The notes below the pieces were generated by a model that was given only the letters and a program-made list of their open reading frames with translations, ran no database searches and was not told the origin of the DNA. A DNA stretch of 64,000 nt. Origin: Candidatus Gastranaerophilales bacterium. Its GTDB lineage: Bacteria > Cyanobacteriota > Vampirovibrionia > Gastranaerophilales > CAJFVJ01. How positions within the stretch are numbered: position 1 is the first letter of the stretch; every line of letters begins with the position of its first letter. Positions 1 through 64,000 of the stretch are shown here, in pieces. The DNA lies in NCBI GenBank assembly GCA_944323485.1, contig CALUSR010000001.1:386437-450436 (forward strand), written 5' to 3'. The translations under genes and the position numbers were made by a program.

Positions 1-615
1 TTTATAGGTTTTGTTGCTGTAGGAGGAATTGATTTTATTAAGGACTCAGGAATTGTTCAGAACAGTCCGAATTTGCAGAAATTTATCGCTAAAGTCAGAT
101 TGAAAAACAAAGAGATATCACCGTTTATATTCAAGGATACAAAGTCAAAAGCTGATTTTTCACAAGTACCGAAAGATAAGTATAAGATTGAATATCAAGG
201 TTTGCCATGGAGCACAAAATCAGTTCTTGCAACTTCGAAAGACAGCTGCCAGAGTATGGTGTATATGAATATTGACGGTATTGTGAAGGTTAATGAAGAA
301 GCGTTTTCAAAATACAAAAAAGAAGATGTTGTTGAGTTACTGGATATATTTTTTGACTATCAAAAATTAGAGTTGTCAGATTACGAAATTTCCGGGAAAA
401 AAACAGCGAAATTCCTGCAGCAACAGCTTTCGTATTATTCATATAAGGCGAAGATGCAGGAAGGACCTTATAAAGAAATTAGCGGGATGGTTGCTGTCGG
501 GAAAGAACCTGACGGGCATAATATTTTGATGGTATCTTTCGGTTTTGACCAGCCATTCAATTTTGATGAAGCGCAGAATTTTTATAATAATATAGAGTTT
601 GATAAAAATGAATGA
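1..615 (+). CDS. Hypothetical membrane-anchored protein, 5'-truncated by the window edge
   Basis: The frame is open from position 1 (FIGFVAVGGIDFIKDSG...), so the true start lies upstream of the tracked TTG at 73. Hydrophobic N-terminus; no recognised motif. Confidence 0.6.
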   Translation, partial: FIGFVAVGGIDFIKDSGIVQNSPNLQKFIAKVRLKNKEISPFIFKDTKSKADFSQVPKDKYKIEYQGLPWSTKSVLATSKDSCQSMVYMNIDGIVKVNEEAFSKYKKEDVVELLDIFFDYQKLELSDYEISGKKTAKFLQQQLSYYSYKAKMQEGPYKEISGMVAVGKEPDGHNILMVSFGFDQPFNFDEAQNFYNNIEFDKNE

Positions 616-1546
616 AGAATTTAAACATTATCCTGTAATGCTACATGAAGCCGTTGATGCTCTTGATTGCAAACCCGGTTTGCTTTATATTGACGCTACG
701 CTTGGCGGCGGCGGGTATTCTTGTGAGATAGCAAAGAGGATACAACCTGACGGGAAACTGTTTGCATTTGATGTTGACAGAAATGCGATAGAAGTTGCCT
801 CTGCAAGACTCGCAGAATTTGGAGATAGTGTGACCATATTCAAGGCTAACTATTCTGAAATTCCGAAAATTCTTGAAGAAAGAGGAATAGAAAAAATTAC
901 CGGAGGGATTGTTTTTGATTTGGGGGCGTCTTATTACCAGCTGACATCAGGGGAGAGAGGGTTCAGTTTTTCTCATGAGTCAAAACTTGATATGCGTTTT
1001 GATATGGATGGAGAGAAAACAGCTTATGATGTTGTGAATTTTTATCATGAAGCTGATTTGGTACGTATTTTTCAGGAATATGGCGAGGAAAGATACTCAA
1101 GAAGGATAGCTTCAAGAATTGTTAAGAAACGTCAAGAAAAAAAAATAGAAACAACAAAAGAACTCGCTGATTTAATTTGTTCGGCTGTCCCCAGAAACCC
1201 TAGAAATAAAATACATCCGGCGACTCGAGTTTTTCAGGCAATCAGAATTGAAGTGAATGATGAATTAAATAATCTTGAAAATACTCTAAACGGAGTAATC
1301 TCTTTACTTGACAAAAGTGCTAGAATAGCAGTTGTCAGCTTTCATTCGTTAGAAGATAAAATTGTAAAGAGAGTTTTCAAATATCTTTCTTCTGATTGCA
1401 ATTGTGGGCCATATGATTTAATATGTTCATGTCCTCCAAGAAAATTGGACATAATCACAAAAAAGCCAATAATCGCATCAGAGGGAGAGATTAAACAAAA
1501 CCCGCCTTCACGAAGCGCAAAGCTGAGAGTAGCCGGAAGGGTTTAG
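599..1546 (+). CDS. rsmH: 16S rRNA m4C1402 methyltransferase RsmH/MraW
   Basis: Motifs HYPVML, IDATLGGGG, DLGASYYQL, LDMRFD, HPATRVFQAIRIEVNDEL, SFHSLEDKIVK, NPPSRSAKLR. Confidence 0.97.
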   Translation: MIKMNEEFKHYPVMLHEAVDALDCKPGLLYIDATLGGGGYSCEIAKRIQPDGKLFAFDVDRNAIEVASARLAEFGDSVTIFKANYSEIPKILEERGIEKITGGIVFDLGASYYQLTSGERGFSFSHESKLDMRFDMDGEKTAYDVVNFYHEADLVRIFQEYGEERYSRRIASRIVKKRQEKKIETTKELADLICSAVPRNPRNKIHPATRVFQAIRIEVNDELNNLENTLNGVISLLDKSARIAVVSFHSLEDKIVKRVFKYLSSDCNCGPYDLICSCPPRKLDIITKKPIIASEGEIKQNPPSRSAKLRVAGRV

Positions 1547-1566
1547 ATTACGTGGAGTTGTAGTAA

Positions 1567-2004
1567 ATGTTATCGTCTACTGATTATTTGTACAATTACG
1601 AACCGCATATAGAGGGACAGTATTCAAAAAAGCTTGTATACGGTAATTTTCCGGTATATCATTCTAAACAAAGCCGGTTTATATTTATATTGAACAGCAC
1701 ATTGAGCGCTGTTTTGATTGGTTTGATTTTGTCGTCTATGGTTTGTTATTCTTTTGTTGTTTCAAAACAGAAATATATCAACACTCTCCACAGTGATACA
1801 AGAAGGCTGAATATTGAAAACAATGATCTTCAGAATAAAGTTGATTATCTGAAATCTTTTTACAATGTAGACAGCAAGATAACATATTATGACTATTTGG
1901 TGAAACCTAAGCAGGTACTTGAAGTAAAAGGTTCTTCAGAATCTGATGTGTTGGTTGAAGCAGCTCCGTCAGGATTGAAAATCAATTCTATGATAGGATA
2001 TTAA
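1567..2004 (+). CDS. FtsL-like cell division protein (positional call)
   Basis: Single TM helix followed by a coiled coil, lying between rsmH and ftsI, the canonical ftsL position. Confidence 0.55.
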   Translation: MLSSTDYLYNYEPHIEGQYSKKLVYGNFPVYHSKQSRFIFILNSTLSAVLIGLILSSMVCYSFVVSKQKYINTLHSDTRRLNIENNDLQNKVDYLKSFYNVDSKITYYDYLVKPKQVLEVKGSSESDVLVEAAPSGLKINSMIGY

Positions 2005-2035
2005 TATTAACTGACAAATAACAATTGTCTACAGG

Positions 2036-3802
2036 TTGGGTGCAATGAGCAATTGGTTTGATATAAATCATGGAAAAAGTAACAAACCGGTTATTATTAT
2101 ATGGTTTTTGTTCATTGTTTTTGCCTTGATGATTATAGCCAAGTTATTATGGCTGCAAGTTGTTGAGAAAAAGGATTTGACGCAGAAAGCCCATAGAATG
2201 AGGCAGGATAAAGCTGTTTCGTATGTTATGAGGGGAGAAATTCTTGACCGTAACGGTATCAAGCTTGTGGCAAACAAGACGGTTTTCGATGTTTATGTGG
2301 ATCCACGCTGTTTTGAAGAAGATCAAACGCCTCATTCCATTGCGTCAATGCTGGCTCCTATTCTGGGCAAATCTGTATCAGATTTGGAGAAAGAGCTTGC
2401 TGATTCAAAATATACCGTAATTATAGCGAAGAATGTAGAAAAAGAAACTGTTGAACAGCTCCGTAAATTAAAGTTAAAGAGTCTTGATATAAGAAAGAAG
2501 AGCGCAAGAGTTTATCCTCAGGGTACACTTGCTGCGCATATTTTGGGTTATGTGAATGTAGAGGCTGACATCTCTGCCGGGATAGAAAAAACAGCGCAGG
2601 ATGATTTGAAAAAGCTGCCTGAGTATGAATATATAGAAACAACTCCTGACGGGAATGTTATTTATGATTTCAATACAAACCCTGCTATAGCATCGAAACC
2701 CTTGAAAGGTGAGGATATTACACTAACAATTGACTCTGCCGTACAGCATATTGCTGAAGTTGAATTGAACAAGATGATTAAGGAAACAAAAGCGGACAAG
2801 GGTTCTGTTGTTGTTATGAATCCGAAAAACGGAGAAATTCTCGCTTTTGTTGTTTTGCCTTCGTATAATCCTCCGAGTTACAAAAAACTTCCGCCTCAGT
2901 TAATAAAGAACTGGGCTTTGAGCGATGTATATTCTCCCGGTTCGGTATTTAAAATGCTTACGGTTTCTTCTGCCATGGAGCTTGGATACATTCATCCGAA
3001 CAGTCTTATATCGGATACCGGTAAGATTACTATTCAGGGGAGCACTATTAAAAACTATGATTATAACAGACACCCGAATCCCGGGATGATAAATCTTGAA
3101 TATTTATTTGAACACAGCAGTAACGTTGGAAGTGTAAATATTGCGCTTATGATGAAACCCGAAGAGTTTTATAATATGTTGAAAAAATTCGGCATAGGCT
3201 CAAAGACAAATGTTGATTTGCCTGGAGAATCTCCCGGGCTGCTGCCTCACTGGACGAGATGGCAGAAGCTTGATCAGGCAAATATAGGTTTCGGATACAG
3301 TGTTAATGTTACGCCTATACAGCTTGCATCTGCCGTTAGTGCAATTGCCAATAACGGAGTGAGGGTTACTCCTCATATTATAAAATACTCTTCTCAGGAG
3401 GAATATGATAAGCATGTAATATCAACGCAAGTGTTATCGCCTCAGACAGCGCAGGCAATTACTTCGTTGCTGACACAGAGTATAGCCAAGTCAAAAGCTG
3501 TTGCTGGGAAAATTCCTAATTACACCGTAGCAGGGAAAACAGGAACATCAAACAGACCGAATGCAAATGGAATAGGTTATAACAGACATGAAGTTTACAC
3601 AACGTTTGCGGGTTTCTTCCCCGCAAGTGACCCTGAAATATTGGTTGTTGTCTTTGTTGACAACCCAAAGAGCGGTGTAGACTGGGGGTCTACTATCGCC
3701 GGACCTGTATTTAATGAGATTGCTGTGCAAATCAGCCGTATTATGGATATAAAACCCGATAAGAAGGAGCCTGAAGAAATTGAATCTGAAAGAAATAGCT
3801 AA
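2036..3802 (+). CDS. ftsI: Class B penicillin-binding protein (FtsI/PBP2-type transpeptidase)
   Basis: N-terminal TM, RGEILDRNG, SxxK (PGSVFK), SxN (HSSNVG), KTG (AGKTGT); dcw context. Confidence 0.9.
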   Translation: MGAMSNWFDINHGKSNKPVIIIWFLFIVFALMIIAKLLWLQVVEKKDLTQKAHRMRQDKAVSYVMRGEILDRNGIKLVANKTVFDVYVDPRCFEEDQTPHSIASMLAPILGKSVSDLEKELADSKYTVIIAKNVEKETVEQLRKLKLKSLDIRKKSARVYPQGTLAAHILGYVNVEADISAGIEKTAQDDLKKLPEYEYIETTPDGNVIYDFNTNPAIASKPLKGEDITLTIDSAVQHIAEVELNKMIKETKADKGSVVVMNPKNGEILAFVVLPSYNPPSYKKLPPQLIKNWALSDVYSPGSVFKMLTVSSAMELGYIHPNSLISDTGKITIQGSTIKNYDYNRHPNPGMINLEYLFEHSSNVGSVNIALMMKPEEFYNMLKKFGIGSKTNVDLPGESPGLLPHWTRWQKLDQANIGFGYSVNVTPIQLASAVSAIANNGVRVTPHIIKYSSQEEYDKHVISTQVLSPQTAQAITSLLTQSIAKSKAVAGKIPNYTVAGKTGTSNRPNANGIGYNRHEVYTTFAGFFPASDPEILVVVFVDNPKSGVDWGSTIAGPVFNEIAVQISRIMDIKPDKKEPEEIESERNS

Positions 3803-5258
3803 TGTATTAAACACAAAGATGATTATTAATTCAAAAGATTGTGAAATAAAAGATGTTTCTTATAACTCAAAGACCGCTAAATCAGGTGATGTGTTTGTTT
3901 GTTTAACAGGTGAGCATACTGATGGTCATGATTATGCGAAGATGGCTGTTGACAACGGTGCTGTTGCTGTTATTGCTCAAAAAGAAATTGATGTTGACGT
4001 ACCGGTGATTATTGTTGATGACACAAAATTGGCACTTGCACAGGTGGCAAATGCGCTGAATGATTATCCGTCGCAAAAACTTAACCTGATAGGAGTAACA
4101 GGTACCAACGGAAAAACAACGGTTACTCACCTGATTGAGAATATATTTGAAAAATCAGGTCAAAGATGCGGTTTAATAGGGACGATGGGTTTGAGAAAGT
4201 CGGTGAATGATACTTATCATGATGCAAAACATACCACTCCTCAGGCTCCCGAGTTGCAGAGAACACTGAAAAGTATGTTAGACGATGGTATAAAAAATGT
4301 TGTTATGGAAGTCAGTTCTCATTCTCTCGAGCAGCATAGAGTCGGGGGGTGTATCTTCAATGGTGCTGTCTTCACAAACCTTACGCAGGACCATCTTGAT
4401 TATCACATTACAATGGCAAATTATGCCAGAGCAAAAGCAAAATTATTCAAGTCTTTGAAAAATGATAAAGAAAACCGCTTTGCCGTAGTGAATGCCGATG
4501 ATGAGTATGCTTATGAAATGTTGAAGGCTGTTCCTGATGATGTTGAGATTTATACTTACGGCATAAAAAAAGAAGCTGATGTTATGGCTTCAGATATAGT
4601 TTATTCTGTTGAGGGGGTTCAGTTTAAGTGTGTTACTCCCGTTGGTACAGGTATTTTGAAATTGCAGCTTGTAGGAGAATTCAGTGTTTATAATGCCCTT
4701 GCTGCATTGAGCGCCGGACTTCTTGCGGGAGTTGATTTTGAAACATGCAGGAAAGCGCTTGAGAGTACCAAAAGTGTTGCCGGAAGATTTGAGGTTGTAT
4801 CATCAAAGCCGTTGGTTATTGTTGACTATGCGCACACTCCTGACGGGCTTGAAAATGTGTTGAAAGCAGCGGGACAACTTCGAGGTGAGAAATCAAAGCT
4901 GATATGTTTATTTGGCTGCGGAGGTGACCGAGACTCGACAAAACGTCCGATTATGGCGCATATTGCAGAAAAAATGGCTGACAAGGTGATTATTACTTCA
5001 GATAATCCCCGTTCAGAGGATCCTCAGCAGATTATTACGGATGTTTTGAGCGGCATTCAGTCACTTGATCAGGATAGAATTTTTGTTGAAATTGACAGAA
5101 GAAGCGCCATTGAACTTGCTATCAAGATGGCATCAGAGGATGATATAGTCGTTCTTGCCGGAAAAGGGCATGAAAACTACCAAATTCTCAAAGATGAAAC
5201 AATCCACTTTGACGACAGAGAAGAAGCCGCTGCCGCACTCAAGAAAATCAAGGTCTAG
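3780..5258 (+). CDS. murE: UDP-MurNAc-tripeptide synthetase (meso-DAP-adding)
   Basis: GVTGTNGKTT, MEVSSH, FTNLTQDHLDYH, VDYAHTPD, DNPRSE (DAP-specificity motif), AGKGHE. Confidence 0.97.
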   Translation: MNLKEIANVLNTKMIINSKDCEIKDVSYNSKTAKSGDVFVCLTGEHTDGHDYAKMAVDNGAVAVIAQKEIDVDVPVIIVDDTKLALAQVANALNDYPSQKLNLIGVTGTNGKTTVTHLIENIFEKSGQRCGLIGTMGLRKSVNDTYHDAKHTTPQAPELQRTLKSMLDDGIKNVVMEVSSHSLEQHRVGGCIFNGAVFTNLTQDHLDYHITMANYARAKAKLFKSLKNDKENRFAVVNADDEYAYEMLKAVPDDVEIYTYGIKKEADVMASDIVYSVEGVQFKCVTPVGTGILKLQLVGEFSVYNALAALSAGLLAGVDFETCRKALESTKSVAGRFEVVSSKPLVIVDYAHTPDGLENVLKAAGQLRGEKSKLICLFGCGGDRDSTKRPIMAHIAEKMADKVIITSDNPRSEDPQQIITDVLSGIQSLDQDRIFVEIDRRSAIELAIKMASEDDIVVLAGKGHENYQILKDETIHFDDREEAAAALKKIKV

Positions 5259-5263
5259 TGTTT

Positions 5264-7768
5264 TTATAGCTGTGAGGCTTTTTCTTCAAAGTATTCCATA
5301 TTTATGTTCAGTTTTTGTCCTATTATGATAAGACTTTTAACGAGTTTTTTATGGATACTGTCTTGATTTTTAATTCTTATTAGCTCGAATATATCATCAA
5401 GATAGATGTATATATTGTTAAAATATATATTCTGAGCTTCGGCAAGATTCAGTTTCAGACCGATTTTGGAAGCTGTATCGAGCAGGTTTATTATAACTTC
5501 GGCATGGGATATTTCCATGTTTTTTGAGAGTTTATTCAGATTTTTGTATAGCTCTGCAATGAACAGCTTATTTACGGACTTTGTACTGAGCTGGATGTTA
5601 AGAGTTTTTGCTTCATTGTTGATATCTACAGCCTGATGAATGAGTTCCTCATCAAAGATATCTGCTGTTTCGTTGAATAAGGCATTAAAGTCTTTGCTCA
5701 GCGAGTATCTCGCCATTATGTCATATTCAGGGATGTGCACGCCGAGTTTTCCGAGCTGGAGAATACCTGTTTTGCTTTCGTCATACAATGATTTAAATGT
5801 TTGAGAAGATCTGTTGATTTTATTTTTGAGCTGTATTTTGAGGATATCTTTTCTTTCGTCCTGGAAGAGGTTTCTTACTGAGAAGTACTCAAGACCGAAG
5901 TTGATATCTATAGCTCTCATTATATCTGTCAAAGAGGCGTTCATGTACTTATCAAGAAGTTCATTTTTAATTTTGTTGTAATTTGACTGATTTGAAAATT
6001 CTTTGATTGCGCAGTGAAAATCGCTGTTTGCAAACTTGATGATGACAAACATCATATCATTTGTTTCAAGGGTAATTTTTGATGTAACTTTGATACGTCC
6101 GAATGCCATAACAGTTTTGGCATTTTTGATTTTACGATAATCAAGTCTGTTTATGTTGTAAGAATACAATTCTGTTTCATCTTCAAAGTCCTGATACAGA
6201 GAAGAAATAGCCCATTGAGCAATAATTTGTTTTGTTGTAACAACGGAGGGTTTAACAAATTTTTGATAAATCTCTTTCCCGTTGCCCATATCTTTTATGT
6301 TGCTTTGAGCTTTTTCGAGAATGTTTAAAAACGGTGTTTCATAATCTTTGTCGGTGAAAGTTTCCGCTAATTCGATTGCTCTTGCTGCATATTTCATAAT
6401 CTGTGTTGTTTCTATCCCTGATATATCAGCGAAAAACCAGCCGCAGCTTGTGAACATTAACATAGCCTGTCTTTGAATTTCAAGAAGTTTCAGAACAAGA
6501 GTCTTTTCTTCCGAAGAAAGCTCACGTCTTTGATGTTTTTTGAAAAATTTGTCCAAACTTATTTCATTTCGATCAAGCATTACGCTGATATAATCATTTC
6601 TTGACTCCCATGGGTCATCGAGATATTTTGATATTTTTTCTTCATACAGTACGGCAAGTTCATCTCTAAGATAGTTAAGAGCATCCCTGAGAGGTTTTCT
6701 CCATTTTTGATTCCATCCCGGTTGTGCGCCTGTAGAACATCCGCAGTCATCCCTCCAGCGTTCAACACCATGGAAGCAGCTCCATGATGAAACAGGTTTG
6801 ATATCAACTTCATAAAGCGGAGGATTTTTTTCAAGATATTCACCGTAGTTGGTAATAGTGAATCCTGCATCTTTTGCACGTTTTTTGAGTGCATAAGACA
6901 GCGCCATATCTCCAAATCTTGTATGATGCCCGTAGCTTTCGCCGTCAGTTGCAATATTTACAAGCTGGTTGTAATTTCTTTGAGATGATACACCGTCTTG
7001 AAGTCTTTTGATAAATCTGTTTCCATCTTTCAGCAGGTTATCAAATGCTACGGATTTTGAGATAGAACCGTCGTAGAAGAATAAATCTATGTATTTATCA
7101 GGTTTACCCTTGATGAAATAGCGGTAAGCTCGTGCAGGGTCGATACTTCCCCAGCTGACGTCTTCCCATGCAGAATCCTGTTTGGCATTAATCTTTCTTA
7201 CTCTTGCTGCCTGATATGGTGAGAGAATTGTAAATTTGATACCGCAGTCAATCAACACTTCCATTGTTCTGTCATCGGTTGCTGTTTCTGCAAGCCAGAT
7301 ACCTTCAGGTTTTCTGCCGAAGCGATATTCAAAATCTTTGATACCCCAGATTGTTTGGGTATATTTATCTTTATCGTTTGCAAGAGGCATAATCATATGA
7401 TTGTAAACCTGTGCAATAGCGTTACCATGTCCGGAGTAAATGCCTATACTTTTTCTATCAGCCTGCACGATTCTTTCATAAGTGTTTGGGGCGTATTGTT
7501 CCATCCATGACATAAGTGTCGGTCCGAAGTTGAAACTTATCATTGTATAGTTGTTGACTATGTCTATGATTCTGTTTTTACCGTCTACAATTCTTGAAGC
7601 TGAGTTCGGATTGTAGCATTCGTCACAAATTCTTGCGTTCCAGTCATGGAAAGGAGATGCGCTTTCCTGCAATTCAATTGCTTCAAGCCAGGGGTTTTCT
7701 CTCGGCGGCTGGTAGAAGTGTCCATGTATTGTCAAATAATTCTTCTTTTCATTATCACTCATATTCAA
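5264..7768 (-). CDS. Glycoside hydrolase family 57 / DUF3536 domain protein
   Basis: HGHFYQPPRENPW, YNHMIMPLA, GIWLAETA (nucleophile Glu), TDGESYGHH, SWSCFHGVERW, MFTSCGWFF. Confidence 0.9.
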   Translation of the reverse strand: MNMSDNEKKNYLTIHGHFYQPPRENPWLEAIELQESASPFHDWNARICDECYNPNSASRIVDGKNRIIDIVNNYTMISFNFGPTLMSWMEQYAPNTYERIVQADRKSIGIYSGHGNAIAQVYNHMIMPLANDKDKYTQTIWGIKDFEYRFGRKPEGIWLAETATDDRTMEVLIDCGIKFTILSPYQAARVRKINAKQDSAWEDVSWGSIDPARAYRYFIKGKPDKYIDLFFYDGSISKSVAFDNLLKDGNRFIKRLQDGVSSQRNYNQLVNIATDGESYGHHTRFGDMALSYALKKRAKDAGFTITNYGEYLEKNPPLYEVDIKPVSSWSCFHGVERWRDDCGCSTGAQPGWNQKWRKPLRDALNYLRDELAVLYEEKISKYLDDPWESRNDYISVMLDRNEISLDKFFKKHQRRELSSEEKTLVLKLLEIQRQAMLMFTSCGWFFADISGIETTQIMKYAARAIELAETFTDKDYETPFLNILEKAQSNIKDMGNGKEIYQKFVKPSVVTTKQIIAQWAISSLYQDFEDETELYSYNINRLDYRKIKNAKTVMAFGRIKVTSKITLETNDMMFVIIKFANSDFHCAIKEFSNQSNYNKIKNELLDKYMNASLTDIMRAIDINFGLEYFSVRNLFQDERKDILKIQLKNKINRSSQTFKSLYDESKTGILQLGKLGVHIPEYDIMARYSLSKDFNALFNETADIFDEELIHQAVDINNEAKTLNIQLSTKSVNKLFIAELYKNLNKLSKNMEISHAEVIINLLDTASKIGLKLNLAEAQNIYFNNIYIYLDDIFELIRIKNQDSIHKKLVKSLIIIGQKLNINMEYFEEKASQL

Positions 7769-7878
7769 AATCCTCAGACCGTTTTACCTAAGCAAGTAAG
7801 AATCAGAATAACATAAAATTCTGATATTAATATCATATCAGTATACTAGAACATTTTCCACAGAAATTAAAATTTGAG

Positions 7879-8415
7879 TTAAGGGTTGATTTTGCAGGCT
7901 GCTCCTGTTTTGACCTTATCATCTTTTTTCTCTTTTTTGGCGATGATGGTTACCTTGCATGCTTCTATCCATGGGTCTCCGAGTGCTGCAGAGAACATTT
8001 TGCCTTCGATTTCGATTTTATCTCCGCTTTCTATTTTTGCGAGTTGTTTTTCGGCTGTTTTTCTGCTGATGAGAATTTTCAACTCGGACATAGGGATTAT
8101 ATGACCTTGGATTTCGTCTTTTCTGATAAGGAATGATATATAATCTTTTGAATCTCTGAAGGCAGGTTTGTAGTCAAGCCCGATAGTTACAAATTTATCA
8201 AATATACCTGTAATTTTGACGTTTTTGTTGAGATAAGCATCAGGGTTTTTAACAAGGTCAGTTGCTTTTACCTGAGTCGGAATTCCCTGCAGGGGGCATA
8301 CAGGAGCTGCTGCATGGGACTGAAGGACCGAGCATAAGCATAGGGCTGATATTAGAAGTGCTGTGTTTATTTTTTTTATCATAAGAGGTATCTCCTTTGA
8401 CTTTAATATTATCAT
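7879..8415 (-). CDS. Exported OB-fold-like hypothetical protein
   Basis: Signal-peptide-like N-terminus; beta-rich pattern (NKNVKITGIF ... GDKIEIEGKM). Confidence 0.5.
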   Translation of the reverse strand: MIILKSKEIPLMIKKINTALLISALCLCSVLQSHAAAPVCPLQGIPTQVKATDLVKNPDAYLNKNVKITGIFDKFVTIGLDYKPAFRDSKDYISFLIRKDEIQGHIIPMSELKILISRKTAEKQLAKIESGDKIEIEGKMFSAALGDPWIEACKVTIIAKKEKKDDKVKTGAACKINP

Positions 8416-8422
8416 AGATTGT

Positions 8423-9157
8423 TTATTTAATGATAGTTCCCTGAACGTCTTTTTGTATTCTCAGACTGTCAAGCAGGCTGTGCAGAAGAGTTGCTTCCGT
8501 GTCCGCTCTGTAAAATTTTCCTTTTGTTGACATGGCAACGCATTTCAGCTGATTATCGGTTATTTTATTTGTTGAGAAAGCTATTGCATCTATTTTTATA
8601 TCGCTGCCGCTTCTGATGAGATTAACGGCATATTCACAAGGGCTTTCATCGCAATTTTCTTCTCCGTCTGAGAGTAAAATTATGCGTCTTGTCCCGGTTT
8701 TCCCTGCGAGGTCATAGTTTACTGCCTGCTTGAGCGAATAAGTAATCGGTGTTGCTCCTATCGGACGTACTGCTGATAATGCTCCTGCTATCTGGCTCTG
8801 GCTGTTGACTACCACGGGAACTTTCAGGTGTGAGCATCTGCAGGCTTTTGAAGGAAGGAAGTAGTTTTCTCCGCCGTAGACTCTCAATCCGATGCCAACA
8901 TCAGGTGATACCTGAGAAAGGACTTTCAAGATAGTTCTTTTTGCGATGTCTATTTTTTTTACACCGCCTATTTGTTCATCCATACTGCCTGAGGCGTCGA
9001 GGATTATTACAATATTTTCTTTTGCAGATGATGGAGTATAGTTGTAGTTATTTTGATAATACTGATATCCGCCGTGTTTTGCAGGGTCATATACTTCGCC
9101 CGAGTACACATTTGTTGTTATGAAAAATAAAATAAGAAGTGCTGTTAAAAATCTCAT
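8423..9157 (-). CDS. Exported von Willebrand factor A domain protein
   Basis: Signal peptide; MIDAS DASGSM; GATP; ILLSDGEENC. Confidence 0.85.
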   Translation of the reverse strand: MRFLTALLILFFITTNVYSGEVYDPAKHGGYQYYQNNYNYTPSSAKENIVIILDASGSMDEQIGGVKKIDIAKRTILKVLSQVSPDVGIGLRVYGGENYFLPSKACRCSHLKVPVVVNSQSQIAGALSAVRPIGATPITYSLKQAVNYDLAGKTGTRRIILLSDGEENCDESPCEYAVNLIRSGSDIKIDAIAFSTNKITDNQLKCVAMSTKGKFYRADTEATLLHSLLDSLRIQKDVQGTIIK

Positions 9158-9212
9158 AATTTCCTGTAAAATAAATATGTAACCTTTTTAATATAAAACA
9201 TTTTAGGAGAAA

Positions 9213-9851
9213 ATGCCAATGGAGTTGTTTGAAGCAATCAAGACAAGGAAGACCGTCAGAAAATTTTCCGATAAGAAAGTTCCAAAAGAAGATATTCTGA
9301 AAATCCTTGATGCCGCAAGAGTGGCTCCGAGTGCTACAAATTCTCAGATGTGGCAGTATATTGTTATATTAAACAAGGATGTGAAAAATAAAATCAGAGA
9401 GGTGATTAATTCTAAATACGATGAGTTTCTTCAATGGGATGAATCTGAGGAGATTAAGAATAAGATTTTGATGTACAAGAATTTTTCGACTTTTTTCACC
9501 GAGGCTCCCGTAAATATTGCTGTTGTTGAAACATCAAGGACTTCCGTTATGGAAAATTTATTTATAAAACATGGGTATAGTGATTCTGAACTTGTGAGAA
9601 TGCGTCCTATGCCTTCATTGTTGAGCATTGGTGCATCGATAGAGAATTTGCTTCTGGCAGCGCACTCTTTGGGGTATGGTGCTTGCTGGTTGACCGCACC
9701 TATTTGTGCTTATGAAGGTCTTGAAAAGCTCTTGAATATAGAGAAACCTTCCAAATTAGTTTCATTTTTGTGTGTAGGTGTTCCAGAAAATAATAATGTC
9801 ACTCCTACACCTAAAAAGGAGCTTGATGATATAGTTTCGTTTATTGAATGA
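9213..9851 (+). CDS. Nitroreductase family protein
   Basis: AIKTRKTVRKF, AARVAPSATNSQMW, LLLAAHSLGYGACW. Confidence 0.9.
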   Translation: MPMELFEAIKTRKTVRKFSDKKVPKEDILKILDAARVAPSATNSQMWQYIVILNKDVKNKIREVINSKYDEFLQWDESEEIKNKILMYKNFSTFFTEAPVNIAVVETSRTSVMENLFIKHGYSDSELVRMRPMPSLLSIGASIENLLLAAHSLGYGACWLTAPICAYEGLEKLLNIEKPSKLVSFLCVGVPENNNVTPTPKKELDDIVSFIE

Positions 9852-9869
9852 GTATATAGAGCAAAATAA

Positions 9870-9894
9870 AAGCAGTGTATTATATACACTGCTT
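9870..9894. terminator. Hairpin AAGCAGTGTAT-tat-ATACACTGCTT between convergent genes
   Basis: Perfect 11-bp stem. On the minus strand it is followed by TTTATTTT, so it fits as the terminator of the small minus-strand ORF. Confidence 0.65.
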
Positions 9895-9935
9895 AAATAA
9901 AAACTTAATTACCATACCTTAAAAACTATTTAAAC

Positions 9936-10088
9936 TTATACAATACCTAATATTTTTTTGTACCAAGAAAAAGTTCTAAGTTCTAAACCGTTAAAAGTTG
10001 TTTTGTTTTGTTGACGTTTTAGGTAAGCGTAAAAATCGTCAGTTTTTGGGGATAATAAGTCTTTTTTGATGTATTCCTTGATTGCCAT
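9936..10088 (-). CDS. Small 50-aa protein missing from the ORF track (MAIKEYIKKDLLSPKTDDFYAYLKRQQNKTTFNGLELRTFSWYKKILGIV)
   Basis: AAGGAGG RBS 9 nt before ATG; fills an otherwise empty 460-bp gap; terminator downstream. Confidence 0.65.
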   Translation of the reverse strand: MAIKEYIKKDLLSPKTDDFYAYLKRQQNKTTFNGLELRTFSWYKKILGIV

Positions 10089-10313
10089 TGAATGCCGCCT
10101 CCTTCTTTTGTGACTTCAGTTCAATTAGGTCTTCTTTAACGTGATTATATTTTATCACACAAATTGTAAAAAAGCTATAATTTTTTACTGCCAATATTTA
10201 CAATTTTTTATATTAATTTTTTGTGTTGATAAATAGTCCAAAAGGCTTATAAATATTCATTCTTTAGAACTTTTCTGGTATAATTATTTGCATAAATCAG
10301 GGTAGGTTAGTGT

Positions 10314-11519
10314 ATGAAAAACAATAAAAAAGAGTCTATAAACATCTGTTTCGCATGCTATGATAACTATGCTCAACATACCGGAGTTGTTATTTCATCA
10401 GTATTGCAAAACTATAAGGGTAATTTTACACTTAATTTTTTTGTTGTATACAGCTATATTTCTCCCGAAAATATAAAAAAATTGAAAAAAGTTGCCGAAA
10501 CTGAAATTTCTCATATAGAATTTGTTCTTGTTGACAGAGAAAAATTTGCTTCTTTATGCGGGTCTGCTAATGAACGTTTTTTACCGGAGTGTTTTTTGAA
10601 GCTTAAGATGGCTGATTTTTTGGAAGGGGTGGACAGAGTTATTTTTCTTGATTCTGATATTGTTGTCATTGGTAATATCGCAGAACTCTGGAACATTGAT
10701 ATAGAAGGTTATTCAATAGGTGCTGTAAGAGATTTTGCCAATTTACGGCATCTTGCTGATATAACAGGCGGGCATGAGTATTTCAATTCAGGTATTTTGT
10801 TGATTAATCTAAAAAAGTGGAGAGAAGAGAATACGGAAGAGAGGTTATTTAGCTTTCTGAAAGAATATCCTGACAGGATGGTGTGGAATGATCAGGATTT
10901 GTTGAATGGTGTTTTATATAATGAAGTAAAATATCTCGATGAGGGCTGGAACTTTCAGTATAATGTTGATAATCCCGAAGTTGAGAAGAAAATTTCTTCG
11001 ACAAAAATTAATCTTATACACTTCGTTACAAGGAACAAGCCGTGGAATGCCGCGCATTTTTCATATAAATTCAGGGATAAGTATTTGTATTATCTTTTTC
11101 AAACGCCATGGCGGCAGAATGTTGTTTCGGTATATTTTACGATATGGAAAAAACGTTTGTTTAGAGAATATTTCGTAAGAAAAGAACAGAAAAAACAGCT
11201 AATCAGACTGAGAGAACTTGCAAAAGGCAAGAAAGTTGTTTTTTGGGGTGCCAGCAATTATCTTAAGAGTTTTATTCAAAATTGCAAGCTTAAAGACGAT
11301 AATATTTTGGGGATTGTTGATGCAAATTCTGAAAAAGCAGGGCAGTCATTCGGCGGGTACAAAATTTTCCGGGCTGATTGTTTATGCGGTCTCAAGCCTG
11401 ATTTGGTAATATCGTCCGTTGTGAACCATCCGAAGATGAAAAATACAATTTCTCATGAGCTTAAGCAGCGAGAAATATCTTCTGAGGTTGTTGATGATTT
11501 GTTTTATTTGATTGATTAG
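10314..11519 (+). CDS. Glycosyltransferase family 8 with C-terminal Rossmann-like domain
   Basis: NICFACYDNY, IFLDSDIVV (DxD), YFNSGILLINL, NDQDLLN, LIHF..KPW. Confidence 0.9.
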   Translation: MKNNKKESINICFACYDNYAQHTGVVISSVLQNYKGNFTLNFFVVYSYISPENIKKLKKVAETEISHIEFVLVDREKFASLCGSANERFLPECFLKLKMADFLEGVDRVIFLDSDIVVIGNIAELWNIDIEGYSIGAVRDFANLRHLADITGGHEYFNSGILLINLKKWREENTEERLFSFLKEYPDRMVWNDQDLLNGVLYNEVKYLDEGWNFQYNVDNPEVEKKISSTKINLIHFVTRNKPWNAAHFSYKFRDKYLYYLFQTPWRQNVVSVYFTIWKKRLFREYFVRKEQKKQLIRLRELAKGKKVVFWGASNYLKSFIQNCKLKDDNILGIVDANSEKAGQSFGGYKIFRADCLCGLKPDLVISSVVNHPKMKNTISHELKQREISSEVVDDLFYLID

Positions 11520-12871
11520 ATTTTGATGAGAAGATTTTTGTTTTTTACGATAGGATTGCCCTGTACAAAAACATAGTCAGGATGGCTTTTTTCAAACAAA
11601 TCTTTGTAAGTTTTACCTTCATCCAGTTTAAATACAAGGAAGTCTGCGTCTTTGCCTTTGTCCAAACTTCCGATAAGGTTGTCCAATCTGAGCATTTTTG
11701 CAGGGTTAATTGTAATCATATCAAGCAGTTTGAGTGTATCTATATCTTTGTCTTTTTTGATATAACGCACTTCGTTCAGCAGGCTTAAATCATCGTTGCT
11801 TGCAAGGCTGTCTGTGGCAATTGCCGATTTTCCGGGGAAGAATTTAAGAAGTTTAAATATGTTTACTGTCTTTTTATGAAGTTTTTGATTGCTTCTCGGG
11901 CAGTGGACAACGCTTACTCCCTTTGACGCCAGCATTTCAAGTTCTTCATCAAACAGTTGGTTTACATGGACTGCTATCAAATTGCTGTTCAAAACATTTA
12001 GCGCATTGAGATATTCAACAGGTGTTTTATTCTCAAGTGTCGGGCGCATGTTTGTGAAATCAATGAATTTGTAAAGTTTGTCTATATCAGATGAGCCTTT
12101 TTTGAGCCATTCCACTTCTTCAATTGACTCACCAAGACATGTTTGCATTAAGACATTGTATTTCTGGGAAAATTTTGACAGTACTTCCCAGAAACGGCTG
12201 TGTACACTGTAGATAGAATTTGGTTCAAGGCCAAAATAAGTGTTGTTGTTTCTTCTTTCTATAAATCTTCTGATTTGTTTTCTCAGTTTTCTGAAAGCTT
12301 TTTTGTTTGATTTTTTTGCATCGGAGAAAAGTTCTATGAATATATATGATTTTATTGGAGAGGAGTTCAGGATTTCGACAAATTCTTTTTCTCTTGATAC
12401 CTGCGCTACACATGTTGTTCCTGAAGTAATTGACATTTCAAGCCCGTTTTTGAAGGATTTTACTCTTGTTTTTTTATCCCAGCATATATAACTTTTGAGC
12501 ATGTCAATATACCAGCCGATGAATTTTTCTTTCGGGATATAACCTACAAGGAAAAGCTTTTTTAGAGATAAAAGGATTTTTTTGATTATAGCTTTTGAGT
12601 CATGCAATTTGACTTTGCCTACATCAGTATATTGAAGATGAGTATGGGCGTTTATAAATCCCGGGGTAATTATGGAGTTGCCATAGCTAAATAATTGGTA
12701 TTCTTTGTCTCCGAGTATATCAGAGATTAGGTTTCCGTCGATGATATCAACTATTTTCCCTTCTTCTACAACAAGGGCTTTATCCTCAAGCGCCTGTTGA
12801 TTCCCCGGCAATATCCACTTGGCTTTATAAACTTCTAACATTATTTTTTTATCCTGTTTCGATATCTTCAA
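11516..12871 (-). CDS. Amidohydrolase superfamily protein (MTA/SAH- or aminofutalosine-deaminase-like)
   Basis: PGFINAHTHL, VHCPRSN, ATDSLASND, GSLDKGKDADF. Confidence 0.8.
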   Translation of the reverse strand: MKISKQDKKIMLEVYKAKWILPGNQQALEDKALVVEEGKIVDIIDGNLISDILGDKEYQLFSYGNSIITPGFINAHTHLQYTDVGKVKLHDSKAIIKKILLSLKKLFLVGYIPKEKFIGWYIDMLKSYICWDKKTRVKSFKNGLEMSITSGTTCVAQVSREKEFVEILNSSPIKSYIFIELFSDAKKSNKKAFRKLRKQIRRFIERRNNNTYFGLEPNSIYSVHSRFWEVLSKFSQKYNVLMQTCLGESIEEVEWLKKGSSDIDKLYKFIDFTNMRPTLENKTPVEYLNALNVLNSNLIAVHVNQLFDEELEMLASKGVSVVHCPRSNQKLHKKTVNIFKLLKFFPGKSAIATDSLASNDDLSLLNEVRYIKKDKDIDTLKLLDMITINPAKMLRLDNLIGSLDKGKDADFLVFKLDEGKTYKDLFEKSHPDYVFVQGNPIVKNKNLLIKI

Positions 12872-12946
12872 TTTTTATTTTAAATCATAAAGATTTTTTT
12901 GTCAGTTTTTTTTAGTTTGTTGTATAATTAATACATAATTATAAAC

Positions 12947-13018
12947 GGGTGTGTGGCGCAGTGGTAGCGCAGTTGACTCTTAATCAATTGGTCGTGGGTT
13001 CGAATCCCACCGCACCCA
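12947..13018 (+). tRNA. tRNA-Lys (anticodon CTT), CCA not encoded
   Basis: Acceptor stem GGGTGTG/CGCACCC, D-arm GCGC-AGTGGTA-GCGC, anticodon stem GTTGA/TCAAT with loop CT-CTT-AA, T-loop GGTTCGAATCC. Confidence 0.95.
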
Positions 13019-13140
13019 GTTTTTTATGAGAAGGCTAAAGAAGGTTGAAAAGTATCTCTTTGTCGGATTGAAATTCTGGGGAAGTTTATACAAATAGCTT
13101 TATATTCAAATTTATGTTATTCTTTATGCGGAGATGAAAT

Positions 13141-14322
13141 ATGGAAAATTTATTATCAGACAGAATCAAGCAAACACCGCCATCATTTATAAGAAGCATA
13201 CTTAAAACAGCGGCAGATCCTGAGATTATTTCTTTTGCCGGAGGACTTCCAAACCCGATTTCTTTTCCGCAGGAAGATTTGTTGCTGTCCATGGAAAGAA
13301 TTGTGAAAACCTATGGAAGCAAGTGTTTTCAATATTCAATAACTGCAGGTCTTCCTGAACTGCGTCAATATATTGCAGAAAGATATAATAAAAAATTCGG
13401 ATTAAATCTCAATTTTGAAAATGTTCTTATCACAACAGGTTCTCAGCAGGCGCTTGATTTGATAGGGAAGATTTTTTTGAATAAAAATGATGGTGTAATT
13501 CTCGAAAAACCGAGTTATCTCGGTGCAATTCAGGCTTTTTCCCAGTATCAACCGAAGTTTTATCAGATTGAATTGACTCAGGATGGGATGAATACTGAAG
13601 AGCTGGAGAAGACCTTGCAGAATAATAATATCAAATTTATTTATGCAATTCCTGATTTTCAAAATCCGACGGGGTTGAGTTATTCTGAGAAAACAAGACA
13701 GGAAATCAGGGATATTTTGAAAGATAGGGATATTGTATTGATAGAGGATGATCCTTATGGCGATTTGCGTTTTGATGGAGTAAGACTTCCTTATATAGGC
13801 GCAGGCAAGCTTAAAAACAGTATTCTTATGGGGACTTTTTCAAAAACGGTTACCCCAGGTATGAGAACAGGGTTTATAATTTCCGAGAATGCTGAAATCT
13901 TGAAGAATATTTCTCTTGCAAAAGAAGCAAGCGATTTGCACAGCAATATATTTTCGCAGTATTTGATTTGGGATTATTTGACACATAACGATATTGAAGA
14001 GCATATTTCTAAGATAACAGCGTTATACAAAGAGCAGTCAGGTGCTATGCTGAATGCTATGGAAAGATACTTTCCTAAAGAAATTAAATATACAACACCT
14101 CATGGCGGTATGTTTCTGTGGGTAACGCTTCCTGAGGGAGTCAGCTCTGTAGAGATGTTCCCAAAGGCTTTGGAGAAAAAAGTCGTCTATGTTCCGGGGG
14201 ATCCCTTCTATGTCGGTTTGAAAGATGTTAATGCAATGCGTTTGAATTATACGAATGCTGACTCTAAGACAATTGAAGAAGGCATCAAAAGATTGGGCAA
14301 ACTGCTTGAGGATGTAATTTAA
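13141..14322 (+). CDS. PLP-dependent aminotransferase class I/II (LysN/aromatic type)
   Basis: ISFAGGLPNP, ITTGSQQALDL, PDFQNPTG, IEDDPYG, GTFSKTVTPGMRTG (PLP Lys). Confidence 0.9.
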   Translation: MENLLSDRIKQTPPSFIRSILKTAADPEIISFAGGLPNPISFPQEDLLLSMERIVKTYGSKCFQYSITAGLPELRQYIAERYNKKFGLNLNFENVLITTGSQQALDLIGKIFLNKNDGVILEKPSYLGAIQAFSQYQPKFYQIELTQDGMNTEELEKTLQNNNIKFIYAIPDFQNPTGLSYSEKTRQEIRDILKDRDIVLIEDDPYGDLRFDGVRLPYIGAGKLKNSILMGTFSKTVTPGMRTGFIISENAEILKNISLAKEASDLHSNIFSQYLIWDYLTHNDIEEHISKITALYKEQSGAMLNAMERYFPKEIKYTTPHGGMFLWVTLPEGVSSVEMFPKALEKKVVYVPGDPFYVGLKDVNAMRLNYTNADSKTIEEGIKRLGKLLEDVI

Positions 14323-14371
14323 TTTTAAAACATTTTTATGGAACACTCGAAACTTCAGGGATGCGTGTATC

Positions 14372-15427
14372 TTGGACGGTTTTGCTGAGAAGATATTCAA
14401 AAATAAAATATTTAATGAAAATAAACTGCTAAAATTCGGCTTTGTGAAGAACGGTGAAAAGTTTATTTATACCAAAGATATTTTTGATAAACAGTTTTTA
14501 TTGACAGTTATTATATCTGGCAAAAAAGAGATAGAAACAAAGCTTGTTGATATTATATCAGGGGACTTATACACTCTTCACCTTGTTGAAACAGCTGCCG
14601 GTAAATTTGTCGGGCAGGTCAGAGAGGCTTATGAGAATATTTTGAATTTAATATCCCGGGAATGCTGCAGCGATACATATTTTGCTTATGCGCAGGCAAA
14701 CCGTCTTGCTGATTTGATTAAATCAAAGTACAATGATACTCCCGAATTTTTGTGGGATAAATTTCCCGGATTTGGTGTTTTCAGAAATCCTCAGAGCGAG
14801 AAATGGTATGCTCTGATATCACGTATTGATAAATCGAAGATTGATAAAAAAAACTCCGGAGAAATCGAGATTGTGAATATAAAACTTGACAAAGACGAGA
14901 TAAAACACCTGCTTAAGCTTGAGGGATTTTATCCTGCATATCATATGAATAAAAAAAGCTGGATAACAATTATTCTTGATGGAAGTATTCCTGATGATAA
15001 AATAATGGAGTTAATAGAAAAAAGCCATGGTTTTTCTGAAGGAAGAAAAAAGACAAAAAATTCCAAATCAGAATGGCTTGTCCCGTGCAATCCTAAATAT
15101 TTTGATGTTGATTCAGCTTTCAAAAAAAGCAGGGAGATAATCTGGAAACAATCAAGCAATATTAAAAGAGGAGATATTGTTTATTTGTATATCGGTGCTC
15201 CTTTATCTGCTGTACGTTACAAATGCGAGGCATCAGAAGTTGATATCCCTTATGATTATAAAGATGAAAATTTGACAATCAACAAAGTAATGAAAATAAG
15301 ATTGCTAAAAAAATATGACAAAGACTTTTTATCGTTTAAAATATTGAAAGACTACGGAGTTAATGCGATCAGGGGACCGAGAAGCATTCCTGAGATGTTG
15401 AGTGATTTTATAAATAAAAAGGGATAA
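14372..15427 (+). CDS. MmcQ/YjbR family protein with C-terminal EVE/PUA-like domain
   Basis: PEFLWDKFP..VFR..KWYALI, GFYPAYHMNKKSWITI (YjbR); C-terminal WLVPCNPKYFD...W...IKRGDIVYLY. Confidence 0.75.
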   Translation: MDGFAEKIFKNKIFNENKLLKFGFVKNGEKFIYTKDIFDKQFLLTVIISGKKEIETKLVDIISGDLYTLHLVETAAGKFVGQVREAYENILNLISRECCSDTYFAYAQANRLADLIKSKYNDTPEFLWDKFPGFGVFRNPQSEKWYALISRIDKSKIDKKNSGEIEIVNIKLDKDEIKHLLKLEGFYPAYHMNKKSWITIILDGSIPDDKIMELIEKSHGFSEGRKKTKNSKSEWLVPCNPKYFDVDSAFKKSREIIWKQSSNIKRGDIVYLYIGAPLSAVRYKCEASEVDIPYDYKDENLTINKVMKIRLLKKYDKDFLSFKILKDYGVNAIRGPRSIPEMLSDFINKKG

Positions 15428-15428
15428 T

Positions 15429-16745
15429 ATGGAACAGACATCAATTTTTACAAATGAATCGAACCAACCGCTACCATCCCGCCTCAGACCGAGAAATTTG
15501 GATGAATTTGTCGGGCAGACCCATCTGATTGGTGAGGGAAAAATTTTGCGAAAATTGATAGAAGAAGACAAGATTTCATCACTCATATTCTGGGGACCTC
15601 CCGGGGTAGGGAAGACAACTCTTGCAAGCATTATTGCAAATAAGACAAACTCTTCGTTTATTAATTTCTCGGCAGTAACAAGCGGTATAAAAGAAATCAA
15701 AGAAGTGATGACAAAAGCCGAGCAAGCCCGCAAAATGGGTGAGAAGACGATTGTTTTTGTGGATGAAATACATCGTTTCAACAAAGCACAGCAGGATGCG
15801 TTTTTGCCGTTTGTTGAAAAGGGGAGTATTATTCTTATCGGGGCAACCACCGAAAATCCGTCTTTTGAGGTTAATGGTGCTTTGCTTTCACGATGTAAAG
15901 TTTTTGTTTTGCAAGGGTTGAAAACGGAAGATTTGGTTTCTCTTTTGAAAAGAGCAATCACTGATAAAAGAGGATTTGGAAGCCAAAGAGTAAATATAAC
16001 TGATGACCAGCTTGAAGCAGTGGCAAAGTTTGCAAACGGTGATGCGAGAAATGCTCTTTCAACACTTGAGATGGTTGTTCTGAACGGTGATGTCAACAGC
16101 AACGGTGAAATTACGGTTACTGATGATACGCTTGAGCAGTGTATATCAAAGAAGTCGCTTTTGTATGATAAAAACGGCGAAGAACACTACAATATTATTT
16201 CAGCCCTTCATAAATCAATGAGAAATTCAGACCCTGATGCTGCTGTTTACTGGCTTGCAAGAATGCTCGAGGCAGGAGAAGACCCTTTGTATGTGGCAAG
16301 GAGAATTACGCGATTTGCAAGCGAGGATGTAGGACTGGCTGACCCTCATGCTCTTGAGATTGCCGTTGCCGCATATCAGGCATGTCATTTTATCGGAATG
16401 CCTGAGTGTTCGGTGCATCTTACACAGGCTGTTGTTTATATGTCGCTTGCTCCAAAGTCGAATGCGCTGTATGTTGCATATGAAACAGCCAAAAAAGATG
16501 CCATAAAAGAACTTGCAGAGCCTGTGCCGCTTGTAATAAGGAACGCTCCGACAAAATTGATGAAGGAGTTAAACTATGGCAAGGGTTACCAGTATGCACA
16601 TGATACAAAAGAAAAATTGACAAATATGCAGTGTCTTCCTGAGTCGCTGCATGGGAAGGAATATTACCGCCCGACAGAACAGGGGCTTGAGGCAAAATAT
16701 AAAGCTAAGCTTGAAAAAATCAAAGAATGGAAAAAGTCGCACTGA
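15429..16745 (+). CDS. rarA: Replication-associated recombination protein A (AAA+ ATPase)
   Basis: RLRPRNLDEFVGQ, WGPPGVGKTT, FVDEIHRFNKAQQD, GATTENPSF, SALHKSMRNSDPDAA, YQYAHD. Confidence 0.95.
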   Translation: MEQTSIFTNESNQPLPSRLRPRNLDEFVGQTHLIGEGKILRKLIEEDKISSLIFWGPPGVGKTTLASIIANKTNSSFINFSAVTSGIKEIKEVMTKAEQARKMGEKTIVFVDEIHRFNKAQQDAFLPFVEKGSIILIGATTENPSFEVNGALLSRCKVFVLQGLKTEDLVSLLKRAITDKRGFGSQRVNITDDQLEAVAKFANGDARNALSTLEMVVLNGDVNSNGEITVTDDTLEQCISKKSLLYDKNGEEHYNIISALHKSMRNSDPDAAVYWLARMLEAGEDPLYVARRITRFASEDVGLADPHALEIAVAAYQACHFIGMPECSVHLTQAVVYMSLAPKSNALYVAYETAKKDAIKELAEPVPLVIRNAPTKLMKELNYGKGYQYAHDTKEKLTNMQCLPESLHGKEYYRPTEQGLEAKYKAKLEKIKEWKKSH

Positions 16746-16813
16746 TTGATTCAGATATATCTGTATTTTATGAATTTGTAAGCTTGCGTGATAAAAAAAC
16801 AGTGTGAATATAA

Positions 16814-16963
16814 GGAACTTATATAGCCAATTTCACAGATAATATTAGAAGTCCGTCATTCTGAGGGCTTTAGCCCGAAGAATCCTTTTTGTTCAGATAC
16901 TTCGCTAACGCTCAGTATGACGTTGTTTGGGAAATTTTTGACGGAATTTGCTATATAAATTCC
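16814..16963. mobile_element. MITE copy 1: 150 bp, 21-bp TIRs, 8-bp TSD GAATATAA (16806-16813 / 16964-16971)
   Basis: TIRs GGAACTTATATAGCCAATTTC and GGAATTTGCTATATAAATTCC (18/21 inverted match); perfect flanking 8-bp direct repeat; 139/150 identical to the copy at 48647. Confidence 0.9.
16854..16921. repeat. CGTC-tagged REP-like inverted doublet inside the MITE
   Basis: CGTCATTCTGAGGGCTTTAGCCCGAAGAATC ... GATACTTCGCTAACGCTCAGTATGACG; the two units are inverted homologues, each with a small internal hairpin. Confidence 0.75.
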
Positions 16964-17041
16964 GAATATAAGATTTTTACAAATACCGTAATAAATAATA
17001 TAATAAACTAAAAACTCTGTTATACAAAAATAATTCGGATA

Positions 17042-17819
17042 ATGATTATGAAAAATTTGTTTTATACGGAAAAGATTGAAGGGACTCACAGAGTTATTTG
17101 TCTTTGCGGGATAAAGCTGAAATTCAGACTTTCGCAAAGGGAGCGTGAAAAAAAAAGAGGGAACAAGTTTATTTTGCATAAAGAAAACGGAGAGATTGTC
17201 GAGTTTCCCCAAATTGACGGTCTTGATGTTGTGTTCAAAGGACAAAATTGTACTGTAGAAATTTTTGAACCCTGCAATTTCAAAAAAGAGAGCTGGCATC
17301 AATCGAGGATTGAAATGGAAGGAGAAAATCATTTTGCACGAATAAAAGGCTCAAAGTATGGTATAGCAAGGCTTGAGGCGAATTTTCGGGGGGGGGGGAA
17401 CATCCCTTTTAATTGGAGAAAATTTTTATCTTACGGGTCATGTTCGTTTTGATATTGAGAGTGAAGGTTGCTGCTCCATAAAAATCGGTGATGATTGTAT
17501 GTTTGCAGATGGAATAAATTTTTTGGGAACTGATAGGCATACAATTTATGATATTTCTGATAGAAAAAATATAAACCTGACTAAATACGGAATAACTGTT
17601 GGCAACCACGTATGGGTTGCACGCAATGTTGTTGTATTGAAAGATGTCACAATACCTGATAACACGGTTGTTGGTATCGGGAGTATTGTTACCAAATCGT
17701 TTGATGAGGAGAATACAATTATCGGAGGGGTTCCGGCAAAAATTTTGAGAAGGGGAGTGAACTGGGACAGACGCAAACAGACCGAATATCTCAAATCACT
17801 TGAAGACACCGGATTATAA
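17042..17819 (+). pseudogene. Hexapeptide-repeat (LbH) sugar O-acetyltransferase split by a G11 tract (frameshifted; candidate phase-variable gene)
   Basis: ORFs 17042-17452 and 17373-17819 join into one 258-aa frame if G11 (17388-17398) is G10. C-terminal IKIGDDCMFA, ITVGNHVWVA, IPDNTVVGIGSIVTK, GGVPAKI are LbH acetyltransferase motifs. Confidence 0.85.
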
Positions 17820-17938
17820 TTCTTATATAAAAAGAAAGCTTGAAGAAGCTTGTTTTATTGATAAGAAAATAACAGAGCAATGGTATCCTGAGGAGGATTA
17901 TCATACTTTATATATTGCCGGGATTGAGAAGATTTTGC

Positions 17939-19327
17939 TCAAAGACTGAGTGCATAGGCAAACAGCTCGCCGACTTGATGATTGTAGTATCTTCCGTCGT
18001 CTTTTGCAAAAAGATTTTCCCAGTGGCTTTCGGGTGTTCCATCTGTTGAATATGACGGGTTGCACATCATCAAATGGTGGGTGTTTGTGTCATATCTAAG
18101 AGGAAAGAGGTCTTCTGTTTGCATAAAACTCGGGAGTTTATCACTCGGGTATGTGAAGGCAAACAGGCATGTTCTTATTCTGGATAAGCGTTGTTCATAG
18201 GTTCGTCCTCCTTCGTCGTTGTCATTTGACACTTCTGCTCCGGGGGCATAGTCTCTTGAGTATTTCAGTTTATCAGACCATTCTTTTACGGTGTCAAAGT
18301 TGTCCACACTGACAAATGAAGTTCCTGCGGTCAGCCCCATTTTTCTGTAGCGTTCAAAATCGTCTGAACTCTTTTCGCCGACAAAACTGAGAGTTGTTTT
18401 TCCCGTGCGTCTTCTGATTTCATGCAGAATATGCTGCATTTGACGGTAATCAGGAAGTGCTCCGACACCTGTGTAGTTTCCGAGGTCATAGCCTCCGATA
18501 TGTTTTGCGGAGTCTATGAACATGGCTTCAAACCCGAGGTTGAAAAGTTTTGTACATTCTTCAATAAAGAGTTCTTCATGTTCTTTTTTCCACCATCTGA
18601 ACCATTCATCTTCCTGATATGGTCTTGCAATCTTTAGCTGGTCTTCTGAGATGACCATGCGGAATCCTGTTTTTATACCGCGGAAATGAGCAAGGTCATT
18701 GAAGGCACGTAGCTGGTCTTCGGGGCTTATTTTACTGATGATTGAGTTTGCAATGATGTTTTCGCTGTATCCTGAATTTAGTTTTATGCCGTAGATGGAG
18801 TTTTCTTCATGAGGAAGTTTGTTGTATCCGTCGCCATAAATATTCGGGAAAATTTGAGACAGGATTATGCAGTTTGCCCAGCTTTTTGCTGAAGGGGGGA
18901 TTGCGCTGAGGAGTTTTATAGTGCTGATTATTCCGTCAGAACATCTGTTTCCGTTCATTTTTGCGATGGCACGATTGTTTATTTCAATATAATTTGCAAG
19001 CCTGCCCCATCGGTCGCCATAGTTTGGAGAGTCGATGTTATCAGGGAATTTACGATAGAAAATGCCTCCCTCGCTGAGTGTCATAATTGAGTTAACGGCA
19101 CGTTTGAGAGATCTGTTCAGAACATCAGCGGGTACAATATTTGACAACCATTTTTTTGCGCGGGCTGCTCCTATGCCTCTGTAAGCTTTTGTTTCACTCC
19201 ATTTATCATAGTGCAGGACATCACTCCCGCAGACAGCTTTCAGAAGCTTGTTGCAGGGATTGTCTTGTTTTTCACCCGAGTATGATGCAGCGGAAGATTT
19301 TTCTTTTTCATAATATTTATTCTTCAT
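17939..19327 (-). CDS. Divergent GH13 (alpha-amylase family)-like protein
   Basis: CIILSQIFP, LAHFRGIKTGFRMV (region I-like), GFEAMFIDSAKHIG (region II Asp), FVGEKS (region III Glu), VSNDNDE (region IV Asp). Confidence 0.6.
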   Translation of the reverse strand: MKNKYYEKEKSSAASYSGEKQDNPCNKLLKAVCGSDVLHYDKWSETKAYRGIGAARAKKWLSNIVPADVLNRSLKRAVNSIMTLSEGGIFYRKFPDNIDSPNYGDRWGRLANYIEINNRAIAKMNGNRCSDGIISTIKLLSAIPPSAKSWANCIILSQIFPNIYGDGYNKLPHEENSIYGIKLNSGYSENIIANSIISKISPEDQLRAFNDLAHFRGIKTGFRMVISEDQLKIARPYQEDEWFRWWKKEHEELFIEECTKLFNLGFEAMFIDSAKHIGGYDLGNYTGVGALPDYRQMQHILHEIRRRTGKTTLSFVGEKSSDDFERYRKMGLTAGTSFVSVDNFDTVKEWSDKLKYSRDYAPGAEVSNDNDEGGRTYEQRLSRIRTCLFAFTYPSDKLPSFMQTEDLFPLRYDTNTHHLMMCNPSYSTDGTPESHWENLFAKDDGRYYNHQVGELFAYALSL

Positions 19328-19433
19328 AGTATCTTTACTATAAATAATTACTGTGAGAAATTCATTGTCAAAAAAGTTAGTTTTGACAGGAGTTTTTTGT
19401 CTGCAGCTCTAGCACTTTCAGATAATATTTCTC

Positions 19434-20435
19434 CTAAAAATCTCCATTGCATTGTGTTTTGCAAAAAATGCATTTGCCGTCATTGTCAAGATGAAATTCT
19501 TCAACCATAAAGCCGTTTCTTTTTATAATTATATTTTTACAATTTTTGCAATAAGTTGATGAGGTTTCAATGTTTTGTATGTTACCTGTATAAACATGGT
19601 TTAAGCCTGTTTTTAGGGCTATGTCACAAGCTTTCAGGAGAGTTTTTGAGTTTGTTCTCGGGTAATTCTTGAATTTATAACTCGGATGAAATGCACTGAA
19701 GTGGATAGGAGTGTTTGTCCCCAGGTTATTTTTTATCCACTCGCATTCTTTTTTGATTTCTTCATCGCTGTCATTCTCTCCTTCTATCAAAAGAGTGGTG
19801 ATTTCTAACCAGACATTTGTTTTTTGTTTTATGTATTTCAGGGTTTCGAGAACAGGTTCAAGTGAGGCAAGACAATTTTTGCGATAAAATTTTTCGCTGA
19901 AACTCTTTAAGTCAACATTTGCTGCATCAATATGTTCAAAGAGGTCTTTTCTAGCTTCCTGATTGATGTAACCGGCTGTTACTGCTACGGTTTTAATTCC
20001 AAGTTTGTGAGCTTCTTGTGCTGTATCGATTGCATATTCAAGAAATATGACAGGGTCGTTGTATGTGAACGCTATGCTTTTGCAGTCGTAATCTTTTGCA
20101 ATTTTTGCGATTTCCATAGGTGCAACTTTCTGCAGAAGGGAGTTATCTTCTTTTGACTTTGATATATGCCAGTTCTGACAAAACATGCATCCCATATTAC
20201 AGCCGATGGTACCGAAAGAGAGAACTTTTGATGATGGATAGAAGTGGTAGAGCGGTTTTTTTTCGATTGGATCAATAGCCAGTCCTGTTGTATAGCCGTA
20301 AGAAGTCAGGCTTATTTTTCCGTTCAGATTTTGTCTGATATGACAGAAGCCTCTTTGACCTTCTTTCAGGAGGCATCCTCTCGGGCATACTTCGCATTTC
20401 AGGGTATTATCTTTTAGGGGGCTTTGATATTTCAT
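19434..20435 (-). CDS. amrS: AmmeMemoRadiSam system radical SAM enzyme
   Basis: CEVCPRGC...GFCHIR, IDPIEKKPLYHF, CxxxCxxC (GCNMGCMFCQN), AFTYNDP, HFSAFHP, VYTGN; start placed at MKYQSP. Confidence 0.9.
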   Translation of the reverse strand: MKYQSPLKDNTLKCEVCPRGCLLKEGQRGFCHIRQNLNGKISLTSYGYTTGLAIDPIEKKPLYHFYPSSKVLSFGTIGCNMGCMFCQNWHISKSKEDNSLLQKVAPMEIAKIAKDYDCKSIAFTYNDPVIFLEYAIDTAQEAHKLGIKTVAVTAGYINQEARKDLFEHIDAANVDLKSFSEKFYRKNCLASLEPVLETLKYIKQKTNVWLEITTLLIEGENDSDEEIKKECEWIKNNLGTNTPIHFSAFHPSYKFKNYPRTNSKTLLKACDIALKTGLNHVYTGNIQNIETSSTYCKNCKNIIIKRNGFMVEEFHLDNDGKCIFCKTQCNGDF

Positions 20436-20484
20436 AAAACATATTATAATTAATTTTGGAGTTAAATAAAACAGCAAGGTGATT

Positions 20485-21816
20485 ATGTATAAAGTTAAAA
20501 CCCCTTCGGTAGCCGGTACTTTTTATCCGGAGAATAAAGAAGAACTTTTGTCTCAGATAGCGGATTTTAAAAAAAATTTGAAAAAACATTACACTTATAC
20601 TTCACGTGCTGTCATTGTTCCTCATGCCGGATATTATTACTCCGGTCAGCTTGCTTTTGAAGGGTTAAACTGTTTAGATAAGAAAGTTGAAAATATTTTT
20701 ATTTTTGCTCCTGCCCACAGGGTGTTTGTTGAGGGTGCCGCTCTTTCCGGATTTGACGCTTGGGAAACTCCTCTCGGAGATGTCGAACTGAACAAAGAGA
20801 TAAACAACGAGCTGAATGAGAAATTTGGATGTGTTTTTTATAATGAGGCGTTCAAAGATGAACATGCTATCGAAGTCCAGCTTCCTCTGCTGCAAAAAAC
20901 TTTTGAATATTTCAAAATAATTCCAGTTCTGGTCGGAAGGGAGAAGGCGTCAAAAATTACCGAGATAATATCCCATTACTGGGGTGATGAAAAAAATGCA
21001 TTTGTAATATCTTCAGACTTGAGTCACTTTCTTTCGTCTCCTGATGCGAAGAAAGTTGACCTTACAACGGCTCAGATGATAGAAGAAGTTGATATGTCAT
21101 CTTTTCATCCCGAGCAGGCATGCGGTTCCGTTGGAATTTGCGGTCTTTGTGATTTCGCAGGATTAAAAGGTTATTCTTTGATAAGAGTAGGCATGCTCAA
21201 CTCAGGCGATATAAGCGGTGATAACTCCAGAGTTGTAGGCTATGGTTCGTGGATGTTGTATGAGGGCGAGAAGAATAAATTTATAAAAGAATATTTCAGC
21301 GATTTTGTACTTGATACCTGCAGAAAAAGTATTGAATATGACGGAAAATATTCTCCGGAGAATTATGCTCCTGTTTTTGATGAACTGGGTGCATGTTTTG
21401 TCACTTTAGAAATCGGCGGAAATCTGAGAGGATGCATCGGGTCTATTCTTGCTTATGAACCTCTTGTTGATAATCTTGTGAAAAATGCTTATAACAGTGC
21501 TTTTTCGGATCCGAGATTTCCCCCTGTTTCAAAAGAAGAGTTTTTGAAAACAGAATTGAAGGTGTCGATTTTGTCTGCACCCGTTAAAATGAAATTCAAA
21601 GATGAAAATGATTTGCTTTCGCAGATAGTACCTTTTGTAGACGGATTAATTATTAAAGACGGTCGTTATCAGGCTGTTTATCTTCCGAGTGTATGGGAGC
21701 AGCTGCCTGATAAGGAAGATTTTTTGAATTCCCTGAAACAAAAATCAGGCTTGCCTCGAGACTATTTCTCAGAAACATTTGAGGCATTCAGGTTTGGTAC
21801 CGAATACATATTCTAA
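20485..21816 (+). CDS. Fused AmmeMemoRadiSam protein B (MEMO1-like) and protein A (AMMECR1-like)
   Basis: N-half: VAGTFYP, VPHAGYYYSG, EHAIEVQLP, ISSDLSH, NSGDISG..VVGY. C-half: GACFVTL...LRGCIGS, AFSDPRF, YLPSVWEQ. Confidence 0.9.
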   Translation: MYKVKTPSVAGTFYPENKEELLSQIADFKKNLKKHYTYTSRAVIVPHAGYYYSGQLAFEGLNCLDKKVENIFIFAPAHRVFVEGAALSGFDAWETPLGDVELNKEINNELNEKFGCVFYNEAFKDEHAIEVQLPLLQKTFEYFKIIPVLVGREKASKITEIISHYWGDEKNAFVISSDLSHFLSSPDAKKVDLTTAQMIEEVDMSSFHPEQACGSVGICGLCDFAGLKGYSLIRVGMLNSGDISGDNSRVVGYGSWMLYEGEKNKFIKEYFSDFVLDTCRKSIEYDGKYSPENYAPVFDELGACFVTLEIGGNLRGCIGSILAYEPLVDNLVKNAYNSAFSDPRFPPVSKEEFLKTELKVSILSAPVKMKFKDENDLLSQIVPFVDGLIIKDGRYQAVYLPSVWEQLPDKEDFLNSLKQKSGLPRDYFSETFEAFRFGTEYIF

Positions 21817-21829
21817 GTTTGTAGTAATA

Positions 21830-21857
21830 TTGAATACTTTGAGTTATCTGGTATAAT
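21830..21857 (+). promoter_or_regulatory. Sigma70-type promoter for the trp operon
   Basis: TTGAAT (21830-35), 16 nt spacer, extended -10 TG-G-TATAAT (21852-57). Confidence 0.6.
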
Positions 21858-21872
21858 CTTAGATAACTCGGA

Positions 21873-23348
21873 GTGTTTAATATGTATAAACCGGATTTAG
21901 ATGAGGCAAGAAATTTAGCGGATGACTACAGGGTTATTCCGCTCAGCATGGAAATTTTTGCTGATGTGAGAACGCCAATTGAAGTATTGAGAATTCTCAA
22001 AGGTGTTGATGCTCACTGCTTTTTGCTTGAGAGCGTTGAAAAGGCAGAGAGGTGGGGAAGGTATTCGTTTTTGGGATTTGCTCCATCAATGGAGATAACC
22101 TGCCATGACAGCAAGCTAACGCTCAAGACTGATGAAAAGACCGAAATAATTAACACTGATGAACCGCAGAAATATATAAAAAGAATAATAGAAGATAACA
22201 GAAGTCCGCGTCTTGACTTCCTTCCACCTTTCACAGGCGGTCTTGTCGGGTATTTTTCTTATGATTTTATCAAATATTTTGAACCTAAGCTGAAATTGGA
22301 TGCTTGTGATGAAGAGAATTTCAAAGATGTTGACCTGATGCTCTTTGATAAGGTGATAGCTTTTGATAATCTCCGGCAGAAGATAGTTTTGATAGTAAAT
22401 ATAAAAACAGATAACTTGGAAGAGAATTATAAAAAAGGAACGGTAGAGCTGCAGAAACTTGCTTCTTTAATAAAAAACGGTTTTCCTAAAAAAGTTTTAC
22501 CGGGCAGATTGAAATCAGAATTCCGCCCTCTTTTTAATAAAGAAAAATTCTGCGATATGGTAAAAAAAGCCAAACATTACATAAAAGAGGGTGATATTTT
22601 TCAGGTTGTATTATCAAATCGTTTTGATGCCGATTTTGAAGGCGAGTTATTAAACACTTATCGTTTTTTGAGAACTATTAACCCGTCGCCGTATATGTTT
22701 TATTTCGGGAGCAATGATTTGGAAATAGCGGGTGCTTCACCTGAAACACTTGTTAAACTTGATAACGGTAAGCTGTATACATTCCCTCTTGCCGGAACAA
22801 AACCCAGAGGTAAAACTGATGAAGAAGACAGACAGCTTGAGAGAGATTTGTTATCTGATGAAAAAGAACTTGCAGAACATAATATGCTTGTTGATTTAGG
22901 GCGGAATGATATCGGGCGTATCTCAAAATTCGGCAGCGTAAAAGTTGAAAAATATATGACTATTGAGAGGTTCTCTCATGTTATGCATATCGGTTCGACA
23001 GTTGTCGGTGATATAAGAGATGATAAGGATTCACTTGATGCTATAGGCTCCATTCTCCCAGCCGGCACACTTTCAGGTGCACCCAAAATCAGAGCATGCG
23101 AAATAATCAACGAGCTTGAAAACAACAAAAGAGGAATTTATGGCGGTGCTATCGGATATGTTGATTTTACGGGAAATTTGGATACATGTATAGCAATCAG
23201 AATAGCTTTCAAAAAGAACGGGAAAGTTTTTGTGCGGGTTGGCGCCGGTATTGTTGCTGATAGTGTTCCTGAAAACGAATATACAGAGTGCATAAACAAA
23301 TCCCGCGCTGTAATGAATGCCCTAAAGTTGTCAGAGGAGGAAGTATGA
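21873..23348 (+). CDS. trpE: Anthranilate synthase component I
   Basis: FLLESVE, GDIFQVVLS, NPSPYM, GASPE, LAGTKPRG, EHNMLVDLGRND, PAGTLSGAPK, YGGAIG. Confidence 0.96.
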   Translation: MFNMYKPDLDEARNLADDYRVIPLSMEIFADVRTPIEVLRILKGVDAHCFLLESVEKAERWGRYSFLGFAPSMEITCHDSKLTLKTDEKTEIINTDEPQKYIKRIIEDNRSPRLDFLPPFTGGLVGYFSYDFIKYFEPKLKLDACDEENFKDVDLMLFDKVIAFDNLRQKIVLIVNIKTDNLEENYKKGTVELQKLASLIKNGFPKKVLPGRLKSEFRPLFNKEKFCDMVKKAKHYIKEGDIFQVVLSNRFDADFEGELLNTYRFLRTINPSPYMFYFGSNDLEIAGASPETLVKLDNGKLYTFPLAGTKPRGKTDEEDRQLERDLLSDEKELAEHNMLVDLGRNDIGRISKFGSVKVEKYMTIERFSHVMHIGSTVVGDIRDDKDSLDAIGSILPAGTLSGAPKIRACEIINELENNKRGIYGGAIGYVDFTGNLDTCIAIRIAFKKNGKVFVRVGAGIVADSVPENEYTECINKSRAVMNALKLSEEEV

Positions 23349-23920
23349 TTCTTTTGATTGATAACTATGACAGCTTTTCATACAACTTATACCAGCTTGT
23401 TGGGTCTATTAATCCTGATATAAAGGTGATACGCAATAATGAGCTTACGGTTTCAGAGATTGACGGGCTTTCTCCTGAAGCAATAATCCTTTCACCGGGG
23501 CCGGGGCGTCCTGAGAATGCGGGTGTTTGCGTTGATGTTGTAAAATATTTTGCGGGGAAAATTCCGATTCTTGGTATTTGCCTCGGACATCAGGCAATAT
23601 GTGAGGCATTCGGAGGAGTTGTGACTTATGCAGAGAAGATTATGCATGGGAAAACATCAGAGATTAGTGTTGATGCTTCCTGCAGATTGTTTGAAGGATT
23701 GCCTGAAACCTTTAAAGTGGCAAGATATCATTCGCTGGTAGCAGAAGAGGCAACTCTTCCCAAAGAACTGAAAATTACCGCAAAGACAGGTGATGGCGTA
23801 ATAATGGCTTTAGAACATATTGATTATGATATTTACGGCTTGCAGTTTCATCCTGAATCAATCCTCACGCCTGCGGGCAAAAAAATAGCAGAGAATTTTT
23901 TGGAAATAGTGAAAAAATGA
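23345..23920 (+). CDS. trpG: Anthranilate synthase component II (glutamine amidotransferase)
   Basis: MILLIDNYDSFSYNL, SPGPG, GICLGHQ, RYHSL, QFHPES; ATGA overlap with trpE puts the start at 23345. Confidence 0.96.
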   Translation: MILLIDNYDSFSYNLYQLVGSINPDIKVIRNNELTVSEIDGLSPEAIILSPGPGRPENAGVCVDVVKYFAGKIPILGICLGHQAICEAFGGVVTYAEKIMHGKTSEISVDASCRLFEGLPETFKVARYHSLVAEEATLPKELKITAKTGDGVIMALEHIDYDIYGLQFHPESILTPAGKKIAENFLEIVKK

Positions 23921-24936
23921 TAAAAAAAGCAATTATACAGGCAGCAAAAAGAGAAAATCTTGATTTTGAACTTACAAAAGCGGCAATGGAAGAGATTGCT
24001 GACGGGAAGGCTACTGACGCACAAATTGCAGCATTTTTGACCGCTATGCGGATGAAAGGAGAAACGGCAGAAGAAATTACTGCTGCTGCAAGTGTTATGA
24101 AAGAAAAATGCTTCAAAGTAAGTCTTCACAACATTGATGCTATAGATATTGTCGGGACAGGCGGTGATTGTGCTGATACGTTCAATATTTCAACAACTTC
24201 CATGTTTGTTGTGGCATCAGGAGGGGTATCTGTTGCAAAACACGGGAGCCGTTCCGCATCGGGTAAAACCGGCGCTGCCGATGTTCTTGAAGCGTTGGGC
24301 GTAAATATTCTTACGACACCATCGCAGGAGCGGGAAATTTTTGACAGAACGGGGTTGTGTTTTATGTACGCACAAAACCACCACCCGGCTATGAGGTATG
24401 TTGCATCTGTCAGAAGAGAAATAAAAATACGCACCTTCTTCAATATTCTCGGTCCGCTTGTAAACCCTGCAAATGCATCAATGCAGATTATGGGGGTATT
24501 TGAACCCGAGCTTGTTGATATTATGGCTTATGCAATGGTTCACCTCGGGGTAAAAAACGGGATGGTAATCCATGGTCTTGATGGTCTTGATGAAGCGACC
24601 GTTACTGATGAAACAATGGTCTGTGAAATTCGCAACGGCAATATGATGTCGTACAAGATAAATCCTTCTCTTTTGGGGCTCGGAACTTATTCCCTTGGTG
24701 AGCTTAAGAGCGCCGATATCGAAGAGAATGTTCAGATTATGAAGGATATTTTTAGCGGGAAAGAACAGGGCGCCAAAAAAGACATAGTAGTTTTGAACTC
24801 AGCCCTTGCATTTTATACTGCGAAAAAGGTTGATTCTCTGCTCAACGGGGTTGCTCTTGCTAAAGAGCTTATTGAATCGGGGGCGGCCGAGAAGAAATTT
24901 TATGAATTTATAAAAATTACAAATGAGGTAAGATGA
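23917..24936 (+). CDS. trpD: Anthranilate phosphoribosyltransferase
   Basis: DIVGTGGD, FNIST, AKHGSRS, HHPAM, FNILGPL, GLDE. Confidence 0.96.
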   Translation: MIKKAIIQAAKRENLDFELTKAAMEEIADGKATDAQIAAFLTAMRMKGETAEEITAAASVMKEKCFKVSLHNIDAIDIVGTGGDCADTFNISTTSMFVVASGGVSVAKHGSRSASGKTGAADVLEALGVNILTTPSQEREIFDRTGLCFMYAQNHHPAMRYVASVRREIKIRTFFNILGPLVNPANASMQIMGVFEPELVDIMAYAMVHLGVKNGMVIHGLDGLDEATVTDETMVCEIRNGNMMSYKINPSLLGLGTYSLGELKSADIEENVQIMKDIFSGKEQGAKKDIVVLNSALAFYTAKKVDSLLNGVALAKELIESGAAEKKFYEFIKITNEVR

Positions 24937-25721
24937 CGACTATACTCGATAAAATTGTAGATAAGACGAAAGAAAGACTCTCAAATCTGAAATCAAAGTG
25001 TTCTGTCAAAGAGATGGAAAAACTTGCGAGAAACTATACAGGTGAAAAATTTCTGTTTGAGAATGCTCTCAGGCAGGATGGTATCTCTTTTATATGCGAG
25101 GTGAAGAAGGCATCTCCTTCAAAGGGTATAATCTCTGAAGATTTTCCTTATGTCAAAATTGCGAGAGATTATGAGGAGGCGGGTGCGTCGGCGATATCCG
25201 TGTTGACAGAGCCTTATTTTTTTCTCGGGTCTGATGAATATCTTTCTGAAATTGCTAAAAATGTTAAAATTCCTTTGTTGCGAAAGGATTTTACGATTGA
25301 TGAGTATCAAATTTATGAGGCGAAGATTATCGGAGCGGGTGCTGTTTTGTTAATCTGCTCTATACTTGATGAAAGCAGGCTCGCTGAATTTATTGCTCTT
25401 GCCGATTCACTCGGGATGAGCGCACTTGTTGAAGCTCATGATGAAGATGAGATTTCGAAAGCTCTCATGGCAGGGGCGAGGATAGTAGGGGTGAATAACA
25501 GGAATTTGAAAACATTTGATGTTGATTTGAATAATAGTTTGAGGCTTCGCAAATTTGTGCCTGATAATGTTTTGTTTGTATCAGAAAGCGGGATAAAAAC
25601 GCCTGAAGATATAAAAATTTTGAAAGAAAACAGGGTTGATGCCGTGTTGATTGGAGAGACTTTTATGCGCTCGTCAAATAAAGCTGATGTCCTGAAAAGT
25701 CTGAGAGGAGGTGCGATGTGA
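24933..25721 (+). CDS. trpC: Indole-3-glycerol-phosphate synthase
   Basis: ICEVKKASPSKG, SVLTE, LRKDF, YQIYEA, LVEAH, GVNNRNL, VSESGI. Confidence 0.96.
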   Translation: MTTILDKIVDKTKERLSNLKSKCSVKEMEKLARNYTGEKFLFENALRQDGISFICEVKKASPSKGIISEDFPYVKIARDYEEAGASAISVLTEPYFFLGSDEYLSEIAKNVKIPLLRKDFTIDEYQIYEAKIIGAGAVLLICSILDESRLAEFIALADSLGMSALVEAHDEDEISKALMAGARIVGVNNRNLKTFDVDLNNSLRLRKFVPDNVLFVSESGIKTPEDIKILKENRVDAVLIGETFMRSSNKADVLKSLRGGAM

Positions 25722-26353
25722 GCAGTTCTTTAAAGATAAAAATATGCGGTTTGAGAAGAGAGTGTGATGTTGATTTTGTAAACAGCGCAGGTGTTGATTT
25801 TGTGGGGTTTGTTTTTGCCGGCTCAAAAAGACAGGTAACCCCTGCTCAGGCATCTGTATTGAAAAAAAGGTTATCTCCTGATATCAAATCAGTCGGAGTA
25901 TTTGTTAATGAGAGTATCGAAAATATCAAAAGAATATGTAAAAATGGGATTATTGACTTGATTCAACTTCATGGGAATGAGGACGGTGATTTTATAAAAA
26001 CATTGAAGAACGAAATAAATTTACCGGTAATAAAAGCGGTGAAGGCTTTATCCAAGGATTATATAAAAGAAGAAATCCGGAATGATGCTGACTTTGTGTT
26101 GTTGGATTCGTTTAAAGAGAATTCTTTTGGCGGAACCGGTAGTATATTTGATTGGACGGTTGTTCCTGATATCAAAAAACCTGTTTTTCTCGCAGGTGGT
26201 TTGAATATCAATAATATAAAACAGGCTGTTGACATGGTACATCCATTCTGCGTTGATATAAGTAGCGGTGTAGAAACAGACGGGTTTAAAGACGAGAGAA
26301 AAATATTTGAGATAACAAAACTTGTAAGAGGACTGGAATATGAGTATAACTAA
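25718..26353 (+). CDS. trpF: Phosphoribosylanthranilate isomerase
   Basis: [41 protein letters not shown]. Confidence 0.96.
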
Positions 26354-27533
26354 ATTCGGGATTTACGGGGGACAGTATATTCCTGAAATTTTGATGAATG
26401 AAATAATAGACTTGGAAAAAGCTTATAATTATTATAAAAAAGACCCTGAATTTTTGAGAGAACTTGATAACCTTCTGAAAAAATATGCAGGGCGTCCTTC
26501 GTTGTTATATTTCGCTGAGAATATGACAAAAGATTTAGGCGGGGCAAAAATTTATTTTAAACGTGAAGATTTGAATCATACCGGTTCGCATAAAATTAAT
26601 AATGTTTTGGGGCAGGTTCTTCTTGCAAAATATATGGGGAAAAAACGGGTTATTGCTGAAACGGGTGCAGGGCAGCACGGTGTTGCCACTGCAACTGCTG
26701 CGGCGCTGTTGGGTCTTGAGTGTGAAATATTTATGGGTAAAGAGGATACTGACAGGCAGGCATTGAATGTCTACAGAATGGAACTTTTAGGGGCAAAAGT
26801 GCACCCTGTTATGTCTGGGACCATGACATTGAAAGATGCGGTTAATGAAACAATGCGTGAGTGGTCTACACGTGCGGAGGATACGCTTTATGTTCTTGGC
26901 TCTGTAATGGGGCCGCACCCTTTTCCGACTATTGTCAGGGATTTTCAAAGTGTGATAAGCAAAGAAGCAAGAGAGCAGATACTCGAATATGAAGGCAAGC
27001 TGCCTGCTGCAGTGGTCGCCTGTGTCGGCGGCGGAAGCAATGCAATGGGCATGTTTTATAATTTTATTGATGATAAGGATGTTAAACTGATTGGCTGCGA
27101 GGCAGCAGGACACGGGCTTGATACTGATAAGCATGCTGCAAGCATTGCGAAAGGTCGGTTGGGAATTTTCCACGGGATGAAATCTTTGTTCTGCCAGAAT
27201 AAAGACGGGCAGATAGCGCCTGTTTATTCAATTTCTGCAGGTCTTGATTATCCAGGGATAGGTCCTGAGCATGCTTATTTACACAGTATAGGAAGAGCCA
27301 GTTATGTTCCGATAACAGATGATGAAGCTGTGGATGCTTTTGAATATCTTTCAAGGACAGAGGGTATTATCCCTGCTATAGAAAGCGCACATGCTGTTGC
27401 CCATGTGCGGAAAATAGCGCCCGCTATGAAGAAAGATGATATTGTTATTATTTGTCTTTCAGGCAGAGGGGATAAAGATGTTGCAGCAATGGCAAAATAC
27501 AGAGGAAGGTTAATAGATGAGCAGGATAAATAA
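26340..27533 (+). CDS. trpB: Tryptophan synthase beta chain
   Basis: [64 protein letters not shown]. Confidence 0.98.
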
Positions 27534-28302
27534 TGCATTTAAGCAGAAGGCTTTTATAGGTTTTATTACAGCAGGTGATCCTGATGTGGACTCAAGCGGG
27601 AAGTTTATTCTTGAGATGGCAAGAGCGGGCGCAGACCTGATTGAAATAGGTATCCCGTTTTCAGACCCTATAGCAGAGGGGGTTGTTATTCAGCGTGCAA
27701 GCACAAGGGCGTTGAACTCTGGTGTTACCGTATCAAAAATTTTTGATATGGTAGCGTCAGTGCGCAAAAAAACAGATATTCCTCTTGTATTTTTGACTTA
27801 TTTGAATCCCGTGTTCAACTACGGATATGAAGAGTTTTTCAAAAAATGTGCCGATGTCGGGATTGATGGGATTATTATCCCTGATTTGCCTTATGAAGAG
27901 AAGTCAGAAGTTGAAGAAATTTCAAAAAAATACGGTATAGACTTAATTTCCTTGATTGCGCCGACATCACATGACCGCATTCAGCTTATAGCAAAAGAGT
28001 CTACAGGGTTTATTTATGTGGTATCATCGATGGGTGTGACGGGTGTTCGCTCTGAGATTACGACAGATTTGGATTCGATAGTCGGTCTTATCAGAAAAGT
28101 AACTGATACTCCTACGGCAATTGGCTTTGGCATAAACACAACAGAGCAGGCAGAGAAATTCGCCGGGATAGCTGACGGTGTAATTGTCGGCAGCGCAATA
28201 GTCAAGCTGATTGAAAAATACGGCAAAGATGCGGCTCCTTATGTATATGATTATGTAAAATCAATGAAGGAAGCCGCAATGAGAGCTATGCAGAAAGTTT
28301 AG
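27517..28302 (+). CDS. trpA: Tryptophan synthase alpha chain
   Basis: [49 protein letters not shown]. Confidence 0.97.
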
Positions 28303-29252
28303 TGAAGAGCTTTTTGCAGAAACGATGAAACAAGCAACATTGCTCCTTTTGCTGAAGCTGTACCGGCAAGAGCATTGAGCATAAAAAAGTCATGGAACGT
28401 TCCGTTGATTCTGACGTTCATGGTGTCAACGCCTGCTGCGTCGAGCTTTCTTGCGTAGGCTTCCCCTTCATCTCTGAGAATGTCATTTTCATCAGTGATT
28501 ATAATTGCCGGAGGTAAGCCTGTTAAATCTTCGATTTCTGCTTTCAGCGGTGAAACATACAGACTGTTTCTCAGCTTTTTATCCGGAGCATATGCATCAA
28601 AGAACCATTCCATTGCTTTTTTTGTCAGCCATGGTCCATTTTTGCAATCATCATATGATTTTGTGTTCATATCAGCATCAGTAACAGGATAAATCAGTAC
28701 CTGACATACAATTTTCGGTCCGTTTTCTTTTTTTGCTCTGATTGCTGTAGCGGCAGCCATATTTCCTCCTGCGCTGTCGCCGACAATGGCGATTTTATCC
28801 TGAAATATATTGAATTCATCATGGTTGTCGAAAATATACCGCAATACACCATAAATTTGATTGAGAGCTGTCGGGTATTTTGCCTCGGGAGATTTTGTAT
28901 AGTTGACAAATATAACAACGGAATTTGTTTCATTAGCCAGTTTTTTTGATGGCATATCATAAACTTCTTTATCCCCCAAAATCCATCCTCCTCCATGAAT
29001 ATAAATAATTGCCGGAAGTTTGTCATGGTTATTTTTTGGACGAATAACCCTTATATCAACATTTCCTGCTTCAGGTGTAAATATGTTGATATCCCTTGTA
29101 TCTGCTTCTATTTCTTTATGGCTTTTTCTTTGAAGATTTCTTAAAAAAATTCTTGCATCATCGGGACTCAAATCGTAAAGAGGCGGGTTATCTTCTTTTT
29201 TCAACATTTCTACAAATTTTTTGGCTGTTGAATTCAGACATGGTTCTGTCAT
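28299..29252 (-). CDS. Alpha/beta hydrolase, HSL-family esterase/lipase
   Basis: HGGGW oxyanion motif, GDSAGG nucleophile, DILRDEG, HDF. Confidence 0.9.
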   Translation of the reverse strand: MTEPCLNSTAKKFVEMLKKEDNPPLYDLSPDDARIFLRNLQRKSHKEIEADTRDINIFTPEAGNVDIRVIRPKNNHDKLPAIIYIHGGGWILGDKEVYDMPSKKLANETNSVVIFVNYTKSPEAKYPTALNQIYGVLRYIFDNHDEFNIFQDKIAIVGDSAGGNMAAATAIRAKKENGPKIVCQVLIYPVTDADMNTKSYDDCKNGPWLTKKAMEWFFDAYAPDKKLRNSLYVSPLKAEIEDLTGLPPAIIITDENDILRDEGEAYARKLDAAGVDTMNVRINGTFHDFFMLNALAGTASAKGAMLLVSSFLQKALH

Positions 29253-29402
29253 TTTTGTAGCTCCTAATTTTTCTGTGGTAAAAAAATAATAAAATTTCTT
29301 ATCCTGTAAGTCATCAGACAGGAGAGCCTTTATAAAAGATAATAAAAAGCGTGAAGCCGGTGTTTATGACTTCACGTTTCTGTGTTTGGACAGATAAGGA
29401 AT

Positions 29403-30992
29403 CTAGTGTTTGTTGTTTGTTTTTGTAGATTGTTTTAGGGGAATATTTCCGTCGATAAAAAATAACAAAGGGATGACTATGATGGCAAGTATTCCGAATA
29501 TACGGAACGCATCCATATACGCAAGCAGTGTTGCCTGTTGCACCATCTGATTATATAGAGTATTTTGCGCCATATAGCCTGCTACTGTAGGGTGTGCATA
29601 TTGGGTTAAGGCGGATGCAAGAGCCTGCAGTTTTGTTATATAGACGCTGTTTGTTTCAACGAGATTGTCAACAAGATAATGCTGATGAACCTGAGAAAAT
29701 CTTGAGATGGCTGTTGCCACAAAAGATGTTCCGACAGCACCTCCTATATTTTTGAGCATATTTTGCACCCCGCTTGCATTTGTCAGCTGGGCGTTAGTGA
29801 GCGTATTGTTTGATAAAGTAATAAGCGGTATCATAGCAAAGCCCATTCCCAATCCATATAAGAAGTTTGGAAAAAGGATATTTACGGTAGAAATTTGCAA
29901 ATTCAGAAACCCGAAAACAAATCCGCCGAGACCTATAAATATAAGCCCTACTGCTACAAGTTTCCGGTTATCCACATAGTCTGCGATAGCTGCACATATC
30001 AAAACCGAAACAAGACACCCTAAACCTCTCGGCATCATTGAAAATCCGCTGAGGAAAGCTGTATAACCGAGCATTGTCTGCAAAAATTGAGGGAGAATTG
30101 CAAGAGCAGCATATAATATCAGATTTATCATAACAAGAATTATTGTTCCGTTGAGGAAATTTTTATCTTTGAAAACTTTCAGGTCAATTAATGAATCTTT
30201 GTTTGTAAGCTGAGAGATAAAAAACAAAATGCCAGCGATAACAGATACCGTAAAAGTCCAGCATACCCATGTTGAGTTGAACCAGTCAGCGTTATTTCCT
30301 TTATCAAGAACTATTTGCAGAGTGATTAACCATGTTGAAAGGAAAAGAAATCCTATTCCGTCAGTTTTGACATTTTTTTGTTTGGCAGCATAAGGTGGGT
30401 CTTCGAGGATTTCATGGCATGCGATTATTGCTGCAATTCCAAAAGGAATGTTTATATAGAAAATCCAGGGCCATGTCCAGTTATCGGTAATCCATCCCCC
30501 GACAACGGGTCCTATAATCGGAGCAAGCAAAACGCCGAGCGAAAAAACAGACATGGCGGCAGGTCTTTTTTCTTTTGGAAAGCTCTCAAGCAAGACAGCT
30601 TGAGCAATGGGTATAATCCCTCCTCCGCCTACTCCTTGCAAAATACGGAATAAAACCATTTGAAACAGAGAGTTTGCCATACCGCACAGCATAGATGCCA
30701 CTGTAAACAGTACTATGCTTATCAAGAGGAAATTTTTACGTCCGAAAACTTTGCTGAACCAGTCAACCATCGGAATAACTATCCCGCTTGCAATCAAATA
30801 ACTTGTGAGCACCCATGTGGATTCATCATGGCTTGATGAAAAGCTTCCTGCCATATGCGGGAGTGCTACGTTTGCGATTGTTCCGTCGATAGCAAATATA
30901 AATACGGCAAGCATTAGAGCTGCCGTAATAAGCCATGGATTTTTGGAGGGTTTCCATTCTTCCTGTAAGTTTATATTTGCTTCTGTTGACAT
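29403..30992 (-). CDS. emrB: DHA2-family MFS efflux permease (EmrB/QacA-like)
   Basis: DGTIANVALP, WVLTSYL, FRILQGVGGG, LAPIIGPVVGGWI, ITLQIVLDKG. Confidence 0.88.
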   Translation of the reverse strand: MSTEANINLQEEWKPSKNPWLITAALMLAVFIFAIDGTIANVALPHMAGSFSSSHDESTWVLTSYLIASGIVIPMVDWFSKVFGRKNFLLISIVLFTVASMLCGMANSLFQMVLFRILQGVGGGGIIPIAQAVLLESFPKEKRPAAMSVFSLGVLLAPIIGPVVGGWITDNWTWPWIFYINIPFGIAAIIACHEILEDPPYAAKQKNVKTDGIGFLFLSTWLITLQIVLDKGNNADWFNSTWVCWTFTVSVIAGILFFISQLTNKDSLIDLKVFKDKNFLNGTIILVMINLILYAALAILPQFLQTMLGYTAFLSGFSMMPRGLGCLVSVLICAAIADYVDNRKLVAVGLIFIGLGGFVFGFLNLQISTVNILFPNFLYGLGMGFAMIPLITLSNNTLTNAQLTNASGVQNMLKNIGGAVGTSFVATAISRFSQVHQHYLVDNLVETNSVYITKLQALASALTQYAHPTVAGYMAQNTLYNQMVQQATLLAYMDAFRIFGILAIIVIPLLFFIDGNIPLKQSTKTNNKH

Positions 30993-31020
30993 AGGGTATT
31001 TTCTCGTTTGAAAAGGATTA

Positions 31021-32019
31021 TTATCTTATTCTTACTTTTGGAACAACTGACATTCCAGGAACTATAGTATATTTGTCGGTGTCAATTTTTTCGTCGAATA
31101 CGATTTTGACGGGTATTCTCTGTACAATTTTGACGAAAGACCCGACAGCGTTCTCAGGAGGGAACAGACTTGCTTTTGCACCTGAACTTCTTTGTATGCT
31201 GTCTACTTTCCCTTTGAATACTTTATTGGGATAGGTATCTACTTTTATCTCAACAGGCTGACCGACTTTCATTCCGTTGAGCTGGTTTTCTTTGAAGTTT
31301 GCAACTACCCAAACATTTTCAGGAACCAGAACAAACAACGGTGCTCCTGTTTGCACATACATACCTTTTTCGACTCTTCTGCTTGAAACGGTTCCGCTTT
31401 GCGGTGCACGAACTTTGGTATAAGACAAATTCAATTTTGCCATATCCCTCAGAGCTTTAAGCTCTTTGATTTCGGCATCTGCTACTTTTGATTTTGAAGA
31501 AGATAAAAGGGCTTCTTCGGCGGAGGTTAATCTTGCTTTTGCTCTGTCATATTGCGCTTGAGCATTATCAAGAGTTTGTTTTGATACAGCACCGGCTTTA
31601 TAAAGATTCTGGTATCTTTCTAAATCTTTTTTTGCGACGGCTATTTCAGAGTTTGTTGCTGAAAAGTTTGCTTTTGCGTTTTTTTGGTTTAGCAGAGCTC
31701 TTTCGTATCTTGCTTCAGCTTGAGCGAGTTTTATTTTGTAGTCTGCATCATCAATTTCCGCAACTATATCTCCTTCTTTTACAAACTGGTTGTCAGTGAT
31801 ATATACGGCAACAACTTCACCTGAAACTTTTGGTGCTACCTGTACGGTAGTCGTTTCAACATAAGCGTCATCCGTAGATTGATAATGTATGACGTCATAT
31901 ATTATGAAACCTCCTACAATCAGCAGGATAACGGCTACACCCATAAATATAAATCTTTTGAAAGGCTTTTTCGTTTTTTCTTCGCTTGCCTGTTGTTCTA
32001 TCTCTTTTTCTTCGCTCAT
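31021..32019 (-). CDS. emrA: HlyD-family membrane fusion protein (EmrA-like)
   Basis: STDDAYV, VWVVANFKE, SLFPPENAVGSFVKIVQRIPVKI, PGMSV. Confidence 0.88.
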   Translation of the reverse strand: MSEEKEIEQQASEEKTKKPFKRFIFMGVAVILLIVGGFIIYDVIHYQSTDDAYVETTTVQVAPKVSGEVVAVYITDNQFVKEGDIVAEIDDADYKIKLAQAEARYERALLNQKNAKANFSATNSEIAVAKKDLERYQNLYKAGAVSKQTLDNAQAQYDRAKARLTSAEEALLSSSKSKVADAEIKELKALRDMAKLNLSYTKVRAPQSGTVSSRRVEKGMYVQTGAPLFVLVPENVWVVANFKENQLNGMKVGQPVEIKVDTYPNKVFKGKVDSIQRSSGAKASLFPPENAVGSFVKIVQRIPVKIVFDEKIDTDKYTIVPGMSVVPKVRIR

Positions 32020-32036
32020 TTCTTACCTCTTTTATT

Positions 32037-32504
32037 TTATATTTGCATTTCTACCGCCTGACTCAAACTTTCTCTCAACTTTTTGAGTTTTTGTCTGATA
32101 TCGTCAATCTCTTCCTGTGAGATGACCTGTGATATCATTTTGTATGTCGGTTCAAGTTTTTCCGAAACAATATACAAAACTTGTGTTCCTTCTTCTGTTA
32201 TTTCAAGTTTTTTGACAAGACGTTTATTTTTCGTGTCATTATAGCGTTTTATGAAACCTTTTTTCTCAAGAGAGTCTACAATTCTTCCCGTGTTTGCCCT
32301 GTCTTTGAGAATAAGTTTTGCAAGATCTCTCTGGCAGATTTTCGGATGACAATAAATCGCATCCAGTGCCCGAAGTTCGTAGTCATTCATATTCGGATAT
32401 ATTTTTTCAATAAGCTGGCTGCCAAGCATTCGGCAATATATAGCCGTCAGCTCAAGGTCATAATATAATGTATTTGTATAATGTTTTATTTCAGCTTGTG
32501 TCAT
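32037..32504 (-). CDS. MarR-family transcriptional regulator
   Basis: QRDLAK.ILKDRANTGRIVDSLEKKGFIKR...KR...LEITEEG; heads the emrAB operon. Confidence 0.88.
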   Translation of the reverse strand: MTQAEIKHYTNTLYYDLELTAIYCRMLGSQLIEKIYPNMNDYELRALDAIYCHPKICQRDLAKLILKDRANTGRIVDSLEKKGFIKRYNDTKNKRLVKKLEITEEGTQVLYIVSEKLEPTYKMISQVISQEEIDDIRQKLKKLRESLSQAVEMQI

Positions 32505-32547
32505 AGAATTTTTAAAATAATAATTTAACTATGTTGTAAAAAATACA

Positions 32548-32563
32548 TGTTGCATTTGCAACA
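32548..32563. promoter_or_regulatory. Perfect palindrome TGTTGCA-TT-TGCAACA (operator candidate)
   Basis: Lies in the marR/tolC divergent intergenic region; 14/16 identical to the site at 39055. Confidence 0.7.
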
Positions 32564-32605
32564 GTGTTATGCTAACATACTACCATAAAAAATGCAAGCA
32601 TTTAG

Positions 32606-34015
32606 ATGAAGGGGCAAGAATTGAAAAAGTTTTTAATAATAGCTATTATTGCTGCATTGCAGGCACCTGTGTATATGCCTGCGGTTGCTTATGCCGTTCA
32701 GGAAAAAACGGATGCAACACCAAAGCAGTTCAAGAGTTTTGCGACAAAAAATAAAGTGTCTGATGATTATAAATACGGATATTTGAACATTGACTGGTGG
32801 GATAAGTTCAATGATCCGGTGTTGAGTGATTATATTGTTCGTGCGCTGCAGAACAATCATGATTTAAAGGTCGCAACTTTAAATGTTGAAACTTATTATC
32901 AGAATGTAAGAGCACAGTTTGCGGGTGAACTTCCACAGATTGGAGTCGGGTTTGCTCCGAATTATATGAAGATGCCTGGAACTTCTCATTCTGATTGGAT
33001 GTTTGCAGTACCCGGGATTGTTAGTTATGAAGCTGATATATTTTTGAAAAATCGTGACAAGACAAAGTCCGTCAAAAAGCTTTATGAAGCATCAAAGTTC
33101 GATGAAAGAGCGGCATATATCGCTGTTGCGTCTGCTGTCGGCACAACTTATTTGAACATAGTCAAGTTAGATAAGATGATTGAATTACAGGAAGAGATAG
33201 TTAAATCAAGACAGATGATATATGATTTGATGCTCAAGAGAAATCATGAAGGGATAACATCAACATCAGATACAATAGAAGCTAATAAGGATTTAGTAAA
33301 CGGGCAGACTGATCTGGTTGAACTTAAAAAACAAAGAAGCAAACTGCTTAACCAGCTTGCTGTTCTGGTGGGAGAAAGTCCTGCAAATGCAGAGTCTTTG
33401 AAGAGAACATCTCTTGATACAATAAATCATAATGCAGAAATTCCCGCATCAATTTCATCAGAGGTAATTATGCAAAGACCTGATTATCTGAAAGCGGAGA
33501 AGATGGTTGAAAAAGCTGGGATAGATGTCCGTGTTGCGAAGAAAGAGTTTTTGCCGACAATCAGCTTAAGCGGGCTTGCTCTGTTTAATGCGAGTGATTT
33601 TGGCAGTATTTTTACGACAAAAAATATGCTCTGGTCTTTAGGAGGAGGGTTGCTTTTGCCGCTGTTTACAGGCGGAAGAAGGCTTGCAACTCTGCGTTTG
33701 AAGAAGACTGAGTATGAAAAAGTTTTGCATAACTATTATCAAACAAATCTGACCGCAATTCAGGAAGTGAATGATGCACTGGTTGCAGTGCGTCTTGATA
33801 AAGCAAAGATGGATCAGACTCTTAAACAGGCTGATTTGGAAGCTGATGATTATAAATATAATGAATTGAAATATGATGAAGGCGTTATCTCAAAATTAGA
33901 CCTTCTTCAATTCAAAGAAAATTTGCTTTATGTAAACAAACTTGTTGCGCAGCAGAAGGCTGAATGTATGGTTGATTATATCGCCCTTTATAAAGCTACC
34001 GGCAGCAAGCTGTAG
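32606..34015 (+). CDS. TolC-family outer membrane efflux protein
   Basis: Signal peptide, WWDKFNDPVL, ALQNNHDL, QRPD...AE, FLPTISL, ALYKATG. Confidence 0.88.
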   Translation: MKGQELKKFLIIAIIAALQAPVYMPAVAYAVQEKTDATPKQFKSFATKNKVSDDYKYGYLNIDWWDKFNDPVLSDYIVRALQNNHDLKVATLNVETYYQNVRAQFAGELPQIGVGFAPNYMKMPGTSHSDWMFAVPGIVSYEADIFLKNRDKTKSVKKLYEASKFDERAAYIAVASAVGTTYLNIVKLDKMIELQEEIVKSRQMIYDLMLKRNHEGITSTSDTIEANKDLVNGQTDLVELKKQRSKLLNQLAVLVGESPANAESLKRTSLDTINHNAEIPASISSEVIMQRPDYLKAEKMVEKAGIDVRVAKKEFLPTISLSGLALFNASDFGSIFTTKNMLWSLGGGLLLPLFTGGRRLATLRLKKTEYEKVLHNYYQTNLTAIQEVNDALVAVRLDKAKMDQTLKQADLEADDYKYNELKYDEGVISKLDLLQFKENLLYVNKLVAQQKAECMVDYIALYKATGSKL

Positions 34016-34071
34016 TCAATGGAATTTTGCGTTGTTTTCTGCTATGCTTTTTGAGAACAACGGAGATAGAT

Positions 34072-34875
34072 ATGATTAAACTTATTGCTTCTGATTTGGA
34101 CGGTACATTGCTCAATGATAATAAGGAGCTTTCGCCTGATTTTTTTGAAATTCTTGAAGAGCTTGATAAAAGAAATATTTTGTTTGTGCCATCAAGTGGA
34201 CGGAGCCAATTTACTATAGGCAGATTGTTTGAGCCTTATAACAAAAATGTTTGTTATATCAGTGACAATGGTGCTTATATCTCCGGATGCGGGATTGATG
34301 TTGTAAATTTTCCAATGACTCATGAACAGAGTGTATTTATTGCGGAGAGGTGTCTTGAGGTTGACTGTTTGCAAATTGTAATGTGTACAAAATCGAAGGC
34401 TTATTTTTTGCGGGTTGAAGACAGGTATAAAGATATTATTCTTGAATATTATGCAAACTTTGAATATGTTGATAATCCTGATAATATCAGAGAAGATGTT
34501 TTGAAAATAGCTGTTTTTGATCCTGCCGGTTCCGGTGAACACGGCTATCCAGAAGTTAAGGATTATATTCGGAGCGATTTGGCAGGAGTTGTTTCTTCTC
34601 AGAACTGGTTTGATATTATGGACAGGAGAGTCAATAAGGGTTATGCTCTTTCGCAGCTGCAGAAAAAGTTTGGAATTTTGCCCGAAGAAACAATGGCGTT
34701 TGGTGATTTTAATAATGATATAGAGATGCTCAAACAGGCAAAATACAGTTTTGCGATGGAGAATGCCTCCCAAAGCGTAAAAGATGCCGCAAATTTTGAA
34801 GCGCCTGATAATAATTCTTTTGGCGTTTCGAAGATAATCAGAGATTTTGTTCTTGAGCAAGTCTGTTTGAGATAA
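34072..34875 (+). CDS. Cof-type HAD-IIB hydrolase
   Basis: IASDLDGTLL, SSGR, DNGA, NKG, FGDFNNDIEML; start at ATG 34072 after a GGAG RBS. Confidence 0.92.
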   Translation: MIKLIASDLDGTLLNDNKELSPDFFEILEELDKRNILFVPSSGRSQFTIGRLFEPYNKNVCYISDNGAYISGCGIDVVNFPMTHEQSVFIAERCLEVDCLQIVMCTKSKAYFLRVEDRYKDIILEYYANFEYVDNPDNIREDVLKIAVFDPAGSGEHGYPEVKDYIRSDLAGVVSSQNWFDIMDRRVNKGYALSQLQKKFGILPEETMAFGDFNNDIEMLKQAKYSFAMENASQSVKDAANFEAPDNNSFGVSKIIRDFVLEQVCLR

Positions 34876-34969
34876 AAATTTTGTTCTACTTTCGGGGGCT
34901 TTAAAATTTTTCCGAGTCGTTTAAGATAAATGAAAATAAAAAGGTTTTATCTTGAACAGGAGAGGAATT

Positions 34970-35287
34970 ATGACTTTAGAGCTAAATCAGAACAATTTTG
35001 ATAAAGAAATTTCGAATTATGATGGTGTTACTCTTGTTGATTTTTGGGCGCCATGGTGCGGACCTTGCAGAAAACAGCTTCCGATAGTCGAAGAGCTGTC
35101 GAATGATATAGGTGATAAAGCAAGAGTTGCCAAGCTGAACATTGAAGAAAATCAGGGAGTTGCACTTGCTTATCAGGTTGTGTCGATTCCGACGCTTATG
35201 ATTTTCAAAAACGGTGAAGTCGTTGAAAAAATGAGCGGACTTCACTCAAAATCACAACTCGAGGCAGCTATTAAAAGAAATTTGTGA
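34970..35287 (+). CDS. trxA: Thioredoxin
   Basis: VDFWAPWCGPCR, SIPTL. Confidence 0.96.
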   Translation: MTLELNQNNFDKEISNYDGVTLVDFWAPWCGPCRKQLPIVEELSNDIGDKARVAKLNIEENQGVALAYQVVSIPTLMIFKNGEVVEKMSGLHSKSQLEAAIKRNL

Positions 35288-35312
35288 GTTTCCGTATTTT
35301 TCTTCGAATAAT

Positions 35313-35345
35313 AAATTGAGGTTCTTTTTTAGAGAGCCTCAATTT
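35313..35345. terminator. Probable bidirectional intrinsic terminator between trxA and the NTase gene
   Basis: AAATTGAGGTTCT ... AGAGCCTCAATTT stem with A and T flanks. Confidence 0.55.
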
Positions 35346-36015
35346 TTTGTGAGGTTATCAACTGTGAACACCAGGAAATGAGGCTATTATAGGATTCTTT
35401 CAGTTGAGTTTCTTCAAAGTTGTTTATATTATGTCTGTTTATGCAGATTTCAAAGATTTTTTTATCAGACTCATGCAAATTTTTTAAAAGCTCGTTTTTT
35501 GTCGGGATATATTCCTTGTTTTTGAGAAAATATTTGCATTGAAGTATAAAGAAAATCTGTTTTGCAAGTATTTCAAGCGAGCTTTTTCGGTCTTTGTTAT
35601 ACAGATAGCTGTGGCAAAGAGCGTGGTATAAAGATGTTGATTCTGATTTTAATGCATGTTTTACATCATCTTGTGTTATTTGAGGAACAATATTTTCAAG
35701 AGATTTATAGATAGCTTTTGTGTCGTATAGCAGATGGAACAACTCTGATTTTGTCCAGTTTCTGAGTTCGTTTTCCCCTCCTATGAAACCGCATGCTTTC
35801 TCTTTGTTTGGCATAGAGTTTATAATTGATTTGTATTTATCAAGGTCAGTGATTTTCAGGTCTTTGAGGATTACAACAATATCTATATCACTGTTGTCAT
35901 CGGCTTCTCCTCTTTTGTAACTCCCTTGCAGACCTATAAATAAAAGTTTTTCTCCGAAAGTTTTTTGTGCTTTACCTGCAAACAGTTCACACCAGCTGTT
36001 TATATCAAAAGTCAT
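35329..36015 (-). CDS. Pol-beta-superfamily nucleotidyltransferase domain protein
   Basis: GLQGSYKRGEADDNSDIDIVV (GS...DxD); helical C-terminal domain. Confidence 0.8.
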   Translation of the reverse strand: MTFDINSWCELFAGKAQKTFGEKLLFIGLQGSYKRGEADDNSDIDIVVILKDLKITDLDKYKSIINSMPNKEKACGFIGGENELRNWTKSELFHLLYDTKAIYKSLENIVPQITQDDVKHALKSESTSLYHALCHSYLYNKDRKSSLEILAKQIFFILQCKYFLKNKEYIPTKNELLKNLHESDKKIFEICINRHNINNFEETQLKESYNSLISWCSQLITSQKIEAL

Positions 36016-36105
36016 AAAATGTTCCTTTTCACTTATTCAAGATTATTATGGCTGTTTGTTGTTTTTCTTTCAAGTGTTTTGTACGGGCATGGCGGTTTTT
36101 GTATA

Positions 36106-37002
36106 ATGTTTTGTATGGACAAGAATTTTGAGCCTTCAATAAAATTGAATCTTGCAAGAAACTGTTTGAGATATGCAGTCAGGTTATATCATATAAAAGA
36201 GATGTATGTACCTTATTATATTTGTCCTGTTGTATTCAAAGTCTTGAGGGAGGAAGGATGCAGAATAAGGATTTATCATATTGATGAGAAATTTTTCCCG
36301 GTGCAGGATTTTGGGAAAGAAGATTTTGTATTGTATCCGAACTATTTTGGAATTTGTTTGAAGAATGCGAAAAAGCTTTCATCTTTGTATAGAAATCTGA
36401 TTGTTGATAATGCACAAGCTTTTTATGCTCCTCATACAGGATTAGCGAGTTTCAATTCTGCAAGGAAGTTTTTTGATGTTTCTGATGGTGCTTATCTTTT
36501 CGGATGTAAGAAGTTCTATCAGGGGTTTGAAAAAGATGATTCGGAAAAGAGATATCCGGCTTTGTTTTCTGGCGGCAGTTCGGACTTTTTTGAAAGATTT
36601 TGTGCAAATGAAGAGCTGCTTGATAAAGAACCCGTAAAAGAGATGTCTTATTTAACAGAGAGAATTTTATCTTCTGTTGATTATGAGCGGGAGGCAAAGA
36701 AGAGAAGAGAAAATTTTGATTATTTGCACTCTTGTTTGAAATATCATAATGAGTTGTGTTTCGAGCTTGAAGAGGGTGATGTTCCGATGGTTTATCCTTT
36801 CAAGGTTTCTGATGAGAGAGTCGGGAAAAGACTTGTGAGTAAGGGAGTTGAACTTATCAGATATTGGGAGGGTGTATATGGAGAGTGCTATGAAAGAGAG
36901 CTTGCGCATTATCTTCTTCCGCTGCCTGTCAGTGCGAAATATGAAGTTAGTTATATGCGAAAGCTTATTGATATTATAAAAGATGAGATAAAGTTGTTGT
37001 AA
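36106..37002 (+). CDS. Short DegT/DnrJ/EryC1/StrS-like PLP-fold protein
   Basis: YVPYYICP, NYFG, IVDNAQAF, SFNSARKFF (putative PLP Lys), VPMVYPF; start approximate. Confidence 0.6.
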   Translation: MFCMDKNFEPSIKLNLARNCLRYAVRLYHIKEMYVPYYICPVVFKVLREEGCRIRIYHIDEKFFPVQDFGKEDFVLYPNYFGICLKNAKKLSSLYRNLIVDNAQAFYAPHTGLASFNSARKFFDVSDGAYLFGCKKFYQGFEKDDSEKRYPALFSGGSSDFFERFCANEELLDKEPVKEMSYLTERILSSVDYEREAKKRRENFDYLHSCLKYHNELCFELEEGDVPMVYPFKVSDERVGKRLVSKGVELIRYWEGVYGECYERELAHYLLPLPVSAKYEVSYMRKLIDIIKDEIKLL

Positions 37003-37011
37003 ATATTCTCT

Positions 37012-37695
37012 TTGAGTTCTAAAATAAAGCTTGTGATGGCAGTAAATTTTTCTACACAAAAGTTTTTTAACGAAGTTCCGGATCTGGTTGATAAATATAC
37101 TTCAAATGAAAGTCGTAAAAAGACTGTTACAATTTTGGGCAGTGCCACAAACAGCAAGGCGCTTGAAGAATATATGGATATGTGCGCCGAGGTAACAGAA
37201 GGGCTGGTCAAAAACGGGTATAATATTTTATCCGGCTGCGGTTCTCACGGGATAATGGGGACGGCTTATGAAGAGGCAAAAAAACATTCTGCCGTTGATA
37301 TGAACGGTCGTCCTATCCAGAATTTGACAATTCTTGTTGAACCGGGGTGGGGAGATGAAGACCTCAAACATTGTGTGCCGATTGGAAAAGCAAAGTCTGA
37401 GGCTGAAAGAATAGACAAGTTTTTCAAAACCTCAGACAACTTTGTTGTCTTCCCGGGAGGATCTACAACACTTCAAGAAGCAACAAGCTTGATAAATTTT
37501 AAAAAGCATCTTGAAGATTCTGCTCCTGTCAAAAAGATTATACTTGTAGGGAAAGATTTTTTTGACGGTCTTCTCAAACAGTATGAAACTATTTTCAGAT
37601 TTAACCCCGATTGGTATAAACCTCCTGAGAGTTTGTTTAAAATTCTCAATACACCGAAAGAAATCCTCAAGGAATTTCCAAAGCTGTTGAAATAG
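37012..37695 (+). CDS. LOG/lysine-decarboxylase-like Rossmann protein
   Basis: TVTILGSA, SGCG..GIMG, ER, FVVFPGGSTTLQE, IILVG..FFDGL. Confidence 0.7.
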   Translation: MSSKIKLVMAVNFSTQKFFNEVPDLVDKYTSNESRKKTVTILGSATNSKALEEYMDMCAEVTEGLVKNGYNILSGCGSHGIMGTAYEEAKKHSAVDMNGRPIQNLTILVEPGWGDEDLKHCVPIGKAKSEAERIDKFFKTSDNFVVFPGGSTTLQEATSLINFKKHLEDSAPVKKIILVGKDFFDGLLKQYETIFRFNPDWYKPPESLFKILNTPKEILKEFPKLLK

Positions 37696-37890
37696 TTTAT
37701 TCTTTGGGAAATGTTCTTAAGAACCGCCCGTTGTTTGCTTAGAATCGGGCGGTGGTTATGCGTTTGAAAAGTGTTTTGAAGCGTCTTCACCCATTGTTAA
37801 AAAATGGTTAAATTTCACGCTATTTCTGCAATAGAGAGTAATAATATGTGTGTAGGAAATAAGATATAGAAAATTGAAAGGAGATTAATC

Positions 37891-38349
37891 ATGAAATTCT
37901 TAATTAAAAAAAGTCCTGATGGTTTTATTAAAACAGTCAATGATGAAATCAGTTCAATTTTGAACCGTAATTTTGACAGTTTGTTCCCTGAATATATGTA
38001 TTCAGCAGATGAGATGGACAAACTTGCAATTCCTGTTGAGATAAAAGAAAAAGATAAAGAATATAATGTAAAAGCTGAGCTGCCCGGTGTAAAAAAAGAA
38101 GACCTTGATATAGACATCGACAAAAACTACATCACCATCAATGCAAAAAAAGAGGAAGAAAAAGAAGAAAACGCCAAGTCTTATAGAAAATCGGAATTTA
38201 GATACGGAGAATTTTCAAGAACGGTTTACTTCCCTCAGGAAATTGATGTTGAGAAAACAAAAGCCAAATTGGAACATGGCATTTTGAGAATTGAGGCTCC
38301 AAAACTGGCAGCAGAAAAAGAAAATATCAAAAAATTGACTGTTGAATAA
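37891..38349 (+). CDS. Hsp20/alpha-crystallin small heat-shock protein
   Basis: VEIKE, AELPGVKKEDLDI, EFRYGEFSR, AKLEHGILRI..PK. Confidence 0.93.
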   Translation: MKFLIKKSPDGFIKTVNDEISSILNRNFDSLFPEYMYSADEMDKLAIPVEIKEKDKEYNVKAELPGVKKEDLDIDIDKNYITINAKKEEEKEENAKSYRKSEFRYGEFSRTVYFPQEIDVEKTKAKLEHGILRIEAPKLAAEKENIKKLTVE

Positions 38350-38370
38350 TAATTATCCATACAATACCCG

Positions 38371-38402
38371 AAAAGGCAGGTGAATTTTCACCTGCCTTTT
38401 TT
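38371..38402. terminator. Bidirectional intrinsic terminator between hsp20 and the Crp/Fnr gene
   Basis: Perfect inverted repeat AAAAGGCAGGTGAA-tt-TTCACCTGCCTTTT. Confidence 0.85.
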
Positions 38403-39034
38403 TATCGGATTATTTTGAACGAGTTTTTGTGGTAGTCAATCAAATTTTGTTTTTTCATTTTGGATAACTCTCTTGATAGAGCGCTTCTATCGGCGCCTAT
38501 ATATTCGGCGAACTCATCTCTTGAGTATGAGATATCAAATGTTTCAACATTTTGCTTTTCTTTTTCTTTGTTGAGAAAGTGCATAATTCTTTCTCTCAGA
38601 GTCTTTTTTCCGAGCAATTCGACTCTTTCCTGAAGAAATAAATTTTTCTTTGCGACAATTTTTATCAAATTTTCTATTAATTTTTTATGGAACGGGCATG
38701 TATTTGAGCAAACTGAAAGCACTTTTTGGAAGTCAAGGAACAATATTTCCGTTTCTTCAAGCGCTTTTGCATTTATTTTGCTGTGTTTTATTCCCGAACA
38801 AACAAAGGCTTCCGCAAAAGATTCTCCGCTGAAAACTTTTGCTACAATGATTTTGTTTCCGTTGTAGTCATCTTTTGAGAGCTGTACAGAACCTTTTATT
38901 ATGTAGCAGATAGAGGTTATTTTATCTCCGTATGAAAATATAACTTCGTTTTTAGCATAAGTTTTTTTGACGGTATGCAGGCATGATTTTAAGATTTCTT
39001 TTTTTCCTTCATCTATCCCATCGAATATATTCAT
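38402..39034 (-). CDS. Crp/Fnr-family regulator (HcpR-like)
   Basis: cNMP-binding domain (YAKNEVIF..GD, GESFAE), TLRERI, HTH SRDEFAEYIGADRSALSRELSKM; divergent from hcp. Confidence 0.88.
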   Translation of the reverse strand: MNIFDGIDEGKKEILKSCLHTVKKTYAKNEVIFSYGDKITSICYIIKGSVQLSKDDYNGNKIIVAKVFSGESFAEAFVCSGIKHSKINAKALEETEILFLDFQKVLSVCSNTCPFHKKLIENLIKIVAKKNLFLQERVELLGKKTLRERIMHFLNKEKEKQNVETFDISYSRDEFAEYIGADRSALSRELSKMKKQNLIDYHKNSFKIIR

Positions 39035-39054
39035 TAAGATTACCCCTCAAAATT

Positions 39055-39097
39055 CGTTGCATGTGCAACAGATATTTGTATGATAGCAATTTATAAT
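39055..39097 (+). promoter_or_regulatory. Class II activator-dependent promoter of hcp
   Basis: Palindrome CGTTGCATGTGCAACA (39055-70) is centred at -41.5 if TATAAT (39092-97) is the -12..-7 box. Confidence 0.7.
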
Positions 39098-39126
39098 TTG
39101 GTTGTGAATATATGGAGAAAAGAAAT

Positions 39127-40659
39127 ATGAACAAGATGTTTTGCTTTCAGTGCGAGCAGACCGCAAAATGCAGCGGATGTACACAGGCCGGTGTTTGCGG
39201 TAAATCGGCGGATGTTGCAAATTTGCAGGATGAGCTGACAAGCTTGCTGATAAAACTTGCAAATGTTTGCGATAGAACTGATGATAATACACAATTGCTG
39301 ATTGAGGGGTTGTTTACGACAATTACGAACGTAAATTTTGATGATAATTCAATCAGTGCACTGATTGAAGAAGTCGTTTCAAAATCAGGAGAAAAAGACT
39401 TTGATATCCAAACAGTATGGGACTGCGATGAGGATACAAGAAGCTTGAAATCTCTCATACTTTTTGGTTTGAAAGGGGTTGCCGCTTATGCACATCATGC
39501 AAGGATTCTCGGGTATAAAGATGATGATGTTGAAAGCTTTTTTTATGAAGCTTTGAGCGCATTATCAAAAAATTTGTCATCTGATGATTTGCTTGCTATG
39601 GTTTTGAAAACAGGAGAAATAAATCTGAAGTGTATGGAACTCCTTGATAGAGCAAACACTGAAACCTACGGTCATCCTGTTCCGACAAAGGTAGTGACCA
39701 ATGTTGAAAAAGGTCCTTTTATTGTAGTAACTGGACATGACCTGCATGATTTGGCTCTTTTGCTTGAGCAAACAGAAGGTAAGGGAATAAATATTTATAC
39801 CCACGGTGAAATGCTTCCTTGTCATGCTTATCCTGAACTGAAAAAATATAAACATCTCAAAGGCAACTTTGGAACGGCATGGCAAAATCAGCAAAAAGAA
39901 TTTGACAATCTTCCCGGAGCAATATTGTTTACGACAAATTGTATTATGCCTGTGAGAGAGAGTTATAAAGACAGAGTTTTTACAACTTCGGTTGTGCAGT
40001 ATCCTGAATGTAAACACATAGGTGATGATAAAGATTTTACTCCTGTGATAAAGAAGGCGTTAGAACTCGGCGGATATTCGGAAGATAAGAAAATGAAAGG
40101 TATCAACGGCGGAGATGTATTAACAGTCGGCTTCGGGCATAATACCGTTTTGTCTGTAGCGGATAAAGTTGTTGACGCCGTAAAGTCAGGTGCGCTCAAG
40201 CATATATTTCTCGTCGGAGGATGCGATGGTGCAAAACCGGGGAGAAATTATTATACCGACTTTGTGAAAAAGACGCCCGATGATACGATTGTTTTAACGC
40301 TTGCCTGCGGGAAGTTCAGGTTTAATGATATTAATTTGGGCGAAGCAGGCGGTCTCCCTCGCTTGCTTGATATGGGGCAGTGCAATGATGCTTATAGTGC
40401 GATAAAAGTTGCTGTTGAACTTTCAAAAGTCTTCGGGTGTTCGGTTAATGAGCTTCCGTTATCTTTGGTCTTATCATGGTATGAGCAGAAGGCTGTTTGT
40501 ATTCTTTTGACATTATTTTATCTTGGAATTGAAAACATTCGTCTCGGTCCTACGCTCCCTGCGTTTGTTTCTCCAAATGTGTTGAATATTCTTGTCGAAA
40601 AATTTAAGATTAAGCCGATTACAACACCGGAGAAAGATTTGGCTGATATTTTGAATTGA
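39127..40659 (+). CDS. hcp: Hybrid cluster protein (hydroxylamine/NO reductase)
   Basis: MFCFQCEQTA..GC...GVCGK, VTGHDL, THGEMLP, TTNC, VGGCDG, GQCNDAYS, SWYEQKAV; start placed at the ATG after GGAG. Confidence 0.96.
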   Translation: MNKMFCFQCEQTAKCSGCTQAGVCGKSADVANLQDELTSLLIKLANVCDRTDDNTQLLIEGLFTTITNVNFDDNSISALIEEVVSKSGEKDFDIQTVWDCDEDTRSLKSLILFGLKGVAAYAHHARILGYKDDDVESFFYEALSALSKNLSSDDLLAMVLKTGEINLKCMELLDRANTETYGHPVPTKVVTNVEKGPFIVVTGHDLHDLALLLEQTEGKGINIYTHGEMLPCHAYPELKKYKHLKGNFGTAWQNQQKEFDNLPGAILFTTNCIMPVRESYKDRVFTTSVVQYPECKHIGDDKDFTPVIKKALELGGYSEDKKMKGINGGDVLTVGFGHNTVLSVADKVVDAVKSGALKHIFLVGGCDGAKPGRNYYTDFVKKTPDDTIVLTLACGKFRFNDINLGEAGGLPRLLDMGQCNDAYSAIKVAVELSKVFGCSVNELPLSLVLSWYEQKAVCILLTLFYLGIENIRLGPTLPAFVSPNVLNILVEKFKIKPITTPEKDLADILN

Positions 40660-40680
40660 TATTAAAGAAAGGATAGATAT

Positions 40681-40995
40681 ATGACAAATTTTGAAAAACA
40701 GGTAATTGATTTGAAATCGGCGATTGAGATACAGGAAAATTCAGTTGTCAGTAAAACATTAACTGCTAACACCTCCAGCTCGCTTACTTTGTTTGCGTTT
40801 GATAAAAACCAGTCCATAGCTACCCATACGGCTCCTGTCAATGCTGTTGTACAGGTAATTGAAGGAGAAGTTGAGATAACGATTTCCGATGAAAAATTTA
40901 TTCTCAAAGAGGGGGAGATTATTTTAATGCCCGAAGGCGAGCCTCATAGTTTGCTTGCTTTGACACCGTTCAAGATGGTGCTGTTCAAAGTTTAG
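40681..40995 (+). CDS. Cupin domain protein
   Basis: LFAFDKNQSIATHTAP, QVIEGEVEI, IILMPEGEPHSL. Confidence 0.88.
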   Translation: MTNFEKQVIDLKSAIEIQENSVVSKTLTANTSSSLTLFAFDKNQSIATHTAPVNAVVQVIEGEVEITISDEKFILKEGEIILMPEGEPHSLLALTPFKMVLFKV

Positions 40996-40996
40996 T

Positions 40997-41767
40997 TTAC
41001 ACTGAGAGCAGGACATCAAAACCGTTTTTTTCAAACATGGTTTTTATATCAAACAGAGCCTCCTTTTTTGGAGGTTTTGTTGTAAGAGTGTATTTTAGTC
41101 CGAGTTTTGTCCATTTTTCCTTGCCCATTTCATGGTAAGGCAGGAGTTCGATTTTTTCGATGATATTTTTGTAGTCTTTAAGATAGTTTATCAAATGGTT
41201 TATATAGCTTTCGTCCATAGTCCATTCAGGTAGCAGTACCTGACGTATCCATGTTTTTTTATTATGTTCTTTTAGTGCTTGCAGAAATTTGAGGACTTTT
41301 TTGTTGTCTTTGCCTGTCAGTTCAAGATGTTTTGGGGAGTCGAGATGTTTTATGTCAAGAAGGAACAAATCAGTGTATGCGAACAATTCTTTGATTATTT
41401 CGTCAACTTCGATATATCCGCATGTATCTGCAGCTGTATGGATATTTTCTTTTTTCAGTTTTTTGAACAGGTTTAAAATAAATTTTGCCTGCAAAAGAGG
41501 TTCTCCTCCTGAAACTGTTACGCCACCGTTTGAGAGAGCGAAGAAATCTTTATATTTCATGATTTCGTTGAAGAGCTCTTCTTCTGTCTTTATCTTGTCA
41601 GGCTGAAGCTGCCAGGTATCAGGGTTATGGCAGAATTTACATCTTAGAGGGCACATCTGAAAAAAGATAACGTATCTTATTCCGGGGCCGTCTACCGTTC
41701 CGCCTGTTTCAACAGAGTGTATGTAAGCTTTCTTATCATTGTCCATAGCAAAAAAATTATTGCACAA
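40997..41767 (-). CDS. pflA: Pyruvate formate-lyase activating enzyme
   Basis: GTVDGPGIR, CPLRCKFCHNPDTW, GVTVSGGEPLLQ, ELLPYHEMG; adjacent to pflB; the real start may be ATG 41746. Confidence 0.95.
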   Translation of the reverse strand: MCNNFFAMDNDKKAYIHSVETGGTVDGPGIRYVIFFQMCPLRCKFCHNPDTWQLQPDKIKTEEELFNEIMKYKDFFALSNGGVTVSGGEPLLQAKFILNLFKKLKKENIHTAADTCGYIEVDEIIKELFAYTDLFLLDIKHLDSPKHLELTGKDNKKVLKFLQALKEHNKKTWIRQVLLPEWTMDESYINHLINYLKDYKNIIEKIELLPYHEMGKEKWTKLGLKYTLTTKPPKKEALFDIKTMFEKNGFDVLLSV

Positions 41768-41801
41768 AAAAGAGAAGACAGGTACAATGTCTTCTCTTTT
41801 T
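41766..41801. terminator. Terminator-like hairpin between pflB and pflA
   Basis: AAAAAAGAGAAGACA-ggtacaa-TGTCTTCTCTTTTT. Confidence 0.7.
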
Positions 41802-41817
41802 CGAGTATGATTTGGAA

Positions 41818-44070
41818 TTAGAATTTGTCATGGAAGGTTCTTGAAATTACATCCTCCTGCTGTGCCCTTGTCAGTTTGATAAAGTTGACCGCATAGCCTG
41901 ATACCCTTATTGTCAGCTGAGGATATTTTTCGGGGTGTTCCATGGCATCTTTGAGAGTCTCTCTATCAAGAACATTCACGTTAATGTGTTGTCCGTGTTT
42001 TGACATATAACCGTCAATCATTCCTTTGAGATTGTCGATTCTGTTTTCTTCGGTTTTTCCTAAAGATGACGGGATGATTGAGAAGGTATTTGAAATGCCG
42101 TCTTTTGCATATTTGAACGGGAGTTTTGCAACAGAACATAAAGATGCAAGTGCTCCGCATTCGTCTCTTCCATGGAGCGGGTTTGCTCCAGGAGCAAACG
42201 GTATTCCTGCCTTTCTCCCGTCAGGAGTATTTCCTGTTTTCTTTCCATAGACAACATTTGAAGTTATTGTCAGGATTGATTGAGTTGGGATTGCTTCTCT
42301 GTATGTCGGCAGTTGTTCTATTTTTTTCATAAATTTTTCAATAAGCGATGTTGCGATAGAGTCAACTCTGTCGTCGTTATTGCCGAATTTAGGGAAATCC
42401 CCTTCTATTTCGAAATCAACGGCAATGCCATGTTCATTTCTGACGGGTTTAACTTTTGCATATTTGATGGCAGAGAGTGAATCAACGGTAACGGAGAATC
42501 CCGCTATACCGCAGCCGAGTTTTCTGACTACGTCTTTATCCATCAGCGCAAGCTGTGCTTTTTCGTAGTAATATTTATCATGCATAAAGTGGATTATGTT
42601 CAGCGCATTTACATAAGTTTTTGCAAGCCAATCCATCATAGCGTCAAATTTTTGTATTACTTCGTTGTAATCCAGATATTCCGATGTGATTGGTTCAAAT
42701 CCTTCCGCCACTTTTGCAAAAGATTTTTCGTCTATTCCTCCGTTTATTGAGTACAGGAGTGCTTTTGCAAGGTTTGCACGGGCTCCGAAAAATTGCATTT
42801 CTTTTCCTATAATCATTGGTGATACGCAGCAGGCAATCCCGTAGTCATCACCAAACAGCGGGCGCATCAGATCATCATTTTCATATTGAATTGATGATGT
42901 GCTGATTGAGAGCTTTGAGCAGAATTTTTTAAAGTTTTCAGGCATGTTTTTGGACCAGAGAACAGTCATATTAGGTTCCGGAGCAGGACCCAGGTTGGTC
43001 AAAGAGTGCAGCATTCTGTAACAGTTTTTTGTGACAAGTGTTCTTCCGTCAGTTCCCATTCCTCCGATGGATTCTGTTACCCAAACCGGATCTCCGCTGA
43101 AAAGTTCATTATATTCCGGTGTCCTCAGGAAACGAACCATTCTCAGTTTGATAACGAAGTCATCCATAATTTCCTGTGCCTGAGATTCTGTGAGCAGTCC
43201 GAGTTTAATATCTCTTTCAGAGTAGATATCGAGGAATGTTGATACTCTTCCGAGTGACATAGCTGCTCCATTCTGGTCTTTTATTGCGGCGAGATAGCCA
43301 AAGTAAGTCCATTGGACAGCTTCTCTAAAGTTTGATGCAGGCTTTGAAATGTCATAACCATAAGATTGTGCCATTCTTTTCATTGCTTCCAGAGCAAGAA
43401 TTTGTTCAGAGAGTTCTTCTCTTTCCCTTATGATATCTGAGGTCATATTCATATGGTCGGTCGAAGATTTTTGTTTTTGTTTATCTTCAATCAATCGGTC
43501 GATACCATAGAGTGCGACACGTCTGTAATCTCCGATAATTCTTCCTCTCCCGTAGGCATCAGGCAGTCCTGTAATTATTCCGCTTTTTCTGCAGGCTCTG
43601 ATTTCGGGTGTATAAGCTTGGAAAACCCCTTCGTTGTGAGTCTTTCTGTATTTTGTAAAAATTTCTTTTACTTTTTCATCTTCTTCCAAACCGTAAGCAT
43701 GACATGATGATTCAACCATTCTGTATCCGCCGTAAGGCATGATGGCTCTTTTGAGTGGTGCATCTGTTTGTAAACCTACAATCAATTCATCGTCTTTATC
43801 TATGTAGCCGGCATCAAAGGCGTCGATGCCTGAAGGAGTTGATGTGTCCGCATCAAGAAGCCCGTTGTTGGCGTGTTCCTGAGTCATCAGGTCTTTAACT
43901 TTTGTCCAGATTCTTTCGGTTCTTTTTGTTGTCCCTGTTAAAAACTCGTCACTGCCTTCGTAGGGGGTGTAGTTTTTTTGTATAAAATCAACAACATCAA
44001 TATTTTCCATCCAGTTTCCCGGAGTGAAAGTTTCCCATGGTGTTGATAATTTTTCGAGTGTATTCTGCAT
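41818..44070 (-). CDS. pflB: Pyruvate formate-lyase (formate C-acetyltransferase)
   Basis: [24 protein letters not shown] (Cys-Cys active site), TIRVSGYAV (glycyl radical). Confidence 0.98.
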
Positions 44071-44211
44071 TGTTCTCTCTCCTTTGTCGGTTTTAGAGGA
44101 ATTTTACGATTATATCATTTTGTTTTTTGCATGTGTATTTTGTAAACATATTGTTAGTCTTGCCTAACTAATTATAGCAAAAAATTTTTTTTGTTGTCAA
44201 CATCAATAGAA

Positions 44212-45273
44212 TTAATAAGTCGGGTTATTTTGTTCGGGATGATTTTTTTCGAGATATTTGTCTATTTTATCTGAGATATATGTGGAGAAGACGGGGAGTA
44301 TTCCGTAGTAGATTCCTGCAAAGATAATTGTCGGTCTGAGAATGTTTATTCCTTCGATATATTTGGAAAGTTTCGGGTCAGCTTTGTTTATTTGTGCGAA
44401 TTTGTTGATAAATTTGTCTGTTTGCTTTTTGATGAGTCTGTCGATACTATAGCCACCTGTTAGTGTTATGGCGGTAGATATTACGTTGTTGTAAATAAGA
44501 GCTTTTTTGCGATTATCTTTAATTTTTTTACTTTTGTGCGTTTGGTATGCAAATGATGAAGTAAGCAAGATGTCTGTAGCTGCTGATATATGCTTTGCAA
44601 TATTTTTTTCTTCATATTGATGTCTTTTGGCGAAGTTTTGAAATTTTATGTTATCAAGAATTTTTCCAAGACCTTTTGCTGTGAGGTTTGTGAGTTTGCC
44701 GTTGAAGGATAGCTGCTTTGTGTTTGGTTTTTGACTTGAGGTTGGTTTTTGAGTGATTGTTGTTTGAGTATCATTTTTTTTGATATGAAAAATTTTGTCC
44801 ATCAGAACCGGCAGCAGTGCGATTGTGAGCATTGATTTCGGAACGGCTGTCAGAAAGCCTGTACCGAGTTTAAGGATTTGTGTTGCGAGGTTGTAACTCT
44901 TTGAGTCGATGAGTTTTTCTGAGGATGATTGAAGATTTTTTATGGTTGAGGGTTTGAGATATTTTTGAGGGTTTTGGTCGATTTTTTTTACGGCGTTTTC
45001 GACGGGCAGTGCAATTGCTTCGACAAGACCGAATTTGATAAGCCCGGAGCAGATAGAATTTGTGCTTGCATACTGTTTGTTTTCTTTTTCTGTGTTTGGT
45101 GTTGAAAGGATTGCAAGCGGTCTGACTCCGAGAGCCATAACGAGTGATGTGCCGGCTGCGAAAGACGTGCCGTGTTCTGAGATTTTTTCCAGACCTTTCA
45201 GGAGTGTTTTATTGTTGAGCATTCCTCTAAAGTTTGTGGAGTTTGAATTTATGTTTCTGTTGCTTATTTGCAT
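44212..45273 (-). CDS. Hypothetical membrane protein with internal tandem duplication
   Basis: Several hydrophobic segments; the halves start NFRG...KGLEKI and SFNG...KGLGKI; start placed at MQISN. Confidence 0.65.
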   Translation of the reverse strand: MQISNRNINSNSTNFRGMLNNKTLLKGLEKISEHGTSFAAGTSLVMALGVRPLAILSTPNTEKENKQYASTNSICSGLIKFGLVEAIALPVENAVKKIDQNPQKYLKPSTIKNLQSSSEKLIDSKSYNLATQILKLGTGFLTAVPKSMLTIALLPVLMDKIFHIKKNDTQTTITQKPTSSQKPNTKQLSFNGKLTNLTAKGLGKILDNIKFQNFAKRHQYEEKNIAKHISAATDILLTSSFAYQTHKSKKIKDNRKKALIYNNVISTAITLTGGYSIDRLIKKQTDKFINKFAQINKADPKLSKYIEGINILRPTIIFAGIYYGILPVFSTYISDKIDKYLEKNHPEQNNPTY

Positions 45274-45374
45274 TTGTTTGTTCCTGATTAATAGTAGACA
45301 ACACACAAGGGAAAAAGTAAAACATAACAGAGTTGTAGAAATTCAAATAAAACGGCTTTTATTTTATAATAGAT

Positions 45375-46067
45375 ATGATGAGCATATTAAATTTTGTAAA
45401 AGCAGAGTTAAGCGGGTGGGGAAAATATGAGAGAGTGTTGTTCCCTTTAGAGATTTTGCTGATTATAGGTATTTCTTTTTATACCGGTGACAGCAAGATA
45501 GCATTGGTGTCTGCTGTCTGCGGGATAAGTTATACTATTCTTGCTGGAAAAGGTAAGATTTCGTGCTATTTGTTCGGTCTGTGCGGAACGATGTGTTATG
45601 CTTATCTTGCTTTTGTGAATGCATTTTTCGGAAATTTTGCACTTTATATGTTTTATTATTTCCCGATGCAGATAGTCGGAATATTCAAATGGCGCAAGCA
45701 TTTGAAGAAAGATACCCAGGAGATAATCAAGACTTCTCTTTCAGGTAGAGAAAGGGTTATCTTTTTCGGGTTGGCTGCTGTTGTTTCTTTTTTGTGCGCA
45801 CTGATTTTGAGAAAACTCGGTGATGCAACGCCTTATGTTGATTCTTTTGCTACTGTGTTTTCCGTTCTCGGGCTTTTGTTAACGATAAAACGCTGTATTG
45901 AACAGTGGGTTGTATGGTTTGTTGTGAATGCTTTGTCTGTTATTATGTGGGTTGATGCGTATATGAACGGTTCGAATTGTTTGGCGACAGTTATTATGTG
46001 GATGACTTATCTTGTTCTTGCCGTTTATTTCTGGCGGGCATGGCGTCGTGAGATGACCGATAGTTAG
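45375..46067 (+). CDS. pnuC: Nicotinamide riboside/vitamin transporter PnuC
   Basis: ILAGKGKISCYLFG, MQIVGIFKW, DSFAT, EQWVVWFVVN. Confidence 0.85.
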   Translation: MMSILNFVKAELSGWGKYERVLFPLEILLIIGISFYTGDSKIALVSAVCGISYTILAGKGKISCYLFGLCGTMCYAYLAFVNAFFGNFALYMFYYFPMQIVGIFKWRKHLKKDTQEIIKTSLSGRERVIFFGLAAVVSFLCALILRKLGDATPYVDSFATVFSVLGLLLTIKRCIEQWVVWFVVNALSVIMWVDAYMNGSNCLATVIMWMTYLVLAVYFWRAWRREMTDS

Positions 46068-46070
46068 TTG

Positions 46071-46391
46071 TCATTTGATAATGGCGGATACAATTTTGTA
46101 GATAATCTTCTTTTCCTCTTCTGAAGCTTGTTTGAACATTTTTGTGATTTCTTTTTCTAAATCGATGGTTTCTTCAAGATGTTTTGTGTCGAACAAGTCT
46201 TTGATTTCGACATGAAATGCTTTTGCAAGTTTTTCAAGGTTTTCATAACTGGTGAAATAGCTCCCTGTCTCAATACGACTGATTGTCTGATAGTCAAGGT
46301 CAACTATTTCAGAGAGTTGTTCTTGAGTGTAGTGTTTTTTTTCTCTGAGTTCTTTTATACGTTTTCCGAATAGTTTATTTCCAGATGCCAT
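46071..46391 (-). CDS. XRE-family HTH regulator
   Basis: FGKRIKELREK..YTQEQLSE...ISRIETG...LEKLAKAF. Confidence 0.9.
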   Translation of the reverse strand: MASGNKLFGKRIKELREKKHYTQEQLSEIVDLDYQTISRIETGSYFTSYENLEKLAKAFHVEIKDLFDTKHLEETIDLEKEITKMFKQASEEEKKIIYKIVSAIIK

Positions 46392-46547
46392 ATTTTCCTC
46401 CGATATTGATTATGTTATCGAAGAATAGTATTATTAAGAATGTCATAAAATGTTGTATTAAATTGACATATTATATGTATTACGTATACTAATAATAGTT
46501 ATATGTATAATTATCAGTTAAATTTATAAGTTTTATGTTTAGTATGG

Positions 46548-47441
46548 ATGAGTTTTATGACAAAAAATATAAGATTATATTATGTGGGTACCCGTGGAAT
46601 TAATTTTGGTGATTCAATAAATCCCGTATTGTTTGAAAGGATTTTTGGAGTCTGCGTAAAAAGAGGATTCCCTACAAACTGTGATGTTGTAGGGATAGGC
46701 TCTCTTATGCAGATGTTTACGCTTAGGCATATTATAAAGAACAGTAAGTATTTGTATTTTTTGAAGTATAATTACAAGCCTGTTGTTACAATGGGAACAG
46801 GGTTTTGCTGTGATATCAGCAAATTCAATTTTGGTATTCAAACATATAGAGAGGTTAATCCGTTGATTTTGAGAGGGAGGTTGTCTCATGAGGTATTGGA
46901 GAGCGTGAACAAGAAAAAATATTCCGGTGTTGTATATGGTGATTTGGGGCTTTTATGTTCTTATCTGCAGGATAAAAAAACGATAAAACGTTATGCAGTC
47001 GGATTTGTCCCACACAAGTTTGATTATGATAATCCGAAGATAGAGTTTTTGTTGAGGTCGATTCCAAAGTCAGTTTTGATAGATTTGAGAGAGCCGCCTA
47101 TTGAGACACTGAATAAGATTGCGGAGTGTGATACAATCGTTTCTTCGAGTTTGCATGGTTTGGTGGCTGCTGATAGTTTGGGTATTCCGAATATGAGAAT
47201 GAAGTTGTCAAATCACGGGTTTGATTTTAATGTAGATTTTAAATTTGATGATTATTATTCGGTTTTTTGGGGCAGCAGGGGATATATTAATTTGATTGGT
47301 GTTGAAAATATTGATGCGGGGTTGCTTTCAAAGTTTATGCCGGATAAGGTATGCGAGAATTATGCTATTTCAGGCGCTGAGGTAAAAAGTTGTCAAGATA
47401 GCCTGCTTGTTGAGGGACGGAAGTTTTTTGAGTTTATTTAG
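46548..47441 (+). CDS. Polysaccharide pyruvyl transferase family protein
   Basis: NFGDSINP, GIGSL, LRGRLS, GDLGLL, GFVPH, SSSLHGLVAADSLGIP, FKFDDYY. Confidence 0.88.
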   Translation: MSFMTKNIRLYYVGTRGINFGDSINPVLFERIFGVCVKRGFPTNCDVVGIGSLMQMFTLRHIIKNSKYLYFLKYNYKPVVTMGTGFCCDISKFNFGIQTYREVNPLILRGRLSHEVLESVNKKKYSGVVYGDLGLLCSYLQDKKTIKRYAVGFVPHKFDYDNPKIEFLLRSIPKSVLIDLREPPIETLNKIAECDTIVSSSLHGLVAADSLGIPNMRMKLSNHGFDFNVDFKFDDYYSVFWGSRGYINLIGVENIDAGLLSKFMPDKVCENYAISGAEVKSCQDSLLVEGRKFFEFI

Positions 47442-47466
47442 GGATTTTTGAAACCATTTTTGTTTT

Positions 47467-48576
47467 TTAGACCCCTGTGAAAGTACGGGTATTTTTGACA
47501 CCGAGTTTTTCAAGACCTTTTTTCATTAAGTACAGTGTCAGAAAACTCAAAACAAAAACTGTCACAAGTCTTGATGCTGAGATGAAAAATACGGCAACAC
47601 CGTTGAGCAAGCCGTCAACAGGTATTGAAGGAGCGAGTTTGAATATATAGTTGAAGAGGAATACATAATACCAGTGAACAAAGAACAGTCCGAAGCTGTA
47701 TTTGGCAGTTATATCCATAAATTTGTTGAATTTTGTCATGGATTTGATTTTTTCATCATAATGTTTGAGATAAGCAAGAGCGATGACAGTGAGCAGCAGT
47801 TTTGAAGCTGTACCGTTCATAACATTGTATTTTATTCCGAGGAAGACATCGAAGGCTGAAACCAGCACCATCAGGAATATCAGCAGATATCTTTTGTCAT
47901 AGAATTTATCAATCATCTCACCGTATTTTGAAAAATACATTCCGAGAACATAGCAGGAAGCAAAATGAACAAATCCCATGAGAACGTATTTGAGATAAGC
48001 TATATACCTTCCAGTATAATCAAGGTTCATTACCCAGTCAGGTTCTATATCTCCTCTTGGAACGAAGATTGTAACAAGAAGCAGGAGAGGAAGAAGTTTG
48101 TAGAGAATATTTTTTCTTTCGAGATACAAAAGCAGCGCACTCAAAATGAAAAATATGGTAATCATAGGCATAAACCATGTAGGAACGTTATGGACACGCC
48201 CTGTGGTGATAAAGATGCCGATTTGAGCAAATATATTCATTCCGTCGAAAGGGTTTTTATATATGTTAGGAATTGTAAGACAGGCGATAATACCGGGGAT
48301 TGATGTTATGAAGTAAGGAATTATGACGTTTTGCCATTTCTTTTTCAAATAATTTTTGTATTCGAACTTGTATGATAGATACTGGAACAGATAACCGGCA
48401 ATGAAGACAAACAAAGCTGTGCCGCCTGCAAAAATTTCAAAAGAGATGTATTTTTCGATTGAACCTGCTTCCCCAAACTGCATTGTATGAGCCATCAGGA
48501 TAAGGATGATTGCAATCCCCCTGAATACATTAATGTAGTTTAGCATAGGCTTTTTTTTGATATTTGTATCATTCAT
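47467..48576 (-). CDS. Acyltransferase family 3 (membrane O-acyltransferase, OafA-like)
   Basis: INVFRGIAI, LFVFIAGY, WFMP, YSFGLFFVHW; start at MNDTN after a GAGGAGG RBS. Confidence 0.88.
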   Translation of the reverse strand: MNDTNIKKKPMLNYINVFRGIAIILILMAHTMQFGEAGSIEKYISFEIFAGGTALFVFIAGYLFQYLSYKFEYKNYLKKKWQNVIIPYFITSIPGIIACLTIPNIYKNPFDGMNIFAQIGIFITTGRVHNVPTWFMPMITIFFILSALLLYLERKNILYKLLPLLLLVTIFVPRGDIEPDWVMNLDYTGRYIAYLKYVLMGFVHFASCYVLGMYFSKYGEMIDKFYDKRYLLIFLMVLVSAFDVFLGIKYNVMNGTASKLLLTVIALAYLKHYDEKIKSMTKFNKFMDITAKYSFGLFFVHWYYVFLFNYIFKLAPSIPVDGLLNGVAVFFISASRLVTVFVLSFLTLYLMKKGLEKLGVKNTRTFTGV

Positions 48577-48646
48577 GGGGGTGCCTCCTCTTTTTGTATG
48601 TATAAAATTTATCATAAACAAATATGGCAGACCATACAAACTTTTG

Positions 48647-48796
48647 GGAATTTATATAACAAATTCCACAGATAATATTAAAAGTCCGTCATTCTGAGGG
48701 CTTTAGCAAGAAGAATCCTTTTTGTTCAGATACTTCGCTAACGCTCAGTATGACGTTGTTTTGGAAATTTTTGGCGGAATTTGCTATATAAGTTTC
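48647..48796. mobile_element. MITE copy 2: 150 bp, 21-bp TIRs, 8-bp TSD AACTTTTG (48639-48646 / 48797-48804)
   Basis: TIRs GGAATTTATATAACAAATTCC and GGAATTTGCTATATAAGTTTC (18/21); perfect 8-bp flanking duplication different from that of copy 1. Confidence 0.9.
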
Positions 48797-48951
48797 AACT
48801 TTTGTTGCCGGAAAAATTTACAGTCTTGCAGAGCTTTAGGCTGAAGAAAATAGTTGCAAACAGATGGATTGACACACATATTGTGTGTTTGGATTTGACT
48901 TTGGCCGTTTATTTAAATAAAGTTATAGATATACGAAGTTTGTTCTGAGGA

Positions 48952-64000: not shown

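Follow-up and report, generated by a model that had tools for sequence, protein, structure and literature searches.

Two copies of a 150-bp element

The stretch of DNA analysed here (64,000 nucleotides, referred to as the window) stems from a gut melainabacterium of the Gastranaerophilales type with about 36% G+C, and proteins identical to those encoded in it are found on numerous contigs from human-gut metagenomes. An element of 150 bp makes up the only long repeat family of the window and is present as copy A at 16814-16963 and as copy B at 48647-48796. Copy A is located 69 bp 3′ of the stop codon of rarA/mgsA (15429-16745) and upstream of a small gene, copy B between two divergent genes, one for an Acyl_transf_3 protein (47467-48576, minus strand) and one for a Methyltransf_24 protein. 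The sole open reading frame crossing copy A is a spurious antisense one of 158 aa.

Both copies superpose without gaps at 139 of 150 identical positions, and each is enclosed by its own perfect 8-bp direct repeat, GAATATAA in copy A and AACTTTTG in copy B, in exact agreement, in coordinates as well as in sequence, with what the first-pass annotation had described. The proposed consensus of the terminal inverted repeat (TIR), GGAATTTATATAGCAAATTCC, differs from the four element ends by 3, 0, 1 and 2 mismatches and had no match in 100 shuffles of the window, while the left and right TIR within each copy agree at 18 of 21 positions. Each TIR had further been described as a palindrome in itself. 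This holds for the consensus, GGAATTT-N7-AAATTCC being self-complementary, and GGAACTT, the commonest left end of the family, still pairs at 6 of 7 positions. The individual parts of the two copies are as follows.

Copy A
16806-16813, no strand: left target-site duplication GAATATAA
16814-16834, plus strand: left TIR GGAACTTATATAGCCAATTTC, 3 mismatches to the consensus
16835-16853, plus strand: left spacer arm, A+T-rich, homologous between subfamilies
16854-16885, plus strand: left CGTC-tagged REP unit (CGTC, stem ATTCTGAGGGC, loop TTTA, GCCCGAAGAAT, tail CC)
16886-16895, plus strand: linker TTTTTGTTCA joining the two REP units
16896-16922, minus strand: right CGTC-tagged REP unit, inverted (reverse complement CGTC-ATACTGAGC-GTTA-GCGAAGTAT-C)
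16923-16942, plus strand: right spacer arm
16943-16963, minus strand: right TIR, exact consensus on the minus strand with 0 mismatches
16964-16971, no strand: right target-site duplication GAATATAA

Copy B
48639-48646, no strand: left target-site duplication AACTTTTG
48647-48667, plus strand: left TIR GGAATTTATATAACAAATTCC, 1 mismatch
48687-48718, plus strand: left CGTC-tagged REP unit with decayed 3′ stem (GCAAGAAGAAT)
48729-48755, minus strand: right CGTC-tagged REP unit, inverted
48776-48796, minus strand: right TIR, 2 mismatches
48797-48804, no strand: right target-site duplication AACTTTTG

Just past the right duplication of copy A, a near-consensus promoter of the sigma-70 type (TTTACA-17-TATAAT, 11/12; 16976-17004) is directed towards a gene with a poly-G tract at 17388-17398 (ORFs 17042-17452 and 17373-17819). 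The tract comprises 8, 9, 9, 10, 11 and 12 G in six same-species contigs and 11 G in the window; an intact ORF of 256 aa is present only in the contig with 10 G, and two ORFs are found in the window and in the five other contigs. This locus immediately downstream of copy A looks like either a phase-variable gene or a sequencing-prone homopolymer. The sole Rfam match in the window is a tRNA gene at 12947-13018 (RF00005, 75.5 bits).

The end of the window, from about 51966 to 64000, is a defence island of low G+C content (29-33%) with a type I restriction-modification system and further genes.

53909-55627: HsdM, type I restriction-modification
57507-58790: HsdS, type I restriction-modification
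59729-62716: HsdR, type I restriction-modification
55596-56660: Fic/RhuM protein
DUF2971 protein
62745-63902: AbiH

In Candidatus Adamsella avium and in some same-species strains the position of the island is taken instead by a tRNA-like gene, a third copy of the element (duplication CAAAAATA) and prmA.

Architecture of the element and its REP-dimer core

Overall, the element forms a long palindrome, albeit an imperfect one. Its halves each comprise a TIR of 21 bp, a spacer that is A+T-rich and about 19 bp long, and a single hairpin unit. The two hairpin units are arranged head-to-head about a 10-bp linker with their tags outermost. A single long hairpin, which a palindromic MITE would be expected to form, is predicted for the DNA (-22.7 kcal/mol, z = -4.25) and likewise for the RNA (-44.8 kcal/mol, z = -4.5).

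By class definition, the central 70 bp are a head-to-head dimer of CGTC-tagged REP hairpins. These repeats carry an unpaired tag at one end, CGTC, often altered to TGTC and in some cases CCTC, and occur mostly as head-to-head dimers. Their stems of 8-9 bp almost always start with A-T pairs at positions 1 and 2, the loops measure 4-5 nt, and the tails are short and C-rich (Di Nocera 2013, PMC3733652). In the subfamily of the window (sf1) both units carry the tag CGTC and represent a variant of the class, with an AT start, the loops TTTA and GTTA, and stems of 9-11 bp that harbor a tandem G.A mismatch in both units. The units of a second subfamily (sf2), TGTC-ACCCTGAA-CTTGT-TTCAGGGT and TGTC-ATTCCGAA-CTTGT-TTCGGAAT, are tagged by TGTC and agree exactly with the definition (ATTCCGAA/TTCGGAAT, loop CTTGT). 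Strings matching the sf1 or sf2 units were not found in the supplements of PMC3733652. The first-pass annotation had called the element a new family, which stands for the TIR arms, as these have neither a match nor a description in the literature searched, and does not stand for the inner 70 bp, which belong to a known class.

Hairpin units of this kind are not specific to the Gastranaerophilales-type lineage. The 25-mer GTCAYCCTGAACTTGTTTCAGGRTC has 46 exact matches in IMG/VR contigs of widely differing G+C content, usually with an inverted partner 40-60 bp away, and the pattern GTCATTCTGAG-N4-20-CGAAGAATC is found at 120 loci or more. Like units are located on Treponema and sphingomonad plasmids, and free REP dimers devoid of TIRs occur at other Gastranaerophilales loci (L055-L057), where inspection by eye revealed no flanking duplication. 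The IMG/VR hairpins GTCAYCCTGAACTTGTTTCAGGRTC and GTCATTCTGAG...CGAAGAATC (L066-L190) are conserved base for base and usually form inverted pairs with variable spacers. A flanking duplication was seen neither at these loci nor at the plasmid matches H1-H8, and no protein family is tied to the hairpins in the viral contigs, in which only phage structural genes recurred (uninformative).

Distribution of the family and target duplications

A scan of the exact TIR pattern over species-representative genomes yielded 32 loci in about 14 genomes. These comprise nine human "Gastranaerophilales bacterium" MAGs, the chicken MAG of Ca. Adamsella avium (16 loci with at least 19 elements in a 2.1-Mb assembly), a mouse "Vampirovibrio sp." MAG, Ca. 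Scatousia excrementipullorum (Bacteria incertae sedis in NCBI), a roe-deer rumen MAG and one "uncultured bacterium". All genomes that have a placement, by title or by NCBI lineage, belong to the Gastranaerophilales/Melainabacteria group. Four further TIR loci, all MITE-like, are present on metagenome contigs. The element was found neither by the TIR scan of viral contigs nor by a whole-element similarity search of plasmids; taken together, the scans of metagenome contigs, viral contigs and plasmids returned MITEs only, plus one chance match inside a phage gene.

A total of 28 elements, located at about 26 distinct sites in MAGs from human, chicken, mouse and roe deer, are bounded on both sides by the family TIR (consensus GGAAyTTATATAGCAAATTCC). 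The 8-bp repeats flanking these elements are perfect in 14 of the 28 and agree at 7 or more of the 8 positions in 20. In a control in which the left and right flanks compared were taken from different elements (n = 756), no perfect repeat was obtained and only 7 pairs reached 7/8 or better. Shifting the register (three registers, 84 comparisons) likewise gave no perfect repeat and a single one at 7/8. Most imperfect duplications deviate by one substitution or by a one-base slippage in an A or T run, and the duplicated 8-mers consist of 83% A+T. Possession of an own 8-bp duplication at many sites is direct evidence of repeated, independent insertions by a staggered cut. The proposal of a non-autonomous TIR element with independent insertions and an 8-bp target duplication, made from the two copies of the window, is thereby upheld over 28 elements.

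All 25 sf1 copies are intergenic. Their orientation relative to the flanking genes is close to random, with the upstream gene running in the same direction in 9 cases and in the opposite direction in 14.

The family comprises several subfamilies with unrelated cores, namely the 150-bp sf1, the sf2 of about 150 bp and forms of 287, 313 and 487 bp, all of which have the TIR and the 8-bp duplication in common. This points to the TIR as the part required for movement. The constant TIR fits recognition by a trans-acting enzyme, with the core being exchangeable. In sf1 and sf2 alike, the hairpin unit starts with GTCA at 40-41 nt from the element end. At one locus (L023, 5729-6010) an sf2 element with the duplication TTTTTTGG/TTTTTTGT and the end of a truncated sf1 element are exactly 8 bp apart; apparently, one element has inserted right beside the terminus of another.

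Age of the insertions

Ca. Adamsella avium, placed in the Cyanobacteriota/Melainabacteria group by NCBI, has two 8-kb loci that share 90% and 94% DNA identity with the window. The sites of copy A and copy B (sites A and B) are filled in every same-species contig sampled (about 16) and also in Ca. Adamsella avium (loci L035 and L033). Both insertions of the window predate the split from Ca. Adamsella avium. At site A, the identity between the window and Ca. Adamsella avium is 89% for the element and 90% for the whole locus. Orthologous filling and these similar identities indicate that the insertions are old and have evolved in a roughly neutral manner. No empty site was recovered from the rarA homologues (89-92% identity) and the acyltransferase homologues (73-80% identity), since in more distant relatives the neighbouring genes differ and there is no orthologous site.

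The left arm of copy A (16828-16884) exists as two alleles among strains, with 11 differences within 57 bp, as compared to about 26 differences in the remaining 7.3 kb; the right arm is identical between the alleles. Both left-arm alleles carry derived changes with respect to the Ca. Adamsella avium orthologue. They likely originate from gene conversion by other copies.

Mobilization of the element and alternative explanations

We interpret the element as a MITE, a non-autonomous transposable element with TIRs, that belongs to gut Melainabacteria (Gastranaerophilales). Together with the mechanism proposed below, we hold this reading at a probability of about 80%. The window contains no transposase, as the first-pass annotation had stated and as judged from the Pfam tables of same-species contigs, covering about 5.4-26.7 kb and 37.4-58.6 kb, and, for the other large ORFs, from Pfam scans. 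Neither a TIR-bounded ORF nor a multi-copy ORF was detected, including ORFs next to seemingly unpaired TIRs, in Gastranaerophilales loci that add up to about 390 kb, and the metagenome, viral and plasmid searches did not yield a TIR-bounded transposase. As no source of transposase was found, the elements of this lineage are perhaps no longer mobile.

In the proposed mechanism a transposase supplied in trans would bind the TIRs. Most likely it would be of the DDE type, as suggested by the fixed length of the duplication. It would cut the target with a stagger of 8 bp, and repair of the staggered ends would give rise to the duplication. An 8-bp duplication and ends starting with GG are features of several IS families, among them IS1595, IS256, ISL3 and IS6. 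The duplication and the GG ends of the element are compatible with these families, of which IS1595 and IS256 had been put forward in the first-pass annotation; this may serve only as a lead.

The nature of the core and of the ends also allows for a different enzyme, in that the element could be a REP/REPIN-type or "TIRtron"-derived TIR repeat, moved as single-stranded DNA by an HUH tyrosine transposase (RAYT/TIRYT) rather than a MITE of the DDE type. With a core that is a head-to-head REP dimer and with TIRs that are hairpins themselves, the element resembles HUH substrates more than typical DDE ends. In addition, families of self-complementary TIR repeats that flank tyrosine-transposase genes are known, as are REP dimers inside longer palindromes, the "empty" palindrome not having been found for two of three such examples (PMC3733652). 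Contrary to such a transposition, the elements are flanked by a duplication of fixed length and variable sequence, and the tag is CGTC instead of GTAG. A Y1 transposase is absent from all Pfam gene tables examined, and the TIR-less REP dimers of related genomes show, by eye, no duplication at their flanks. Transposition of the IS200/IS605 type and of REPs proceeds without duplication at a fixed target of 4-5 nt, which is not seen here. The features of REPIN/RAYT systems (a GTAG tag, a RAYT gene flanked by repeats, no target duplication) are not those of the element, and we consider an HUH-driven origin very unlikely.

Movement could also be secondary to a selected function of the element as a cis-regulatory or RNA element, for instance as a small RNA, a terminator or a hairpin that stabilises mRNA. 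Such a role would be in line with the strong predicted RNA fold, with CCTTTTTGTT directly following the left REP hairpin, with the position of copy A shortly past the rarA stop codon, and with two inter-arm pairs that each show a single compensatory double change. On the other hand, no Rfam match to the element was obtained even at E-values up to 10, a weak match to a miRNA (19.8 bits, as compared to a gathering score of 211) being the only one seen, and the RNAalifold covariation term of +0.29 for 14 copies amounts to none, with three pairs showing a single double change each. No terminator was called at copy A or within either element. Furthermore, the orientation towards neighbouring genes is nearly random, and orthologous copies have diverged at the same pace as the sequence around them. 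Thus there is no evidence of host use of the element from Rfam, covariation, terminator prediction or orientation, and we give a selected RNA function next to no weight. Two candidate motifs were also rejected: no promoter was called at the TIR motif TGCTATATA, and the motif CUGAG...CGAAG, considered as a hammerhead or k-turn, lacks the hammerhead core nucleotides upon inspection. Chance similarity can be dismissed, as can a segmental duplication on the local scale whose flanking repeats would be a coincidence, in view of dozens of copies over many genomes, each with its own duplication, and of the shuffles devoid of any match.

Within the MITE interpretation, the REP dimer was probably taken up as cargo by an ancestral TIR scaffold, and subfamilies have probably exchanged such dimers at one constant position. 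Taken further, the occurrence of different REP dimers at the same position within shared TIR arms would mean that they insert site-specifically into the scaffold. The TIR element would thus constitute a vehicle for CGTC-tagged REP dimers, which are spread by a DDE-type transposase. We regard this extension as speculative and rather improbable; if true, the TIR scaffold is a concrete and testable route for the dissemination of REPs.

Relation to known repeats and implications

In general, bacterial MITEs are non-coding, 70-300 bp in length and bounded by TIRs of 15-30 bp, with a duplication of fixed length (PMC3733652). The 150-bp element shares its size class, the absence of coding sequence, the TIRs and the fixed-length duplication with Nezha of cyanobacteria, Correia/NEMIS of Neisseria, RUP of pneumococcus and ERIC, and it likewise occupies intergenic sites in many dispersed copies and folds into a long hairpin. 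Unlike these named MITEs, its TIR has no match outside Gastranaerophilales-type genomes. It further differs from them in that each TIR is nearly palindromic, in the REP-dimer core and in the 8-bp duplication; Correia elements duplicate TA. To our knowledge, the 150-bp element has no cognate IS.

With the CGTC-tagged REPs, which include dRS3 of Neisseria and RPE-4 and RPE-6 of Rickettsia (Di Nocera, De Gregorio and Rocco 2013, BMC Genomics 14:522), the core has the tag, the A-T start of the stem, the loops, the tail and the dimeric arrangement in common. Differences are observed in the stems, which in sf1 measure 9-11 bp and contain the tandem G.A mismatch as compared to 8-9 bp in the CGTC REPs, and in the surroundings of the dimer, as its placement within 40-bp TIR arms and 8-bp duplications is not reported for CGTC REPs in PMC3733652. 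The hosts listed there (Proteobacteria, Chlorobi, Bacteroidetes, Spirochaetes and Thermotogae, five phyla) do not include Cyanobacteria/Melainabacteria, and CGTC REPs are said to "apparently lack a dedicated transposase" (PMC3733652).

The literature search for published sequence strings matching the element returned primers only, and no paper in the literature searched joins MITEs with Melainabacteria. The element represents a genuine MITE family that is not described in the literature and libraries searched.

The general understanding of MITEs is unchanged. For a gut lineage that is uncultured and poorly studied, the element adds a repeat family that can lead to broken or confused metagenome assemblies and that provides markers of strain and lineage history. 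Moreover, the CGTC-tagged REPs are extended to the Cyanobacteria/Melainabacteria group, and their packaging in a TIR element with target duplications bears on the question of how CGTC REPs move.

What the first reader, a model, noticed from the sequence alone, without database searches (positions are those of the whole stretch)
17388..17398. G11 tract switches an O-acetyltransferase OFF: candidate phase-variable contingency gene
This is by far the longest G run I saw in an AT-rich window, and it lies exactly at the junction of two overlapping ORFs. G10 or G13 restores a 258-aa LbH acetyltransferase (...ANFRGGGTSLLIGEN...). An in-frame A9 run (17148-17156) is a second possible slip site. Poly-G switching of glycan O-acetylation is established in host-associated bacteria as a way to evade phage and immunity.
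Basis: partly seen in the sequence, partly recalled or inferred. Interest (0 to 1): 0.65.

Follow-up and report, generated by a model that had tools for sequence, protein, structure and literature searches.

The report
Poly-G on/off switch in acetyltransferase gene
A run of eleven G's splits a sugar-acetylating enzyme gene of an uncultured chicken-gut bacterium, and because the run is 7 to 14 G's long in otherwise identical strains while the rest of the gene stays intact, it is very probably a classical slip-prone on/off switch, a known mechanism with no published report in this bacterial lineage.

Summary
G11 at 17388-17398 is the only G/C run of 7 or more in the window. It is one of three runs of 8 or more in the 2.05-Mb genome, and it separates two overlapping ORFs.

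G7, G10 or G13 fuse them into a 255-257-aa left-handed beta-helix O-acetyltransferase. Its closest solved relatives are the sialic-acid capsule O-acetyltransferases OatWY and NeuO. All six active-site residues those two share are present, and all lie downstream of the tract.

The organism is a chicken-gut Gastranaerophilales (genus Candidatus Adamsella).

- **Tract variation:** independent public assemblies show G7, G8, G9, G10, G11, G12, G13 and G14, often with zero differences in about 2 kb of flank.
- **Control:** a C10 tract in another gene never changes length in 8 of the same runs.
- **Gene integrity:** 27 of 27 loci have no other lesion. The part downstream of the tract has pN/pS 0.065.
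- **Conservation:** the tract is kept in two species.
- **Expression:** the gene is found in metatranscriptome contigs.
- **Homologues:** relatives in other gut bacteria carry G/C tracts at other positions.

The A9 "second slip site" is not.

Within-clone switching, substrate and phenotype remain untested. The gene is an accessory cassette that replaced a flavin-reductase gene. The mechanism is known, so this is a new member of a known kind.

The parts
17388..17398 (+). G11 homopolymer tract, the proposed switch. It encodes the end of Arg114 and Gly115-117 of the enzyme in the in-frame lengths G7 (GG), G10 (GGG) and G13 (GGGG). The window's G11 is out of frame (OFF).
   Evidence: Lengths 7-14 are seen elsewhere. 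In the AlphaFold model it lies in a turn between strands 110-115 and 119-122.
17042..17452 (+). ORF1. This is the N-terminal part of the acetyltransferase (residues 1-116 of the 258-aa reading) followed by 20 out-of-frame codons and a stop. Gene callers start at ATG 17048.
   Evidence: The 134-aa products P0125, P0131 and P0134 in public assemblies are this OFF fragment.
17399..17819 (+). The part of the acetyltransferase downstream of the tract, in the ORF2 frame. It holds all catalytic and active-site residues (M151, H164, W189, R192, W239, R241 in 256-aa numbering). It is not translated from the upstream start in the G11 state.
   Evidence: Alignment to OatWY, with residue roles taken from PMC3046976. 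These positions are invariant or nearly invariant in 40 homologues. pN/pS is 0.065.
16976..17004 (+). Promoter-like site TTTACA-17 nt-TATAAT (11 of 12), 38 nt before the ATG at 17042.
   Evidence: Metatranscriptome contigs begin at 17015 and 17026. The sequence is identical in strains that carry the alternative flavin-reductase allele.
17032..17839 (+). The 808-nt segment, essentially the whole acetyltransferase gene, that is present or absent between strains. It is replaced by a 169-aa Flavin_Reduct gene in about half of the contigs with an identical neighbouring gene.
   Evidence: Joint 17031>17840 at depth 293 against 24.7 for the gene-bearing form in run X31. Loci L067-L071 against L064-L066.
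17845..17949 (+). Remnant of the last ~35 codons of the displaced flavin-reductase gene (..EEACFIDKKITEQWYPEEDYHTLYIAGIEKILLKD*). It shows that the acetyltransferase cassette is the derived state.
   Evidence: the window ORF 17800-17949 matches the C-terminus of the 169-aa protein of L067.
17148..17156 (+). It is not variable.
   Evidence: The N-terminal part is exactly 336 nt in 27 of 27 loci. There is no indel in runs X1-X4. It is interrupted in the sister species.
16806..16971 (.). MITE copy directly upstream of the promoter (context only). It is retained in both alleles of the locus.
Evidence: The region is 87-100% identical in L067. Summed depth in metatranscriptomes is very high.

Best explanation
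This is a simple-sequence-repeat contingency locus. The gene encodes a NeuO/OatWY-family acetyl-CoA-dependent O-acetyltransferase, transcribed from its own promoter. A poly-G tract sits in a surface turn of the beta-helix at codons 114-117. Slipped-strand mispairing at replication changes the number of G's. Lengths 7, 10 and 13 keep the frame and only change the number of glycines (GG, GGG, GGGG), giving a full enzyme (ON). Lengths 8, 9, 11, 12 and 14 stop translation 5-20 codons after the tract, giving a 120-136-aa fragment that lacks every catalytic residue (OFF). The window is an OFF (G11) variant. A population therefore holds acetylating and non-acetylating cells.

Shown here:
- the tract is hypermutable between near-identical strains;
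- the frame logic holds;
- the rest of the gene is under purifying selection;
- the tract is conserved in two species;
- the gene is transcribed;
- it belongs to the NeuO/OatWY enzyme family.

Inferred:
- switching is fast and reversible within one clone;
- the acceptor is a surface glycan, most likely one that contains a sialic-acid-like nonulosonic acid, since the genome has a NeuB synthase next to a Maf-like flagellin glycosyltransferase and 8 flagellin genes;
- the benefit is escape from phage or host recognition.
For: Tract variation:
- Protein variants RGGTS (255 aa), RGGGTS (256 aa) and RGGGGTS (257 aa), plus 134-aa OFF fragments, sit in one 90% cluster.
- DNA of 11 Logan runs from several studies reads G9 once, G10 three times, G11 five times, G12 once and G14 once, with 0-1 other differences in 181-601 nt.
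- ENA, NCBI and Logan contigs add G7, G8, G9, G12 and G14.
- Some pairs have 0 differences in ~2 kb of flank but different tracts: G12/G7 and G10/G12.

Technical control: the genome's C10 tract shows no length change in 8 runs in which the G tract takes five lengths.

Selection:
- 27 of 27 loci have a 336-nt and a 420-nt part without any stop or indel.
- pN/pS is 0 for codons 37-112 and 0.065 downstream of the tract. Neighbouring housekeeping genes give 0.05-0.25.
- The sister species Candidatus Adamsella avium keeps the tract, as G12.

Enzyme family:
- A profile search against PDB sequences gives OatWY 1.3e-59 and NeuO 1.7e-50, against maltose acetyltransferase 1e-25.
- The AlphaFold model has pLDDT 88, and its top Foldseek matches are OatWY and NeuO with TM 0.73.
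- The six shared active-site residues are conserved.

Expression: there is a promoter-like site, and metatranscriptome contigs cover both halves of the gene.

Convergence: homologues in other gut genomes carry G10, G8 or C8 tracts at different codons, some in frame and some not.

Rarity: 3 long tracts against 0.83 expected, with depletion of 7-8-mers.
Against: - No raw reads were available, so heterogeneity inside one sample or clone, the defining behaviour of phase variation, was not seen. Each Logan run gave a single contig over the tract.
- Out-of-frame lengths dominate in samples not chosen by protein state (about 3 ON in 22). That would also fit a dispensable gene.
- The gene is accessory and absent from about half of conspecific contigs.
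- MutS and MutL are present, so slippage is not boosted by loss of mismatch repair as it is in Campylobacter.
- The C10 tract in the same genome does not vary, so long G/C tracts are not automatically variable here. Selection against frameshifts in that gene would explain this too.
- No Shine-Dalgarno sequence is evident before the start codon.
- Substrate and phenotype are inferred only.
Confidence: 0.8

Rival explanations
1. This is a dispensable accessory gene on its way to loss. The tract is simply the first place where a neutral frameshift hits, and length differences are neutral strain polymorphisms with no adaptive switching.
For: OFF lengths predominate in unselected samples: 8 of 11 Logan runs, and all AT-bearing places. 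The gene is absent and replaced by a flavin-reductase gene in about half of conspecific contigs, and in the dominant strain of run X31.
Against: There is no second lesion in 27 of 27 loci. The half that is untranslated in the OFF state has pN/pS 0.065, with 13 synonymous against 3 conservative changes, which is as constrained as housekeeping neighbours. In-frame alleles G7, G10 and G13 are common; P0122 alone is indexed in 43 blocks. The tract persists uninterrupted in two species. Independent tracts occur in homologues.
Confidence: 0.08
2. This is a sequencing or assembly artefact. The true tract has a single in-frame length and homopolymer errors create the apparent variation.
For: Homopolymers are error-prone. 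Some public contigs show odd compound forms (T7G7T, T9G8T, G9T, G11AAAA) that may be assembler errors. An earlier scan note (e1-1970872) called a similar G13-T7 form an assembly error. RNA contigs of X40 break around the tract.
Against: The range is 7-14, not plus or minus 1. The same lengths recur in different studies and with different assemblers. Depths of 15-70 give one clean contig per run. The C10 tract of the same genome shows no length change in the same 8 runs. The A9 and T8 runs nearby show no indels.
Confidence: 0.03
3. The G11 allele is expressed anyway. Transcriptional slippage of RNA polymerase on the G run, or +1/-2 ribosomal frameshifting, restores the frame in a fraction of products, so the tract tunes the level rather than switching the gene.
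For: Long homopolymers are known to cause RNA polymerase slippage (general knowledge). One metatranscriptome contig (X41, 17211-17411) reads G10.
Against: No matched DNA exists for X41, and G10 DNA alleles are common, so the RNA G10 is most simply a G10 strain. If out-of-frame DNA lengths were rescued, DNA length would be neutral, yet the in-frame alleles are only ever 7, 10 or 13. Nothing here tests this idea.
Confidence: 0.06

Closest known systems
NeuO, polysialic-acid O-acetyltransferase of E. coli K1 prophage CUS-3 (PDB 3JQY)
   Same: It belongs to the same enzyme family: profile E 1.7e-50, Foldseek TM 0.73, and the His/Trp catalytic pair plus Met, Arg, Trp and Arg are conserved. It is also an accessory, horizontally acquired gene. 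It is also switched on and off by strand slippage in a repeat inside the coding region, with in-frame repeat numbers adding residues to the protein (PMC3046976).
   Different: NeuO's repeat is a heptanucleotide VNTR (AAGACTC, 2-93 copies) two nucleotides after the start codon. Here the repeat is a mononucleotide G tract at codons 114-117, inside the beta-helix. Sequence identity is only ~26-28%. The host is an uncultured Gastranaerophilales, not a proteobacterial pathogen. No prophage context is seen, and the substrate is unknown.
OatWY, sialate O-acetyltransferase of Neisseria meningitidis serogroups W-135 and Y (PDB 2WLC-2WLG)
   Same: It is the best sequence and fold match: profile E 1.3e-59 over nearly the whole chain, phmmer 1.2e-24, and the top Foldseek hit. 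M108, H121, W145, R148, W195 and R197 align with M151, H164, W189, R192, W239 and R241.
   Different: To my knowledge (not checked here) OatWY is not controlled by a homopolymer tract. It sits in a capsule locus, whereas this gene stands alone between rarA and an unrelated gene. This protein also has about 35 extra, poorly conserved N-terminal residues.
Poly-G/C contingency loci of Campylobacter jejuni and Helicobacter (capsule, LOS and flagellar-glycosylation genes, including maf/DUF115 genes)
   Same: The tract is an intragenic G/C homopolymer of 8-13 nt in an AT-rich genome of a gut (here chicken-gut) bacterium. It switches glycan-modifying genes by frameshift, and there are few such tracts per genome against a depleted background (PMC8355987, PMC2823697). 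This genome also has a NeuB plus Maf-like pair and flagellins.
   Different: MutS and MutL are present here. Only three long tracts exist in this genome, against some 20-30 in the genomes of those organisms, and only one of them was seen to vary. The phylum is different (non-photosynthetic Cyanobacteriota).

Membership tests
NeuO/OatWY subfamily of LbH (hexapeptide) O-acetyltransferases | Left-handed beta-helix fold over the whole chain | tested here: met
   The AlphaFold2 model has pLDDT 88.1 and pTM 0.83, with beta strands from residue 40 to 235. Foldseek places it with LbH acetyltransferases only. The Pfam Hexapep hit is weak at 17.9 bits, below the cut-off of 27.
NeuO/OatWY subfamily of LbH (hexapeptide) O-acetyltransferases | Closer to NeuO and OatWY than to other LbH acetyltransferases (MAT, LacA, Vat, CysE) | tested here: met
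   Profile of 40 homologues: OatWY 1.3e-59 and NeuO 1.7e-50, against the best maltose O-acetyltransferase at 9e-26. Single sequence: 1.2e-24 and 8.7e-21, against 2e-18. Foldseek ranks 1-8 are OatWY and NeuO chains, with TM 0.73 against 0.49 or less for the others.
NeuO/OatWY subfamily of LbH (hexapeptide) O-acetyltransferases | The six active-site residues shared by NeuO and OatWY: catalytic His and Trp, plus Met, Arg, Trp and Arg (PMC3046976) | tested here: met
   The HMMER alignment to OatWY puts M151, H164, W189, R192, W239 and R241 on M108, H121, W145, R148, W195 and R197. H164, W189 and W239 are invariant and M151 is at least 90% conserved in 40 homologues.
NeuO/OatWY subfamily of LbH (hexapeptide) O-acetyltransferases | Acceptor is a sialic-acid-containing polymer | not testable with these tools
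   The support is indirect only. The genome encodes a NeuB-family nonulosonic-acid synthase (269 bits) beside a HAD phosphatase and a Maf-like PF01973 protein, and it has 8 flagellin hits. The acetyltransferase is not linked to them.
Simple-sequence-repeat contingency (phase-variable) locus | A long repeat in the coding region or promoter, rarer than composition predicts | tested here: met
   G11 lies in the coding region. 0.029 runs of 11 or more are expected per genome, and runs of 7-8 are depleted: 3 observed against ~23 expected.
Simple-sequence-repeat contingency (phase-variable) locus | Repeat number differs between otherwise (near-)identical strains, and far more often than flanking sites change | tested here: met
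   G7-G14 is seen across assemblies. One CDS haplotype carries G10, G11 and G12. Pairs with 0 differences in ~2 kb of flank carry G12 and G7, or G10 and G12. The C10 control shows a length change in 0 of 8 runs.
Simple-sequence-repeat contingency (phase-variable) locus | Length changes toggle an otherwise intact reading frame that is under purifying selection | tested here: met
   Both halves are intact in 27 of 27 loci. G7, G10 and G13 give proteins of 255, 256 and 257 aa. pN/pS downstream of the tract is 0.065.
Simple-sequence-repeat contingency (phase-variable) locus | High-frequency, reversible switching within a clonal population | not testable with these tools
   Only Logan contigs, not raw reads, were on offer for all runs found, and contigs drop minority variants. 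The organism is uncultured.
Simple-sequence-repeat contingency (phase-variable) locus | The gene product acts on a surface or host- or phage-exposed structure | tested here: inconclusive
   Family membership (NeuO/OatWY capsule modifiers) suggests it. There is no genomic linkage to a glycan cluster.

The most novel reading that the evidence does not exclude
The acetyltransferase with its built-in poly-G switch may be a self-contained, exchangeable "switchable module". It replaced a resident flavin-reductase gene behind a resident promoter. It is more alike between two Adamsella species (95-98%) than the flanks are (85-93%). Relatives of the same NeuO/OatWY family in other Gastranaerophilales, in a Muribaculaceae and in MAGs filed as Alphaproteobacteria or proteobacteria have independently acquired G/C tracts at different codons. 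On this reading, phase-variable O-acetylation of a nonulosonic-acid glycan (possibly on flagellin) would be a widespread, convergently evolved strategy of uncultured gut commensals against phage or host immunity, and part of a Gastranaerophilales "phasome".
Probability: 0.25. Interest if true: 0.6.

Novelty: new member of a known kind. Interest (0 to 1): 0.4.

Why it matters
Phase variation through homopolymer slippage is textbook for Campylobacter, Helicobacter, Neisseria and Haemophilus. I found no paper that reports it for Melainabacteria or Gastranaerophilales, the uncultured non-photosynthetic relatives of cyanobacteria that live in animal guts.

This locus is an unusually clean natural experiment. 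Dozens of public chicken-gut assemblies give an allelic series from G7 to G14 on identical backgrounds. The genome supplies an internal control tract, and the gene shows clear purifying selection.

It suggests that these commensals stochastically vary a NeuO/OatWY-type O-acetylation of a surface glycan. This is the same modification that changes phage and immune recognition of the E. coli K1 capsule.

Practically, it warns annotators that the "pseudogene" here is a switch. It also gives a marker for following within-host population dynamics of an uncultured bacterium. It does not reveal a new mechanism.

Tried and rejected
- **Raw reads.** Three run searches (DNA, any, RNA) returned only Logan contigs and no raw reads, so within-sample tract-length spectra could not be measured. 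Each DNA run gave one contig over the tract.
- **JGI metagenome scan**. It gave only one close locus (L022, G11 followed by AAAA, in frame). The rest were distant homologues.
- **Pfam and NCBIfam**. They gave only sub-threshold hits (Hexapep 17.9 bits; maltose O-acetyltransferase, LacA, WbbJ, WcaF). The maltose acetyltransferase label was rejected once profile and fold searches put OatWY and NeuO far ahead.
- **A9 run as a second switch.** Rejected, because no length variation was seen and the run is interrupted in the sister species.
- **Loss of mismatch repair as the cause of hypermutability.** Rejected, because MutS and MutL are present.
- **Membership of a glycan gene cluster.** Rejected. 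The neighbours are rarA, a YjbR fusion, an unannotated 462-aa protein and the AmmeMemoRadiSam genes.
- **ORF2's TTG at 17373 as an independent start giving a catalytic fragment.** Judged unlikely. There is no ribosome-binding site at a usable distance, and half of the beta-helix would be missing. This is inference and was not tested.
- **Odd compound tracts** (T7G7T, T9G8T, G9T; L014, L017, L020, L021). I could not decide whether these are real alleles or assembler artefacts, so they are left out of the length series.
- **The other two long tracts.** C10 in a radical-SAM gene was not variable in 8 runs. C9 lies after a tRNA and was not examined for variation.

Full report
**1. Observation**

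The window reads ...GCGAATTTTC-G11-AACATCC..., with the eleven G's at 17388-17398. It is the only G or C run of 7 or more in the 64-kb window, which is 36.2% G+C. The next longest are G6 and C5.

The window is C1:386437-450436 of a 2,048,635-base genome in 8 contigs. In that genome only three G/C runs reach 8 or more: C10 at C1:69667-69676, this G11, and C9 at C5:15137-15145.

From base composition one expects 0.83 runs of 9 or more and 0.029 runs of 11 or more. Runs of 7-8 are depleted, with 3 seen against about 23 expected. A few long tracts on a depleted background is the pattern expected if long tracts are costly except where they are kept for a reason.

ORF1 (17042-17452) and ORF2 (17373-17819) overlap at the tract, and ORF2 is in the +1 frame. 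One G fewer or two more fuses them.

**2. Organism**

A scan of species-representative genomes found the closest relative in Candidatus Adamsella avium, a chicken-gut MAG. It is 98% identical at protein level, carries G12, and so is also out of frame. It is the only other species of the genus held (G001).

More distant homologues are mostly in MAGs labelled Gastranaerophilales. All runs that hold the locus are chicken, bird or gut metagenomes. The genome is therefore an uncultured gut Gastranaerophilales (Melainabacteria, non-photosynthetic Cyanobacteriota).

**3. The tract is hypervariable in nature**

The protein cluster that contains the fused product (135 member sequences) holds these forms:

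| Form | Length | Tract state |
|---|---|---|
| ...RGGTS... | 255 aa | G7, full length |
| ...RGGGTS... | 256 aa | G10, full length |
| ...RGGGGTS... | 257 aa | G13, full length |
| 134-aa fragments ending ...RGGGNIPF... | 134 aa | G11, OFF |
| C-terminal fragments | 98-106 aa | called when the gene is split |

At DNA level, Logan contigs of eleven metagenome runs from several studies read as follows, with 0-1 other differences in the 181-601 bases laid:

| Tract | Runs |
|---|---|
| G9 | X2 |
| G10 | X12, X29, X31 |
| G11 | X1, X3, X4, X5, X25 |
| G12 | X34 |
| G14 | X14 |

Contigs fetched from ENA, NCBI and Logan add G7 (L032, with 23 similar places), G8 (L048, L064), G9 (L065), G12 (L016, L042, L047, L066) and G14 (L039).

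One coding haplotype, the window's, occurs with G10, G11 and G12. Other haplotypes occur with G12 and G7, with G10 and G8, and with G11 and G12. Pairs with zero differences in about 2 kb of flank differ by 2-5 G's. The tract therefore mutates far faster than any other site of the locus, and it does so repeatedly.

**4. Not a technical artefact**

The genome's own C10 tract, inside a radical-SAM gene, serves as a control of the same chemistry. In eight runs in which the G tract takes five different lengths (9, 10, 10, 10, 11, 11, 12, 14), the C10 tract never changes length. Two runs have a C>T substitution at its first base. The A9 run inside the gene is equally stable.

A few public contigs show compound forms (T7G7T, T9G8T, G9T, G11AAAA). 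I could not tell whether these are real, so I do not count them.

**5. Not a decaying pseudogene**

In 27 of 27 loci the part before the tract is exactly 336 nt and the part after it exactly 420 nt, without a stop or an indel.

Between the window's species and Ca. A. avium, the coding constraint is as follows:

| Region | Synonymous changes | Non-synonymous changes | pN/pS |
|---|---|---|---|
| Codons 37-112 | 3 | 0 | 0 |
| 139 codons downstream of the tract | 13 | 3 (conservative) | 0.065 |
| Neighbouring genes | - | - | 0.05-0.25 |

Only the first 36 codons evolve fast. These are disordered in the model.

A region that is untranslated in the G11 state can only stay this constrained if it is translated often enough. 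This means the in-frame state recurs. The tract itself has survived, uninterrupted, in two species.

**6. What the gene encodes**

Pfam and NCBIfam give only sub-threshold hexapeptide and sugar O-acetyltransferase hits. A profile of 40 homologues searched against PDB sequences gives these matches:

| Match | PDB | E-value |
|---|---|---|
| OatWY, sialate capsule O-acetyltransferase of N. meningitidis W-135/Y | 2WLC | 1.3e-59, nearly full length |
| NeuO, polysialic-acid O-acetyltransferase of E. coli K1 | 3JQY | 1.7e-50 |
| Maltose O-acetyltransferases | - | about 1e-25 |

The single sequence gives the same order. An AlphaFold2 model (pLDDT 88, pTM 0.83) has OatWY and NeuO chains as its eight best Foldseek matches, with TM 0.73 normalised to the target.

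The NeuO structure paper lists six active-site residues shared by NeuO and OatWY (PMC3046976): the catalytic His147/121 and Trp171/145, plus Met134/108, Arg174/148, Trp220/195 and Arg222/197. In the HMMER alignment they correspond to H164, W189, M151, R192, W239 and R241 of this protein. Most of these are invariant in the 40 homologues.

All six lie downstream of the tract, so the OFF product cannot be active. The tract encodes Arg114-Gly117, a turn between two beta strands. That fits the tolerance of two, three or four glycines.

**7. Expression**

A near-consensus promoter, TTTACA-17-TATAAT at 16976-17004, lies 38 nt before the first ATG. Contigs of four chicken-gut metatranscriptomes cover both halves of the gene, and two of them begin at 17015 and 17026, just downstream of the -10 box. 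One RNA contig that spans the tract reads G10. DNA carry-over cannot be excluded, and there is no matched DNA.

The control therefore appears to be translational, by frame, and not transcriptional.

**8. Genomic setting: an accessory cassette**

The gene is not in a glycan cluster. It lies alone between rarA and a convergent 462-aa gene of unknown function.

In run X31 the dominant strain (depth about 300) skips 17032-17839, while a minor strain (depth 24.7) carries the gene with G10.

Contigs that encode the identical 462-aa neighbour carry one of two alleles:

- The split acetyltransferase, in about 11 contigs.
- A 169-aa Flavin_Reduct gene behind the same MITE and promoter, in about 13 contigs.

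The window still holds the last ~35 codons of that flavin-reductase gene at 17845-17949. The acetyltransferase cassette is therefore the derived state and replaced the 5' part of the older gene.

The cassette is 95-98% identical between the two species, while the flanks are 85-93% identical. Its pS is 0.13, against 0.31-0.48 in the flanks. This suggests recent exchange between species.

**9. Possible acceptor (inference)**

The genome has a NeuB-family nonulosonic-acid synthase (269 bits). It lies next to a HAD phosphatase, a Maf-like PF01973 protein (the family of flagellin nonulosonic-acid glycosyltransferases) and a TPR protein. The genome also has eight flagellin hits.

A NeuO/OatWY-type enzyme acting on a sialic-acid-like sugar of flagellin or of a surface polysaccharide is therefore plausible. 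It is unproven; I put it at about 0.4.

**10. Convergence**

Homologues at 30-45% identity in other gut genomes carry their own tracts at other codons:

| Locus | Source | Tract | State |
|---|---|---|---|
| L057 | another Gastranaerophilales genus | G10 at codons ~9-12 | in frame |
| L011 | Muribaculaceae | G10 just before the catalytic Trp | in frame |
| L006 | MAG filed as uncultured proteobacterium | G8 near the C-terminus | out of frame |
| L010 | MAG filed as uncultured Alphaproteobacteria | C8 near the 5' end | out of frame |
| L058 | Gastranaerophilales | C15 at the start of a neighbouring gene of unknown function | not assessed |

Four of about 29 homologous genes have a G/C tract of 8 or more. 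In this genome such tracts occur three times in 2 Mb, so this is far above background. Earlier notes of this scan describe similar poly-G genes in other Gastranaerophilales genomes. I treat them as leads and not as support.

**11. Verdict**

This is a poly-G contingency gene, caught in the OFF state.

- **Known:** the mechanism, the family precedent (NeuO is itself phase-variable through a different repeat), and the ecology.
- **New:** the lineage (no paper found), the mid-gene position in a beta-helix turn, the clean natural allelic series, and the cassette replacement.
- **Missing:** within-clone switching, substrate and phenotype.

My confidence is 0.8 in the switch. Among the rivals I give 0.08 to a neutral accessory gene, 0.06 to rescue at the RNA or ribosome level, and 0.03 to an artefact. 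Interest is moderate at 0.4, and the class is a new member of a known kind.

Noticed in passing
window 17032-17949; loci L064-L071: The locus has two alleles in one species. One is the acetyltransferase cassette. The other is a 169-aa Flavin_Reduct (PF01613) gene behind the same MITE and promoter. The window keeps the last ~35 codons of the flavin-reductase gene (17845-17949), so the acetyltransferase replaced it. In run X31 the flavin-reductase or empty form has depth ~293, against 24.7 for the acetyltransferase form.
   Followed up: partly
window 17098-17846 against L001: The acetyltransferase gene is 95-98% identical between the window's species and Ca. Adamsella avium, while flanking genes are 85-93% identical (pS 0.13 against 0.31-0.48). 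This suggests recent exchange of the cassette between species.
   Followed up: partly
genome contig C1:69667-69676 (locus L030:2668-2677): A C10 tract lies in frame (..KWLGGGDTV..) near the 3' end of a 333-aa radical-SAM gene. That gene sits beside a second radical-SAM paralogue, a Glyco_trans_1_2 gene, an ORF that looks by eye like the UDP-glucose 4-epimerase GalE, and an SdrD_B-like protein. No length change was seen in 8 runs, and two runs have C>T at the first C. An earlier scan note reports tract-bearing radical-SAM paralogues in another Gastranaerophilales genome.
   Followed up: partly
genome contig C5:15137-15145 (locus L031): A C9 tract lies directly after what looks by eye like the 3' end of a tRNA gene (not checked with a tRNA finder) and ~27 nt before the start of an ORF that looks like the RNA ligase RtcB. 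It was not examined for variation.
   Followed up: no
loci L057 (34, 1191), L011 (4158), L006 (2057, 4521), L010 (4029), L058 (1343): Homologues of this acetyltransferase, and some of their neighbours, in other gut MAGs carry G8-G10, C8 or C15 tracts at different positions, some in frame and some not. L006 has a second G8 at the junction of two ORFs upstream.
   Followed up: partly
genome contig C4:241285-246328: A NeuB-family synthase (295 aa), a HAD phosphatase (161 aa), a Maf-like PF01973 protein (619 aa) and a TPR protein (608 aa) lie in one strand block. There are eight flagellin-N hits elsewhere in the genome. This is a likely flagellin nonulosonic-acid glycosylation system.
   Followed up: partly
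loci L014, L017, L020, L021, L022: Compound tract forms were seen: T7G7T, T9G8T and G9T, where the A after the tract is a T (synonymous in the ON frame), and G11AAAA (in frame). Two forms recur in assemblies of different studies. It is undecided whether they are real alleles or assembler artefacts.
   Followed up: no
window 16806-16971: The MITE upstream of the promoter has a summed contig depth of 480-870 in metatranscriptome X40, against 6-13 over the acetyltransferase gene. The depth is summed over many copies from many loci, so copies of this element family are abundantly represented in RNA.
   Followed up: no
window 17020-17048 against L067: The acetyltransferase start has no evident Shine-Dalgarno sequence. 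The alternative flavin-reductase allele has AGGAGG 7 nt before its ATG.
   Followed up: no
whole genome: G/C runs of 7-8 are strongly depleted, with 3 observed against ~23 expected from composition, although MutS and MutL are present.
   Followed up: partly
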